Shown piece by piece: positions 1 through 64,000 of a stretch of DNA of 64,000 nucleotides. The stretch is taken from NCBI RefSeq assembly GCF_030384885.1, contig NZ_CP128613.1. One strand, given 5' to 3'. The translations under genes and the position numbers were made by a program. This DNA comes from Escherichia coli (lineage in GTDB: Bacteria; Pseudomonadota; Gammaproteobacteria; Enterobacterales; Enterobacteriaceae). Each line of letters starts with the position of its first letter. Positions within the stretch are counted from its first letter, which is position 1. The notes under the pieces were generated by a model. That model was not told the origin of the DNA and did no database searches. It saw only the letters and a program-made list of their open reading frames with translations.

Positions 1-235
1 TCGCGGCCAGATCGCTTAAATTCACTGCCAGAGCTTTATATGCCAAATCCGCAGGATCGATATCAGGGAGGAAATGGTTGCCCGCCACCAGCGTATCAGT
101 GCTGATCGCCAGGGTCTGTTTCTCGGGGATATTGAGAAGTGCGCAATCGTCGCCAATGCCCAGTTCGACATCAAGACGAGAACTTCTTACACGGTCAAAA
201 TAACGGGCAATCAGGGAGAACTCGCCACATGCCAT
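1..235 (-). CDS. thiL: Thiamine-monophosphate kinase, N-terminal part (gene continues past window start)
   Basis: Reverse complement of 182..235 translates [18 protein letters not shown], the ThiL N-terminus; ATG at 233-235; no stop before position 1. Confidence 0.85.
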
Positions 236-312
236 ACGTTATGCCTCAGCAGGTAAAAAAGAAAAGGCCGGCGATCGCGGAACGGTCTTCCGTGAATCTA
301 CCGGCCTGGATA

Positions 313-732
313 TCACTTTTTGTTAGGGCGAATCACAGGTGCTGCTTTATCGAGTACGCCGTTGACGAACTTATGGCTGTCTTCTGCGCCGAACGATTTC
401 GCCAGTTCGATCGCTTCGTTAATGGCCACTTTGTATGGCACATCGCTACGTTTAGACAGCTCGTACAGCGCAATGCGCAGTACTGCTTTTTCTACCTGGC
501 CCAGTTCTTCCAGCAGACGGGACAGGTACGGCTTCATCAGTCCGTCGAGGTATGCGGTGTTAGTCGCCACCCCGGCCAGCAGCTCACGGAAGTACAGGAC
601 GTCAACGTCTTTTACATCCTGTTCAGCCAGGAACTGGTATTCAACATCAGCGATGTCGTTCTGGGACAACTGCCAGGAGTAGAGCGCCTGGACGGCACAC
701 TCACGAGCGCGGCGACGAGCAGCAGGTTTCAC
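313..732 (-). CDS. nusB: Transcription antitermination factor NusB
   Basis: 139-aa [24 protein letters not shown]...; start codon reads GTG (cac at 730-732); sits between ribE and thiL as expected. Confidence 0.95.
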
Positions 733-751
733 GGATTTCCCCTTACTAATT

Positions 752-1222
752 TCAGGCCTTGATGGCTTTCAATACATTAATCATTTCAAGCGCGGTCAGT
801 GCAGCTTCTGCACCTTTGTTGCCAGCTTTGGTGCCAGCACGTTCGATCGCTTGTTCAATGCTTTCAGTGGTCAGAACACCAAAAGCAACCGGAATTTCGC
901 TGTCCTGGGCAACATGCGCCAGGCCGTTGCTTGCACCACCAGCGACATATTCAAAGTGGGCAGTGCCACCACGAATAACCGTACCCAGCGCAATCACCGC
1001 GTCATATTTACCGGTTTTAGCCAGTGCACCCGCCGCCAGCGGCAGCTCATAGGCACCAGGCACCCAAACAACGGTAATGTTTTCATCTTTTACCTGACCG
1101 ATACGTTTCAGTGCGTCAATTGCACCTTCCAGCAGGCTGTCATTGATAAAGTTGTTGAAACGCGCAATGGTGATGGCGACGCGAGCGTCCGGGGTAGCAA
1201 CGTTAGCTTCAATAATGTTCAT
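752..1222 (-). CDS. ribE: 6,7-dimethyl-8-ribityllumazine synthase
   Basis: Track ORF 752..1318 trimmed to the internal ATG at 1220-1222, giving 156 aa starting [25 protein letters not shown]. Confidence 0.93.
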
Positions 1223-1310
1223 TTTCTTCCTTCGGGTTCGAGTATGGCCCCGCAGGGGGGCGGATTTTAGCATAATATTTCGTGCGCTGCTTCCCTTTCG
1301 AGCCGGGAGA

Positions 1311-2414
1311 TCATGCACCCACTAAATGCAGGCAAACATCCGGGCCTACATGACGTATCTCTTTGAATTTAAATTGGGGGGCGTCGGCTAATTTCTCAAG
1401 TCCTGGCAGCGTGCATAATCCACGGGCGTCGTTGCCTAATAGTTTAGGTGCGATATAGACAATCAGCTCATCGACTAAGCCCGCCTGTAGCAATGCGCCA
1501 GCGAGCGTTGGCCCAGCTTCCACCCAGATGCTATTAATCTGCTGTTTACCCAGTTGCATCATCAATACAACCAGATCCAGATGACCTTTATGCTCTGGAA
1601 TCAGCAAGGTTCGCACCGTTTCCGGCCACTCACGAGAATCTTCCTGCGTACGCGCGAACCAGGTTTCGCCAGACTGCTGCACAATACGGTGTTCCGGCGT
1701 CACGCGATTTTGGCTATCAATCACAATACGTACTGGCTGGCGGAGATTTTGTTGCGGATAGAGCGCCTGAGTTTGTTCATCCAGTTCAGACCAACGCACC
1801 GTTAAGGCTGGATCGTCCGCCATGACTGTTGCGCTGCTGGTTAAAATGGCATGACTTTGCGCACGCAGACGTTGTACATCGCGTCGCGCCTGAGGAGACG
1901 TGATCCACTGGCTCTCACCGCTCGCCATCGCCGTGCGGCCATCTAGCGACGCGCCAAGTTTTAACTGGATATAAGGAAAGCCGGTGCGCATGCGCTTGAG
2001 AAAGCCTTTATTCAATTGCTCGGCTTCACTCATCATCAGGCCGTGGCTGACGTCAATGCCAGCCTGTTGCAAACGATAAAGTCCACGCCCAGCGACCTGC
2101 GGGTTAGGATCCTGCATCGCGGCAACCACGCGCGTGACACCCGCAGCAATCAACGCATCGCAACATGGCGGCGTACGACCATGATGACTACAAGGTTCGA
2201 GTGTGACATACGCCGTGGCACCTTTGGCTTTTTCGCCAGCCATGCGCAACGCGTGTACCTCGGCATGCGGTTCACCCGCTCGCTGATGGTAACCTTCACC
2301 GACGATTTCGCCATCTTTTACAATGACGCACCCGACATTCGGGTTGGGATGAGTGGTAAAACGTCCTCGTTGCGCCAGCTTAAGCGCCCGCGCCATGTAA
2401 TACTCGTCCTGCAC
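1311..2414 (-). CDS. ribD: Bifunctional riboflavin biosynthesis deaminase/reductase
   Basis: 367-aa ORF with deaminase motif HAEVHAL...[11 protein letters not shown]; GTG start read from sequence. Confidence 0.95.
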
Positions 2415-2417
2415 GGC

Positions 2418-2903
<486 letters not shown>

Positions 2904-3017
2904 TTACCCTGAACTGACGATACAACAAAGGCGCAACGCTTTTGAGATAAAGGATCGATGCTTTCGCTGCTTTTACCCTCTACCATTAGGCTTATTGCGA
3001 TAAGAAAGGGACGACCT

Positions 3018-3557
3018 ATGAATACAAACGTTTTTCGACTGCTCCTGCTGGGAAGCCTGTTCAGCCTTAGCGCCTGTGTGCAGCAAAGCGAAGTGCGGCA
3101 GATGAAACACAGCGTCAGCACACTGAACCAGGAGATGACGCAACTCAATAAAGAAACGGTCAAAATCACTCAGCAAAACAGGCTGAATGCAAAATCCAGC
3201 AGTGGGGTTTACCTTCTGCCTGGAGCGAAAACACCAGCAAGACTGGAAAGCCAGATCGGTACTTTACGTATGTCGCTGGTGAATATTACGCCTGATACAG
3301 ATGGCACCACCCTGACGCTACGTATTCAGGGCGAGTCGAATGATCCCTTGCCCGCATTCAGCGGAACTGTTGAATATGGGCAAATTCAGGGAACAATAGA
3401 CAACTTTCAGGAAATCAATGTGCAGAATCAATTGATTAACGCCCCTGCCAGCGTCCTCGCCCCCAGCGATGTTGATATTCCGTTACAGTTAAAGGGTATT
3501 TCTGTGGATCAGTTAGGCTTTGTACGTATCCACGACATTCAACCTGTTATGCAGTAA
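3018..3557 (+). CDS. yajI: Lipoprotein YajI
   Basis: 179 aa from ATG 3018; lipoprotein signal MNTNVFRLLLLGSLFSLSAC; track ORF starts 60 nt further upstream. Confidence 0.85.
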   Translation: MNTNVFRLLLLGSLFSLSACVQQSEVRQMKHSVSTLNQEMTQLNKETVKITQQNRLNAKSSSGVYLLPGAKTPARLESQIGTLRMSLVNITPDTDGTTLTLRIQGESNDPLPAFSGTVEYGQIQGTIDNFQEINVQNQLINAPASVLAPSDVDIPLQLKGISVDQLGFVRIHDIQPVMQ

Positions 3558-3728
3558 ACGTATCGCGGGGCGTTTTGTGCGTCCCGCAACATCTTTCCCC
3601 GTCATTTTGTTACTCTGCTTACATCACCCAGATTGATAGTAAAAGTTTGCAACAAGGGTGAAAGTCAGTACAATCCCCGCCCGAATGTGTGTAAACGTGA
3701 ACGCAATCGATTACGTAAATGATAGAAC

Positions 3729-3765
3729 TGTGAAACGAAACATATTTTTGTGAGCAATGATTTTT
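3729..3765 (+). promoter_or_regulatory. Candidate CRP/CytR half-sites in the tsx promoter region
   Basis: Two TGTGA motifs (3729-3733, 3749-3753) about 100 bp upstream of the tsx ATG; tsx is a known CRP/CytR/DeoR target (from memory). Confidence 0.3.
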
Positions 3766-3854
3766 ATAATAGGCTCCTCTGTATACGAAATATTTAGAAA
3801 CGCAATTTGCGCCTTTTTCACTCCCGCAAGGGATTTTCAAACAGTGGCATACAT

Positions 3855-4739
3855 ATGAAAAAAACATTACTGGCAGCCGGTGCGGTACTGGCGCTCTCTT
3901 CGTCTTTTACTGTTAACGCAGCTGAAAACGACAAACCGCAGTATCTTTCCGACTGGTGGCACCAGAGCGTTAACGTTGTCGGAAGCTATCACACCCGTTT
4001 CGGACCGCAGATCCGCAACGATACCTACCTTGAGTACGAAGCATTCGCTAAAAAAGACTGGTTCGACTTCTATGGGTATGCGGATGCGCCGGTATTCTTC
4101 GGCGGTAACTCCGATGCAAAAGGTATCTGGAACCACGGTTCCCCGCTGTTTATGGAAATCGAACCACGTTTCTCCATCGACAAGCTGACCAATACTGACC
4201 TTAGCTTTGGTCCGTTCAAAGAGTGGTACTTCGCGAACAACTACATTTACGACATGGGTCGTAATAAAGATGGTCGCCAGAGCACCTGGTACATGGGTCT
4301 GGGTACCGATATTGATACTGGCCTGCCGATGAGCCTGTCCATGAACGTGTATGCAAAATACCAGTGGCAGAACTATGGCGCAGCGAACGAAAACGAGTGG
4401 GACGGTTACCGTTTCAAAATTAAATACTTTGTGCCGATTACCGATCTGTGGGGTGGTCAGCTGAGCTACATCGGCTTCACCAACTTCGACTGGGGTTCCG
4501 ATTTAGGGGATGACAGCGGTAACGCAATCAACGGTATTAAGACCCGTACCAATAACTCCATCGCTTCCAGCCATATTCTGGCTCTGAACTACGATCACTG
4601 GCACTACTCTGTCGTAGCTCGTTACTGGCACGACGGTGGTCAGTGGAACGACGATGCAGAACTGAACTTCGGCAACGGCAACTTCAACGTTCGCTCTACC
4701 GGCTGGGGTGGCTACCTGGTAGTAGGTTACAACTTCTGA
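3855..4739 (+). CDS. tsx: Nucleoside-specific outer-membrane channel Tsx
   Basis: 294 aa from ATG 3855; [22 protein letters not shown] signal peptide; ends in aromatic ...VGYNF typical of a beta-barrel. Confidence 0.95.
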
Positions 4740-4746
4740 TGAATGA

Positions 4747-4775
4747 AATGCCGGATCTTGTATCCGGCATTTCAG
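4747..4775 (+). terminator. Putative intrinsic terminator downstream of tsx
   Basis: Stem aatgccggat / atccggcatt with 5-nt loop at 4747-4771, followed by a short T-containing tail. Confidence 0.5.
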
Positions 4776-4802
4776 ATTGTTAACAACGTGCGCTTTGTTC
4801 AT

Positions 4803-4900
4803 GCCGGATGCGGCATAAACGCCTTATCCGGCCTACAAAAACACGTAAATTCAATACATTGCTGAGATTACGTAGGCCTGATAAGCGTAGCGCATCAGGC
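4803..4900. repeat. REP/BIME pair
   Basis: gccggatgcggcataaacgccttatccggcctac (4803-4836) and inverted gtaggcctgataagcgtagcgcatcaggc (4872-4900) match the enterobacterial REP consensus. Confidence 0.85.
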
Positions 4901-4956
4901 AATTTTGCGTTTGTCATAAAGCTCAAATAACGGATTTTGTATCCGTCATTTTTTTA

Positions 4957-5304
4957 TCACTTCTTCTTATTCATCATCGCTTTTAAATCAGCGAATGGGT
5001 TGTACTTCGCTTCACCGATATCTTTCTGCGCATCTTCCCCTGCGATAACCGTCGTACCATACTGATCCGCTTCGGTATATTTCGAATGCTCATGATCGTG
5101 GCAATAGAGACACAACAATTCCCAGTTACTGCCATCTTCCGGGTTATTAGTATGGTCGTGATCAATGTGGTGAACAGTAAGTTCACGCAGGTTGGAATAG
5201 ACAAACTCGCGGGAACAGCGACCGCAGACCCACGGATAGAGTTTTAACGCTTTTTCGCGATAGCCGCTTTCTAACCGCGCATAATTTTTTGGGATGATAG
5301 CCAT
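4957..5304 (-). CDS. yajD: HNH-family nuclease-like protein YajD
   Basis: 115-aa ORF with HNH-type motif HHIDHDHTNN...LLCLYCHDHEH; ATG at 5302-5304. Confidence 0.9.
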   Translation of the reverse strand: MAIIPKNYARLESGYREKALKLYPWVCGRCSREFVYSNLRELTVHHIDHDHTNNPEDGSNWELLCLYCHDHEHSKYTEADQYGTTVIAGEDAQKDIGEAKYNPFADLKAMMNKKK

Positions 5305-5433
5305 GAGAAGTTACCTGGATGAAATGTAGGGTTAGGCGCAGTTTCCCAAGATGCGAGGGTTTTCGCAATCACCTTACATCAAAAAAAAATCCCGATCTTC
5401 TGACCGGGATTTTCAACATCAGCTGAAACTTGA

Positions 5434-6405
5434 TTAAGGCAGAATTGACGGCTGATCCGCCCCTTCTTTCTCCACTTTCTGCTGTAACATGTGTTCGCGC
5501 TTCATACCCAGTTTCAGGGCCAGCGCCGATGCTACGTAGATAGAAGATGCAGTACCGATAGTCACACCAATCAGCATGGTCAGCGAGAAGCCTTCCAGTA
5601 CCGGACCACCGAAGAGGTACAGCATCAGGATAACCATCAAGGTAGTACCGGATGTGATCAAGGTACGGTGCAGCGTCTGGGTCAAGGACACGTTAAAGAT
5701 TTCGTAAGGCGTACCGCGACGGATCTTGCGGAAGTTTTCACGAATACGGTCCGAGACCACGATACTGTCGTTAAGCGAGTAACCGATGACCGACATCAGT
5801 GATGCCACAATAGTCAGGTCAATCTCGATATGGAATAACGACAAAATACCCAACGTAATGATCACGTCGTGCGCCAGCGCAATAACGACCCCTGCAGCCA
5901 GTCGCCACTCAAAGCGGAAACCTACATACACGAGGATAGACAGCAGCGCCACCATCAACGCCATCGCACCGGTTTGCGCAAGGTCTGCCCCCACGCTCGG
6001 ACCAACGAATTCAATACGCTTCACTGCCGCATTCTGATTGGTGGATTCGTTAATCACCTTCAGAACCTGGCTGCCCAGCACCTGACCGCCGGTTTCGCCT
6101 TCAGCAGGCGGCATGCGGACCATGATGTCGTGGCTGCTACCAAAGTTTTGCAGCATTGGCTCTTCAAAACCGGCTTTTTGCAATGCATCACGCATTACAT
6201 CAATTTCAGCGGGTTTTTCGAGCGTAATTTCAATAACCGTACCACCGGTGAAATCCAGCCCCCAGTTAAAGCCGCGTACGCCCATTATGACGATAGCGGC
6301 GATCAACAGCAGACCAGAGATGCCAAATGCCCAGTAGTCCCAGCGCATAAAGTCATAGACTTTACGGCCGTGGTTTAGTTGTTCAACAGTATATTCCTGT
6401 GCCAC
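5434..6405 (-). CDS. secF: Protein translocase subunit SecF
   Basis: 323 aa from GTG at 6403-6405 ([16 protein letters not shown]...); the track ORF extends 15 codons upstream into secD. Confidence 0.93.
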
Positions 6406-6415
6406 ATCGCACTCC

Positions 6416-8263
6416 TCAGATTGACAGCTTCTTGACGCGCTTGCCGCCATATAGCAGGTTTACGATGGCACGCGTACCGACAATCGCGGTAAACATCGAC
6501 GTCGCCACACCGATACCGGTAGTAATCGCGAACCCTTTAATTGCCCCGGTACCCACTGCGTACAGGATGATGACTTTAATCAGCGTGGTGATGTTCGCAT
6601 CGAAAATGGAACTGAATGCGCCACGATAACCTTCATCAATTGCCTGTTGAACAGTACGTCCGTTGCTCAACTCTTCTTTAATACGTTCGTTGATCAGTAC
6701 GTTCGCATCGACCGCTACCGCAAGGGTTAAGACGATACCCGCGATACCTGGCATACTCAGCGTTGCGCCTGGCAACAGCGACATAATGCCGACGATCAAG
6801 ATCAAGTTGGCAATCAGAGCACTGGTCGCAATCAGACCAAACTTCTTATAGAAGATGATCATAAACAGAATAGAAACCAGCAGACCGGCAAGGCAAGCCT
6901 CCAGCCCCTGTTCAATGTTCTGCATACCCAGAGTCGGGCCAATGGTACGTTCTTCAACAATCTGAATTGGCGCGATCAACGCACCGGCACGCAGCAAAAG
7001 TGAAAGCTGACGGGCTTCGTTCGGGTTGTTAATACCGGTGATACGGAAGCTGTTACCCAGACGAGACTGGATGTTAGCGATGTTAATCACCTCTTCCTGT
7101 TTCACCAGAACCGCACGACCGTTAGCATCTTTCTTACCGCTGTCTTTGTACTCCACAAATAGGGTCGCCATCGGTTTGCCGATGTTGTCCTTGGTGAAGT
7201 TAGACATGATGTTGCCACCAGCGCTATCGAGCGAGATGTTAACCTGCGGCTGGTTGTATTCGTCCTGGCTGGAAGTGGAATCAGTGATGTGGTCACCGGT
7301 CAGAATTACGCGTTTGTACAGCACAACAGGCTGACCTTCGCGGGTCTGTTTCACTTCAGAGTCGCCCGGTACGCGTCCAGACGCAGCAGCGGCCTGGTCA
7401 ACGTTGGTATTTACCAGACGGAATTCCAACGTTGCCGTTGCACCCAGAATCTCTTTCGCTCGTGCGGTGTCCTGGATACCAGGCAGCTCAACAACGATAC
7501 GGTCAGCACCCTGACGCTGAACCACCGGCTCCGCCACGCCAAGCTGGTTTACACGGTTACGCAGTATGTTGATGTTCTGTTGCACCGCGTATTCACGCGC
7601 CTCACTCAGACGCGCATCGCTCATTACCGCACGCAGCTGATTGCTGCCCTGGCTACTAATCACCAGGTCCGGATGACGCTTGCTCAGATACGCAATGGCT
7701 TCATCACGAGCTTTAGCATCGCGGAAAGTGATGCTCAGGCCGTAGTTGTTTTCTTTACGAACGGTGGTATACGGGATGCCCTTTTCGCGCAGGTCGCTGC
7801 GCAGGCTATCGATATTTTGTTCCTGGAGTTTGCCAAGCGCGGTGTCCATATCCACTTCCATCAGGAAGTGAACGCCGCCACGCAGGTCAAGGCCGAGCTT
7901 CATCGGCTCAGCGTGAATAGCTGCCAGCCAGCGCGGCGTTGCCGGGGCAAGGTTAAGCGCCACGACGTATTTGTCACCCATAACGCCCATTAATGCTTCA
8001 CGAGCGCGCAGCTGGGTGTCAGTGGAGTCGAAGCGCGCAAGAATAGCGCCCTCTTCCAGTGCCACAGACTTAGCAGTTATTTTTTCTTCTTGTAACGTTT
8101 TCTGGACCTGGATCAGCGTTTGCTCACTGGCGGCGACTCCGCGCGCACCAGTGATCTGAACAGCCGGATCCTCACCAAACAGGTTGGGAAGCGCATACAG
8201 CAGACCGATGACAATCACCACGATCAGCATGACGTACTTCCACAAAGGATAACGGTTTAACAC
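6416..8263 (-). CDS. secD: Protein translocase subunit SecD
   Basis: 615-aa [20 protein letters not shown]...; GTG start (cac at 8261-8263). Confidence 0.95.
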
Positions 8264-8290
8264 GGCAATTCCCTTAGGGAAAAATTTTAA

Positions 8291-8623
8291 TTACAGCGCC
8301 TTCATGGTGCCTTTCGGCAGGACGGCAGCTACGAAGTCACGTTTAATAACTACTTCAGTGGTGTCATTCAGTGCGATAGCAATGTAGCCGTTTTCCGCTA
8401 CTTTGGTTACGCGACCGACCAGGCCACCGTTCGTCAGAACTTCATCACCTTTGGCAATGGAGTCCATCAGCTTTTTGTGTTCTTTGGTGCGCTTCTGCTG
8501 TGGACGCAGGATCATGAAATAGAAAATCAGACCGAATACCACCAGCATCAAAATCAAAGACATCGGGCTACCTTGCGCCGGTGCACCCGTTGCCGCTACC
8601 GCATCAGAAATAAAAAAGCTCAT
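8291..8623 (-). CDS. yajC: Sec translocon accessory protein YajC
   Basis: 110 aa from ATG 8621-8623, MSFFISDAVAATGAPAQGSPMSLIL... Confidence 0.93.
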   Translation of the reverse strand: MSFFISDAVAATGAPAQGSPMSLILMLVVFGLIFYFMILRPQQKRTKEHKKLMDSIAKGDEVLTNGGLVGRVTKVAENGYIAIALNDTTEVVIKRDFVAAVLPKGTMKAL

Positions 8624-8645
8624 TAAATTTCCCTCATTATTAATA

Positions 8646-9788
<1,143 letters not shown>

Positions 9789-9827
9789 TCAGAAAAACAG
9801 TCCAACGTTTAAACCAGCGCCGCGGAA

Positions 9828-10898
9828 TTACTCCCCGACGCGCTCATTAATTGCCTGCGGATTGTACGTGATAAACATCGCATCACCGTAACTAAAAAAG
9901 CGATATTTCTCTTCTACCGCCGCTTTATAGGCGTTCATAGTGTGTTGATAGCCGGCAAATGCCGAAACCAGCATAATCAGCGTCGATTCAGGAAGGTGGA
10001 AGTTCGTCACCAGCGCATCGACCACTTTGTACTGGAAGCCCGGATAGATAAAGATTTGGGTATCGTCAAAGAACGGTTCGATGAGATCGTTTTTCGCCGC
10101 CTGGGCCGCGCTTTCCAGCGAACGTACCGAGGTGGTGCCAACCGCAATCACCCGATTACCGCGTGCTTTTGCTGCCAGTACCGCGTCTACCACATCCTGC
10201 GGCACTTCAGCGTATTCTGAGTGCATGATGTGATCTTCAATGGTGTCGACGCGCACCGGCTGGAAAGTACCCGCACCAACGTGCAGAGTTACGAACGCCA
10301 TCTCCACGCCTTTGGCGCGCAATTTTTCCAGCAAAGGTTCGTCAAAATGCAGCCCGGCAGTCGGGGCCGCTACCGCGCCCGGTTTTTCACTATAAACTGT
10401 TTGATAAAGTTCGCGGTCTGCATCTTCGTCCGGACGGTCGATGTACGGCGGCAGTGGCATGTGGCCGATGCTGTTGAGGATATCCAGTACAGAACGATCA
10501 TCATTAAATTCGACTTCAAACAGTGCGCCGTGGCGAGCGGTCATTGTTGCGTTGATACTTTCGTCATCGCCCAACAGCAGCTCTGCGCCCGGTTTTGGCG
10601 CTTTCGAAGCGCGAATATGCGCAAGAATGCGTTTGTCGTCGAGCATACGCTCAACCAGCACTTCAATCTTGCCGCCGCTGGCTTTACGCCCAAACAGGCG
10701 CGCCGGGATCACGCGGGTATTATTAAAAACCAGAAGATCGCCGGGGTTGAGCTTATCGAGTAAATCGGTGAAAGTACCGTGCGTCAGCGCGCCCGTCGGC
10801 CCGTCCAGCGACAGTAAACGACAGCTACTGCGTTCAGGCATTGGATAGTGGGCAATCAGGGATTCGGGCAATTCAAAGGAGAAATCGGTAACGCGCAT
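9828..10898 (-). CDS. queA: S-adenosylmethionine:tRNA ribosyltransferase-isomerase
   Basis: 356-aa [22 protein letters not shown]... Confidence 0.95.
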
Positions 10899-10990
10899 GA
10901 CACTGACTCAGACTAAAATAAGAGGCGGGTAGTCTAGTGCCGGGGCGCTCTCCCTGCAACCTTTACCCCCCTTTGGATAGAATATAATCG

Positions 10991-11572
10991 ATGAATTTTT
11001 TAGCTCACCTGCATCTAGCCCATCTCGCGGAAAGCTCGCTTTCCGGCAATTTACTGGCTGATTTCGTACGCGGAAATCCTGAAGAAAATTTTCCGCCCGA
11101 CGTCGTGGCTGGCATTCATATGCATCGCCGTATCGACGTACTGACCGATAATCTGCCGGAAGTCCGCGAAGCAAGGGAGTGGTTTCGTCGTGAAACCCGC
11201 CGCGTTGCGCCTATTACGCTGGATGTCATGTGGGATCACTTTCTTTCCCGCCACTGGTCGCAGCTGTCGCCGGACTTTCCACTACAGGAATTTGTTTGTT
11301 ATGCCCGCGAGCAAGTGATGACGATTTTGCCGGACTCACCGCCACGCTTTATCAATCTGAACAACTACTTATGGTCTGAGCAATGGCTGGTTCGCTATCG
11401 CGATATGGATTTCATCCAGAACGTGTTAAACGGCATGGCAAGCCGTCGCCCACGTCTGGATGCCCTGCGTGACTCCTGGTACGATTTAGACACCCATTAC
11501 GACGCCCTGGAAACCCGCTTCTGGCAGTTTTATCCGCGGATGATGGCGCAGGCGTCACGCAAGGCGTTATAA
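10991..11572 (+). CDS. acpH: Acyl carrier protein phosphodiesterase
   Basis: 193-aa [31 protein letters not shown]... Confidence 0.92.
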
Positions 11573-11576
11573 GAGG

Positions 11577-13394
11577 TTAATTCATCCACACCGTAGCCGA
11601 AATGGCAGACAAAGCCAGAATCCCGTCCGTCAGTTGCCCATGCCCCTCCTTGCGTTGCCATTGCGCGACATTGAGTAACGGCGACGCGGGTAGCACCACT
11701 TCACAGGCTTCGCCACGGTTGATAGCCACCAGCACACGCTGCTGATTCAGCACGCGGACAAATACCACTACGTTATCTTCCGCATATACCACCTGGCAGC
11801 CACCACGACGCAGCGCATGGCTTTTCTTACGTAGCGCAATCATTCGCTGGTACAGCGCGAATAATGCCGTATCCTGTTTATCCACCTGCCAGGGGAACGG
11901 TTTACGGCAAAACGGATCGTTTTTGCCATCCACCCCCACTTCATCACCGTAATAAATACACGGTATGCCAGGCCAGGTAAGAAGCCAGACCACCGCCAGC
12001 GGCAGACGCGCGACATCCCGACCGAGAAGTGTTTTAAATCGCGCAGTATCGTGGCTGTCGAGCTGATTAAACATGCGCAATTGCTGTTGATGAGAAAGCC
12101 CTGCGCGGTAATTATCCATCCAGGCCATACAGGTTTGGGCGTCAATTTGCTGCGGATCGTAAGAGATATCAGTGTTGGCAAGAAATCCCCACAACGGGAA
12201 TGTGAAGCCACGATAGTTCATGGCGGCATCTTCCACATCGGCCTGTAGCCATTGCCGTGCATCGCCAAAATGTTCGCCGACTATATACGCTTCCGGTTGG
12301 GTTTCTTTCGCGGCTTCGGTGATCCCAGCGACGTGCTGTAAATTATTGCGCGCCCCACCCGCTTCTCCCAGCATATGCACCACATCCAGCCGCCAGCCGT
12401 CCATATTCCATGGTGCTTTCAGCCAATGGCGGACAATGCTGTCTTCCCCGCGATAAATTTCATTTACCAGACTTTCCGATTGATAATCCAGCTTCGGCAG
12501 GCTGGCATAGCCCAGCCAGTCGAGCGCCGTGCCATCATCGCTAAATGAGTACCAGTCACGCCAGGGCGATTCGGGGTTGTGACAAGCGCCACCTGTCCCA
12601 CGATTATGTCGGTCAAACCAGGCATGGGAGTCGCCACTGTGGTTAAACACGCCGTCCAGCACCAGCCGCATTCCCATCTGCTGTGTATTGTTTCGTAAAC
12701 GCAGCAACGCCCCATCGCCGCCAAACTGCGGATCGACATGGCGATAATCCTCGGTATCGTATTTGTGTACGCTGGGGGCTTTAAACACCGGATTAAGATA
12801 CAGCGCCGTCACGCCGAGCTTTTTCAGATACGGCAGTTTTTCGCTGATACCGTCCAGATCGCCGCCATAGAACGTTGATCCGCCCGCCTGCGCCGTGACC
12901 GGTTCATCCCAGTCACGCAATATGATCTCTTGTCCGGCTGCGTGATGGTAATAAACATGATCCTGTTCAGCTTCACGAGGAAGACTACGGGCGAAACGAT
13001 CAGGGAAGATCTGATAAAAAATCTGATCTGCCGCCCATTGTGGCCCGATGTCCGGTACATCGACGGCAAACTGCTCCAGTCGCGCTGGCGGCATTCGGCT
13101 GAAGCCCTGCGGTGTAAACCAACGCTGGTGATCGTGCCACAATAATTTGAAGCTATAGCGCCGCCGGGGTTGCCCAATGGAAATATCGATGGCCGCCCGC
13201 CATGCCGTGACACCAGGCAGGGGCTGACTGCGCTGCTTATGCATCGGTACTGACGTTTCTTCGTTATCGTTTTCTGTACGTAGCATAATCCGCTGCGGTG
13301 GGTCTTCGCCTGTCAGCCACAGTGTAATGAGTAGTTGATCTTTGCTTTGTTTAACAAATGGGGGCACCGGCAGGTGCCATGCATTTAACATCAT
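11577..13394 (-). CDS. malZ: Maltodextrin glucosidase
   Basis: 605-aa ORF with glycoside-hydrolase family 13 motifs ([20 protein letters not shown]). Confidence 0.93.
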
Positions 13395-13548
13395 AATTCC
13401 CCTGTGATGAAAATCTGATCACCTTGCCATAGCCTAATGCAGGATCACTCATCATCTGAAGGATATTTGGGGGAGGAGGACGGGGGCGGATAACTTTCGG
13501 AATAGCCGGATCAGGGCTTGCCTTGATCCGGCTTACAGAACGCAGTGA

Positions 13549-14922
13549 TTAGTGATTTTCAGCCAGCTGACGATCGTGGCGGCGTTTAAACATCCAGCCA
13601 ATCAACAGCAGAACAATCCACGCGAAACCAACGTACAGCGAGATACGTGTGTCCGGATGATAACCAATCAATCCGATAATAAAGAGCAGGAAAATCAAAC
13701 CGCCGATGGTCGTTGCTACCCCACCTGGTACTTTAAATTTCAGTGCCTTCACTTCTTCTGGTGGCAAACGGCGACGGAAAGCAATTTGCGACAGCAGGAT
13801 CATAATCCATACCCACACCGTGGCGAAGGTTGCCAGCGAAGCGATCACCAGGAAGACATTTTCCGGCATGATGTAGTTCAGATATACCGCAAACAATAGC
13901 GCGGTAGTCATCACCAGCACCGTGACCCACGGAATACCGCGACGCGAGGTTTTGCTGAAAATTTTCGGCGCGCTACCCTGCTCTGCCATGCCGTGAAGCA
14001 TACGACCTACGCCAAATACGTCACTGTTAATTGCTGACAGCGAAGCGGTCAGCACAACAAAGTTAAGAATGCTGGCGGCAAAGGTAATGCCCATATGCTG
14101 GAACGTCAGCACGAACGGGCTACCGGCAGTGCCAACCTGATTCCACGGATAGATAGACATAATGACGAACAGCGTACCGACGTAGAACACCAGAATACGC
14201 ATCGGCACGGAGTTAATCGCACGCGGAATCGATTTTTCCGGATCTTTCGCTTCCCCGGCGGTAATCCCGATAATTTCGATCCCACCGTAAGCAAACATTA
14301 CCATTTGCAGCGACATCACCATGCCAAGCCAGCCGTTACTGAAGAAGCCGCCGTTGCTCCAAAGATTATGGATACCGGTCGGTTGCCCGCCGTTGCCAAT
14401 CCCCCAGATAATGATGCCGAAACCGGCGACAATCATGATGATGATGGTGGCGACTTTAAAGAACGAGAACCAGAACTCAAGCTCACCAAATACCTTCACG
14501 CTCATCAGGTTTACGGCGCAGATAATCAGCACTACGCTCAGTACCCAAATCCAGTGTGGCACCGTCGGGAACCAGACGCCCATATAGATACCGAAAGCGG
14601 TCACATCGGCGATGGCGACAATAAGGATTTCAAAGCAGTAGGTCCAGCCAGTGATATAACCTGCCAGTGGACCGAGGTTTTCCTGCGCATAGCGCGAGAA
14701 AGAGCTGGCTGCCGGGTTATGTACCGACATTTCCCCCAGCGCACGCATAATGATATACGCCGCGATACCACCGATAATATAGGCCAACAACACGCTCGGA
14801 CCGGCCATTTTGATGGCGTCTGCCGAACCGTAAAACAACCCGGTGCCAATTGCTGAACCCAGTGCCATAAAGCGTATGTGTCGGGTACTTAGCCCACGCT
14901 TTAGCTTGTTCTTACTTTCCAT
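13549..14922 (-). CDS. proY: Proline-specific permease (APC family)
   Basis: 457 aa from ATG 14920-14922, [30 protein letters not shown]...; the track's first codon is an upstream TTG. Confidence 0.92.
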
Positions 14923-14942
14923 CAATTCCTAACCCATCAACA

Positions 14943-14978
14943 CAATAAAAAACCACGGGACATCGCAGCCCCGTGGTT
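14943..14978 (-). terminator. Intrinsic terminator downstream of brnQ
   Basis: Stem aaccacggg (14951-14959) / cccgtggtt (14970-14978) followed on the minus strand by TTTTATTGTG. Confidence 0.7.
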
Positions 14979-14997
14979 AAAACAAATATTCAGTGAT

Positions 14998-16317
14998 TTA
15001 GTGAGCGCTGGAGGTCACCTGACGACCTGCCGCGCGATCCCAAATAATGGCCAGAACCACCATCACCACTGTTGGCATTAACCACGCAAGACCTTGTTCG
15101 GCCAGCGGTAAACGCTGCGCCCAGGACGGTAAGATATCGCTGAATGCAGATGCTTTGATCCCGTCGAGAATACCAAAAAGCAGGCTGATAAACATCGGCG
15201 GAGCAATCACGCGGGACGAATTATGCCACCATGAGCGTGTAAAACTTAATACAACCAGTGCGATACACGGCGGATAAATAGCGGTCAGCACCGGTACGGA
15301 GATCTGAATCAGCTGGCTCAAGCCGAGGTTAGACACCACCATCGAGAAGCCGCCGAGGATGAACACCAGCGTACGATAGGAGAGTGGTACGTACTGAGCA
15401 AAGAATTCTGCACAAGCACAGGTCAGGCCAACCGCCGTGACCAGGCAGGCGATAAAGATTAACGCCGCCAGCAGGAAGCTACCGCCGCCGCCAAAGGTGT
15501 GCTGAACGTAGGCATGCAGAATAGCCGCACCGTTTGCAGACTGATCGACCAGCGACGCGCTGTCTGAACCCAGACGGAACAGCGCCAGGTACAGCAGAGT
15601 CAGACCGACACCCGCCATCAGGCCAGCCCAGACGGTATAACGGGTCAGCAGACGCGCTTCGGTAACGCCGCGAGAACGCGCTGCATTAACAATAACGATA
15701 CCAAACACCATCGCGCCCAGCGTATCCATGGTCAGATAGCCATTAACGAAGCCGTTAGAAAACGCGGCGTTTTGATAAGCCTCAGTCGCCGTGCTGATAG
15801 AGCCCGCTGGCCAGACAATTGCCGCAACAGACAGGATGACCAGCGCGATAATTTTCAGCGGTGCCAGGAAGTTACCGACGGTATCCAGCAGTTTGCCCGG
15901 ATAGAGCGAAACCAGAATAACGATAGCGAAATAGACCAGGCTGTAGATAAACAGCGGCAGCGCGGAGTCACCCGTCAGGGGCGCAATGCCCACTTCAAAG
16001 GAGACGGTGGCTGTACGCGGCGTGGCGAACAACGGCCCTACAGCCAGGTAGCAAACCGTTGCCAGCAGTACGCCAGCGACTTTACCGATTGGCGTGCTGA
16101 GGCTGTCAACACCGCCGCCAACTTTCGCCAGCGCCACCACCGTTAATACCGGCAGGCCAACGGCAGTAATGAGGAAGCCGAATGCCGCAGTCCAGACGTG
16201 TTCGCCTGCCTGCAAGCCGACCATTGGAGGGAAAATGATGTTACCTGCGCCGACGAACAACGCAAATGTCATAAAGCCCAGAGCGATGATATCGCGCGAT
16301 CTTAATTGATGGGTCAT
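14998..16317 (-). CDS. brnQ: Branched-chain amino acid transporter (LIVCS family)
   Basis: 439-aa polytopic membrane [34 protein letters not shown]... Confidence 0.93.
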
Positions 16318-16663
16318 AAATCATACTGCCTGTGGATGTGGTGTTGTAACGTTAAATTTTTGTGCCAATCCCTGGGGATGATACAGCGGTATATTTAAAC
16401 AATTTTAGCGGGAAATACTCCCAACCAGGCGCGGCGAAGAATAGTTTTTCGATTTACCGCGTGAATGCAGTCAGTATGACAGCACCTGAAGCGCAATTTA
16501 AACGCTTATAACGTTTTAATGCAAGAAGGGATCTAAAAACCAGAGGTATATAGCGATAAGAAATCACCAACCAGTATAAAACACTATTTCCGTGAAAAAG
16601 ACATGGCTAATCATGCGAACAAAAAATCACCAACCGTTGTAAAATCTAACGCCCGTATTATGA

Positions 16664-16696
16664 CTGCAAAGAAAATAAGCCAGCATCAGCTGGCTT
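16664..16696 (-). terminator. Putative intrinsic terminator downstream of phoR
   Basis: Stem aagccagc / gctggctt with atca loop (16677-16696), followed on the minus strand by ATTTTCTTTG. Confidence 0.6.
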
Positions 16697-16723
16697 ATGG
16701 CAATAAAAGATGACAAAGGCGGA

Positions 16724-18019
16724 TTATTCGCTGTTTTTGGCAATTAAACGTTCCGGGATAACAAAACTGAAACGCGTACCTTTTCCCACCGTACTCTCAA
16801 TATGCAGGCGACTTTCGTGATGATTCACCGCATGTTTCACGATCGCTAACCCTAATCCGCTACCGCCAGTTTGTCGGGAACGTGCTTTATCAACGCGATA
16901 AAAACGCTCGGTCAGGCGCGGAATATGCTCCGGTGCGATGCCCGGTCCATTATCTTCAACGCTAAATTCGGCACCGTGCGGCACTCGCTGCCAGCGTACG
17001 GTGATATGCGTACCTTCCGGCGTATGATTCACGGCGTTATAAACCAGGTTCGAAATCGCGCTGCGAAGTTGGTCTTCGTTGCCAGACACCTTGAGGTCGT
17101 TATCTATTTCAAAGGTAAATGTCTGTTTTTTCTGACTCAGAGTCTGAGCCTCGCGCTCAACAACGCGCAGCATCATCGGCACATCAACCTTTTCATTGAG
17201 CAACTGCGTCGGCGCGGCTTCTATTTTTGACAGCGTCAGTAACTGCTTCACCAGCCCTTCCATCCGCTGGGTCTGCTCGCGCATGGTGTGCAACGCTTTT
17301 TCACGTACCGCGCCTTCCAGCGGTTGCTCATCCATCATCTCCAGGTAACCCTGTAACACGGTCAATGGCGTACGCAACTCATGGCTCACGTTGGCAAAAA
17401 AGTTACGCCGCGCCCCTTCCAGTTGATGCATTTGCGTGACATCACGCGCCACCATCAGCAACTGTTTGTGGGTATAAGGCATGACGCGAATTTCCAGATG
17501 CCGCCCGCTGTTGAGCACCAGATTAAGCGGGCGAGAAAAATCACGCGTTTTCAGATATTGCGTAAACTCCGGGTAACGCAGCAGGTTAAGGATGTTCTGC
17601 CCGTTATCTTCCGGCCAGCGCAAACCAAGAATCTGTTGCGCCAGACCGTTACACCAGAAAATACCGCCCTCTTCCGTGGTCAGCACCACCGCGTCGGGCA
17701 GCGACTCCGCGCCACTACGAAAGCGTTTAATCAGATTGCCCAGTTCGCGGCGGCGTTTTTTATTTCGCAGCTGCATCTGGTGTAAGCCGTATAGCAGCGG
17801 TTCCCAGCTACCACGCCCCGGTGGCGGGGTCATACTACGATCCACCCACAGCCACCATGAAAGGCGCAATAAATTCCAGAAATGCCAGATAAGCAGTCCC
17901 GTTACCGATGCCAGCAAAAACCAGGGCAGGTAACCAAAAAATGCACCCAGGATGAAAGCCGGGAGGCAACAAAGTAGCAGCTCCAGCACCAGCCTTTTCC
18001 ACGACAGCCGTTCCAGCAC
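16724..18019 (-). CDS. phoR: Phosphate regulon sensor histidine kinase
   Basis: 431-aa ORF with H-box [11 protein letters not shown] and ATPase G-boxes; GTG start (cac 18017-18019). Confidence 0.95.
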
Positions 18020-18076
18020 GTAAGATACTCCAGTTAAGAAATCATAAGCCCTGCTCTGCGTCCGATGAGCAAGGCG

Positions 18077-18766
18077 TTAAAAGCGGGTTGAAAAACGATA
18101 TCCTGTACCGCGTACGGTCTGCACCATGCGGTCATGTCCGCCGGGCTCCAGTGCCTTACGCAGGCGACGAATGTGAACATCGACCGTGCGGTCTTCCACA
18201 TATACGTTGGTTCCCCAGACGTGGTTTAACAGCTGCTCGCGGCTGTACACGCGCTCGGGATGCGTCATAAAAAAGTGCAGCAGTTTAAATTCTGTCGGCC
18301 CCATCTCCAGCGGTTCTTCGCCCGCCATCACCCGGTGAGATGTCGGGTCGAGACTGAGCCCCTGCATCTCGATCACCTCTTCCACCGCCATTGGCGAAAT
18401 ACGGCGCATTACCGCTTTGATTCGCGCCACCAGTTCCTTCGGCGAAAACGGCTTGGTGATATAGTCATCCGCACCGGTTTCAAGGCCGCGCACGCGATCT
18501 TCTTCTTCCCCTCTGGCGGTCAGCATCACCACTGGAATATCCCGGGTCATCGATTCGCGCTTGAGGTGTTTGATGAACTGGATACCGGAGCCGCCAGGTA
18601 ACATCCAGTCAAGGAGAATTAAATCCGGCCAGGGTTCATTCAGTTGATTCACAGCACTGTCATAATCTTCCGCTTCGACCGGCTGAAAGCCATTTTGTTC
18701 GAGCACGAAGCAGACCATTTCGCGAATTGGAGCTTCATCTTCTACGACCAGAATACGTCTCGCCAT
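18077..18766 (-). CDS. phoB: Phosphate regulon response regulator
   Basis: 229-aa [21 protein letters not shown]..., OmpR-family receiver plus winged helix. Confidence 0.96.
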
Positions 18767-18798
18767 GATTTGCCCTGTTGTAATAAATAGGTTGCGAT

Positions 18799-18846
18799 CA
18801 TTAATGCGACGTCATTATGCGTCAGATTTATGACAGATTTATGAAA
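18799..18846 (-). promoter_or_regulatory. Pho box in the phoB promoter
   Basis: Minus strand reads TTTTCATAAATCTGTCATAAATCTGACGCATAATGACGTCGCATTAA, i.e. tandem CTGTCAT-type PhoB half-sites, about 40-80 bp upstream of the phoB ATG. Confidence 0.8.
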
Positions 18847-18955
18847 AGCACGTCGCACATATCTTCAGGTAGTTGATTTCCGTGGCGCAGAAAAAAGCAA
18901 ATGGCACATCTGTTTGGGTATAATCGCGCCCATGCTTTTTCGCCAGGGAATCGTT

Positions 18956-20158
18956 ATGCGCATCCTTCACACCTCAGACTGGCACCTCGGCCAGAACTTC
19001 TACAGTAAAAGCCGCGAAGCTGAACACCAGGCCTTTCTTGACTGGCTGCTGGAAACAGCGCAAACCCATCAGGTGGATGCGATTATTGTTGCCGGTGATG
19101 TTTTCGATACCGGATCACCGCCCAGTTACGCCCGCACGTTATACAACCGTTTTGTTGTCAATTTACAGCAAACGGGCTGTCATCTGGTGGTACTGGCAGG
19201 AAACCATGACTCGGTCGCCACGCTGAATGAATCGCGCGATATCATGGCGTTCCTCAATACTACCGTGGTCGCCAGCGCCGGACATGCGCCGCAAATCTTG
19301 CCTCGTCGCGACGGGACGCCAGGCGCAGTGCTGTGCCCCATTCCTTTTTTACGCCCGCGTGACATTATTACCAGCCAGGCGGGGCTTAACGGTATTGAAA
19401 AACAACAACATTTGCTGGCGGCTATTACCGATTATTACCAACAACATTATGCCGATGCCTGCAAACTGCGCGGCGATCAGCCTCTGCCCATCATCGCCAC
19501 GGGGCATTTAACGACCGTTGGTGCCAGCAAAAGTGACGCCGTGCGTGACATTTATATTGGCACGCTGGACGCCTTCCCGGCACAAAACTTTCCGCCAGCC
19601 GACTACATCGCGCTCGGGCATATTCACCGCGCACAGATTATTGGCGGCATGGAACATGTTCGCTATTGCGGTTCCCCCATTCCACTGAGTTTTGATGAAT
19701 GCGGAAAAAGTAAATATGTCCATCTGGTGACATTTTCAAACGGCAAATTAGAGAGCGTGGAAAACCTGAGCGTGCCGATAACGCAACCGATGGCGGTACT
19801 GAAAGGCGATCTGGCGTCGATTACCGAACAGCTGGAACAGTGGCGCGATGTATCACAGGAACCACCTGTCTGGCTGGATATCGAAATCACTACTGATGAG
19901 TATCTGCATGATATTCAGCGCAAAATCCAGGCATTAACTGAATCACTGCCTGTCGAAGTATTGCTGGTACGCCGCAGCCGTGAACAGCGCGAGCGTGTGT
20001 TAGCCAGCCAACAGCGTGAAACCCTCAGCGAACTCAGCGTCGAAGAGGTGTTTAATCGTCGTCTCGCACTGGAAGAACTGGATGAATCACAGCAGCAACG
20101 TCTGCAACATCTTTTCACCACGACGCTGCAGACCCTCGCCGGAGAACACGAAGCATGA
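18956..20158 (+). CDS. sbcD: SbcCD nuclease, SbcD subunit (Mre11-like)
   Basis: 400 aa from ATG 18956, [13 protein letters not shown]... phosphoesterase motifs; the track ORF starts 14 codons upstream. Confidence 0.94.
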
Positions 20159-23100
20159 AAATTCTCAGCCTGCGCCTGAAAAACCTGAACTCGTTAAAAG
20201 GCGAATGGAAGATTGATTTCACCCGCGAACCGTTCGCCAGCAATGGGCTGTTTGCGATTACCGGCCCAACCGGCGCGGGGAAAACCACCCTGCTGGATGC
20301 CATTTGTCTGGCGCTGTATCACGAAACTCCGCGCCTTTCTATCGTTTCACAATCGCAAAATGATCTAATGACCCGCGATACCGCCGAATGTCTGGCGGAA
20401 GTGGAGTTTGAAGTCAAAGGTGAAGCGTACCGTGCATTCTGGAGCCAGAATCGGGCGCGTAACCAGCCAGACGGTAATTTGCAGGTGCCGCGCGTAGAGC
20501 TGGCGCGCTGTACCGATGGCAAAATTCTCGCTGACAAAGTGAAAGATAAGCTGGAACTGACGGCGACGTTAACCGGACTGGATTATGGGCGTTTCACCCG
20601 TTCGATGCTGCTTTCGCAGGGGCAATTTGCTGCCTTCCTGAATGCCAAACCAAAAGAACGCGCGGAATTGCTCGAGGAATTAACCGGCACCGAAATCTAC
20701 GGGCAAATCTCGGCGATGGTTTTTGAGCAGCACAAATCGGCCCGCACTGAGCTGGAGAAACTGCAAGCGCAGGCCAGCGGCGTCGCGTTATTAGCGCCAG
20801 AACAAGTGCAATCGCTGACAGAAAGTTTGCAGGTACTCACTGTCGAAGAGAAACAGTTACTCGCCGCGCAGCAGCAAGAACAACAATCGCTAAACTGGTT
20901 AACGCGTCTGGACGAATTGCAGCAAGAAGCCAGCCGCCGTCAGCAGGCATTGCAACAGGCGTTAGCCGAAGAAGAAAAAGCGCAACCTCAACTGGCGGCG
21001 CTCAGTCTGGCACAACCGGCGCGAAATCTTCGTCCGCACTGGGAACGCATCGCAGAACACACTGCGGCACTGGCGCATACTCGCCAGCAGATTGAAGAAG
21101 TAAATACTCGCTTACAGCGCACAATGGCGCTTCGTGCGAGCATTCGCCACCACGCGGCGAAGCAGTCTGCAGAATTACAGCAGCAGCAACAAAGCCTGAA
21201 TGCCTGGTTACAGGAACACGACCGCTTCCGTCAGTGGAACAACGAACTGGCGGGTTGGCGTGCGCAGTTCTCCCAACAAACCAGCGATCGCGAGCATCTG
21301 CGGCAGTGGCAGCAACAGTTAACCCATGCAGAGCAAAAACTTAATGCGCTTGCGGCGATCTCGTTGACGTTAAGCGCCGATGAAGTTGCTAGCGCCCTGG
21401 CGCAACATGCTGAGCAACGCACGCTGCGTCAGCGCCTGGTCGCGCTGCATGGGCAGATTGTTCCCCAACAAAAACGCCTGGCGCAATTACAGGTTGCTAT
21501 CCAGAATGTCACGCAGGAACAGACGCAACGTAACGCCGCACTTAACGAAATGCGCCAGCGTTATAAAGAAAAAACGCAACAACTTGCCGATGTGAAAACC
21601 ATTTGCGAGCAGGAAGCTCGTATCAAAACGCTGGAAGTTCAACGTGCGCAGTTACAGGCGGGTCAGCCTTGCCCACTTTGTGGTTCCACCAACCACCCGG
21701 CAGTAGAGGCGTATCAGGCACTGGAACCGGGTGTTAATCAGGCCCGCTTACTGACGCTTGAAAACGAAGTGAAAAAGCTCGGGGAGGAAGGCGCGGCGCT
21801 GCGCGGGCAACTGGACGCCTTAACGAAGCAGCTTCAGCGTGATGAAAACGAAGCGCAAAGCCTCCGACAAGATGAGCAAGCACTTACTCAACAATGGCAA
21901 GCTGTCACGGCCAGCCTCAATATCACCTTGCAGCCACAGGACGATATTCAACCGTGGCTGGATGCACAAGATGAGCACGAGCGCCAGCTGCGGATACTCA
22001 GCCAACGGCATGAATTACAAGGGCAGATTGCCACGCATAATCAGCAAATTATCCAGTATCAACAGCAAATTGAACAACGCCAGCAGCAACTCTTAACGGC
22101 ATTGGCGGGTTATGCACTGACATTGCCACAGGAAAATGAAGAAGAGAGCTGGTTAGCGACACGTCAGCAAGAAGTGCAGAGCTGGCAACAGCGTCAGAAC
22201 GAATTAACCACGCTGCAAAACCGTATTCAGCAACTGACGCCGATTCTGGATACGTTACCGCAAGGTGATGAGTTACCGCACAGCGAAGAAACAGTGGCGC
22301 TGGAAAACTGGCGGCAGGTTCATGAACAATGTCTCGCATTACACAGCCAGCAGCAGACGTTACAGCAACAGGATGTTCTGGCGGCGCAAAGTCTGCAAAA
22401 AGCCCAGGCGCAGTTTGACACCGCGCTACAGGCCAGTGTCTTTGACGATCAACAGGCGTTCCTTGCGGCGCTAATGGATGAACAAACACTAACCCAGCTG
22501 GAACAGCTCAAGCAGAATCTGGAAAACCAGCGCCGTCAGGCGCAAACGCTGGTCACTCAGACAGCTGAAACGCTGGCACAGCATCAGCAACACCGACCTG
22601 ACGGCCTGGATCTCAGTGTGACGGTGGAGCAGATTCAGCAAGAGTTAGCGCAAACTCACCAAAAGTTGCGTGAAAACACCACCAGTCAGGGCGAGATTCG
22701 CCAGCAGCTGAAACAGGATGCGGAAAACCGTCAGCAACAACAAACCTTAATGCAGCAAATTGCTCAAATGACGCAGCAGGTTGAGGACTGGGGATATCTG
22801 AATTCGCTAATAGGTTCCAAAGAGGGCGATAAATTCCGTAAGTTCGCCCAAGGGCTGACGCTGGATAATTTAGTCCATCTCGCTAATCAGCAACTGACTC
22901 GCCTGCATGGGCGCTATCTGTTACAGCGCAAAGCCAGCGAGGCGCTGGAAGTCGAGGTTGTCGATACCTGGCAGGCAGACGCGGTACGCGATACCCGTAC
23001 GCTTTCTGGCGGCGAAAGTTTTCTCGTCAGTCTGGCGCTGGCGCTGGCGCTTTCGGATCTGGTCAGCCATAAAACGCGTATTGACTCGCTGTTCCTTGAT

Positions 23101-23298
23101 GAAGGTTTTGGCACGCTGGATAGCGAAACACTGGATACCGCCCTTGATGCCCTGGATGCTCTGAATGCCAGTGGTAAAACTATCGGTGTGATTAGCCACG
23201 TTGAAGCGATGAAAGAGCGTATTCCGGTGCAGATCAAAGTGAAAAAGATCAACGGCCTGGGATACAGCAAACTGGAAAGTGCGTTTGCAGTGAAATAA
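20155..23298 (+). CDS. sbcC: SbcCD nuclease, SbcC ATPase subunit (Rad50-like)
   Basis: 1047-aa ORF with Walker [10 protein letters not shown], long Q-rich coiled coil, central CPLCGS zinc hook and C-terminal signature; ATGA overlap with sbcD. Confidence 0.95.
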
Positions 23299-23423
23299 CT
23301 ATTCAGCAGGATAATGAATACAGAGGGGCGAATTATCTCTTGGCCTCGCTGGCCGTTATCCTGCAAGCTATCACTTTATTGGCTACGGTGATTGGTAGCC
23401 GTTCTGGTGGTTGTGATGGTGGT

Positions 23424-24608
23424 ATGAAAAAAGTCATTTTATCTTTGGCTCTGGGCACGTTTGGTTTGGGGATGGCCGAATTTGGCATTATGGGCGTGCT
23501 CACGGAGCTGGCGCATAACGTAGGAATTTCGATTCCTGCTGCCGGGCATATGATCTCGTATTATGCGCTGGGGGTGGTGGTCGGTGCGCCAATCATCGCC
23601 CTCTTTTCCAGCCGCTACTCACTCAAACATATCTTGTTGTTTCTGGTGGCGTTGTGCGTCATTGGCAACGCCATGTTCACGCTCTCTTCGTCTTACCTGA
23701 TGCTCGCCATTGGTCGGCTGGTTTCCGGCTTTCCGCATGGTGCATTTTTTGGCGTCGGGGCGATTGTGTTATCGAAAATTATCAAACCCGGCAAAGTCAC
23801 CGCCGCCGTGGCGGGGATGGTTTCGGGGATGACAGTTGCCAATTTGCTGGGCATTCCGCTGGGGACGTATTTAAGTCAGGAGTTTAGCTGGCGTTACACC
23901 TTTTTATTGATCTCTGTGTTTAATATCGCGGTGATGGCATCGGTCTATTTTTGGGTGCCGGATATTCGCGACGAGGCGAAAGGAAAGCTGCGCGAACAAT
24001 TTCACTTTTTGCGCAGCCCGGCCCCGTGGTTAATTTTCGCTGCCACGATGTTTGGCAACGCGGGTGTATTTGCCTGGTTCAGCTACGTAAAGCCATACAT
24101 GATGTTTATTTCCGGTTTTTCGGAAACGGCGATGACCTTTATTATGATGTTAGTTGGGCTGGGGATGGTGTTGGGGAATGTGCTAAGTGGCCGGATTTCA
24201 GGACGTTATTCACCACTACGCATTGCGGCAGTGACTGATTTCATTATTGTGCTGGCATTGCTGATGCTCTTTTTCTTCGGCGGCATGAAAACAACGTCGC
24301 TTATTTTTGCTTTTATTTGTTGCGCGGGATTATTTGCCCTCTCTGCACCGCTGCAAATATTGTTACTGCAAAATGCCAAAGGTGGAGAATTATTAGGTGC
24401 CGCAGGTGGGCAAATAGCGTTTAACCTCGGTAGCGCCGTCGGCGCATATTGCGGAGGTATGATGCTGACGCTGGGGCTGACTTATAATTACGTGGCGCTG
24501 CCTGCCGCCCTGCTCTCGTTTGCTGCGATGTCGTCGTTGCTACTGTATGGTCGCTATAAGCGCCAGCAAGCGGCGGATAGTCCGATGCTGGCGAAACCAC
24601 TGGGATAG
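23424..24608 (+). CDS. araJ: MFS transporter AraJ
   Basis: 394 aa from ATG 23424, MKKVILSLALGTFGLGMAEFGIMGVL...; 12-TM-like hydropathy. Confidence 0.9.
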   Translation: MKKVILSLALGTFGLGMAEFGIMGVLTELAHNVGISIPAAGHMISYYALGVVVGAPIIALFSSRYSLKHILLFLVALCVIGNAMFTLSSSYLMLAIGRLVSGFPHGAFFGVGAIVLSKIIKPGKVTAAVAGMVSGMTVANLLGIPLGTYLSQEFSWRYTFLLISVFNIAVMASVYFWVPDIRDEAKGKLREQFHFLRSPAPWLIFAATMFGNAGVFAWFSYVKPYMMFISGFSETAMTFIMMLVGLGMVLGNVLSGRISGRYSPLRIAAVTDFIIVLALLMLFFFGGMKTTSLIFAFICCAGLFALSAPLQILLLQNAKGGELLGAAGGQIAFNLGSAVGAYCGGMMLTLGLTYNYVALPAALLSFAAMSSLLLYGRYKRQQAADSPMLAKPLG

Positions 24609-24627
24609 GTTGCAGTCACTGCTTGTT

Positions 24628-24714
24628 GTCGGATGCGGCGCGAGCGTCTTATCCGACCTACGCGAGCTGCTCATTTTGTAGGCCTGATAAGACGCGGCAA
24701 GCGTCGCATCAGGC
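24628..24714. repeat. REP/BIME pair downstream of araJ
   Basis: gtcggatgcggcgcgagcgtcttatccgacctac and inverted gtaggcctgataagacgcggcaagcgtcgcatcaggc. Confidence 0.85.
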
Positions 24715-24745
24715 ATGATGCACCAATTGTCTACGTTTTTTATTC

Positions 24746-25648
24746 TTATGACCATAACCATGCAGCGCCGCGTACGCCGCTGGAATCACCATGTTTCGCC
24801 TTACGCACCGGTGTTTCACATTCGCCACCGAAGACAAATTGTTTAATCAACTGCGGAACCGTTTGATATAAACGATCTACATTGCTCATCCCGCCCCCCA
24901 ACACAATCACATCCGGATCGAGAATATTCACGACATGTGCCAGCGATTTTGCCAGCCGCAGCTCGTAACGACGCAATGCCAACTCCGCTACCGGATCGCT
25001 TTCTTCAACAAGGCGGATAATTTCACTACCTTTCAGCGCATGTCCGCTCAAACGATGATAATCCGTCGCAAATCCCGTACCCGAAATAAAGGTTTCAATG
25101 CAGCCTTGTTTGCCGCAATAACAAGGGACTTCCTCGCGATAACGCAGTTCATCTTCGTCCATCCACGGTAGCGGATTGTGTCCCCACTCGCCTGCCGTGC
25201 CATTGCCGCCGATATGCGCTCGACCATTGAACGCTACGCCCGCGCCGCATCCCGTGCCGATAATCACGGCAAATACCGTCTGCGCTCCCGCTGCTGCGCC
25301 ATCTACCGCTTCCGAGACCGCCAGACAGTTGGCGTCATTTGCCAACCGCACTTCCCGTTGCAACCGCGCGCTTAAATCTTTATCAAATGGCTGACCGTTA
25401 AGCCAGGTTGAATTGGCATTTTTCACCACGCCAGTGTAAGGCGAAATCGAGCCTGGAATGCCCATGCCTACCGTTCCGCGCTGCCCTGTCGCCTGCTCCG
25501 CCATATCAACCAACGTGGCGATCGTTTCGATGGTCTGATGGTAATCATCACGCGGTGTGGGCAGACGATGACGATACAACTGCTCCCCTGCATCGCCCAG
25601 TGCAATCACTTCAGTTTTAGTGCCGCCTAAATCGATACCTATACGCAC
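24746..25648 (-). CDS. mak: Fructokinase / manno(fructo)kinase (ROK family)
   Basis: 300 aa from GTG at 25646-25648 preceded by AAGGAG; [14 protein letters not shown]... ROK motif. Confidence 0.88.
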
Positions 25649-25772
25649 GGTACTCTCCTTATTTTTTTCAATATCAATAGCGTAGAGACGGACAACCGGA
25701 TTGGCAATGCAAGGCCGCCGACAATTCGTTATCATGCCCGCTAAATTTAACGACAAGGCCGTGGAAATTATC

Positions 25773-26684
25773 ATGCTGTGGTTCAAAAATTTAATGGTTT
25801 ACCGTCTTAGCCGCGAGATTTCGCTGCGTGCAGAAGAGATGGAAAAACAGCTAGCCTCGATGGCATTTACCCCATGCGGCAGCCAGGACATGGCGAAGAT
25901 GGGCTGGGTTCCTCCGATGGGATCGCACAGCGATGCGTTAACGCACGTTGCCAATGGTCAAATTGTTATCTGCGCGCGCAAAGAAGAAAAAATCCTCCCG
26001 TCTCCGGTGATTAAACAGGCGCTGGAAGCAAAAATCGCCAAGCTGGAAGCGGAACAGGCGCGCAAGCTGAAGAAAACCGAAAAAGATTCGCTGAAAGATG
26101 AAGTGCTGCACTCTCTTCTGCCGCGCGCTTTCAGCCGTTTCAGCCAAACTATGATGTGGATCGACACGGTAAACGGTTTGATTATGGTGGACTGCGCCAG
26201 TGCCAAAAAAGCAGAAGATACGCTGGCATTACTGCGTAAAAGCCTGGGGTCGTTACCGGTTGTACCATTGAGCATGGAAAACCCGATTGAACTGACGCTG
26301 ACCGAATGGGTACGCTCTGGTAGTGCGGCACAAGGCTTCCAGCTGCTTGATGAAGCCGAACTGAAATCGTTGCTGGAAGATGGCGGCGTGATCCGCGCGA
26401 AGAAACAAGATTTGACCAGCGAAGAAATCACCAACCACATTGAAGCAGGAAAAGTGGTGACTAAACTGGCGCTCGACTGGCAGCAGCGCATTCAGTTTGT
26501 GATGTGCGACGATGGTTCACTCAAGCGTCTGAAGTTCTGCGACGAGCTGCGCGATCAAAACGAAGATATCGACCGTGAAGATTTTGCCCAACGTTTTGAT
26601 GCCGATTTCATCCTGATGACCGGTGAACTAGCCGCATTAATCCAAAACCTGATCGAAGGATTAGGTGGCGAAGCACAACGTTAA
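25773..26684 (+). CDS. rdgC: Recombination-associated protein RdgC
   Basis: 303 aa from ATG 25773, [27 protein letters not shown]... Confidence 0.94.
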
Positions 26685-26703
26685 TTGCTGATTTGCCTTT
26701 AAT

Positions 26704-26740
26704 GCCGGATGCGACGCCTGCGGCGTCTTATCCGGCGTAC
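26704..26740. repeat. REP element between rdgC and the islet
   Basis: gccggatgcgacgcctgcggcgtcttatccggcgtac matches the REP consensus. Confidence 0.8.
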
Positions 26741-26761
26741 GAATCCACACCAGGCATATAA

Positions 26762-27217
26762 TCATTCGCTACGGCGGGCAATAATTTTTAGCGCAGCAAT
26801 ATTATGCGTTTTACGCCGTAACTGATCCAACCGTCTCATCCCTATTCGCCTGTCAGCGGCACGCAGAATATTCACTAACCCCCATTTATCGCTGGTAAAT
26901 TGTTTCGTTAACAGCTCCGCTTTTGGGGTATCAATATATTCACGCAATAAATCAGAAATTGAACAAATATCCGTCAGATAAGGATACCAGCAAGTTTCAC
27001 CATGAAAATTACGCACTCCACCATTGCCTGCCATAAAGTCTTTTGGGTAATCCCAGATCACGTCTTTATCCAACGTGATCCAATAACGCGGTAAATCGGT
27101 GCTTCCACCATTTTGGCTGCGCATGGGATAACGGGTACAGTGAATTTGCAGGTTGATCGTTGGCGTCAGTAAGTCATAAATCTCCCTCTGTAACTTGCTC
27201 CAGGGGCGTTGTGTCAT
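26762..27217 (-). CDS. Hypothetical cytoplasmic protein, 151 aa, unassigned family
   Basis: [35 protein letters not shown]...; no signal peptide or TM segment; its ATG (27215-27217) overlaps the stop of the upstream ORF as ATGA. Confidence 0.6.
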
Positions 27218-29493
27218 TGTTTTTCCTCAAGCCGATTACGCGCTTCACTGCGAATTTGCCGCGTTGCCCCGGTTTTCACTAAATCACGTAACTGCGAAAG
27301 ATCGGGCTGATCGACAAATAAGATTAATGATGGATCCTCTTTTAACCACGCCGTTTTCACATCGGCAGCCAACTGTGGATTATTAATAGCCAGCGCCCGA
27401 TCCTGTGACTCAGTCAATGTCGTTAACAAAGAGGCTGGGGTATGTACATTGCGCAACGCCGTCTGCCGCAAATGATCATTGTGACTTTTCAGCAATCCGC
27501 ACCACCATTCATCATCTGATTTATCTTTTATCGTATCCAGCTCCGCAAAAATATCGCTTTCCTCATGATTCCAGCGGTGTAATCCTCTTTCACTTTGTCT
27601 ACGGGTGCTATTTTTCATACTGACAATAGACAACGCCCAGTCGGAGTTAAAACGATACTGTTGATCGAGTTTGTTGATAATTCCGGAGGGTAAATCTTTA
27701 TTATCAAATAACTGGTTTCGCATCCGATAGCGGTATTCAGCAGGTAAATAAACCAGTAAATCGATAGCATTATTAAGCATCTCTTCGTCAATAATACCAT
27801 TATCAATCAGCGCCAGCTGTACTTCGTAGGCTTGCTCTTGATCTTCTTGCCGTTTACTCATCATTAATTTTAAGGTGTGTTGCCATAATTGTTTCTTATA
27901 CTCCAGAGGTAACAATTTATCGCGTGCCAGCTCATACCAGATGCTGGGAATGTCATGCTGATTCAGTAGATAACTAATCACTTCCTTCGAGGTCAGATAA
28001 CGCATGCCGTCACGTAAGTTGTGCACATCTTCTTTTGCCAAAGTCAGTTGACGCGACTCCGGCAAAGCGACCAATAACGCCTTCACGATATTTTTATTTT
28101 CTTTATTATCCAGATACATTTGTTCTGCGATACGTTCAACATCCTCTGTCCTCAGGGTCGCTGACAGTTGGGTGATTTTTAGTTCAGTAAGCGTCCGGGC
28201 TAATGCTTGACGAACTTTCAGCGATTTATCTTTACTCAACAACACCGCTTGTTGTGCGGTTAAATCGGTTCCGGTAATTCTTTCGCGTAACTCCGGATCT
28301 TCGCTATTTATCAATTCATCAACCACTGCAGTTGGAACCAGCCAGGCGTAATCGTAATGGCTGATTAATGTCTTGCGCACACTGAGAAAAGGGCTTTGAC
28401 TTAACGACACAACAATATCAGGAGAAAGATTATCCTGTCTGGCCTGCTCCAGCTGTACGCTCTCGACGGGTACAGACATTAATTTTTTATTCACTTCGGC
28501 GGATATATTGCTGTTTTTAACCAGTCCTCTGGCAACAGCTTCATCTTTAATTAATTCATCGGTAAGCAAATGCATGTGTTGAGCAGGCCAGGACTGCGCC
28601 ATTGATTCACGCGTCTGGTCATCAGGGTGCTGTAACAATTGCAGCATAACGGCGGTTGACAAACTTTCTATATGAGTCAGAAAACGTGCCACCAGTGGAT
28701 CTTCATGCTTTATTTTATCCGCAAGGAAATTATCGAGTTTCCCCGTTTCAATCCATTGTAATTTCTCATTAATTTCAGAAGCAGCTTTATCTCGAAAAAG
28801 AGGTAAACCCTGAACGATATTGTCTACGACGCTATCATAGTCAGGATACGCATTGGAAATATTATCGGTTTCGATTTCACTATGATCATAAAGATTAGGC
28901 GTCACCAGTGAATAGGATTTTTGAATATTCTCGTCCCAGTTATATTCTTCACCGCTTTCATCTTCATTGATATAAAACTCAGCTTTGATGACCTCAAATT
29001 GCGTTGCTTTATCGGAAACAATAATGCCTCGCGCGCTAATTCCTTTCATCACTTCAAAGTTGTGATCATTATAATCAGCATAAACCAAACCTTTCGCTGT
29101 CATCTGACCTTTCACATACGCGAAATCATGATTAATAAAGTTGTCGACAATAACATTACCTAATACAATCAGATGACCATTACCTGACAGATAATCATCA
29201 TAATCGCCGGAAATCGTTAAATTACCGTTCACCACCAGTTTATTTTGATTGCTGAAGTTAGCGGGTAATGATAGGTCACCATTATGATAATACCAGCGGA
29301 TATTATCTTTTAGCATATAAGCAGCTTCCATACTATCGTTGGTTGCCGCTTTAACCACGTTGCGCTCATCTGCCGTCATAAGATGAAAGTCAGAGGTGAT
29401 AAGGTCCTCGCTACTGATCCACTCTATGGCACATGCATTGCCAGTCATAAAAAACACGACCATACAGATGACCAATATATTAATTCTATTCAT
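27214..29493 (-). CDS. Hypothetical exported repeat protein, ~759 aa, unassigned family
   Basis: Long uninterrupted ORF; ATG at 29491-29493 gives [22 protein letters not shown], a Sec-type signal with an AXA-like cleavage site (an in-frame GTG lies 3 codons upstream at 29502). Coding DNA is visibly AT-rich compared with neighbours. Confidence 0.8.
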
Positions 29494-29636
29494 AATCTTC
29501 ACTGATATTTATATCAACCTTGATGAATTATGAATATATCGGAAATCGAAAAAATCGCAGCAAAGGAAATATTATTATGGGTTAAAGAGAGGATATTTCA
29601 GAAAAATGCCCTCCCGTTCAAGGGGAAGGCGGGGAA

Positions 29637-29921
29637 TTACAGATAGCGGCACAGATAAGAGGTAGGTTCGGCAACTTGCAGATGAAACTCACTGTGACCG
29701 GGAACATGAAATACCGAACCGGCTTCGTACACTTGCCAGTCGGTCGCGTCAGGCAGTAACACATTCAGCGCGCCACTGATTACCGTCATCTCTTCCGGTT
29801 CAGCGGTGCTGAAGGTGTATTCGCCTTCAACCATAACACCTACGCTGGCGCGGCCAGTGCTACTGCTGGAAAAGCCGATCGATTTCACTTTGCCGGAAAA
29901 GTACTCATTACTTTGAAGCAT
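29637..29921 (-). CDS. ppnP: Pyrimidine/purine nucleoside phosphorylase PpnP (YaiE)
   Basis: 94-aa [40 protein letters not shown]... Confidence 0.92.
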
Positions 29922-29992
29922 AAACTGGCCCTGTCTGGTAGTTGAACATCTACTTCACTATAGGGGCCAGAGGCGCTGGCTGTCACGCAAAA

Positions 29993-30670
29993 TTACACCA
30001 GTAATTCCGCAGCTAGCCGTGCAATCAATACGTTAGAGAGCAAGACAGGAACATCGAGCTGTTTTTGCAGTAAATCGCGATGACGTTGGTTAAATCCCAA
30101 ACAATCCAGCATGATGACATCAGCCCCTTTTGCCAGTAATTCTTTCCCGGCATCAATGATTTTTTGTTCCGAATCATGAATGGGGTTACCCAATGAAAAT
30201 ACTGGCGGTTTCTGCAAAATTTGCCATTTTTGCGCCTGAACGGGCAGCATCTCCTCAACCGGAACGATAACCCCCACCTGATGATCTTCAACAATAGAGG
30301 AAACCAGCGGTGGCAATATTCGCGACGGATCAAGAAAGATCGTATTACGCGCGGTCATACTCCTAATGTTTGCCGTACTCATTAATATAATGACGTCGTA
30401 ACCCTGATTATCGAGCACTTCAACCACACCTTGCAGGTCTCGCTCCACTTTGCGACGCGAAACATGGGCCAGCTGGTTGTCATTTAATAATGTGAGAATT
30501 GTGTCTTCGCCTGCTTCTGGCGCGTACTCCGCCATCACTTCTTCGCGGCTTAACTTCCCCAGCAGGCTATGATGGGAAATATTATCTTCGTCAATGTATT
30601 CTGTCAGGAGCGGCAAAACTTCCTGCATAGGTACAATGCCGATGGTCAGGATCGCCAACGACGCACTCAT
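29993..30670 (-). CDS. aroM: Protein AroM
   Basis: 225-aa [33 protein letters not shown]... Confidence 0.9.
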
Positions 30671-30927
30671 TGTTCTTCCACCTTACTTTTATTTCGTCGT
30701 TAATTACCGGGCAAGCGCTAAGCACCACTGCCGACACTTACCTGTGCTACAAATGACAAAAAGCGTAGCAGCAGACCTGCACGGCATAATGTAAAGATTC
30801 CAAATGATTCCAGTAATGGATTGTTATTGTTTAATATTCTAATTATTTGAAAAACATGAATTGTGAAAAATGTGACGCAGATCCCTTGTGGTGGCACTCA
30901 GAATCCCTTCCGAGCAGTCTGATGCGG

Positions 30928-31128
<201 letters not shown>

Positions 31129-31168
31129 TTATTTCACGGGATGAACGTTAAGTATAGGCGCTCGAAAA

Positions 31169-31693
31169 TCAACAATTGATCGTCTGTGCCAGGGCGCTGC
31201 GAATTTCAGAAATCACCTGGCTGGGTTCGTTTGTTGCGTCGATGATAATATGCGCAACTTCGCGATATAGCGCATCGCGTTCTTCCAGCACTTCCTGAAC
31301 TTCTTCGCTCAGCGGTTTCCCCGTTAAGGTTGGCCGTAAATCTTCTTCCGGTGCAGCTTGCAGTCGGTTAACCAGGACTGATACTGGCGCACACAAATAA
31401 ACCACGATCCCGTTATTTTGCATAAAGTGACGATTAAATTCCGTCAGGATAATGCCGCCGCCCGTGGCGATAACGGTGGATGGCGCAGTTACCGCTTCCA
31501 ACGCCGCCGTTTCTCTGGCGCGGAATCCCGCCCACTCTTCCCTTTCGACGATCTCCGCGACCGTCATATTGAGCTGTGATTGCAACCACTGGTCGGTATC
31601 GACAAATCGACGGTTAAGCGAATCGGCAAGGGCCATTCCGACCGTTGTTTTACCACAGCCCCGAGGCCCGATCAGAAAAAGAGGTTGTGTCAT
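31169..31693 (-). CDS. aroL: Shikimate kinase 2
   Basis: 174-aa [26 protein letters not shown]... with P-loop. Confidence 0.95.
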
Positions 31694-31856
31694 CGTGGGT
31701 TTTCCCCAATAGGTCGCAATGCGGCGAAAGCCGGTGTCATGAGAATAGCGATCATACCATCAAACTAGTACAATTTCGATTGTAAAGAAAAAATTCCACT
31801 TAAAGTGAAAATTTTAATACATCCCTTACTATACCAATAAATTTTCAAGAATGAAG

Positions 31857-31874
31857 TGTAAATAATAAATTACA
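31857..31874 (-). promoter_or_regulatory. Candidate TyrR box upstream of aroL
   Basis: TGTAAATAATAAATTACA resembles the TyrR box TGTAAA-N6-TTTACA; aroL is a TyrR-regulon gene (from memory). A weaker TGTAAA-N6-like site lies near 31781. Confidence 0.35.
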
Positions 31875-31875
31875 T

Positions 31876-32334
31876 TCAGCCACGACTACGTTGCACTTCC
31901 AGCCACCACTTCTCCAGCTCCGCGGCAAAGGCCTGGCGGTCACGTTGTGAAAGGCTATCTGGTCCCCCGGTCTGGATCCCACTGGCGCGTAAGGTATCCA
32001 TAAAATCGCGCATCGTCAGGCGCTCACGAATGGTCGCTGGTGTGTAACGTTCGCCGCGTGGATTAAGCGCCGCAGCGCCTTTCTCGATGGCTTCAGCAGC
32101 CAAAGGAATATCTGCGGTGATCACCAAATCGCCCGCTTCACTCTGCCGGACAATTTCGTTATCGGCAACGTCGAAACCTGCCGCGACACGCAGCGTACGA
32201 ATAAATCGCGAAGGCGGTACGCGTAAATTCTGGTTTGCTACCAGTACCAGCGGCATCTGCATACGTTCAGCCGCGCGATACAAAATCTCTTTAATTACAT
32301 TGGGACACGCGTCGGCATCCACCCAAATTGTCAT
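31876..32334 (-). CDS. yaiI: UPF0178-family protein YaiI
   Basis: 152 aa from ATG 32332-32334, [24 protein letters not shown]...; the track ORF is longer. Confidence 0.88.
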
Positions 32335-32453
32335 AAAGTCATCCTTTGTTGGGTAATTCTCTATTGTGTCGCGCTTTTGCCTTCCGGCATAGTTCTGTTT
32401 ATGCTTCTGCCAGCGATTATCAAAACAATGAATTTCACGGCAGGAGTGAGGCA

Positions 32454-33263
32454 ATGGAAAAGAAAATCGGTTTTATTGGCTGCGGCAATATGGGAAAAGC
32501 CATTCTCGGCGGTCTGATTGCCAGCGGTCAGGTGCTTCCAGGGCAAATCTGGGTATATACCCCCTCCCCGGATAACGTCGCCGCCCTGCATGACCAGTTC
32601 GGCATCAACGCCGCAGAATCGGCGCAAGAAGTGGCGCAAATCGCCGACATCATTTTCGCCGCCGTTAAACCGGGCATCATGATTAAAGTGCTTAGCGAAA
32701 TCACCTCCAGCCTGAATAAAGACTCTCTGGTCGTTTCTATTGCTGCGGGTGTCACGCTCGACCAGCTTGCCCGCGCGCTGGGCCATGACCGGAAAATTAT
32801 CCGCGCCATGCCGAACACTCCCGCACTGGTTAATGCCGGGATGACCTCCGTAACGCCAAACGCGCTGGTAACCCCAGAAGATACCGCTGATGTGCTGAAT
32901 ATTTTCCGCTGCTTTGGCGAAGCGGAAGTAATTGCCGAGCCGATGATCCACCCGGTGGTCGGTGTGAGCGGTTCTTCGCCAGCCTACGTCTTTATGTTTA
33001 TCGAGGCGATGGCCGACGCCGCCGTGCTGGGCGGGATGCCACGCGCCCAGGCGTATAAATTTGCCGCTCAGGCGGTAATGGGTTCCGCAAAAATGGTGCT
33101 GGAAACGGGAGAACATCCGGGGGCACTGAAAGATATGGTCTGCTCACCGGGAGGCACCACCATTGAGGCGGTACGCGTACTGGAAGAGAAAGGCTTCCGT
33201 GCCGCAGTGATCGAAGCGATGACGAAGTGTATGGAAAAATCAGAAAAACTCAGCAAATCCTGA
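32454..33263 (+). CDS. proC: Pyrroline-5-carboxylate reductase
   Basis: 269 aa from ATG 32454, [21 protein letters not shown]... Rossmann motif. Confidence 0.95.
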
Positions 33264-33279
33264 TGACTTTCGCCGGACG

Positions 33280-34395
33280 TCAGGCCGCCACTTCGGTGCG
33301 GTTACGTCCGGCTTTCTTTGCTTTGTAGAGCGCCAAATCTGCCGATTTCAACCACTCCCGATAGTGACTCATTTGTGGATTCAGCGGCGCGACACCCACA
33401 CTAATCCGTAACATCACCTGCGGTGTATTCGGCAAACGTAACGTATTTAGCCCTTCATGTACCCGTAACATGGCGGTAATGGCGCTCTCAGCTGGCGTAC
33501 CGGACATGATCACCGCAAACTCATCGCCACCAAACCGACCAATCACATCGCTACCGCGCAGGGTAATTTGTAATTGTCGGGTAAGCGCCACAATCGCTTC
33601 ATCGCCCACATCATGGCCCCAGGTATCGTTGATGCTCTTGAAATGGTCGATATCGATAATCAGTAACGTCGCATCGCGGTTATGCCGCCGACAGTTATCA
33701 AATTCATTGCGTAACATAGTTTCCCAATGACGTCGGTTATACACGCCCGTCATACCGTCGCGGGTACTCATGACCTGCAATCGGCGTTTATGTTCCGCCA
33801 GTTTAGTCGCCGTCTGGTAGCTGACCCAACCAAACAGCAGAGGATAAATGACGATAATGGGAAGGGAGAGCCACCATTCCAGCGGCGCACTATTGAACGA
33901 CACGGTGATACCCGTCAGTTCGAGGGTGACAAGGCAGGAAACCACCATCAACACCAGACCCGCGACAAACAGACGGGGGCCGCCTGCCCCCATCAAATTC
34001 AGACACATAATCATCAACATCGCGGTGGAAGGCAGCACGTTTACGCCCATTACGCCTACCCACATTCCCGCTAATACTGCATCGGTTTTTAAGTTATAAA
34101 TTTCCCGGCTAAGCGGATCGACAGCCCTACTCGCAATCTGCCAGGCTAAATGCGGCCAGACGAACGCCCAGCCGACCAACACCAGCCACCACCAGCCCGG
34201 CGGCGGGTGCGAAACCAGCGTTGAAGCAATCGGTAAGAACATGCCAGCCAGGCCAACCGCGCGGGGTAGTCTGACGCGACGGGCGAAGCGCAGCCCGGAC
34301 CGCTGATGTTCGTTTTGAGGAGTTAAAGGAGGTTCCTCCCCATGCGCCGCCGCTTTTTTGAAAAAGTTTTCATCATTCATTATTTTTGGGAACAT
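33280..34395 (-). CDS. dgcC: Diguanylate cyclase (AdrA/YaiC)
   Basis: 371-aa ORF with N-terminal membrane MASE-like segments and C-terminal GGDEF motif RFGGDEFAVIM. Confidence 0.92.
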   Translation of the reverse strand: MFPKIMNDENFFKKAAAHGEEPPLTPQNEHQRSGLRFARRVRLPRAVGLAGMFLPIASTLVSHPPPGWWWLVLVGWAFVWPHLAWQIASRAVDPLSREIYNLKTDAVLAGMWVGVMGVNVLPSTAMLMIMCLNLMGAGGPRLFVAGLVLMVVSCLVTLELTGITVSFNSAPLEWWLSLPIIVIYPLLFGWVSYQTATKLAEHKRRLQVMSTRDGMTGVYNRRHWETMLRNEFDNCRRHNRDATLLIIDIDHFKSINDTWGHDVGDEAIVALTRQLQITLRGSDVIGRFGGDEFAVIMSGTPAESAITAMLRVHEGLNTLRLPNTPQVMLRISVGVAPLNPQMSHYREWLKSADLALYKAKKAGRNRTEVAA

Positions 34396-34496
34396 TCAGA
34401 AACAATTTTCCCAAATTATAGAGACGGGGCTAAAGGCAGAAGTATGAAATTTCGGGTGAGCCATTTTCGTAGCTCACCCGTTAGCACTATCAGGTA

Positions 34497-34817
34497 TCAG
34501 GCGGCTTTCTTGAGGCAGGCGCTCATAAACTTATTACGATCATCACCTTTCAGAGATTGTTGCGTTGCTTGATTATTACATTCGCGCATCTTTTGCTGCT
34601 GTGGCGTCAAACTTTTTTCACCAGGCGCAGACTTGCTGTTCTTCAGGCAATCACTCATGTAGGTCTTACGAGCATCCCCTTTCAACGCCTGCGCCGTCGC
34701 CTGCTGATTACAGGAGGTCATACGCTGTTGTTGCGGGGTTAAGGTTCTCTCGGCAGCGCCGACGGTGGTTAAAAAAACCAGTCCGAAAAGCAAGGTAACC
34801 AGTAATGTTATTTTCAT
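34497..34817 (-). CDS. psiF: Phosphate-starvation-inducible protein PsiF
   Basis: 106 aa from ATG 34815-34817, MKITLLVTLLFGLVFLTTVGAA signal; duplicated C-x-N-Q-A-T-Q...KGD motif; directly downstream of phoA. Confidence 0.9.
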   Translation of the reverse strand: MKITLLVTLLFGLVFLTTVGAAERTLTPQQQRMTSCNQQATAQALKGDARKTYMSDCLKNSKSAPGEKSLTPQQQKMRECNNQATQQSLKGDDRNKFMSACLKKAA

Positions 34818-34935
34818 AGCACCATCCCTCTTCATGTTTTAACCATGAGCGTTTGCGCCCGTGATCTGCCATTAAGTCTGGTTGCTAACCGCAAAAAAAC
34901 CACCCGGCAGCGAAATTTCACCGCCGGGCGAGGTT

Positions 34936-36351
34936 TTATTTCAGCCCCAGGGCGGCTTTCATGGTGTAGAAGAGATCGGTCTGGTCGGTCAGTCCAACGA
35001 CATTGGCGGCATGTGGGCCATACGCCGCAATACGCAGCTGACTACCGGTATGTTCTTGTGAATCCTCTTCGGAGTTCCCGTAACTCATCACCATCACTGC
35101 GCCATCTTTGGTATTTAGCGCCTGGGTGAGGCCCGGCGCTTTGGTGTCCGGCGCGACAATCTGGCTGGCGTGGGCGTGATCAGCGGTGACTATGACCAGC
35201 GTGTTGCCATCCTTTTTAGCGAATTCCAGCGCCCGTTGTACGGCTTCGTCGAGATCGACCGTCTCGCCAATTTGCCCACAAGGATTCGCCGCGTGATCCT
35301 GTTTATCGATTGATGCACCTTCAACTTGCAGGAAAAAGCCTTTCTCATTTTTACTCAACAATTCAATGGCTTTATCAGTCATCTGCGCCAGGGTCGGTAC
35401 GCTGTCATTACGTTGCGGATTAGGCGTACAGGTAACTGCGGGCTTGTCGATATTGCCGTGGTACGTTGCTTTCGGTCCTTGCCAGCGCACTGGCATATTG
35501 CCGTCAGCAAACAGTCCTAGCAGGGGTTTTTGCTGGTTCGCTTCCGTCACCGCATTCAGTGAGGCAGCATCGCTCACCAACTGATAACCACGCGCCTGCG
35601 CCTGTTCACGCAGCGTTTTTCCCTGCCATTCACCGGCGGTTGCCGTTTCCGCAAAGGTTTTTGCGCCGCCGCCAAGCGTAACATCGGCACGGGCGTTAAG
35701 CAGCTGTTCGGTAATCGATCCTTTTCCGCCTTTTTCCAGCGCGTTACCCGGACATTTTTCACTGGTCGCGCTCGGACCGTAGCATTTGCGCGAAGTCACA
35801 TGCGCCACCAACGCGGCGGGAGTGGCATCCTGCAACTCTGCGGTAGAAACGTTACCGGTCGCCAGCCCTGCGGCTTTTGCCATTTCCAGAATCGTTGGGT
35901 GATCTTTTTCATGAATATCGACACCCAATGCGCCGTTATAGGTTTTGACACCGGTTGACCAGGCAGTTGCTGATGCAGCCGAGTCGGTAACGTAGTCCGG
36001 TTTGCCGGTTTTTTTATTCAGCGCATAGTGAGTGTATTGCCCGGTAAGCGGTAAGGCATCAATACCTTTAAAAAAGCCGCCCGCACCTTCGGCATAATTA
36101 CGTGCGGCAGTAATTTCCGAATCCCCCATCCCATCGCCAATCAGCAAAATAATATTTTTTGCAGGCTTATCGCTAAGAGAATCACGCAGAGCGGCGCTCT
36201 GATCACCCGTTAAGCGGCGAGCACCGCCGGGTGCAGTAATATCGCCCTGAGCAGCCCGGTTTTCCAGAATAGGCATTTCTGGTGTCCGGGCTTTTGTCAC
36301 AGGGGTAAACAGTAACGGTAAGAGTGCCAGTGCAATAGTGCTTTGTTTCAC
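34936..36351 (-). CDS. phoA: Alkaline phosphatase
   Basis: 471 aa from GTG at 36349-36351, [21 protein letters not shown] signal; active-site region [12 protein letters not shown]. Confidence 0.96.
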
Positions 36352-36413
36352 TTTATTTTCTCCATGTACAAATACATTAAAAAATAAAAACAAAGCGACT
36401 ATAAGTCTCAGCC

Positions 36414-36431
36414 GTGACAGCTTTATGACAG
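36414..36431 (-). promoter_or_regulatory. Pho box of the phoA promoter
   Basis: Minus strand reads CTGTCATAAAGCTGTCAC, an 18-bp Pho box, followed by a TATAGT -10 about 60 bp upstream of the phoA GTG. Confidence 0.85.
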
Positions 36432-36451
36432 CTGTTGAAAAGATTACCTTT

Positions 36452-36712
36452 TTACTGACGAGGATGCTTCAATAACTTCTTTACATAATCGCGCAGCAGC
36501 TCCGTATCGTCGTCAGGAATGCTGGCATCGGGCTTTACCTCGTAAAGTGCCCCCTCAACCTGATCAATCAACCGCTGTTGGTCATTTTGCGCCATATTAC
36601 GAAGCATTGCAGTGACGATAATCTCCAGTGCTTCTACCTGCGCGCACAGTTCTTTCGACTCTTCTTCTTTTTGGGCAAGCTTAAATAACAACTCAGCAAT
36701 GAGATTTTTCAT
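36452..36712 (-). CDS. iraP: Anti-adaptor protein IraP
   Basis: 86-aa [35 protein letters not shown]... Confidence 0.9.
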
Positions 36713-37174
36713 GTCTGTATTTCCTTATCCAAAGTATGGAGAAGTTAACATTATGCTTCACAACTTCATAGTGTCTGGAGGTAGTATTTTTATGACGAAT
36801 GAAATACTTTGCGCAAATATTTTTTCCATATTTATCAGCGAAACGTTTCTCTTATTTAAATAAGTAACCATACAAAGTATAGGTTTTTAATTATCAACCT
36901 TTATTATAAGTAAAAGTTATGAAATATATTCTCTTTGCTAACTTATAATTAAGAGAAAAAAACTCACTGCATGGCCATTTAAACCAGGAATAAATTAGCT
37001 TCCCGTTCATCATTTTTGTGATCTTGCGCACATCTTTGAGATAACGCACTTTCTTCACCAGTACGTTGCACACTTTGTCAGTAGAAGATTGCAACATTCT
37101 GTCAGAAGGCCGCGAATCCCCCGTTTTGTCGTGGTAATGTATGCACTTTGTGTTAGACGGGATAGGTTTTCAAG

Positions 37175-38269
37175 ATGGAAAAACTGCGGGTAGGAATCGT
37201 TTTTGGTGGTAAATCAGCGGAACATGAAGTGTCTTTGCAATCGGCAAAAAACATTGTCGATGCCATTGATAAAAGTCGCTTCGACGTTGTGCTGCTGGGC
37301 ATTGATAAACAAGGGCAATGGCACGTCAGCGATGCCAACAATTATCTGCTAAATGCAGACGATCCTGCCCATATTGCGTTGCGCCCTTCGGCGACCAGTC
37401 TTGCGCAGGTGCCTGGTAAACATGAGCATCAGCTTATCGACGCACAAAACGGTCAGCCATTGCCGACGGTGGATGTCATTTTCCCGATTGTTCACGGTAC
37501 GCTAGGCGAAGATGGTTCCTTGCAGGGAATGCTGCGGGTCGCCAATTTACCGTTTGTGGGTTCTGATGTTTTGGCGTCAGCGGCCTGTATGGATAAAGAT
37601 GTCACCAAACGTCTGCTACGCGATGCCGGGCTGAACATTGCGCCATTTATTACCCTGACACGCACCAATCGTCAAAACATCAGTTTTGCCGAAGTGAAGT
37701 CAAAACTGGGGTTACCGCTGTTTGTAAAACCCGCTAACCAAGGCTCTTCTGTTGGTGTCAGCAAAGTAACCAGTGAAGAAGAGTACGCAATTGCCGTCGA
37801 TCTGGCGTTCGAGTTCGATCATAAAGTGATCGTTGAGCAAGGGATCAAAGGTCGTGAGATCGAATGCGCGGTTCTGGGCAACGACAATCCGCAAGCCAGT
37901 ACCTGTGGCGAGATCGTACTAACCAGCGATTTCTATGCCTACGACACCAAGTACATTGACGAAGATGGCGCGAAAGTGGTGGTTCCGGCAGCCATTACGC
38001 CTGAAATTAACGATAAGATCCGGGCAATTGCCGTTCAGGCTTATCAAACGTTGGGTTGCGCAGGCATGGCGCGTGTAGACGTGTTTTTAACCCCAGAGAA
38101 CGAAGTGGTAATCAACGAGATCAACACACTGCCAGGCTTCACCAACATCAGTATGTATCCGAAGCTGTGGCAAGCCAGCGGTTTGGGTTACACCGACCTG
38201 ATCACACGTCTGATCGAGTTGGCGCTGGAGCGTCACGCTGCGGATAACGCATTGAAAACCACAATGTAA
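37175..38269 (+). CDS. ddlA: D-alanine--D-alanine ligase A
   Basis: 364-aa [36 protein letters not shown]..., ATP-grasp. Confidence 0.95.
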
Positions 38270-38290
38270 TTTTTAAATGCCCAATAACTG

Positions 38291-38503
38291 TTATTGGGCG
38301 TTTTCAGTTTCTTCATCGCGACGACGAATAATCAGCCCCGCGAGCCAGAAACTAATCACCCACGTCACCAGACCAACGGCATAGGTCTGCCAACCTTTTG
38401 CTTCAAATCCCAGTAACCCCACCACGCCATTAAGAATGAATATCAGGCCAATGGCGAACGCATAGTAGTGCCAGTCACGGCGAATTTTTACAGGCAGACT
38501 CAT
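38291..38503 (-). CDS. yaiZ: Small inner-membrane protein YaiZ
   Basis: 70 aa from ATG 38501-38503, MSLPVKIRRDWHYYAFAIGLIFILNGVVGLLGF...; two predicted TM helices. Confidence 0.8.
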   Translation of the reverse strand: MSLPVKIRRDWHYYAFAIGLIFILNGVVGLLGFEAKGWQTYAVGLVTWVISFWLAGLIIRRRDEETENAQ

Positions 38504-38762
38504 GGCAGCTCCGTTAACGAAAAATAACATCTTCGCATAATCGATAACTTACGTCTGTGGGGTAGACAGCATTTCCCGTATCGTTAAAAAATTTAACTTA
38601 AAGTTACCGTTTTGTGACTCGTGACAAATATTCCCGCTTCGGGAATATTCCCAACATCAATTTACCATGATTCTGATATTGACAATCTAAATGACCTGTC
38701 AGACTTGCCATAAGCCGCTGGTATGACACCAGAAGAGAAGTAGATGACTTCCGGAGGTTTTT

Positions 38763-39071
38763 ATGGCTGATTTCACCCTGTCAAAATCGCTGTTTAGCGG
38801 AAAATATCGCAATGCCTCTTCTACGCCTGGCAACATTGCCTATGCGTTGTTTGTGCTGTTTTGCTTTTGGGCTGGGGCGCAATTGCTGAACCTGTTAGTG
38901 CATGCGCCCGGCGTCTATGAGCGTTTAATGCAGGCTCAGGAAACAGGCCGCCCACGGGTGGAAATTGGTTTAGGTGTCGGTACCATTTTCGGGCTGATCC
39001 CATTTTTAATTGGCTGCTTCATTTTTGCAGTGGTGGCGCTATGGCTGCACTGGCGACATCGCCGCCAGTAA
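38763..39071 (+). CDS. yaiY: Inner-membrane protein YaiY
   Basis: 102-aa ORF with GGAGG Shine-Dalgarno at 38753-38757; two predicted TM helices. Confidence 0.8.
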
Positions 39072-39128
39072 GAGTAGGTTGCCAGATGCGGCCTAAAATG
39101 CCTTATCTGGCCTGGCGTTCCCTCTTGC

Positions 39129-40223
39129 TTACTGTTTCATACAACGCGCCCGCCGTTCGTCTACGCGCTTCGCAAACCAGGCCGTAGTCAGATTGCGGGT
39201 AATTTTCGGGCTTTCCAGTTGGATGCCGGGCAACATTTCGCGGGGTAGTGATCTACCCGTTTTTGCTTCGGCAAGTTGATAAACTTCCTTGTACAGCGCC
39301 GTCTCCTCAAAAGAGAAGCTGTCCCCTTTCTCTAACTGACGGCGAATTTCGCTGTCGCTCATCCCCAGTTTGCTTGCCAGTTTGCGCGTTGCCAGCTCTG
39401 TTTTCCCTGGTTCTTTACTGTCGTAACGAATTAAATCACCGTCCAGCGCCAGCTTTATGCCAGTGGCCTTACTGACCGCGTTCTGAAAAGCGGCATTACG
39501 GCTGGCGTACCAGCCAGCGTTAAAATCGGCAAAACGGTATATCGGCGCGCTATAACTGGCGGGATAATTCAGTAAATGGTAAGTACCGAACCACAATCCG
39601 CCGCGGCGACTGAAGACTTCCTGACGGACTGTACCGTCCATTTTCCACGGATACCCTTTGGTATGCTGTTCGGCAAACGCAATGCTGACCTGCATCGGTC
39701 CACCGGTACGTACCGGATTAAGCGAACCAAACAGCGTCTGCCCCATTGGCACCATGCTGATCAAATCGTCAAAAATCGCGCTTAATTGCTTTTCTGTACG
39801 CACAGAATCTAACCGCTCACTATAACTTTTGCCGTTTGGCGATTTGATTTTTAGCGCGGTATGAACCAGAAAAGCAGGGATGTGCATCCGTTCGGCACGA
39901 CGGTCAATCTCTTGCCATGCTATCTTGCTTAAGCCCGGAACGGGCGGATCTGCCTGATAATTTGACTCCTGCTGCGCCACCGCCAGCACCGAGCAGACAT
40001 TTTCCAGCGTCGGTGCCAGCCCCTGACTTTCAAACGTGGTGGCAAGATCTTTCGCCCAGGCATCGCGGTCTTTCACGCTCGCGGGCATCTTCTGCCGCAC
40101 GACGCTCGCCACATCTATCGCTTTTTCGCCCTTTTTCAACGGTTGCGGAGCCTGACTACTACACCCTGCTAAAACCAGAACCGCCAACAACGAAAGCGAA
40201 GATAGATGATTGACGCGCGACAT
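39129..40223 (-). CDS. yaiW: Outer-membrane lipoprotein YaiW
   Basis: 364-aa ORF with lipobox LVLAGCSS; neighbour of sbmA. Confidence 0.88.
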   Translation of the reverse strand: MSRVNHLSSLSLLAVLVLAGCSSQAPQPLKKGEKAIDVASVVRQKMPASVKDRDAWAKDLATTFESQGLAPTLENVCSVLAVAQQESNYQADPPVPGLSKIAWQEIDRRAERMHIPAFLVHTALKIKSPNGKSYSERLDSVRTEKQLSAIFDDLISMVPMGQTLFGSLNPVRTGGPMQVSIAFAEQHTKGYPWKMDGTVRQEVFSRRGGLWFGTYHLLNYPASYSAPIYRFADFNAGWYASRNAAFQNAVSKATGIKLALDGDLIRYDSKEPGKTELATRKLASKLGMSDSEIRRQLEKGDSFSFEETALYKEVYQLAEAKTGRSLPREMLPGIQLESPKITRNLTTAWFAKRVDERRARCMKQ

Positions 40224-40235
40224 TACTTCTCCTTT

Positions 40236-41456
40236 TTAACTCAAGGTATGGGTTACTTCCTGAATTTTGTCACCATCCAGCTCATGTTCAAAGCTGCGCA
40301 GACGTTTGTAGATAGACATCAACTCAACCAGCGTGGTCCATGAGTTAATCAGGTACTGAAAAGCACCGCGAACCTGACCAAAAACGTTGGTAATCTGCGT
40401 CATCAGGCCGAGCGTAATCGTACCGGCAACAATCGACGGAAACAGCAAGAACAAACCGAAAACGTTATCGACCTGCAAATAGAGAATGCGGGCGATGTTG
40501 AAATACATATAGTGAAAATAGAGGCGGAAATAGTTTTTCCGCACGGCGCTAAACAGCTCGCGTACCGTAGGCGGCGTCGCGCGCGATGCATCGTCTTCAC
40601 CATAAACCAACTCTTTACGGTAGGCAGCCTCTACACGCTGATTTTTAAACTCCAGTCCCGGCAGTTTGATCCCTACCACTGCCAGCAATCCGGTCCCCAT
40701 CAACGACCATACGATAGCAGCAATCACCAGACCATACGGAATATGCCCGACAATCGGCAGCTCCGGCACATGCGCAGAGAGCGTTACCAGTACCGGCAGG
40801 AAGGCGATCAACGTCATGATAGCGTTGATAAAACTGACGCCCATATTCTCAAGCGTTGAAGCAAAACGCATGGTGTCTTCCTGCACACGCTGGGCGGCAC
40901 CTTCGATATGACGCAGTTGTTGCCAGTTCGCCATGTAATATTCGTTCATCGCCGTACGCCAGCGGAACACGTAGTGACTGACAAAGAAGTTGTTCAGCAC
41001 ACTGATCACCACCGCGATCAGCGCAATCCCCAGAAAGACGCCCACTTCGCGGTAAAATTGTTCGATAGTGACTTTATGCGGCGAACTTAGCGCAGTTTGA
41101 ATCAGATCATAAAACGGCGCATACCAGGCGTTGACGGCAACTCCAACTTCCACCAAAAACCAGGTGACGAAGATAATCAACGCAGTACCGAGTATTGACC
41201 AGTATTGCCAACGATGCGGGCTATAAATAAACCAGAACAGTGCAAAAAGCCCTACGCAAACAATGTAGTAAGCGTAAAAAATCAGGAAATCTAACGACCA
41301 GAAACGCGCGGCGCTAATTGGGATCTGCCCGGAAGCTCCGGTGATGCGCGCCACCCAATCCCCCCCACCGGCTTGCCAGAAGATAACGGCAATCAATGCC
41401 CAAACAAAGGCCGAGAGAAAAAACGTTCCCGGCTTTGGGAAAAAAGACTTAAACAT
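40236..41456 (-). CDS. sbmA: Peptide antibiotic / microcin transporter SbmA
   Basis: 406 aa from ATG 41454-41456, [24 protein letters not shown]... Confidence 0.93.
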
Positions 41457-41807
41457 ATGCACTCCTGCTAACTTCTTATCGTTTTAACAACTGCTGTGTA
41501 TTAACCGCATGACCGCTACAAAGAATCAGCCAAATGAAACTGCCCATTGTGACCCATAGCAAGGCGCATAGTTCGCCAGCCTGACCATAAGAATTGTTTC
41601 GACGGATTTCACAAACCAAAGATTATTTACATTAGCGGATTAACACGCGCAGGATCACAAATGCAGGCATTGGTGAGCAGGAAAAAGATCGTGTTTACGC
41701 GCCGTTACGTTTTTAACACTATTATTGCACTAATTCGCCCTTTGCAATCCATCAATGAGTAGTATAAATACGCTCAGTTACCTTCATTCAATCTATGGAC
41801 ACCACCG

Positions 41808-42965
41808 TTGAAACGTAGTCTGCTTTTTTCTGCCGTGCTTTGTGCGGCGTTATTGACCCCCGTCCATGCGGCGCAGCCGATCACTGAACCGGAGTTCGCC
41901 TCTGATATTGTCGATCGTTATGCCGATCATATTTTTTATGGCAGTGGTGCCACGGGGATGGCGCTGGTTGTTATCGACGGTAACCAGCGCGTCTTTCGCA
42001 GTTATGGCGAAACGCGCCCGGGTAATAACGTTCGCCCGCAGCTGGATTCGGTCGTGCGTATTGCTTCGCTCACCAAGCTAATGACCAGTGAGTTGCTGGT
42101 GAAATTGCTCGACCAGGGGACCGTGAAGTTAAACGATCCGCTAAGTAAATATGCTCCACCAGGCGCACGCGTGCCGACTTACAATGGCACGCCTATTACC
42201 CTGGTGAATCTGGCAACCCATACCAGTGCCCTGCCCCGTGAACAGCCGGGAGGTGCGGCACATCGCCCAGTGTTTGTCTGGCCAACGCGCGAGCAACGCT
42301 GGAAATACCTTTCTACGGCGAAGCTGAAAGCCGCGCCAGGCAGTCAGGCGGCATACTCTAACCTTGCGTTCGACCTGCTGGCAGATGCACTGGCGAATGC
42401 TTCTGGCAAGCCTTATACCCAGTTGTTTGAAGAGCAGATTACCCGTCCGTTGGGGATGAAAGACACGACCTATACTCCATCGCCGGACCAGTGCCGCCGT
42501 TTAATGGTTGCAGAGCGCGGTGCCAGTCCATGCAATAACACGCTGGCGGCAATTGGCAGCGGCGGAGTCTATTCCACGCCTGGCGATATGATGCGCTGGA
42601 TGCAGCAGTATTTGTCATCTGATTTTTATCAGCGCAGTAACCAGGCAGATCGCATGCAGACGTTGATTTATCAGCGAGCGCAGTTTACAAAAGTGATTGG
42701 CATGGATGTCCCCGGCAAAGCGGATGCGCTTGGTTTAGGCTGGGTATATATGGCCCCGAAAGAGGGTCGTCCAGGGATTATTCAGAAGACAGGTGGTGGT
42801 GGCGGTTTCATTACCTATATGGCGATGATCCCGCAGAAGAATATTGGCGCATTTGTGGTGGTCACTCGTTCGCCATTGACGCGCTTTAAAAATATGAGCG
42901 ATGGCATCAATGACCTGGTGACCGAACTGAGCGGGAATAAACCGTTGGTCATCCCCGCGTCCTGA
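41808..42965 (+). CDS. ampH: Penicillin-binding protein AmpH (class C beta-lactamase fold)
   Basis: 385-aa ORF with signal peptide and SxxK motif IASLTK; first codon reads TTG. Confidence 0.92.
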   Translation: MKRSLLFSAVLCAALLTPVHAAQPITEPEFASDIVDRYADHIFYGSGATGMALVVIDGNQRVFRSYGETRPGNNVRPQLDSVVRIASLTKLMTSELLVKLLDQGTVKLNDPLSKYAPPGARVPTYNGTPITLVNLATHTSALPREQPGGAAHRPVFVWPTREQRWKYLSTAKLKAAPGSQAAYSNLAFDLLADALANASGKPYTQLFEEQITRPLGMKDTTYTPSPDQCRRLMVAERGASPCNNTLAAIGSGGVYSTPGDMMRWMQQYLSSDFYQRSNQADRMQTLIYQRAQFTKVIGMDVPGKADALGLGWVYMAPKEGRPGIIQKTGGGGGFITYMAMIPQKNIGAFVVVTRSPLTRFKNMSDGINDLVTELSGNKPLVIPAS

Positions 42966-43652
<687 letters not shown>

Positions 43653-43653
43653 T

Positions 43654-46623
<2,970 letters not shown>

Positions 46624-47148
46624 TTGTCATCCCTCCTCAGGGACGTAATAAGTTGATCCATCAATTATCAATGCATAGAAAACATCTTATGTTTCGCGTT
46701 GACGATTATGCGGCGTTATAGAGGAATGGTTCAATTATTCTTTCCCCGAAGTCCGGTTACGGACATATATAAAGCACGGAGAAACACACAAAGAAAAAAT
46801 TGATGAAATCCTAATTTTTCAACAAGTTAACAGGAGTTCCATTTTTAAAGCATATGCATTTAAAATATCAAACACACAAACCAGACAAATAATCTATCAA
46901 TAACCAATGAACTTTAAATCATTCTGTTTTTGATAACGCAATCAAATCCGTAAAAACAATAATCTATAGCTATAAATAAAAATTAAAAATATTTTCAATG
47001 AATATAAATTTATTGCTATTTCTATTACAAAGATGTCCTGACCTCTCATTCATTCTCTTCTTGTCAACATCGCGACAACTTTCGTAAAACATCCCCACCC
47101 TGCTTCAGGTATACTATGCCCCTCGATTCCACAAACATCAGGCAGACC

Positions 47149-48123
47149 ATGACAGATTTAATCCAACGCCCTCGTCGCCTGCGCAAATCTCCTGCGCTGC
47201 GCGCTATGTTTGAAGAGACAACACTTAGCCTTAACGACCTGGTGTTGCCGATCTTTGTTGAAGAAGAAATTGACGACTACAAAGCCGTTGAAGCCATGCC
47301 AGGCGTGATGCGCATTCCAGAGAAACATCTGGCACGCGAAATTGAACGCATCGCCAACGCCGGTATTCGTTCCGTGATGACTTTCGGCATCTCTCACCAT
47401 ACCGATGAAACCGGCAGCGATGCCTGGCGGGAAGATGGTCTGGTGGCGCGTATGTCGCGCATCTGCAAGCAGACCGTGCCAGAAATGATCGTTATGTCAG
47501 ACACCTGCTTCTGTGAATACACATCTCACGGTCACTGCGGTGTGCTGTGCGAGCATGGCGTGGACAACGACGCGACCCTGGAAAATTTAGGCAAGCAGGC
47601 CGTGGTTGCAGCTGCTGCAGGTGCAGACTTCATCGCCCCTTCCGCCGCAATGGATGGCCAGGTACAAGCGATTCGCCAGGCGCTGGACGCTGCGGGCTTT
47701 AAAGATACGGCGATCATGTCGTATTCGACCAAGTTCGCCTCTTCCTTTTATGGTCCGTTCCGTGAAGCTGCCGGAAGCGCATTAAAAGGCGACCGCAAAA
47801 GTTATCAGATGAACCCAATGAACCGTCGCGAGGCGATTCGTGAGTCACTGCTGGATGAAGCCCAGGGCGCAGACTGCCTGATGGTTAAACCAGCCGGAGC
47901 GTACCTCGACATCGTGCGTGAGCTGCGTGAGCGTACTGAATTGCCGATTGGTGCGTATCAGGTGAGCGGTGAGTACGCGATGATTAAGTTCGCCGCGCTG
48001 GCGGGTGCTATAGATGAAGAGAAAGTCGTGCTCGAAAGCTTAGGTTCAATTAAGCGTGCGGGTGCGGATCTGATTTTCAGCTACTTTGCGCTGGATCTGG
48101 CTGAGAAGAAGATTCTGCGTTAA
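47149..48123 (+). CDS. hemB: Porphobilinogen synthase
   Basis: 324 aa from ATG 47149, [37 protein letters not shown]... Confidence 0.95.
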
Positions 48124-48162
48124 TGATCATTATGCCGGGTTATCCAACCCGGCATTTCCCCT

Positions 48163-49014
48163 TTACCCCGCCCGATAAAACGGAATATCCCCAAGAATCG
48201 TCGCCCGATGCATAATCCGCCGCTGTGGCAGGTAATCCGCATTGGCATAGTGCTGAGTCACTCGGTTATCCCAAATCGCAATATCATTCGGTTGCCAGCG
48301 CCAGCGCACCTGAAACTCCGGTTTAGTGATATGGGCAAACAAAAAACCTAACAAGGCTTCGCTCTCTTTCTCGCTGACGTCAACAATTCGCGTAGTAAAG
48401 CCTTCGTTCACAAACAGCGCCTGTTTACCGGTCACCGGATGCGTTCGCACAACCGGATGGAGTAACGGTGGATTTTTCGCGACCGCCTCGTGCCAGCGTT
48501 GATGCTCCTCCTCGGTTTTGCGGTACTTGTATTCCGGGAACGATTTACGGAAATCATGCTCCGCACATAACCCGCTCAATAGTTGACGGAAGGGAACTGA
48601 GAGCGCCTCATAGGCCGCAATACCGCTGCTCCATAGCGTATCGCCGCCGGTCGAGGGTAACTCTTTCGCCGCCAGAATCGCCCCTGCGGGTGGCGTTTCA
48701 ATAAATGTCACATCGGTGTGCCAGTTATCGTTATCCGGCGGATTATCGTTATGAGTATCCAGTACGATAATCTCGTCAACCCCTTCGGCATGAGGGTAAA
48801 CAGGATGAATATGCAGTTCGCCAAAACGTTGGGCCAGCGCGCGTTGCTGCTGCGGCGTAATGGCCTGTTCACGCAGAAACACCACCTGATGACGCAGTAC
48901 CGCATGGTAAAGCTGTTCAAACTGGTTATCACTTAACGGGCGCGTCAGGTCGACACCCGTAATTTGTGCGCCAATATACGGCCCCAGCGGGGTAATGCTC
49001 AGACGTTCACTCAT
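48163..49014 (-). CDS. tauD: Taurine dioxygenase
   Basis: 283-aa [30 protein letters not shown]... with H-x-D iron motif WHTDVTF. Confidence 0.95.
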
Positions 49015-49838
49015 TGTACTTCTCCATGCCAGGGCGTCAGGCGGCGCTGTAACGCGCGCAGACCCAGTTCTAAAAGAAAGGCGATACTCGCAATCACCGC
49101 GATCCCCGCCAGCACCACGTCAGTCGCGAGAAATTCACCCGCTGACTGGACCATAAAACCCAAACCGCGCGTCGCGGCAATCAACTCCGCCGCCACCAGG
49201 GTAGACCAGCCCACACCCAGACCAATGCGTAATCCGGTGAGAATTTCCGGCAGCGCACCGGGCAAAATAACAAACCACAGTACCTGTGTGCGGCTGGCCC
49301 CCAGCGACTGAGCGGCACGAATGCGAACCTGCTGCGCGCTTTTCACCCCCGCCAGCGCCGACATCGCCACAGGTGCAAAAATCGCTAAATAGATCAGTAA
49401 GATCTTCGAGGTTTCACCAATACCAAACCAGATCACCATCAGCGGCAAATACGCCAGCGGCGGCACCGGGCGATACAATTCAATTATCGGATCCAGAATG
49501 CCGCGCACCGTCGGGCTTAGTCCCATGGCGATCCCAACCGGAATGCCGATCAACACCGCCGCAAGTAGCGCCAGCACAATGCGCGTCAGGCTGGCTGCCA
49601 GATGTTGCCACAGGGTGGCGTCCATAAATCCTTGAGGTCCGGCAATAGTGAGCAGTTTTGCCAGTACCTGTTGCGGCGGCGGCAGAAACAGCGGGCTAAT
49701 CAGTTGCAGGGCCGCCACCGCCCACCATACAGTGAGTAAAACCGCTAACGTGCCAATGCTTAAGGTCACCTGACGCGAGAGCGGCCAGCGCCATTTCAGC
49801 CGATGCGAATGCAGTTTTTCATTAATGAGCACACTCAT
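49011..49838 (-). CDS. tauC: Taurine ABC transporter permease
   Basis: 275-aa membrane ORF; 4-nt overlap with both tauD and tauB. Confidence 0.93.
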
Positions 49839-50602
49839 GAGAACGCCTCCCGTTGCTCAAATACGCGGCTTAAAACATATTCGCGCATGGCGATGAATTG
49901 TGGATCGGACTTGATGCTGCGGCTCGGTTCCCCGGCAACAAAGCGGCGGGCGAAGTTGAGCGGCAGCCGTTCCAACACACGGCCAGGGCCGGGTGAAAGC
50001 AGTACCAGCTCAGTCGCCATAAACACCGCTTCTTCTATATCGTGGGTAATCAACAGCACCTGCTTGCCCGTCTCCTGCCAGAGTTTCAGCAGCAGGGTTT
50101 GCATCTGGTCGCGGGTGAAGGCGTCCAGCGCGCCAAACGCTTCGTCGAGTAATAACAGCTGGGGATTTGCCGCCAGCGCGCGGGCAATCCCTACCCGCTG
50201 ACGTTGACCGCCGGAAAGCTGCCAGATATAGCGTTTTTCTGCGCCTTCTAGCCCCACTTTTTTCAGCATCTGGTGCGCGATTTCCAGGCGCTGTACTTTC
50301 TCTACACCTGCCAGTTGCAGGCCGAATGCCACGTTGTCTACCACATTACGCCACGGCAACAGCCCTTCATTCTGAAAAACCACGCCCCGCTCTGCGCCCG
50401 ATCCCTCAATGCACTTACCCGCCAGTTGAATGCTGCCATGCTGATAAGGCACAAAACCGGCAATCAGATTCAGCAAGGTGGTTTTGCCGCAGCCAGACGG
50501 TCCCAGAACCACCAGAAGCTCGCCGCTTTCCAGCGTCAGGTTGATATCTTCCAACGCCGGTTTGCCGCCATAATCGGCGTAAAGATGAGAGATTTGCAGC
50601 AT
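49835..50602 (-). CDS. tauB: Taurine ABC transporter ATPase
   Basis: 255-aa ORF with Walker [10 protein letters not shown] and signature LSGGQRQRV. Confidence 0.94.
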
Positions 50603-50614
50603 CTGCGCCTCCTT

Positions 50615-51577
50615 TTATTGCACGAAGCGCGAGGTCACGTACTGGCTGTAATCATTCGCCACGGCAGGGACTTTGCCCTGATCTTTCAAAAACTGCGCGG
50701 TATCGATGATCGCTTTATTCACCGGTCCGGTCAGTTCTGCCGTTTGTTGCTGCGGCGTCAGATAGGTATTCCCCTTCACCAGCCCCGGAACGTCACCTTC
50801 CGGCACGCCGCTTAAACGCGCCAGCTTGCTGATGTTTTCCGGCTGTTTCAGCCACGCGTCTGGGTTAGCAATGTACGGTTGCTGAGCATCGATGGCGCTT
50901 TTAGCGAACGCTTTCACGACTTCAGGATGTTTCTCGGCAAAATCTTTGCGCACTACCCAGACGTCCAGTGTCGGCGCGCCCCACTGCCCGACCTGTTCAG
51001 AATCGGTCAGCACCTTGCCATCTTTTTCCAGGGCGTTAACCGCCGGTGCCCAGACATAAGCACCATCAATGTCTTCCCGCTGCCAGGCGGCGATAATCGC
51101 AGGCGGCTGCAGGTTCACAATCTCCACTTGCCCGGGTTTAATGCCCCAGTGTTTCAGCGCCGCCAGCAAGCTGTAATGCGTGGTGGAGATAAACGGTACG
51201 GCAATGCGTTTGCCAATGAGATCTTCGGGTTTGCTGATGGTTTTCTTCACCACCAGCGCTTCGGAGTTACCCAGTTTTGACGCCAGCAAGAAGACCTCAA
51301 TCGGCACCTGTTGGCTGGCTGCAACCGCTAATGGGCTGGAACCGAGGTTGCCGATTTGCACATCGCCAGAAGCCAGTGCCCGCACGATGCTGGCCCCGCT
51401 GTCAAACTTACGCCAGTCCACGGTCGCCCCGCTCTCTTTAGCAAAGGTGTTATCAGCCTGAGCCACTTTCGCCGGTTCAGCGGAGGTTTGATAGGCCACA
51501 GTGACGTTCACCGCCTGTGCCTGAAAAGCGATGAATGCCAGTGCGGCAAGAAGTGTGTTACGCGATGAAATTGCCAT
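50615..51577 (-). CDS. tauA: Taurine ABC transporter periplasmic binding protein
   Basis: 320-aa ORF with signal peptide MAISSRNTLLAALAFIAFQAQA. Confidence 0.94.
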   Translation of the reverse strand: MAISSRNTLLAALAFIAFQAQAVNVTVAYQTSAEPAKVAQADNTFAKESGATVDWRKFDSGASIVRALASGDVQIGNLGSSPLAVAASQQVPIEVFLLASKLGNSEALVVKKTISKPEDLIGKRIAVPFISTTHYSLLAALKHWGIKPGQVEIVNLQPPAIIAAWQREDIDGAYVWAPAVNALEKDGKVLTDSEQVGQWGAPTLDVWVVRKDFAEKHPEVVKAFAKSAIDAQQPYIANPDAWLKQPENISKLARLSGVPEGDVPGLVKGNTYLTPQQQTAELTGPVNKAIIDTAQFLKDQGKVPAVANDYSQYVTSRFVQ

Positions 51578-51879
51578 GATTGTCTGCTCCCCTGTCTTGT
51601 TATGGGAGCAGTATTTCGTTGCTGGTCAGTTTGATAAAGGAATTAAAACGTCTTGTTAAGAACAAAGCGTTTTTAGAAAAAAACTGGCAATGGTTAGCGA
51701 GTTTACGCATTTTGCAGCTTGGGCGAATGTAGCATGCCGATTCACAAACCAGATCAGATGTTCGCTCTCCGGCAAATTATTGCCATTTTGTTACATCCAT
51801 TCCATATCTGTCGCTGGTTGATTGCCAGCGACGCGCCGTGATGCATGATAGGAGAATGAGATAATAAGAGAAGAAAAGT

Positions 51880-52509
51880 ATGATTAGGGTTGTGCTGGTG
51901 GATGACCATGTGGTGGTGCGCTCTGGCTTCGCACAATTACTCTCTCTGGAAGACGATCTGGAGGTCATTGGTCAGTACAGTTGTGCCGCGCAGGCATGGT
52001 CGGCATTAACTCATAATGACGTTAATGTTGCCGTCATTGATATCGCCATGCCGGACGAAAATGGCCTCAGTCTGCTTAAGCGTCTGCGTGCACAAAAACC
52101 GCAATTCCGCGCCATTATTCTTAGCATTTATGACACGCCAACCTTTGTACAAAGCGCTCTGGATGCTGGTGCCAGCGGCTATTTGACCAAACGCTGTGGG
52201 CCGGAAGAGTTAGTGCAGGCGGTGCGCTCGGTCGGGATGGGCGGGCATTATCTCTGCGCCGATGCAATTCGGGCTTTACGCGGCGGCGAGCAACCCGCCC
52301 AGGCGCTGGAAATTCTCACCCCACGAGAACGTGAAGTGTTTGATTTATTAGTCAAAGGCGACAGTGTAAAAGAGATCGCCTTTAAGCTCGAACTCAGCCA
52401 TAAAACGGTACATGTACATCGCGCCAACGTGCTGGGAAAACTGAACTGTCATAGCACCATTGAGCTGGTGCATTTTGCACTCAATCACCATCTGCTGGCG
52501 GGGCATTAA
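51880..52509 (+). CDS. NarL/FixJ-family response regulator, UhpA-like
   Basis: 209-aa ORF MIRVVLVDDHVVVRSGFAQLL... plus C-terminal LuxR helix-turn-helix (KTVHVHRANVLGKL); closely resembles UhpA as I recall it. Confidence 0.85.
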   Translation: MIRVVLVDDHVVVRSGFAQLLSLEDDLEVIGQYSCAAQAWSALTHNDVNVAVIDIAMPDENGLSLLKRLRAQKPQFRAIILSIYDTPTFVQSALDAGASGYLTKRCGPEELVQAVRSVGMGGHYLCADAIRALRGGEQPAQALEILTPREREVFDLLVKGDSVKEIAFKLELSHKTVHVHRANVLGKLNCHSTIELVHFALNHHLLAGH

Positions 52510-54050
52510 TGTCGCGTAACCTTCGTCATTGGGTGATTTCGCTGTTTATTGTGCTGGCCTGGGGAAGCGGCTGGCTGATGTTGTGGACGCTCAGCTTTTA
52601 TCTGACCAATAACGGTCAACAGGCAGTGTTATTTCTGCCGCACGGAGTTTACCTCGCTCTTCTTATTTTGCTCTCTCGCCGTTACTGGCCTGCGTTGGTG
52701 CTCCCCCCTTTGCTGATGATGTTCTGGCTGCACAGCGAGCAACTGTTGAACGGCTATCTCATGCTGGCAACGCCGGTTATTAGCCTGCTTCCTGCCATCC
52801 TTGCACAAAACGTCTGGCACCGTTTTCCACTTTACTGGCAGCGTCTGACGTTGCTGCTAGCCTCAGTAACAGCAGCTTCATTGCTGAATACAGCCATGCT
52901 AACCCCTTTTATGTCAGGCCCAATAATGCTGCCCGGTCTGACCTCATTTACCGGCGGCGTATTGTTGACGCCGTTTGTCTATCTCATCTTTGAGTTTCTG
53001 CGCCAGCAGCATCGCTATCAGCTTCTGAGACTCGATACGCATAATCCCCCCTTGCGAACCTCTTTAATCATCTGGTGTAGCCTATTTTTTATTATTGGTA
53101 TCGGCACCCAGATGGTGTTGTCGCCTGAAATCGAACGCCTGCTGCTGATCGTGGTATTTCTACCCAATGTGGTCATGGCCTGGAAATTTGGCTGGCAAGG
53201 TGGCGTACTCTCGGGGCTTTTGGGCAGCATGATGATCACTATTGCCCGCCAGATTGGCGTGGGCTTTAGTAACCTGGTGGAACTGGAGATTTTTCTCGCA
53301 ACCCAGGCATTGCTGGGAATTGGCCTGGGCATTGCCATCAGTCGCCAGCAACATCTGGCGCTAAACCTGCATCATTACCGTCAGCGACTGGAGGCAGAAC
53401 TGGCAGCACGGCGGGCATTGGCTGAAAAGCTGATCCACACCGAGGAAGACACGCGTAAAAGCCTGGCTCGCGAGCTGCACGACGAAATCGGTCAGAACAT
53501 TACCGCCATTCAGATCCAGTCGCAACTGGTGACGCGGGCACGCGATCCGGCGCAAGTTCATTCCGCAGCTAGCCAAATCAACGAACTCGCCCGCCGCATT
53601 CATCTCTCCACCCGCCAGTTGCTGCGCCAGTTGCGGCCACCCGCGCTTGATGAACTGACATTCCGCGAAGCATTACTTCATCTGATTAATGAATTTGCCT
53701 TTAGTGAACGCGGCATTCATTGCCAGTTTACCTATCAACTAACCACCACGCCAGAAAACGAAACGGTTCGCTTTACACTGTATCGGTTATTGCAGGAGTT
53801 ACTCAATAACGTCTGTAAACACGCCGAAGCCAGCGAAGTGACGATTATTCTGCGCCAGCAGGGAGAGATATTGCACCTGGAGGTCAGCGACAACGGTATA
53901 GGAATCGCCAGCGGGAAAATGACCGGATTTGGCATTCAGGGGATGCGTGAACGCGTCAGTGCCCTGGGCGGCGACTTAACGCTCGAAAAACATAACGGTA
54001 CGCGAGTAATTGTTAACCTGCCCACATTTTTGCAACAAATCGCCGGATAA
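52509..54050 (+). CDS. Sensor histidine kinase, UhpB-like
   Basis: 513-aa ORF: multi-TM N-terminal domain, H-box ELHDEIGQ (HisKA_3 type), C-terminal ATPase; start overlaps the regulator stop (TAATG). Confidence 0.85.
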   Translation: MSRNLRHWVISLFIVLAWGSGWLMLWTLSFYLTNNGQQAVLFLPHGVYLALLILLSRRYWPALVLPPLLMMFWLHSEQLLNGYLMLATPVISLLPAILAQNVWHRFPLYWQRLTLLLASVTAASLLNTAMLTPFMSGPIMLPGLTSFTGGVLLTPFVYLIFEFLRQQHRYQLLRLDTHNPPLRTSLIIWCSLFFIIGIGTQMVLSPEIERLLLIVVFLPNVVMAWKFGWQGGVLSGLLGSMMITIARQIGVGFSNLVELEIFLATQALLGIGLGIAISRQQHLALNLHHYRQRLEAELAARRALAEKLIHTEEDTRKSLARELHDEIGQNITAIQIQSQLVTRARDPAQVHSAASQINELARRIHLSTRQLLRQLRPPALDELTFREALLHLINEFAFSERGIHCQFTYQLTTTPENETVRFTLYRLLQELLNNVCKHAEASEVTIILRQQGEILHLEVSDNGIGIASGKMTGFGIQGMRERVSALGGDLTLEKHNGTRVIVNLPTFLQQIAG

Positions 54051-54122
54051 CCAGGAAAAAGTCTTAGGCATCCCGGATTTTCTCTCATCCTCTTTCACTT
54101 TCATTTTCATATAGTCAGCAAC

Positions 54123-55439
54123 ATGGAGACGACCATGCACGCGCGTTCAGCGAGAGAGATTAATCAATGCTACCGGACATTACGTCCGCGATTGCTGATG
54201 TGCATGATTATTGGCTACGCCGCATTTTATCTGACGCGAAAAAGCGTGAATTACGTCCTTCCGGCGCTGCAAACCGACCTCGGACTGGATAAAGGCGACA
54301 TTGGCCTGCTGGGTTCGCTGTTTTATCTCAGCTACGGATTGTCGAAATTTACCGCCGGACTGTGGCATGACAGCCACGGACAACGCGGTTTTATGGGCAT
54401 CGGCTTGTTCGCCACTGGGCTATTGAACGTGGTGTTTGCCTTTGGCGAATCACTTACGCTTCTGCTTGTGGTCTGGACACTGAACGGATTTTTTCAAGGC
54501 TGGGGGTGGCCACCGTGTGCCCGCTTACTGACCCATTGGTACTCCCGTAATGAACGTGGTTTCTGGTGGGGCTGCTGGAATATGTCGATCAACATTGGCG
54601 GAGCGATTATTCCGCTGATTAGCGCCTTTGCCGCCCACTGGTGGGGCTGGCAGGCCGCGATGCTGACACCGGGGATTATCAGCATGGCATTAGGGATCTG
54701 GTTAACGCTACAGCTTAAAGGCACACCCCAGGAAGAGGGATTACCGACGGTGGGTCAGTGGCGTCACGATCCGCTGGAATTACGTCAGGAACAACAAAGT
54801 CCGCCGATGGGTCTGTGGCAAATGTTGCGCACCACAATGCTGCAAAATCCGATGATCTGGCTGCTGGGTGTCTCTTATGTACTGGTTTATGTGATCCGGA
54901 TTGCGTTAAACGACTGGGGCAATATCTGGCTGACGGAAAGCCACGGCGTCAACCTACTCAGCGCCAACGCCACGGTAATGCTGTTTGAAGTGGGCGGCTT
55001 ACTCGGCGCGTTATTTGCCGGATGGGGTTCGGATTTGCTGTTTAGCGGGCAGCGAGCCCCCATGATTTTGCTGTTTACCCTTGGGTTGATGGTTTCGGTC
55101 GCTGCACTCTGGTTGGCACCGGTTCATCACTATGCCCTTCTGGCTGTGTGCTTTTTTACTGTGGGCTTTTTTGTCTTTGGCCCGCAAATGCTGATTGGAC
55201 TTGCGGCAGTGGAATGTGGACACAAAGCTGCGGCGGGTTCAATCACCGGATTTCTCGGTCTGTTCGCCTATCTCGGTGCGGCGCTGGCAGGCTGGCCGTT
55301 GTCGCTGGTTATCGAACGCTACGGCTGGTCGGGAATGTTCAGTTTACTCTCGGTCGCCGCAGTACTTATGGGTTTACTGCTGATGCCGTTACTGATGGCG
55401 GGCATCACCACCACTCACGCTCGAAGGATAAAACAATGA
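54123..55439 (+). CDS. MFS organophosphate:phosphate antiporter-family protein, UhpC-like
   Basis: 438-aa 12-TM-like ORF; follows the UhpA/UhpB-like pair in uhpABC order. Confidence 0.8.
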   Translation: METTMHARSAREINQCYRTLRPRLLMCMIIGYAAFYLTRKSVNYVLPALQTDLGLDKGDIGLLGSLFYLSYGLSKFTAGLWHDSHGQRGFMGIGLFATGLLNVVFAFGESLTLLLVVWTLNGFFQGWGWPPCARLLTHWYSRNERGFWWGCWNMSINIGGAIIPLISAFAAHWWGWQAAMLTPGIISMALGIWLTLQLKGTPQEEGLPTVGQWRHDPLELRQEQQSPPMGLWQMLRTTMLQNPMIWLLGVSYVLVYVIRIALNDWGNIWLTESHGVNLLSANATVMLFEVGGLLGALFAGWGSDLLFSGQRAPMILLFTLGLMVSVAALWLAPVHHYALLAVCFFTVGFFVFGPQMLIGLAAVECGHKAAAGSITGFLGLFAYLGAALAGWPLSLVIERYGWSGMFSLLSVAAVLMGLLLMPLLMAGITTTHARRIKQ

Positions 55440-56467
55440 AAATGCCCCTTACCTCTACTCTGATTGCTTCTGCCGTTGCGCTGGCAACCTTAACGGGTGC
55501 CGCACAAGCGAAAGGTCGACTGGTGGTCTATTGCAGCGCCACTAATGAAATGTGTGAGACCGAAACCAAAGCGTTTGGCGAGAAATATGATGTGAAAACC
55601 TCGTTTATCCGCAACGGCTCCGGTAGCACCCTGGCAAAAGTCGATGCTGAAAAGAAAAACCCACAGGCTGACGTCTGGTACGGCGGCACCTTAGACCCGC
55701 AGTCGCAGGCCGGCGAGATGGGCCTGTTACAGGCATATAAATCGCCTAACCTTGAACAGATCATGGAAAAATTCCGCGATCCGGCAAAAGTGAAAGGAAA
55801 CCTTTCCTCCGCCGTTTATGTGGGGATCCTCGGGTTTGGCGTCAACACAGAGCGTCTGAAAGAGAAAAACCTGCCTGTGCCGAAGTGCTGGAAAGATCTC
55901 ACCAAACCTGAATATAAAGGCGAAATTCAGATTGCCGATCCACAAAGTTCCGGTACCGCCTACACCGCGCTGGCTACCTTTGCGCAGCTGTGGGGGGAAG
56001 ATCAGGCCTTTGATTATCTAAAACAACTGAACGCCAACGTCTCCCAGTACACCAAATCAGGCATAGCCCCGGCACGTAACGCCGCCCGTGGCGAAACGGC
56101 GATTGGTATTGGCTTCCTGCATGACTACTCGCTGGAAAAAGAACAGGGCGCGCCGCTGGAGTTGATTTCCCCGTGTGAAGGTACGGGCTACGAAATTGGC
56201 GGCGTCAGCATTCTGAAAGGCGCGCGCAACCTCGACAACGCCAAACTGTTTGTGGACTGGGTATTATCAAAAGAAGCTCAGGAACTGGCGTGGAAGAAAG
56301 GGAAGTCTTATCAGATCCTGACCAATACCACCGCCGAAACGTCGCCAAATTCGCTGAAGCTCGACGACCTGAAATTAATCAACTACGACATGGATAAATA
56401 CGGTTCAACTGATGTTCGTAAGGCATTAATTAATAAATGGGTCAGCGAAGTGAAGATGGGTAAATAA
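55436..56467 (+). CDS. afuA: ABC transporter periplasmic substrate-binding protein (AfuA/FbpA family)
   Basis: 343 aa from ATG 55436 (ATGA overlap with upstream stop); signal MKMPLTSTLIASAVALATLTGAAQA; the track ORF 55148.. is an upstream over-extension. Confidence 0.85.
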   Translation: MKMPLTSTLIASAVALATLTGAAQAKGRLVVYCSATNEMCETETKAFGEKYDVKTSFIRNGSGSTLAKVDAEKKNPQADVWYGGTLDPQSQAGEMGLLQAYKSPNLEQIMEKFRDPAKVKGNLSSAVYVGILGFGVNTERLKEKNLPVPKCWKDLTKPEYKGEIQIADPQSSGTAYTALATFAQLWGEDQAFDYLKQLNANVSQYTKSGIAPARNAARGETAIGIGFLHDYSLEKEQGAPLELISPCEGTGYEIGGVSILKGARNLDNAKLFVDWVLSKEAQELAWKKGKSYQILTNTTAETSPNSLKLDDLKLINYDMDKYGSTDVRKALINKWVSEVKMGK

Positions 56468-56535
56468 ACCCGCATTGCGTGCACTTGCCGGGTGCAGCAC
56501 AGACGCCTGCCCCGGCCAACCATACCGGAACTGCT

Positions 56536-58614
56536 ATGTCACAGACACTTGCACTCCATCCCGCGAAAAAGCGGGATGCGATTTTCCTTTGGGTTTTGCT
56601 GGGCTGGCTGGCATTTATCCTGTTGCCGAGCTGGAGTCTCGATTATGGTCTGCTGGAGTCCACGAGTGATGAGATCCTCGAGGCGTACAGCTGGTCGCAT
56701 TTTAATATCAGCTGGCTGTGGTATTTACTCCCGAGTTTGCTGCTGGTTCGCCCGTTTAATGAGGCCAAACGCGAGCAGCGTAGCCGTCATTATTTTGATG
56801 CAGGCTGGGCATTGCTTTGTATAGCGTTTATGGTCATCAGTGCCACCATCGTTGGCCGCGGTCTAGGCTACGCCGCCATCGTGCTGTTTATCGAATTAAG
56901 CGCGATAATGACGCTGGCCTTAACCCGCCTCGAATGGCTGGGTGGCGACCGCTTTGTGATCGGCTCGCTGATTGCGATTGTGGCGCTGATTGGCATTTTT
57001 ATCGTCTGGCCGAGCATCGCCATTTTTATCCCGATGTTCACCAACGACGCGGGAGGGTTCGCCCCACTGGCGTTTATGAATGTGCTCTCGCAGGCACATA
57101 TTGTTCAGGTGATCGTCAACTCCATCGTCTTATCGATAGCGGTGGGTATTGGCTGTACTTTCTTCGGTCTGGTGCTGGCGATATATACCACGCGCATCGC
57201 TAAACGCAGCGCAGTAATCGGCCGCATCTTTTCCATTCTGCCAATTGTCACGCCACCGTTTGTGGTCGGCTTAGGCGTTACGCTCATGATGGGGCGCTCC
57301 GGCTACATAACGGAATTTATGGTGGAGTGGTTTGGGCTGACCAACACCAACTGGCTGTATGGTTTTACCGGGATCTGGCTGGCACAGGTCCTGGCATTTA
57401 CGCCAATGGCTTTTATGATCCTCGATGGGGCCATTAAAACCATTCATCCCTCGCTGGAAGAAGCCTCCTACACCCTGCGCGCCAGCCGCTGGCAAACCTT
57501 TAACGGTGTGTTTGTGCCGTTGTTAAAGCCCGCGCTTGCCAATGCCTTTTTAATCGTCGTGGTACAGTCACTGGCTGACTTCAGTAACCCGCTGGTGCTT
57601 GGCGGCAACTTCGACGTACTGGCGACGCAAATTTACTTCTACATTACCGGCTCGCAGCTGGATTATCAGGCCGCCAGCACCCTTGGCGCTTTCCTGCTGC
57701 TGTTCTCGCTACTGGTGTTCTGCGTCCAGTATATGTGGATTGGTAAACGCTCTTACGTCACGGTTTCCGGAAAGTCCTACCGCGGCGATGTCCAGCCACT
57801 ACCGGTCACCCTGGTGTGGAGCGTGGTCGCCATACTTGCGATATGGATTGCCTTTAACGCCCTGCTCTATGGCAGCATTTTCTACGGCAGCTTCACCGTG
57901 AACTGGGGCGTAGACTACACCCTAACGCTGGATAACTTTATCAAGTTATTTGGTCAGGGGATGAGCGACGGCGCATGGCCTTCACTGTTAGATACCTTGC
58001 TCTACGCCGGGATTGCCGCACCCATTACCGCTATTTTTGGCCTGCTCATCGCCTGGGTGGTGGTGCGCCAACAATTCAAAGGCAAAAAGACCATCGAGTT
58101 CACCACCATGTTGTGCTTTGCCGTACCGGGTACAGTGGCGGGTGTCTCGTATATTCTTGCCTTTAATAGCGCCCCAGTCTATCTCACCGGAACGGCAGCA
58201 ATTGTGATTATCTCGATGGTGATGCGCAACGTTCCGGTGGGTATTCGCGCCGGGATTGCAGGTCTGGGGCAGATCGACAAATCGCTGGATGAAGCCTCAC
58301 TTAGCCTGCGTGCGGGTTCCCTGCGAACCATTACGCACATTTTACTGCCGTTGTTACGCCCAGCTATTCTCTCGGCCCTGATTTACAGCTTTGTGCGGGC
58401 TATCACGACGGTCAGCGCCATCGTCTTTCTCGTCACGCCGGACACACGCGTGGCAACCGCCTACATCCTTAACCGCGTAGAAGACGGCGAATATGGCGTA
58501 GCCATCGCCTACGGTTCGATTCTGATCGTGGTGATGCTGGCGATTATTTTCCTCTTTGACTGGCTGATCGGTGAAGCACGTATTTCCCGTTCTAAAGCCA
58601 AAAACCAGGCGTAA
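56536..58614 (+). CDS. afuB: ABC transporter fused permease (AfuB/FbpB family)
   Basis: 692 aa from ATG 56536 (track's GTG at 56479 is possible); two tandem permease domains. Confidence 0.85.
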
Positions 58615-58625
58615 TGGAGCGCACT

Positions 58626-59672
58626 ATGAGTCAGAAAAATTTTGTGGAACTGCGCAACGTCACTAAACGATTCGGCAGTAATACGGTTATCGACAATATC
58701 AATCTCACCATCCCACAAGGGCAAATGGTGACGCTGCTCGGTCCTTCCGGATGCGGCAAAACCACCATTCTGCGTCTGGTTGCCGGGCTGGAAAAACCGA
58801 GCGAAGGGCAAATTTTTATAGATGGCGAAGATGTCACGCATCGTTCCATTCAGCAACGCGATATCTGCATGGTGTTTCAGTCATACGCTCTGTTCCCACA
58901 TATGTCGCTGGGCGAAAACGTTGGCTATGGGTTGAAAATGCTTGGCGTGTCGCGTAGTGAAGTGAAGCAGCGGGTGAAAGATGCGCTAGCAATGGTGGAT
59001 CTGGAAGGATTCGAAGACCGCTATGTCGACCAGATTTCCGGTGGTCAGCAACAGCGTGTGGCTCTGGCCCGTGCGTTGATCCTTAAGCCTAAAGTGCTGC
59101 TGTTTGATGAGCCGTTAAGTAACCTCGATGCCAACCTGCGTCGCAGCATGCGCGATAAAATCCGCGAGCTGCAAAAGCAATTTAACATCACTTCGCTCTA
59201 TGTGACTCACGATCAAAGTGAAGCTTTCGCGGTGTCCGACACCGTGTTGGTGATGAATAAAGGTCACATCATGCAAATTGGCTCGCCGCAGGATCTCTAT
59301 CGTCAGCCCGCCTCCCGCTTTATGGCAAGTTTTATGGGCGACGCCAACCTGTTCCCGGCGAACTTTAGCGAAGAGTATGTCGATATCTACGGTTATCGCC
59401 TGCCGCGCGCGGCGCATTTCCCGGCGCAAGGTAGCGGCACCGTCGGCGTTCGCCCGGAAGCCATCACCTTAAGCAATCACGGCGAAGAGAGTCAGCGTTG
59501 TGTTATTCGCCATGTCGCCTACATGGGGCCGCAGTACGAAGTGACCGTAGAATGGCATGGTCAGGAGATTTTATTGCAAGTCAACGCCACCCGTTTACAG
59601 CCCGATATTGGTGAACACTATTACCTCGAAATCCATCCTTACGGGATGTTTGTTTTAGCGGATGCGGCATAA
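58626..59672 (+). CDS. afuC: ABC transporter ATP-binding protein (AfuC/FbpC family)
   Basis: 348 aa from ATG 58626, [16 protein letters not shown]...; Walker [10 protein letters not shown], signature [15 protein letters not shown]. Confidence 0.9.
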
Positions 59673-59754
59673 AAATAGCACATAAACGGTCCCAACCTGT
59701 CTTGAGAGACCGTTCACCTGTTTAGACGTCGGACAACAATTATTCTCCGGTGTT

Positions 59755-59807
59755 ATATACTATAGGGGGGTATGCATTGACATATGGCATACCCCCCTAT
59801 AGTATAT
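59755..59807 (+). promoter_or_regulatory. frmRAB promoter embedded in a perfect 21-11-21 inverted repeat (candidate FrmR operator)
   Basis: ATATACTATAGGGGGGTATGC - attgacatatg - GCATACCCCCCTATAGTATAT; TTGACA at 59777-59782 in the spacer, TAGTAT 17 bp downstream in the right arm, frmR ATG at 59832. Confidence 0.8.
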
Positions 59808-59831
59808 TGCGTGCAGATGATGAGGTGCGAA

Positions 59832-60107
59832 ATGCCCAGTACTCCGGAAGAGAAGAAAAAGGTCCTTACTCGAGTTCGTCGTATTCGGGGGCAAATTGAT
59901 GCTCTGGAACGGTCGCTGGAGGGTGATGCCGAATGCCGTGCCATACTCCAACAGATCGCTGCCGTTCGGGGCGCGGCTAACGGGCTGATGGCAGAAGTGC
60001 TTGAAAGCCATATCCGGGAAACGTTTGACCGAAATGACTGCTACAGCCGCGAAGTCAGCCAATCCGTTGACGACACTATTGAACTGGTTCGTGCCTATCT
60101 TAAATAG
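59832..60107 (+). CDS. frmR: Formaldehyde-responsive repressor FrmR (RcnR/CsoR family)
   Basis: 91 aa from ATG 59832, [35 protein letters not shown]... Confidence 0.93.
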
Positions 60108-60111
60108 CTGA

Positions 60112-61251
<1,140 letters not shown>

Positions 61252-61343
61252 TTTCCCGCTGATTTCGCCCCGTCCAGTTCAGACGGGGTTCTCAATACCG
61301 TCCCCGGGCAGCCGTCCGGGGATTAACCATGAGATAATGACTG

Positions 61344-62177
61344 ATGGAACTCATTGAAAAACATGCCAGCTTTGGCGGCTGGCAAAATGTGTATCGGCAT
61401 TATTCCCAATCACTGAAATGTGAAATGAATGTCGGCGTCTATCTCCCACCAAAAGCCGGGAATGAAAAATTGCCGGTACTGTACTGGCTTTCGGGCCTGA
61501 CCTGTAACGAGCAGAATTTCATTACTAAATCGGGGATGCAACGTTACGCGGCTGAGCACAACATTATTGTTGTTGCGCCAGACACCAGTCCGCGAGGCAG
61601 TCATGTCGCAGATGCCGACCGTTACGATCTCGGGCAAGGTGCCGGGTTTTACCTGAACGCAACGCAAGCGCCGTGGAATGAACATTACAAAATGTATGAT
61701 TATATCCACAACGAGTTGCCGGATTTAGTGATGCAACATTTTCCGGCAACGACCAGAAAGTCTATCTCAGGTCATTCTATGGGCGGGCTGGGCGCGCTGG
61801 TGCTGGCGTTACGTAACCCAGATGAATATGTCAGCGTCTCGGCGTTTTCGCCCATTGTCTCCCCATCGCAAGTACCGTGGGGACAGCAAGCCTTTGCCGC
61901 ATATCTTGGTGAAAATAAAGATGCCTGGTTGGATTACGATCCGGTTAGCCTTATTTCACAAGGTCAACGCGTTGCGGAAATCATGGTTGATCAAGGATTG
62001 AGTGATGATTTTTACGCAGAACAGCTGCGGACTCCAAATCTTGAAAAGATCTGCCAGGAGATGAATATCAAAACGTTAATCCGTTATCACGAGGGTTATG
62101 ATCACAGCTATTATTTTGTCTCCAGTTTTATTGGCGAGCATATTGCCTACCACGCCAATAAACTGAATATGCGTTGA
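61344..62177 (+). CDS. frmB: S-formylglutathione hydrolase
   Basis: 277-aa ORF with esterase motif GHSMGG. Confidence 0.94.
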   Translation: MELIEKHASFGGWQNVYRHYSQSLKCEMNVGVYLPPKAGNEKLPVLYWLSGLTCNEQNFITKSGMQRYAAEHNIIVVAPDTSPRGSHVADADRYDLGQGAGFYLNATQAPWNEHYKMYDYIHNELPDLVMQHFPATTRKSISGHSMGGLGALVLALRNPDEYVSVSAFSPIVSPSQVPWGQQAFAAYLGENKDAWLDYDPVSLISQGQRVAEIMVDQGLSDDFYAEQLRTPNLEKICQEMNIKTLIRYHEGYDHSYYFVSSFIGEHIAYHANKLNMR

Positions 62178-62187
62178 GCATCCGCGC

Positions 62188-62392
62188 ACGCCAGCCGGAT
62201 GCGGCGTGAACGCCTTATCCGCCTACATTTCGCCCATAAACCGTAGGCATGATAAGACGCGCATAGCGTCGCATCAGGCATCTGCGCACAACTGCCGGAT
62301 GCGGCGTGAACGCCTTATCCGGCCTACATTTCGCCCATGAGCCGTAGGCATGATAAGACGCGCAAAGCATCGCATCAGGCATCTGTGCACGG
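62188..62392. repeat. Tandem BIME cluster (two ~100-bp units of paired REP elements)
   Basis: Unit starting 62194 (gccggatgcggcgtgaacgccttatccgcctac...gtaggcatgataagacgcgcatagcgtcgcatcaggc) is repeated from 62294 with a few substitutions. Confidence 0.85.
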
Positions 62393-62403
62393 CTTATCGA
62401 TGA

Positions 62404-62943
62404 TTACCACATCAAATCATCAGGCACTTTAAAGTCGGCATACGGATCGTCTTCATCCTGCTCTTCGGCGCTGAGCGCGCTGTGCAACACAATACTGCTG
62501 GCGTCACGCTGAGCAATTTTATCGGCAACGCTGGCGGGAATAATGGCGTATTCACCTTCGCTATTGTTATCGATCTGCAAACGTGCAATCGCCAGACGAC
62601 CATTAATCAACTGCGTTTGCGTGAGCTTATCGACAAAAATCTTCTTAATCAGATTGCCATCGGTAAAGTTAAAACCGATATCGCCATTGGCAATGGTGAT
62701 CCGGTTCATTTCAATAAGCTGCTTCACCTGAGCTTTATATTCTTTCGCCAGTGCCGCTTGTTTTTGCTGCTCGCTAAGCTGTTTATCACGCTCAAGCTGT
62801 GCCTTTTTATTTTCTTCTACCGCCGCCCGAGCCTCACGCGCCTGAACGCGCGATTTTTTCGCCGTTCTCTCGACCTTCGCCGCTTTTTTGCTGGTGACTA
62901 ATCCTGCTTTGAGCAACTGCTCTTGTAAGGTAAGTTTTGCCAT
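62404..62943 (-). CDS. yaiL: Uncharacterised protein YaiL
   Basis: 179 aa from ATG 62941-62943, MAKLTLQEQLLKAGLVTSKKAAKVERTAKK...; Lys/Glu-rich N-terminal half. Confidence 0.85.
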   Translation of the reverse strand: MAKLTLQEQLLKAGLVTSKKAAKVERTAKKSRVQAREARAAVEENKKAQLERDKQLSEQQKQAALAKEYKAQVKQLIEMNRITIANGDIGFNFTDGNLIKKIFVDKLTQTQLINGRLAIARLQIDNNSEGEYAIIPASVADKIAQRDASSIVLHSALSAEEQDEDDPYADFKVPDDLMW

Positions 62944-63044
62944 CTTTGTTTCCAAACCCGCTGAATAATTTTTAGCGAGTATACCTGTAAACGCCGTAGG
63001 TGTATTGGGGGCAAGTCCCTTTCGCCCCTACCTAATAAGGCGCG

Positions 63045-64000
63045 TCAGGCATCGGCGCACGGCTGCATTCGTGATCTCCGGCTCATCAAAATAAACACTG
63101 CCAGGCCAGCAACAAAAATACCCGGCGCTGAAGCGGCCATTACGCCAACCGTGCCAGTACCTAATGCCAGCATTTTCCCGGCCAGTAACGGACCGCTCAT
63201 AGCCCCCAGACGCCCTACCGCCACGGCGGTTCCCACGCCGGTTGCGCGGATCTGCGAACTGTAAAACAACGGAGCCAATGCATACAAAACGCTTTGCCCA
63301 CCTGTTGCAAACAACCCTGCGACGAATCCCGCCAGCAACATACCGTTAAATGATGACACTGTTCCCAGCGCTAACAGCGAAGCTAACATACCGCTATAAA
63401 TCAGTAGCGACATGATCATTGGACGCAGTTTATCCATCAGTGCGCCCAATATTAACGTCCCGCTTGCCGCCCCCATTTGTAGTGCAAACATCACCCCTGC
63501 CGCCTGCGATGGCTGGAATCCTTGTTCCACTAAAAGCAGCGGTAGCCAGTTGATCAACATGTAGACCACCAGCAAAGTGAAGAAATAACACAACCACAGC
63601 AGCAGCGTTGCGGTTGCCGTGTCGGGCGCAAATAACGCACGCAGCGGCGGCGCAGCCTGTTTTTCGCCAGCGAACACCGCCGACTCCGGCAGCCAGCGCA
63701 TTAACAGTGGCACCAGAATCAACGGCACCACACCACCTACCCAAAACACCGTTTGCCAGGCTAAGTTTGCCCCTGCAAAACCCAGTGTCGCCGCCAGCGC
63801 CGCGCCAATGGGAACCCCGCAATACATCAGGCTCACCGCCGTTCCACGAAAACGTGGCCCCGCCGCTTCAGACGTCAGGGCGATAAGATTCGGCAACGCC
63901 GCCCCCAGCCCGACACCGGTCATCAGCCGCGCAAAGACCAGTGAGGGGAAATCCCAGGCAATAGCCGTTGCCAGCGAGAACAAACCAAACAGCGCAACTG
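63045..64000 (-). CDS. mhpT: MFS transporter, C-terminal part (likely 3-hydroxyphenylpropionate transporter; start lies beyond the window end)
   Basis: Open minus-strand frame runs from the stop at 63045 to the window edge; polytopic membrane sequence; position next to yaiL matches mhpT. Confidence 0.75.
   Translation of the reverse strand, partial: VALFGLFSLATAIAWDFPSLVFARLMTGVGLGAALPNLIALTSEAAGPRFRGTAVSLMYCGVPIGAALAATLGFAGANLAWQTVFWVGGVVPLILVPLLMRWLPESAVFAGEKQAAPPLRALFAPDTATATLLLWLCYFFTLLVVYMLINWLPLLLVEQGFQPSQAAGVMFALQMGAASGTLILGALMDKLRPMIMSLLIYSGMLASLLALGTVSSFNGMLLAGFVAGLFATGGQSVLYALAPLFYSSQIRATGVGTAVAVGRLGAMSGPLLAGKMLALGTGTVGVMAASAPGIFVAGLAVFILMSRRSRMQPCADA

Follow-up and report, generated by a model that had tools for sequence, protein, structure and literature searches.

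The window, a 64,000-nucleotide (64-kb) stretch of the Escherichia coli contig NZ_CP128613.1, carries six co-oriented genes between positions 51880 and 59672, as the original prediction had it. The six open reading frames on the + strand agree with the RefSeq annotation of an E. coli chromosome that is 100% identical:

51880–52509, + strand: UhpA-like response regulator of the NarL/FixJ family, orthologue of FusR (Z0463/ECs_0418), assigned from NCBIfam match and identity
52509–54050, + strand: UhpB-like MASE1/HisKA_3/HATPase sensor kinase, orthologue of FusK (Z0462/ECs_0417), assigned from full-length homology
54123–55439, + strand: UhpC-type MFS protein of the organophosphate:phosphate antiporter family, orthologue of Z0461/ECs_0416, assigned from NCBIfam match
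55436–56467, + strand: AfuA, periplasmic sugar-phosphate-binding protein, assigned from PDB matches and conserved residues
56536–58614, + strand: AfuB, fused double permease of 692 aa with two NCBIfam permease stretches, annotated as an ABC transporter permease
58626–59672, + strand: AfuC, ABC ATPase with a TOBE-type C-terminus, assigned from NCBIfam PRK11432

For afuA and afuB, the mechanical list of open reading frames begins at longer GTG forms, whereas ATG starts are annotated. The true start of the MFS gene is probably the ATG at 54135 rather than that at 54123, since a GGAG Shine-Dalgarno sequence at 54125–54128 is conserved, the ATG at 54123 is not kept in other species, and the Sakai annotation has the shorter form. 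The tight junctions that had been noticed are indeed present, with TAATG joining the regulator and kinase genes, and ATGA joining the MFS gene to afuA, so that the afuA start codon overlaps the MFS stop codon.

This locus is already known as the E. coli island OI-20, encoding FusR, FusK, Z0461 and AfuABC, an identity that the original prediction missed; its kinase and regulator appear in the literature as FusKR, a fucose sensor, and its MFS protein as a fucose importer. It is the same locus as OI-20 of EHEC O157:H7 and Citrobacter rodentium, with FusKR (Z0462/Z0463), Z0461 and AfuABC (Z0460–Z0458) (Pacheco et al. 2012, Nature; Sit et al. 2015, PMC4546632), and the window holds a divergent allele from a non-Sakai strain. 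The Sakai and window loci are 94.3% identical in DNA with zero indels, and the encoded proteins are 95.7% (regulator), 95.3% (kinase), 99.1% (MFS), 97.1% (AfuB) and 99.4% (AfuC) identical. Both loci lie at the tauA/frmR site, and chromosomal position as well as orthology match Z0462/Z0463. In the OI-20 literature, the FusKR fucose sensor and the AfuABC sugar-phosphate importer (PMC4546632) are treated as neighbours, not as one circuit.

The three upstream genes do form a Uhp-type trio, as had been proposed, in the same order of regulator, MASE1 kinase and UhpC-type MFS as in K-12. The best NCBIfam match of the regulator is the UhpA model, at 194 bits and under the equivalog cut-off of 258; its recognition helix, KTVHVHRAN, is identical to that of K-12 UhpA, at an overall identity of 49%. 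By these sequence measures, the regulator is a UhpA paralogue and not an equivalog. The kinase likewise matches the UhpB model best (373 bits against a cut-off of 408) and is 33% identical to K-12 UhpB in a full-length alignment. It has a UhpB-type architecture: in RefSeq it is listed as a MASE1 domain-containing sensor histidine kinase, its homologues carry Pfam MASE1, HisKA_3 and HATPase_c, and a periplasmic sensor domain is absent. As neither regulator nor kinase reaches the curated cut-off of its equivalog model, UhpA or UhpB, their specificity may have shifted. The MFS protein, at 589 bits, clears the cut-off of the UhpC model (564), and its identity is 54% with UhpC and 29% with UhpT, as befits a UhpC-type co-sensor; UhpB requires UhpC for ligand sensing. 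The residues corresponding to R46, K82 and R275 of UhpT do not vary among 78 orthologues, and other residues stand in place of the D388/K391 pair specific to UhpT, just as they do in UhpC.

The family assignment of the three downstream genes was also confirmed. AfuA matches the sugar-phosphate-bound AfuA structures 4r72–4r75 at E = 3e-170 and 8x1a at 2.5e-173, whereas the iron-binding structures of FbpA, HitA and SfuA are matched at only ~1e-8 to 1e-12. H229, D230 and E253 of the AfuA precursor, which coordinate the sugar, are invariant in 81 sequences; they correspond to H205, D206 and E229 of the mature protein, the sugar-coordinating motif (PMC4546632). A fused two-domain permease and an ATPase follow afuA. 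AfuC scores 698 bits with NCBIfam PRK11432 (cut-off 496), its best match being this 'ferric' FbpC model. A ferric-iron importer of the FbpABC/SfuABC kind was rejected on the AfuA structure matches and published work (PMC4546632), the 'ferric' name coming from the ATPase model alone; the annotation 'fbpC: ferric ABC transporter' was ruled out as a sign of iron uptake. That AfuABC imports hexose phosphates, as the original prediction stated, is published: it is a hexose/heptose-phosphate importer, glucose-6-phosphate (G6P) and fructose-6-phosphate (F6P) being transported or bound by AfuABC of Actinobacillus pleuropneumoniae and C. rodentium, and sedoheptulose-7-phosphate (S7P) also being bound by AfuA (PMC4546632). 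By analogy, the AfuABC allele in the window would take up G6P, F6P and S7P. It shares with the A. pleuropneumoniae system (4R72–4R75) the closely matching AfuA, the conserved His/Asp/Glu, the fused AfuB and AfuC; in the window, afuABC is preceded by a Uhp-like two-component pair and a translationally coupled UhpC-like gene.

In another reading, the wiring is as in Uhp but the UhpC-like co-sensor would have diverged to recognise a different organophosphate (S7P, F6P or some other phospho-sugar), and the module would complement UhpABCT rather than duplicate it. The divergence of the MFS protein and kinase from UhpC and UhpB, the sub-threshold scores of regulator and kinase, and the binding of S7P besides G6P and F6P (PMC4546632) would fit such a signal, and in E. 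coli and Yersinia aleksiciae the module exists alongside a Uhp trio of the canonical type, which suggests that the two are not redundant. The MFS protein nevertheless clears the curated UhpC subfamily cut-off, no residue-level sign of an altered pocket was found, and we regard this reading as distinctly unlikely.

The linkage of the trio to afuABC, which the original prediction had seen at a single locus, is conserved. In a genome scan of the best 80 of at least 583 AfuA loci, a sample outside which Pasteurellaceae and most Vibrionaceae fell, the order regulator–kinase–MFS–AfuA–AfuB–AfuC was found in 80/80 Enterobacterales species loci with enough upstream DNA, even with kinase identity falling to 53%. 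The same order occurs in Grimontia (Vibrionaceae), with a kinase identity of 39% (HMMER) or 37% (tblastn), and on a metagenome contig at 51% identity. Insect- and plant-associated Photorhabdus, Xenorhabdus, Pectobacterium and Rahnella have it as well. The gap between the kinase and MFS genes is ~70–100 bp almost everywhere (72 bp in the window), and afuA mostly follows the MFS gene at −4 to +60 bp across the sampled loci. A literature search by locus tag for Vibrio cholerae VCA0682–0685 yielded nothing useful.

Alignment around the kinase–MFS gap revealed a set of elements with near-invariant spacing, from which we predict a promoter:

54011–54026, + strand: CRP-like site TGTTAACCTGCCCACA, inside the final kinase codons, at about −103.5 given a transcription start near 54122
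54050–54069, + strand: candidate UhpA-box palindrome ACCAGGAAAAAGTCTTAGGC, centred ~51 nt upstream of the start of the −10, at roughly −63
54083–54090, + strand: conserved TCTCATCC box, at about −39 to −32
54110–54115, + strand: predicted −10 hexamer TATAGT of the MFS-afuABC promoter, in a conserved TAnnnT column at fixed spacing to the upstream elements

The CRP-like site agrees with the CRP consensus at 8/10 positions in 71 loci and at 9/10 in 3 loci, and its centre lies 91.5 nt from the start of the −10 in 69/80 loci; the K-12 uhpT promoter has the same 91.5 nt between the centre of its CAP-like site, CGTGA-N6-TCACC, and TACAAT. Conservation at third codon positions peaks at this site, at 0.93 against a mean of 0.57 for the kinase gene. 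The palindrome is kept in 75 loci, with the variant CTAGGAATTATTCCTAG in other genera, while the standard box is absent from Xenorhabdus. In E. coli and Citrobacter the palindrome is imperfect (CCAGG...CTTAGG).

We built a position weight matrix for the palindrome from the afu-linked sites alone. Scanned over the 64-kb window, it returned the single site at 54050–54069 with a score of 26.4; the next best position reached 10.4, and no score above 12.3 arose in 600 kb of shuffled sequence. In a 12-kb K-12 uhp region its sole match, at 17.7, was ACTAAGAAATTTTCCAGGTT, which lies in the uhpT promoter with its centre 52 nt ahead of the −10, at the position of the strong UhpA site. Merkel et al. (1995) and Olekhnovich & Kadner (2002) reportedly numbered the K-12 uhpT sites from the transcription start, with the UhpA palindrome near −64 and CAP near −103.5. 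Our first guess for the UhpA site of uhpT, TCCAGG-N5-CCTGGA or GGCAAAAC...GTTTTGCC, was dropped, the matrix scan giving CTAAGAAATTTTCCAGG as the homologous element; a crude inverted-repeat search, which often chose irrelevant repeats, was superseded by the matrix.

The third element, CTCAT, begins 26 nt ahead of the start of the −10 in 75/80 loci, and a matching box stands at the same offset in the K-12 uhpT promoter (TCTCAGG) and in Grimontia (TCTGAT). The TCTCATCC box may serve as an atypical −35 region or as a weak site for the regulator; no consensus −35 was found in the MFS-afuABC promoter. A generic scan for sigma-70 promoters and terminators gave sites no commoner than in shuffled sequence and was not used as evidence; it did not report the kinase–MFS promoter, because a consensus −35 is absent there. 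Overall, the layout shared with uhpT comprises the CRP-like site at 91.5 nt, a CTAGGAA...TTCCTAG-type palindrome at 51–52 nt and a TCTCA box at 26 nt upstream of the −10. In the literature searched, we found no description of a uhpT-type promoter before MFS-afuABC.

In other Uhp-like loci (L085, L087 and L089), too, the matrix locates a box ahead of the output gene. In L087 and L089 the box directly precedes the MFS gene and no separate uhpT is nearby, so that an MFS protein of this kind could itself be the output. By this interpretation the MFS protein of the window would be mainly a UhpT-like antiporter co-induced with AfuABC, and the kinase would sense something else, such as a cytoplasmic or membrane cue through MASE1. 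The far higher identity of the MFS protein to UhpC than to UhpT and its lack of the D388/K391 pair, as in UhpC, speak against this, and we give the antiporter interpretation very little credence.

The predicted promoter alters the operon logic. The UhpC-like gene had been counted with the sensor genes; that assignment did not hold, as the gene has the predicted promoter upstream of it and would belong to the regulated output. The overlap of the MFS gene with afuA makes it probable that MFS-afuABC forms a single regulated operon, with transcription putatively starting near 54122. The proposal that AfuABC stands in place of UhpT holds at the locus, where the downstream genes are the MFS gene and afuABC and no uhpT-like gene was found, but not genome-wide, since canonical uhpABCT is retained. 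It is present in 5415/5426 complete E. coli genomes, and the OI-20 module is therefore a second, accessory system. Compared with UhpABC-UhpT, the output here is the ATP-driven AfuABC rather than the antiporter UhpT, the predicted promoter lies between the kinase and MFS genes, placing the UhpC-like gene in the regulated operon, and the published signal of the kinase is fucose.

L-fucose is the published signal of FusK, which is described as autophosphorylating in response to it (PMC11644481, PMC4810492), and FusR is described as repressing z0461, ler and the fuc genes (reviews PMC11644481, PMC6199705). The published model could be the whole story: FusK senses mucin L-fucose, phosphorylated FusR represses ler/LEE, z0461 and fuc, Z0461 aids fucose import, and AfuABC is an independent neighbour. 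This model is described in several papers (PMC11644481, PMC4810492, PMC6199705), a fusKR deletion mutant in a 2026 study loses fucose-dependent LEE repression (PMC12976359), and the window proteins are 95–99% identical to those of O157:H7 and lie at the same site. Several observations sit poorly with it. Z0461 is a member of the organophosphate antiporter family whose phosphate-binding triad is invariant, a feature that one would not expect if the ligand were a neutral deoxy-sugar, and its stop codon overlaps the afuA start codon. The MASE1 kinase is homologous over its full length to UhpB, which depends on UhpC for sensing. The six-gene order extends to Photorhabdus, Xenorhabdus, Pectobacterium, Rahnella and Vibrionaceae, where mucin fucose and LEE are not obvious. 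The conserved operator resembles a UhpA box, and the published FusR site in the ler promoter is unlike it, with a matrix score of −6.3. We consider it unlikely that the fucose model accounts for the locus by itself.

Our favoured reading, which we think has a somewhat better than even chance of being right, is that the six genes constitute one sensing-and-uptake module, a paralogue of Uhp, in which a sugar-phosphate signal drives a CRP-assisted MFS-afuABC promoter. The regulator and the MASE1 kinase would be transcribed from the intergenic region on the tauA side. The kinase would monitor the UhpC-like MFS protein for its ligand state, as UhpB does with UhpC; the MFS protein keeps the Arg/Lys/Arg phosphate-binding triad. 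Hexose phosphate outside the cell, which we infer from homology to be the signal, would lead to phosphorylation of the regulator, and this, through its UhpA-identical helix, would bind the palindrome at 54050–54069. Together with cAMP-CRP at 54011–54026, it would activate, rather than repress, the promoter without a −35 in the kinase–MFS gap, giving an MFS-afuA-afuB-afuC transcript from a single operon. The outcome would be positive feedback on the co-sensor together with ATP-driven uptake of G6P, F6P and S7P. The original prediction, that an external sugar phosphate drives ABC uptake, thus gains from the predicted uhpT-type promoter with its UhpA box before MFS-afuABC; on sequence grounds it is partly supported, and the evidence favours this logic. 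Counting against the favoured reading are the published repression by FusR, which is at odds with a class-I activator position, the scores of regulator and kinase under the equivalog cut-offs, the imperfect palindrome of E. coli and Citrobacter, and the missing standard box of Xenorhabdus.

More tentatively, and with rather less than an even chance in our estimate, FusR-FusK-Z0461 would be a second Uhp-type sugar-phosphate sensor that is not primarily devoted to fucose. Its ancestral direct target would be the CRP-assisted, uhpT-like z0461-afuABC promoter, conserved across Enterobacterales and in Vibrionaceae, and the fucose and LEE phenotypes of EHEC would be lineage-specific, indirect, or due to assaying the kinase without its MFS partner. 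Fucose-dependent LEE regulation by FusKR may accordingly be a lineage-specific addition. It is plausible that uhpABCT and the OI-20 module cross-talk at both promoters: with identical recognition helices, UhpA and FusR may each activate the promoter of the other, and such UhpA cross-talk at the uhpT promoter could bear on G6P-induced fosfomycin uptake.

HptRSA of Staphylococcus aureus is a two-component system that senses G6P, and in HptRSA and SpsRK a binding-protein-like part senses while an MFS protein of the UhpT type transports. As in the module proposed here, a two-component system in these bacteria senses outside G6P with the help of an accessory protein, in the membrane or the periplasm, and induces a sugar-phosphate transporter; the roles are reversed here, however, with an MFS-type protein proposed to sense and a binding-protein-dependent ABC system to transport. 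The components are not homologous in these roles. SpsRK of Bacillus cereus is a G6P-sensing two-component system that induces a sugar-phosphate transporter (PMC4049939). If our reading is correct, transporters of different classes can be coupled to the Uhp sensing cassette, with the MFS sensing and the ABC system transporting, opposite to the arrangement of the Gram-positive HptRSA.

FusKR is often quoted to illustrate how a pathogen reads a host and microbiota sugar, and already serves as a therapeutic target (PMC12976359). Were it a hexose-phosphate sensor coupled to AfuABC, its physiological signal and direct regulon would need re-reading, as would the reason why C. rodentium needs AfuA in the gut. 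Both Z0459 (afuB) and Z0461 are up-regulated in bovine gut contents (PMC6199705, supplement).

The six co-oriented + strand genes of the original prediction are present exactly as claimed at 51880–59672, as seen from the open reading frames of the window, and the tight junctions it named, TAATG between regulator and kinase and ATGA between the MFS gene and afuA, are both real in the window sequence. The stretch is 100% identical to E. coli strain 2013C-4282, and the window is E. coli chromosome. RefSeq annotates the genes, in order, as a response regulator, a MASE1 sensor kinase, 'uhpC', an ABC substrate-binding protein, an ABC permease and 'fbpC', with tauABCD flanking the locus on one side and frmRAB on the other.

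Best NCBIfam matches for the regulator, kinase and MFS protein are UhpA, UhpB and UhpC respectively; of these three models, UhpC alone is matched above its curated cut-off. Compared with the K-12 proteins, the regulator shares 49% identity with UhpA, the kinase 33% with UhpB along its whole length, MASE1 membrane domain included, and the MFS protein 54% with UhpC versus 29% with UhpT. When residue conservation was scored over 77–81 orthologues, the recognition helix of the regulator (KTVHVHRAN, identical to that of UhpA), the MFS equivalents of the phosphate-binding positions R46, K82 and R275 of UhpT, and the sugar-coordinating His, Asp and Glu of AfuA were all invariant; the UhpT-specific D388/K391 pair is replaced in the MFS protein, as in UhpC. 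AfuA matches the sugar-phosphate-bound structures 4r72–4r75 at E = 3e-170, compared with only ~1e-12 for true iron-binding proteins. The assignment of AfuABC as a hexose-phosphate importer is correct: AfuABC imports G6P, F6P and S7P, its C. rodentium orthologue binds and transports sugar phosphates, and the same work locates AfuABC on OI-20, adjoining FusKR (Sit et al., PMC4546632).

The locus is thus a known gene cluster rather than a new one, namely genomic island OI-20 of EHEC O157:H7. In the O157:H7 strain Sakai, the six genes (ECs_0418 to ECs_0413) occupy the tauA/frmR site, as in the window. Between window positions 51600–59800 and Sakai, the DNA is 94.3% identical without indels and the proteins 95–99%, the kinase and regulator being most divergent (95%) and the MFS protein and AfuC least (99%); this level of DNA identity at one chromosomal site suggests old alleles or separate acquisitions. 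The whole module occurs in ~518 of 5426 complete E. coli genomes, so the island is not confined to O157:H7, a wider spread than the 'O157:H7 only' of a recent review (PMC11644481). AfuABC does stand in place of UhpT at this locus, but uhpABCT is also present in 5415 of the 5426 genomes, and the module coexists with a canonical-type Uhp trio in Yersinia aleksiciae too.

Scanning by AfuA alignment, with one genome per species, returned at least 583 relatives, of which the closest 80 were kept. These are all Enterobacterales, among them Citrobacter, Raoultella, Enterobacter, Serratia, Yersinia, Photorhabdus, Xenorhabdus, Proteus, Morganella, Providencia, Pectobacterium, Rahnella and Buttiauxella. 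Every one of these loci with enough upstream DNA carries regulator, kinase, MFS gene, afuA, afuB and afuC in this order on one strand, which is kept while kinase identity falls to 53%. The six-gene order is also present in Grimontia (Vibrionaceae), where kinase identity is 39% by HMMER and 37% by tblastn, and on a contig from a metagenome run (kinase 51% identical). More distant UhpB-like kinases belong to regulator-kinase-MFS trios that have no afu genes, or lie beside a divergent uhpT-like gene.

In almost all loci the kinase-MFS gap measures ~70–100 bp and the MFS-afuA gap mostly −4 to +60 bp, from which a regulated promoter should precede the MFS gene, and MFS-afuABC is predicted to form one operon. 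Weak support for a single operon comes from bovine gut contents, in which Z0459 (afuB) and Z0461 are induced together (PMC6199705 supplement). In an alignment of the gap across 72 loci, four blocks are conserved, and the stretches between them are nearly free of indels.

Conserved blocks of the kinase-MFS gap (window coordinates, from the gap alignment)
54011–54026, CRP-like block TGTTAACCTGCCCACA, within the last kinase codons
54051–54068, palindrome and candidate UhpA box CCAGGAAAAAGTCTTAGG; in other genera CTAGGAATTATTCCTAG
54083–54090, conserved box TCTCATCC
54110–54115, predicted −10 hexamer TATAGT

The CRP-like block agrees with the CRP consensus at 8–9 of 10 positions, and in 69 of 80 loci a distance of 91.5 nt separates its centre from the −10 start. 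Nowhere in the kinase gene are third codon positions more conserved than precisely over this site (0.93; mean for the gene, 0.57), which indicates a DNA-level constraint added to the coding constraint. The K-12 uhpT promoter shares this geometry, with a CAP-like site (CGTGA-N6-TCACC) also 91.5 nt from its TACAAT, and a TCTCA box 26 nt from the −10 start, as in the afu-linked promoter. In the window, transcription from the afu-linked promoter is predicted to begin near 54122.

A position weight matrix built from afu-linked palindromes only gave a single match in the 64-kb window, at 54050 (score 26.4; next best 10.4; shuffled sequence ≤12.3). In the 12-kb K-12 uhp region it likewise gave a single match, ACTAAGAAATTTTCCAGGTT in the uhpT promoter, which we take to be the strong UhpA site centred near −64; the palindrome centre lies 52 nt upstream of the −10 start there, compared with 51 nt in the window. 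Across 1.24 Mb of loci, all but three matches scoring ≥14 fell inside the kinase-MFS gap. The box also precedes the output gene at other Uhp-like loci: a divergent uhpT-like gene at L085, an MFS gene at L087 and the UhpC gene in the canonical-type trio of Yersinia aleksiciae.

These features are read most economically as a three-component sensor of Uhp type, with an output promoter that would drive MFS-afuABC. The original prediction had grouped the UhpC-like gene with the sensor; the predicted kinase-MFS promoter and the gap sizes would instead place it in the output operon, where a co-sensor would generate positive feedback. Its broader logic, Uhp-type sensing coupled to AfuABC, gains sequence-level support as a putative Uhp-system variant, mainly from the uhpT-type promoter, with three corrections: the place of the co-sensor gene, the accessory status of the module and the signal, which we infer to be hexose phosphate. 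In the searchable literature, we found neither a paper proposing control of afuABC by the Uhp-like trio nor a description of a uhpT-type promoter before MFS-afuABC.

In the published model, FusKR senses fucose and controls LEE, and Z0461, the MFS protein, is a fucose importer, as it is named in reviews (PMC11644481, PMC4810492, PMC6199705). This model rests on direct experiments, and fusKR-dependent fucose effects on LEE have been reported recently (PMC12976359); FusR also reportedly represses z0461 (PMC11644481, PMC6199705), although a site near −63 instead suggests activation. Four points speak against it as a complete account: the kinase is homologous to UhpB, which depends on UhpC; the MFS protein is of the organophosphate family; the module is conserved in insect- and plant-associated genera; and the conserved operator bears no resemblance to the FusR site reported for the ler promoter (matrix score −6.3). 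The fucose and Uhp-type views would be compatible should control of LEE be a lineage-specific addition, or should the MFS partner have been absent when the kinase was assayed.

The annotated MFS start, ATG 54123, lies ~8 nt past the predicted −10 hexamer and lacks conservation in other species, whereas GGAG at 54125–54128, ahead of ATG 54135, is conserved and Sakai is annotated with the 54135-type start (434 aa); in this strain, RefSeq has probably placed the start four codons too early. The afuA-afuB spacer (56468–56535, 68 nt, G+C-rich, ACCCGCATTGCGTGCACTTGCCGGGTGCAGC...) may form a hairpin. In ABC operons, hairpins of this kind often boost the output of binding protein over that of permease.

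Variant arrangements were seen in other genera. In Xenorhabdus (L079/L081), the kinase-MFS gap lacks both the standard box and the CRP-like site and has another palindrome, CAGAAATCATTTCTG, at the corresponding position, and between the MFS gene and afuA lies an AT-rich spacer of ~0.85 kb; judged by this layout, the circuit appears rewired. The Entomohabitans teleogrylli locus (L027, 13613–14560) carries a second UhpA-box-like palindrome, TCCAGGAAATTTTCCTGG (score 16.8), ~180 bp upstream of an ORF on the minus strand. This ORF lies 2 kb downstream of afuC and has class A acid-phosphatase motifs (RP, PSGH, SR...H...D), and the same regulator may also control this putative periplasmic phosphatase. 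In Yersinia aleksiciae (L089, CP011975.1, 2066304–2079833), the canonical-type UhpA/UhpB/UhpC trio (67%/47%/65% identity to K-12) carries, in the UhpB-UhpC gap, a CRP-like site of its own, TGTGATCCTTCCCACA, together with the UhpA box, and no uhpT adjoins it. Constitutive uhpABC with a separate promoter for uhpT, as in K-12, is therefore just one layout among several.

Just upstream of frmR, at 59753–59809 (core 59762–59800), an extended and almost perfect palindrome, ATAGGGGGGTATGC-N11-GCATACCCCCCTAT, coincides in part with a strong promoter-like site (TTGACA-17-TAGTAT) and is presumably the FrmR operator of frmRAB. At ~46000–47500, G+C falls to 0.38–0.41, compared with ~0.52–0.58 in the surrounding sequence, around the place where the ehaB autotransporter gene ends and across the 525 bp between it and hemB.

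Follow-up and report, generated by a model that had tools for sequence, protein, structure and literature searches.

The question raised by this locus is why, in the window (the whole stretch of 64,000 nucleotides of Escherichia coli DNA that was analysed), a long and perfect palindrome occupies the short interval between a strain-variable transporter gene and frmR. It is nearly certain that the repeat is the operator-promoter (Pfrm) of the frmRAB formaldehyde-detoxification operon, with one 17-bp FrmR site in each arm. Earlier publications already cover the element, the FrmR sites in it, the effect of formaldehyde on it and its application in biosensors. Thus, the inverted repeat had been read correctly as a FrmR operator-promoter from sequence alone, as supported by the description of the same repeat at Pfrm (Denby et al. 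2016) and by the identity of frmR, and the value of recovering an experimentally validated element in this way is one of calibration. The present analysis adds that the mapped transcription start favours TAGTAT as the -10 element, that the proximal site occurs widely and is probably the ancestral one, that the hairpin is not conserved, and that K-12 lacks perfect arms. The features on which the argument rests are the following.

51616-59739: strain-variable segment of 8.1 kb, including the afuABC/fbpABC-like transporter (blastn against K-12).
58614-59672, + strand: fbpC/afuC, ferric ABC transporter ATPase, last gene of the variable segment (NF008513, 698 bits, cutoff 496).
59730-59754, + strand: block conserved upstream of the repeat, CGGAYAA..TTATTCTCYnnTGTT (alignment at the frmR ATG).
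59755-59775: left arm of the inverted repeat, 21 nt, ATATACTATAGGGGGGTATGC.
59757-59773: distal FrmR type I core, ATAC-TATAGGGGG-GTAT, -56 to -40 from the mapped start (pattern match and published site definition).
59767, + strand: putative minor start P2, in the G6 tract of the left arm (K-12 start 379170(-), 6 reads, 65-nt leader; Kim et al. 2012).
59776-59786, + strand: asymmetric spacer between the arms, 11 bp, ATTGACATATG.
59777-59782, + strand: -35 hexamer TTGACA, -36 to -31 (promoter scan).
59787-59807: right arm of the inverted repeat, 21 nt, GCATACCCCCCTATAGTATAT.
59789-59805: proximal FrmR type I core, ATAC-CCCCCTATA-GTAT, -24 to -8 from the mapped start (pattern match and published site definition).
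59798-59803, + strand: alternative -10 hexamer TATAGT, overlapping TAGTAT and chosen by Shimada et al. (2014).
59800-59805, + strand: -10 hexamer TAGTAT, -13 to -8 (promoter scan).
59813, + strand: main start P1, by homology with the K-12 start 379124(-), sequence ...CCCCCCTATAGTATATTGCATG, 19-nt leader.
59832-60107, + strand: frmR, 91 aa (NF008464, 189.2 bits, cutoff 133).
60142-61251, + strand: frmA, S-(hydroxymethyl)glutathione dehydrogenase (TIGR02818, 741 bits).
61344-62177, + strand: frmB/fghA, S-formylglutathione hydrolase (TIGR02821, 397 bits).

The gene downstream of the repeat encodes FrmR, a member of the formaldehyde-sensing subgroup of the CsoR/RcnR family (DUF156). Its product scores just 68 bits against the RcnR profile, for which the cutoff is 138, and aligns over its full length with the E. 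coli FrmR of PDB entry 5LBM. Direct reading of the translation reveals Pro2 and Cys35, the pair joined by the methylene bridge, together with His60, the roles of these residues being those described by Denby et al. (2016; PMC5146963) and Osman et al. (2016). Moreover, frmA and frmB follow frmR on the same strand, which is the operon arrangement that identifies FrmR. On the other side of the repeat, matching genomes annotate the upstream gene as fbpC, and a terminator-like hairpin with a T-rich tail (CATCCTTACGGGATG TTTGTTTTAG, 59634-59658) is found within the last codons of this gene, before its stop codon at 59670-59672.

The two arms of the repeat are complementary at every one of their 21 positions and are separated by 11 bp, and they contain a G6 tract at 59765-59770 and a C6 tract at 59792-59797, in exact agreement with the sequence-only reading. 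A search of the entire 64-kb window for inverted repeats with arms of 14 nt or longer within 60 nt returned this one alone, and the number of 21-nt-arm repeats expected by chance is about 9e-7 (64,000 positions x 61 spacings x 4^-21). Folded as single-stranded DNA, the repeat reaches -21.4 kcal/mol, against -7.9 +/- 2.2 for shuffled sequences (z = -6.2). The arms being identical, the direction of the palindrome is set by the 11-bp spacer alone. Within this spacer, the G at position 59786 is a near-private variant, most E. coli having A. This A-to-G change creates an ATG that is in frame with frmR and lies upstream of the mapped transcription start. Because of it, the listing of open reading frames contains a spurious frame of 107 aa beginning at 59784, inside the spacer of the palindrome, which was rejected as an artefact.

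The pattern ATAC-N9-GTAT, which is the FrmR site as defined by Denby et al. (2016; PMC5146963) and in PMC11127321, has exactly two matches in the 64-kb window, one in each arm. About three turns of the helix (32 bp) separate the centres of the two sites, with a gap of 15 bp between the cores. Type I operators of the CsoR/RcnR family are defined by a G/C tract of 3-8 bp (Denby et al. 2016), a range that includes the G6 and C6 tracts; both cores are flanked by ATAC...GTAT, and the repeat overlaps the promoter of the operon in which the regulator is encoded. The pattern recognised in the arms by the sequence-only reading as that of the RcnR/CsoR family is therefore right as a family resemblance, but the published core, ATAC-N9-GTAT, is similar rather than identical to the TACT-G6-N-AGTA of RcnR.

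The functional evidence for FrmR binding, release by formaldehyde, in vitro repression and the transcription start comes from the literature and concerns the K-12 allele, and the present analysis contributes the anatomy of the sequence, the identities of the genes and the conservation of the layout of two sites and a -35 element. Denby et al. (2016; PMC5146963) described the large inverted repeat at E. coli Pfrm as a tandem of type I FrmR sites. FrmR binds K-12 Pfrm specifically (Kd of about 220 nM; control DNA, about 3600 nM), formaldehyde abolishes this binding, and FrmR-dependent repression of Pfrm in vitro is relieved by formaldehyde (PMC5146963). Failure of FrmR to bind the fragment, which had been named as an outcome that would count against the proposal, is thus answered for the K-12 allele (Denby et al. 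2016, PMC5146963), and the binding experiment with and without formaldehyde that had been suggested is already published for that allele, formaldehyde releasing FrmR (PMC5146963). The suggested mutagenesis of the promoter is also in print, since Rohlhill et al. (2017), according to reviews, subjected Pfrm to mutagenesis with sort-seq. Between the window and the K-12 fragment used in the published experiments, 4 of 95 positions differ, all of them outside the cores, the -35 and the -10, and we infer that the K-12 results carry over to the window allele. Our literature search for a base-resolution footprint or a structure of FrmR on the double site found neither.

The ATAC-N9-GTAT motif serves as a portable FrmR operator (PMC11127321). 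In the same study, a truncated PfrmR that retained both sites lost repression, so the two cores may be insufficient for repression and the flanking DNA may contribute to it. Since removal of the DNA upstream of the FrmR sites abolished repression (PMC11127321), the conserved block of 25 bp at 59730-59754 may contribute to the action of FrmR.

TTGACA-17-TAGTAT, the promoter embedded in the palindrome, matches the consensus at 10 of 12 positions and is the single promoter-like site found by the promoter scan in 59300-60300, its spacing of 17 bp falling within the 16-18 bp of sigma-70 promoters. The earlier placement of TTGACA in the spacer and of TAGTAT, 17 bp further on, in the right arm agrees with these coordinates. 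The -10 assignment varies by source. In the spacer between frmR and yaiO, Shimada et al. (2014) detected a SELEX peak of the RpoD holoenzyme, which they assigned to TTGACA-15-TATAGT. A K-12 transcription start at 379124(-) of NC_000913.2, supported by 8 reads (leader of 19 nt; 51-mer with ...TATAGTATATTGCATG at its end), has been mapped (Kim et al. 2012, Table S1, PMC3415461) and corresponds to 59813, a placement that rests on 8 reads obtained under uninduced conditions in K-12 rather than in the strain of the window. A start at 59813 leaves a discriminator of 7 nt after TAGTAT and one of 9 nt after TATAGT, and because of this 7-nt discriminator TTGACA-17-TAGTAT is favoured over the TATAGT reading. 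A start outside the predicted promoter would have spoken against the sequence-only reading, and the published K-12 start falls 7 nt past TAGTAT. The centre of the repeat lies at -32 from the mapped start; Denby et al. (2016) gave -29, counted from a start that was predicted and not measured (PMC5146963). Cappable-seq supplements were also consulted for a Pfrm start and yielded nothing.

The putative P2 start at 59767 is accompanied by a conserved TGtTATATA at 59751-59759, which could be its extended -10. A genuine P2 would have the distal FrmR site directly on its promoter, and its transcript would begin with a 9-bp hairpin. In K-12, a start with 2 reads lies 18 nt upstream of frmA in the frmR-frmA spacer (window position 60124; Kim et al. 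2012, PMC3415461), and an internal promoter between frmR and frmA was listed by Shimada et al. (2014), which suggests that frmAB transcription is partly independent of FrmR, from starts in this spacer.

In the proposed mechanism, FrmR tetramers would occupy both sites in the absence of formaldehyde and keep the sigma-70 RNA polymerase off the promoter. Occupancy of the distal site would span -56 to -40, and that of the proximal site -24 to -8, including the -10 element. The idea of a bound repressor covering both promoter elements holds for the -10, which lies within the proximal core, but not in the strict sense for the -35, which lies between the cores and inside neither; two FrmR tetramers could nevertheless block both hexamers sterically. 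Formaldehyde then cross-links Pro2 to Cys35 in FrmR and causes the repressor to leave, and its departure allows transcription of frmR-frmA-frmB from about 59813.

The distribution of the two sites was followed in a comparative set of 80 frmR loci from other species. Most of the 80 loci, from gamma-, beta- and alpha-proteobacteria, have the proximal ATAC-N9-GTAT, overlapping TATAGTAT, upstream of frmR, and judging from this distribution the proximal site is probably ancestral. A second site, 32-35 bp upstream, was present in all loci examined from Enterobacterales, Aeromonas and Deefgea, the mirror-image distal copy being characteristic of Enterobacterales and relatives, and the distance between sites is 40 bp in loci of the Citrobacter/Klebsiella type. 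In all two-site loci, TTGAY follows the distal site after 4 bp. Loci with a spacing of 34 bp have the promoter TTGACN-17-TATAGT, and the spacer in Escherichia is 2 bp shorter, which accounts for the -10 ambiguity in this genus. In Erwinia endophytica (locus L022, positions 1420-1460), both FrmR sites are direct and not inverted (ATACTGGGATATAGTAT and ATACTGGTGTATAGTAT), so the conserved feature is a pair of pseudo-symmetric sites about three helical turns apart and not a hairpin. In Pasteurellaceae and Deefgea (loci L028, L029 and L033-L035), the tract of the proximal site is G, not C, on the top strand; tract polarity thus appears to be unconstrained, which is what recognition of the tract by its shape would predict.

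Of 5,426 complete E. coli genomes, 5,360 contain the promoter stretch of 95 bp. The exact version of the window occurs in just one other genome, because of the G at 59786. The majority 53-mer, with perfect arms, accounts for 3,555 E. coli records, and the K-12 variant, in which a single arm mismatch lies immediately outside the core, for 1,033; perfect arms are found in about two thirds of E. coli genomes, and the left arm is perfect in 70 of 82 metagenome contigs. Both arms carry the same tract, GGGGGG in Escherichia and GTGGAG in the Edwardsiella/Enterobacter/Morganella group. Efficient gene conversion as a process keeping the arms identical was considered and rejected: the K-12 mismatch is maintained in 1,033 records, and 1-3 uncompensated differences are seen in E. 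albertii and at several other loci, so there is no strong homogenisation of the arms. In strains of the yaiO type, a poly-C tract after GATTAG in the yaiO-frmR spacer, preceded by a GC-rich hairpin (CCGCCCGCTATCCGGGGCGG), varies from 6 to 10 C among 4 strains (L001:2440-2470; L002, L004, L005). An apparently plasmid-borne frm copy (L172, NZ_CP195335.1, 'plasmid unnamed2', 42.9 kb) was set aside, as it looks like a linear chromosomal fragment; it carries tauA-yaiS-yaiP-yaiO-frmR and ends within frmR.

The position of the repeat relative to the strain-variable segment can be stated precisely. The window is collinear with K-12 (379500-429000) up to 51615 and again from 59740 (blastn), and K-12 has yaiO-yaiX::IS2-yaiP-ykiC-yaiS in place of 51616-59739. 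Among 5,415 E. coli genomes, the match begins at 59740 in 4,965, and just 450 match upstream of that point. The stop codon of fbpC/afuC ends at 59672 and the repeat begins 82 bp later, close to the distance of about 80 bp given by the sequence-only reading; its further statement that the repeat marks the edge of the variable segment needs correction, because the edge is at 59739/59740, 15 bp upstream. The 25-bp block at 59730-59754 is kept in all three Escherichia contexts, namely fbpC, yaiO and a third one in E. albertii and cryptic clades (L007, L009, L010). Weaker conservation reaches back to about 59730, and the repeat sits 15-25 bp inside the conserved block, so it is not itself the edge. 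The element accompanies frmR whatever lies upstream, both in the three Escherichia contexts and in other genera.

Several other explanations of the repeat were weighed against the operator-promoter. A hairpin, in RNA or as cruciform DNA, acting for example as a terminator or insulator for the upstream afuABC/yaiO genes, might be suspected from the very stable 21-bp stem 82 bp past fbpC, but this explanation is almost certainly wrong. The stem is followed by TGCGTGCAG, with no T-run, and the terminator scan makes no call, so an intrinsic terminator, which combines a stem and a T-run, was rejected. The main start is downstream of the stem, and the frmR mRNA therefore lacks it. No Rfam family matches: a known RNA family was discarded because the only hits were chance matches to miRNA hairpins, which scored 19-20 bits where the gathering thresholds are 73-100. 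Moreover, the Erwinia locus (L022) keeps the sites as direct copies, with loss of hairpin potential, and the K-12 clade tolerates an arm mismatch. We give as little credence to the repeat being the end of a mobile element or a recombination site that created the adjoining variable junction. The variable segment does stop 15 bp upstream, but the repeat belongs to the conserved sequence beyond the junction, is a single copy in all three upstream contexts and goes with frmR in other genera, and there is no flanking recombinase or transposase gene in the window. More credible, although still unlikely, is that a single FrmR tetramer or a wrapped higher-order complex bridges both sites through the two faces of the disc and loops or wraps the 32 bp with the -35. 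Denby et al. (2016; PMC5146963) raised bridging as a possibility, the distance between centres greatly exceeding that in the rcnR-rcnA operator, and wrapping of the flanks would fit both the loss of repression on upstream truncation (PMC11127321) and the conserved 25-bp upstream block. However, Salmonella FrmR places two tetramers even on a 33-bp DNA with a single tract (Osman et al.), and the range of spacings among loci, from 32 to 40 bp, would be poorly tolerated by a rigid bridge of one tetramer.

One strain bears on whether the palindrome could be a promoter that inverts without a recombinase, a flip of the spacer silencing frmRAB and firing antisense into the upstream gene. In FJ_Ec_21 (NZ_CP143627.1, L002:3001-3053), the centre of the palindrome is inverted with respect to the K-12 allele, a singleton among 5,426 genomes; TTGACA-17-TAGTAT aims into the 3' end of yaiO, away from frmR, and only ATGTCA-18-TATATT faces frmR. 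This is exactly the inversion that an invertible promoter would undergo, but it occurs in 1 of 5,426 genomes, an assembly artefact could account for it, and no metagenome contig has the 31-mer of the inverted state, whereas 83 show the normal state, so that recurrent inversion was rejected and such a switch is highly improbable. A phase-variation switch, for which both orientations and an adjacent recombinase would be expected, was likewise rejected, the flanking genes being fbpC and frmR. The state of FJ_Ec_21 is most likely a rare repeat-mediated inversion or an assembly artefact, and in either case it shows that promoter direction depends on the spacer only. That template-switching during replication occasionally flips the spacer, making a recombinase-free switch of low frequency with FJ_Ec_21 as a natural example, is very doubtful; if true, the flip would silence frmRAB and make an equally good antisense promoter into the upstream gene.

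With the operator-promoter as the preferred interpretation, the repeat can be compared with the systems already described. The K-12 Pfrm (Denby et al. 2016, Sci Rep 6:38879, Fig. 6a) represents the same locus, with cores, -35 and -10 identical to those of the window. However, its arms match at 20 of 21 positions, with GAATAC where the window has GCATAC, it has A at the spacer position equivalent to 59786 (G in the window), and yaiO lies upstream instead of fbpC. The E. coli RcnR operator of rcnR-rcnA (Iwig and Chivers 2009, cited through Denby et al. 2016) has the form TACT-G6-N-AGTA, in contrast with the ATAC/GTAT flanks of the window. Its site centres are 19 bp apart with both tetramers on one face, whereas those of the window are 32 bp apart. 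The FrmR sites of the window differ from the RcnR operator in that one site mirrors the other and that the tract does not lie at the centre of N9; the effector is formaldehyde for FrmR and Ni/Co for RcnR. In Salmonella Typhimurium, the frmRA operator upstream of frmR has a C6 tract with T/A-rich flanks in inverted repeat; formaldehyde weakens the binding of FrmR, and mutation of one operator flank abolishes it (Osman et al. 2015, 2016). This operator is described as a single C6 site, although a 33-bp probe still binds two tetramers (Osman et al. 2015, 2016). Salmonella FrmR is much more divergent, scoring 90 bits against 186 for the E. coli protein, and the Salmonella operon lacks frmB.

Follow-up and report, generated by a model that had tools for sequence, protein, structure and literature searches.

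In the nomenclature of Gilson, Bachellier and Hofnung, BIME-2 is a family of the REP clusters of Escherichia coli. Members of this family are built of Z2 and Y REPs, occur in tandem copies, contain a short S linker and are flanked by the motifs s, l and r, and both their copy number and their linkers vary between strains at a given locus (PMC3333891). BIME-1 elements, in contrast, combine a Y with a Z1 REP, are single-copy and harbor a long L linker with an IHF site, and it is to them that IHF binding belongs (PMC3333891). REP325, a BIME-2 array of six units of which naRNA4 represents one Y-linker-Z2 module (PMC4550694), was reported to terminate transcription in a partly Rho-dependent manner and to stabilize mRNA (bioRxiv 10.64898/2026.03.23.713779). 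According to the same preprint, the presence of REPs between convergent genes is associated with increased expression of both, and 78 REPs fall within mapped bidirectional terminators; genes flanked by REPs do not have longer half-lives genome-wide, the effects of REPs being context-dependent. At the DNA level, BIME-2 elements are enriched in gyrase cleavage sites, which favor Y REPs, and cleavage persists and strengthens when transcription is blocked; only a subset of BIME-2 elements carries such sites (PMC6379681). BIME-2 elements further lie mostly at the borders of supercoiling regions (PMC10592627).

Here, we describe the repeat that separates the convergent genes frmB and yaiL in a 64,000-nt stretch of E. 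coli DNA (contig NZ_CP128613.1), hereafter referred to as the window. The starting point was an original prediction that two tandem BIME units, potentially bound by IHF and DNA gyrase and stabilizing the adjacent transcripts, occupy this gap. No discussion of the locus was found in the literature searched.

Results

A tandem repeat fills the gap between frmB and yaiL

The last gene of frmRAB, frmB (fghA in RefSeq), encodes S-formylglutathione hydrolase on the + strand of the window (61344-62177; stop codon TGA at 62175-62177). It converges with yaiL, encoding a DUF2058 protein on the - strand (62404-62943; stop codon TAA at 62404-62406). Both genes were delineated as ORFs and named from the annotation of K-12 and of the 100%-identical RefSeq record NZ_CP027579 (E. 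coli 2013C-4282), fghA being the frmB of K-12; this annotation bears out the gene names and the convergent arrangement originally proposed. Of the 226 bp that lie between the two genes (62178-62403), 94% are covered by a single array identified by Tandem Repeats Finder at 62178-62390, with a period of 101, 2.1 copies, 91% matches, no scored indels and a score of 354. A direct-repeat search returned two in-register families, one of 69 nt (93%) spaced by 101 and the other of 44 nt (91%) spaced by 100, a difference indicative of a 1-nt indel between the units. Upon global alignment, unit 1 (62194-62293, 100 nt) and unit 2 (62294-62394, 101 nt) were found to be 92.1% identical, with seven substitutions and one 1-nt gap over 101 columns, a likeness far beyond chance. 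Tandem Repeats Finder, the direct repeats and the alignment suggested for this purpose in the original prediction thus all point to a unit of ~100 bp present twice in tandem with, as had been claimed, few substitutions. The boundaries proposed for the repeat, 62188 and 62392, fell some 10 nt short on the left, where the repeat begins at 62178, just after the frmB stop codon. ORFs of 31-55 aa read through the array, none of which is annotated in the RefSeq record; they are non-coding artefacts of the repeat.

Two direct repeats with internal dyad symmetry could also be taken for a minimal CRISPR-like or other spacer-bearing array. The units abut, however, leaving no unique spacers; the REPs of which they consist are scattered across the genome, E. 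coli genomes having a median of 36 places that match; and the neighbors are frmRAB, yaiL and mhpT, with no cas genes. The original prediction had already set this identity aside on account of the missing spacers, and we give it practically no credence. The 222-bp RRS repeats (PMC10592627), considered because of their similar size, are G-quadruplex elements located 650 kb from dif and not REP arrays.

Two other features of this neighborhood were recorded. The last codons and the stop codon (63045-63047) of mhpT, on the - strand, lie within a decayed REP remnant at 63024-63075, TCAGGCATCGGCGCACGGCTGC, which matches the Z2 tail and the inter-unit linker of the frmB/yaiL array. The C-terminus of MhpT (...MQPCADA before the stop) resembles that of a spurious ORF running across the BIME (...QLCADA before the stop), and the coding 3' end of mhpT seems to have incorporated a piece of a REP. 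On the other side, the gene content directly upstream of the frm operon differs between the window and K-12: frmR is preceded by fbpC, encoding a ferric ABC transporter ATPase, in the window (58614-59672, 59784-60107), and by yaiO in K-12.

Anatomy of the array

The array was searched by blastn-short with the three E. coli REP consensus sequences, Y, Z1 and Z2, quoted in PMC11208160. Four REP hairpins were found in the orientations Y(+), Z2(-), Y(+) and Z2(-), for an overall layout of (s)-Y-S-Z2-(s)-Y-S-Z2-(s). The left flank, GCATCCGCGCACGCCA (62178-62193), is related to the inter-unit linker and in register with 62278-62293; its inclusion in the Tandem Repeats Finder array accounts for the extra 0.1 copy. 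The first Y REP (62194-62226, + strand) matches the Y consensus over 28/28 positions and then displays a 1-nt deletion (TTATCCG-CCTAC). It is followed by a 16-nt short linker, ATTTCGCCCATAAACC (62227-62242), placed between CTAC and GTAG ends in the position of an S linker, and by the first Z2 REP (62243-62279, - strand), which reads GCCTGATGCGACGCTATGCGCGTCTTATCATGCCTAC on the - strand and is 94.6% identical to Z2 over 37 nt. A 14-nt inter-unit linker, ATCTGCGCACAACT (62280-62293), with relatives on both flanks of the array, leads to the second Y REP (62294-62327, + strand), an exact copy of the consensus (34/34). The second unit continues with a 16-nt short linker between its Y and Z2 REPs, ATTTCGCCCATGAGCC (62328-62343), and ends with a slightly decayed Z2 REP (62344-62380, - strand; 91.9% over 37 nt). 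In the right flank (62381-62403), the linker motif occurs again as ATCTGTGCACGGCT, after which 9 nt of unique sequence lead to the stop codon of yaiL. A 14-nt motif, ATCTGCGCACnnCT, a candidate for the s, l or r type and denoted (s) in the layout above, recurs between the units and on both flanks, and the CTAC and GTAG ends of each REP pair face each other across a 16-nt linker. The Z1 consensus matched the REPs of the array only over a 14-nt tail that is common to all Z REPs. Ungapped searching with the Z2 pattern yielded no match because the loop length is off by one base; both Z2 copies were retrieved by gapped search. Each unit thus contains two REPs in opposite orientation, the convergent REP pair that had been predicted, and the interpretation of the repeat as two tandem BIME units is upheld by these Y/Z2 pairs.

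Assignment to BIME-2

Judged by its sequence, the array is a canonical BIME-2 of the E. coli REP elements, and this identity may be regarded as effectively settled. The assignment relies on the Y matches (34/34 and 28/28), the two 37-nt Z2 matches (92-95%), the alternating orientation of the REPs and their tandem copies. In common with BIME-2, the array alternates Y and Z2 REPs, has a short linker and a recurring motif, lies in a 3' extragenic gap, and is found in tandem and in numbers that vary between strains. The S linker was recognized by its length, 16 nt as compared to 35 nt in a BIME-1-like element located at 4803-4900 of the window, linkers being judged by length and recurrence and not by sequence; the linker of the other Y/Z2 pair of the window also measures 16 nt. 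That pair, Y-like/Z2, belongs with two solitary degenerate REP-like palindromes to the REPs found at 24628-24714, 26704-26740 and 39085-39115, and the sequence of its linker is unrelated to those of the array. The orthologous two-unit array of K-12 MG1655, between yaiL and frmB at 377312-377534, differs in nothing essential from that of the window. Each unit of the array is likewise an inverted REP doublet with a short spacer, as are REPINs, the proposed mobile form mobilized by RAYT/TnpA(REP) (PMC3333891).

The original prediction listed IHF among the proteins that tandem BIMEs bind. An IHF-binding BIME-1 (RIB/RIP) element would share with the array a Y REP and an inverted Z-type REP in a 3' extragenic gap, and the case for it comes down to the general statement that some BIMEs bind IHF (PMC3333891). 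BIME-1 differs from the array, however, by its Z1 REP, its long conserved L linker with an IHF site and its single copy; the array has no Z1 REP, its linkers are 16 nt in length, and it is tandem. Moreover, the IHF consensus WATCAANNNNTTR was absent from 62178-62403, whether zero or up to one mismatch was allowed. A true BIME-1-like element is available for comparison at 4803-4900, where a Y REP with two mismatches (4803-4836), a 35-nt linker and an exact inverted Z1 REP (4872-4900) succeed one another; by eye, its linker holds ATTCAATACATTG, one mismatch away from the IHF consensus. IHF binding being a property of BIME-1, this part of the prediction does not apply to the array, and a BIME-1 identity is extremely improbable.

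RNA folding and termination

As RNA, the single REPs of the array are predicted to fold at -9.4 to -21.3 kcal/mol. The strongest hairpin is that of Y copy 2 (-21.3 kcal/mol, z = -5.65), the corresponding values being -15.7 (+ strand) and -18.5 kcal/mol (- strand) for Y copy 1, and -14.7 to -15.2 kcal/mol for Z2 copy 1. Z2 copy 2 yields a weak hairpin in the frmB sense (+ strand; -9.4 kcal/mol, z = -0.13), whereas in the yaiL sense (- strand) a substitution gives a G-U pair and the hairpin is stronger (-12.9 kcal/mol). Folded together, neighboring REPs give composite hairpins (-40 to -45 kcal/mol; z between -3.8 and -4.9) whose stability exceeds that of the two single hairpins combined. The entire gap folds at -100.9 (+ strand) and -115.2 kcal/mol (- strand), with z of about -4, such that either transcript entering it would be expected to end in a very stable structure. 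No intrinsic terminator, consisting of a hairpin and a T-run, was detected on either strand of 62178-62403; devoid of a U-tract and of any terminator-like site in the gap, the array was rejected as a Rho-independent terminator.

Elsewhere in the operon, the spacer between frmA and frmB (61252-61343) contains two strong GC-rich hairpins (CCCCGTC...GACGGGG and TCCCCGG...CCGGGGA), with an RNA minimum free energy of -38.5 kcal/mol (z = -4.0). They are not REP-like. Both are kept in K-12, where small indels and substitutions affect the stems and their surroundings, and they may represent an intra-operon processing or stability element.

A match to the naRNA4 family

The sole Rfam match above the gathering threshold in the 64-kb window falls within the array. 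It corresponds to RF02564 (naRNA4; 62246-62324, - strand), spans the full model (1-77), scores 75.8 bits against a gathering threshold of 59.5, and consists of the inverted Y copy 2, the 14-nt linker and Z2 copy 1. The + strand of this nearly palindromic segment also scores, at 51.7 bits. Since the naRNA4 family is itself a Y-linker-Z2 segment of BIME-2, the match is informative of sequence class and not of function; at that level it independently confirms the Y/Z2 assignment, and it does not establish an sRNA gene. REP325 (12 hairpins, between yjdM and yjdN) and the frmB-yaiL array share the same two-hairpin Y-linker-Z2 module and are both located in 3' UTRs; they differ in that REP325 has six units between tandem genes within an operon and the array two units between convergent genes.

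By analogy, a naRNA4-like RNA might be processed out of transcripts that read through from yaiL, associate with HU and help to bridge cruciform DNA so as to condense the chromosome. The match lies on the yaiL-sense strand, and in the original model any two-hairpin RNA made of Y and Z2 can act together with HU (PMC4550694). Set against this are the score of the opposite strand, the nature of the Rfam family and a 2026 preprint sharing an author with the original work, in which REP325/naRNA4 caused no measurable nucleoid compaction, no stable ternary complex of HU, cruciform DNA and naRNA4 was formed, and no REP-REP long-range contacts were seen (bioRxiv 10.64898/2026.03.23.713779). Such a role for the array thus appears very unlikely.

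One- and two-unit alleles among E. coli strains

The original prediction called for a comparison of copy number at this site across strains. Using a query in which 200 bp of frmB and 200 bp of yaiL were fused directly, omitting the repeat, and retaining matches at even steps of the ranking, we collected 58 full-length alleles from complete E. coli genomes. Two units (gap of 223-226 bp) were present in 25/58 genomes and one unit (gap of 124-125 bp) in the other 33; none of the 58 had zero or at least three units, which places the frequency of such alleles under about 5%. K-12 and W carry two units, the sampled O157:H7, O145:H28 and O111 strains carry one, and JJ1886 has a shorter span corresponding to one unit. 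As more than half of the sampled strains have a single unit, the second is evidently dispensable.

The alleles are mosaic. Unit 1 of the window most resembles the second unit of K-12 and W (95-96%), and unit 2 of the window lacks a close relative among the alleles compared (93% at most). One-unit alleles combine features of either unit of two-unit alleles, the center of the 16-nt linker being the part that varies most between strains. This mosaicism fits the copy-number and linker variability published for BIME-2 (PMC3333891). Compared to the common form, the window allele has GCATCCGCGCACGCCA instead of TAATAGTGCACGACT as its left flank, the 1-nt deletion in Y copy 1 mentioned above, and a C replaced by A in the stems of its two Z2 REPs (GTAGGCATGA), traits that are common to a minority of strains. 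The segment between the frmB stop codon and the first REP (13-16 nt) differs by allele: the window shares GCATCCGCGCACGCCA with O84:H7 Trh52, K-12 has TAATAGCACGACT, and most strains have TAATAGTGCACGACT, which provides two additional in-frame stops (TAA TAG) after the TGA. Only 13 of 5471 matching records were at least 99% identical to the window over 61900-62700, indicating that the window derives from a minority lineage. A search of a plasmid collection yielded matches solely to chromosome-sized or chromosome-derived E. coli records.

Insertions, disruptions and other species

In two of the sampled strains, the locus is disrupted. In NZ_CP062865, a 1279-bp copy (4270-5548) of IS621, a bridge-RNA recombinase element of the IS110 family, is inserted within the Z2 REP of unit 1, between GTAG and GCCTGAT. 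This site is the published natural target of IS621, ATCAGGCCTAC (PMC11208160). Both Z2 REPs of the window read ATCATGCCTAC, one mismatch away from the target, and the Y REPs read ATCCGGCCTAC and ATCCGCCTAC. In NZ_CP116094 (strain DETEC-S560; 3055-4000), an IS1 adjoins the 3' end of yaiL, frmRAB is gone and tauABCD is now the neighbor, an arrangement suggestive of an IS1-associated deletion with an endpoint at or close to the BIME.

Other species were scanned with the conserved 3' end of yaiL, one genome being considered per species; E. fergusonii and Shigella were not recovered by this procedure. Among the loci inspected, the convergence of frmB with yaiL is kept in E. albertii only. Enterobacter, Citrobacter, Leclercia, Superficieibacter and more distant genera showed other neighbors, and no E. 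coli-type REP was present at the loci inspected. In E. albertii NBRC 107761, the gap measures 105 nt and harbors a single BIME made of a chimeric Y-like REP, a 10-nt linker and a Z1 REP, and the frmB-side flank, TAATAGCGCACGACC, shares homology with the one common in E. coli. Given the presence of a BIME in the gap of both species, the site has probably been BIME-occupied since before the split of E. coli and E. albertii, its content turning over since then.

These comparisons bear on the possibility that the array is selfish or neutral, consisting of REPIN-like Y-S-Z2 doublets amplified by TnpA(REP)/RAYT in a gap that tolerates insertions and serving no host function. Alleles of one or two copies that are mosaic in different lineages, the hypervariable linker cores, the decay of one Z2 copy and the different REP composition at the same site in E. 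albertii (Y-like/Z1 with a 10-nt linker) are all in line with such an origin, as is the finding that TnpA(REP) cleaves and recombines BIMEs in vitro, on the basis of which it was proposed to drive their amplification (PMC3333891). On the other hand, a BIME occupies every full-length allele (0/58 being empty) as well as the E. albertii gap, REP stems are far better conserved than linkers, and effects of the class on termination and expression have been published (bioRxiv 10.64898/2026.03.23.713779). Moreover, a selfish origin is compatible with a host function acquired later. As an account of the array as a whole, this reading is possible but the weaker one; as an explanation for why there are two copies, it is a serious rival.

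Discussion

We consider it highly probable that the whole of the frmB-yaiL repeat is explained by a canonical BIME-2 array that combines a two-way block at RNA 3' ends, a gyrase site and a copy number subject to recombination. Our analysis bears directly on the class of the array, its anatomy, its potential for structure and its one-or-two-copy polymorphism; the mechanism proposed below is one that we infer from the class. In the same manner, the gyrase and transcript-stabilizer roles put forward in the original prediction represent reasonable expectations for a BIME-2.

The best-supported mechanism is, in our analysis, that of a two-way 3'-UTR element. Both converging transcripts would run into the array, where their 3' ends would fold as REP hairpins or as longer Y:Z2 composite hairpins. 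These hairpins may then block 3'-to-5' exonucleases and thereby protect the frmB and yaiL transcripts. In addition, given that the gap lacks an intrinsic terminator, we propose that the array could act as a partial, Rho-assisted, bidirectional terminator for frmRAB and yaiL. Copy number would be expected to shift when the 101-bp units undergo unequal recombination or slippage, or through TnpA(REP) activity.

A second, plausible role is the action of gyrase between the converging transcription units. On DNA, the Y REPs may serve as preferred gyrase cleavage sites, and the array could absorb the positive supercoils that build up between the two units. Carried further, the main role of the array might lie at the DNA level, as a transcription-independent gyrase site or topological insulator, the RNA hairpins being incidental. 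The presence of two Y REPs, one of which is an exact consensus, would suit such a role, as would the preference of gyrase sites for the Y REPs of BIME-2, their strengthening when transcription is blocked (PMC6379681) and the location of BIME-2 at supercoiling-region borders (PMC10592627). Yet cleavage sites are found on only a subset of BIME-2 elements, and the text of the Topo-seq supplement contains no entry naming frmB or yaiL (PMC6379681). We hold this DNA-level reading to be rather doubtful as the main role of the array, and retain the 3'-UTR element, with gyrase action as its plausible complement, as our working model. In the supplement to the REP preprint, yaiL appears in just one, unrelated, differential-expression row (bioRxiv 10.64898/2026.03.23.713779).

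The distance between stop codon and REP adds a further consideration. Liang, Rudd and Deutscher (2015), as far as they are quoted in PMC12306157, described REPs that lower translation of the upstream gene, the REP-induced ribosome stalling having a stop-to-REP threshold of less than 16 nt. On the frmB side, 16 nt separate the stop codon from the first base of the Y consensus in the window, or 15 nt if an extra predicted A-U pair is counted; the distance is 13 nt in K-12 and 15 nt in most strains, values that are borderline with respect to this rule. On the yaiL side it is 23 nt, beyond the threshold.

Overall, the frmB-yaiL array is ordinary and of an already described kind, with nothing new in kind: REP/BIME-2 arrays, their copy-number polymorphism, their link to gyrase, their roles as terminators and stabilizers and their targeting by IS621 are all in the literature (PMC3333891, PMC6379681, PMC11208160, bioRxiv 10.64898/2026.03.23.713779). 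For annotation purposes, the repeat should be labeled REP/BIME-2, and not a CRISPR-like array, a small-RNA gene or a source of small ORFs; past this correct annotation, it matters little. The locus does offer a natural series for the study of REP arrays between convergent genes, comprising one unit, two units, an IS621-interrupted array and the Y-like/Z1 element of E. albertii, with stop-to-REP spacings that bracket the threshold reported for translation. It is conceivable, if unlikely, that the alleles of the array (one or two units, and 13, 15 or 16 nt between stop codon and REP) function as a lineage-specific dial of frmB translation and mRNA stability and of the yaiL 3' end, and that the G-to-T change in the Z2 REPs of the window (ATCATGCCTAC) may also remove the preferred bridge-RNA target that IS621 has at this site in other strains. 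Considering that frmB serves in formaldehyde detoxification, such a dial, if true, would set the expression of this function differently from one E. coli lineage to the next.
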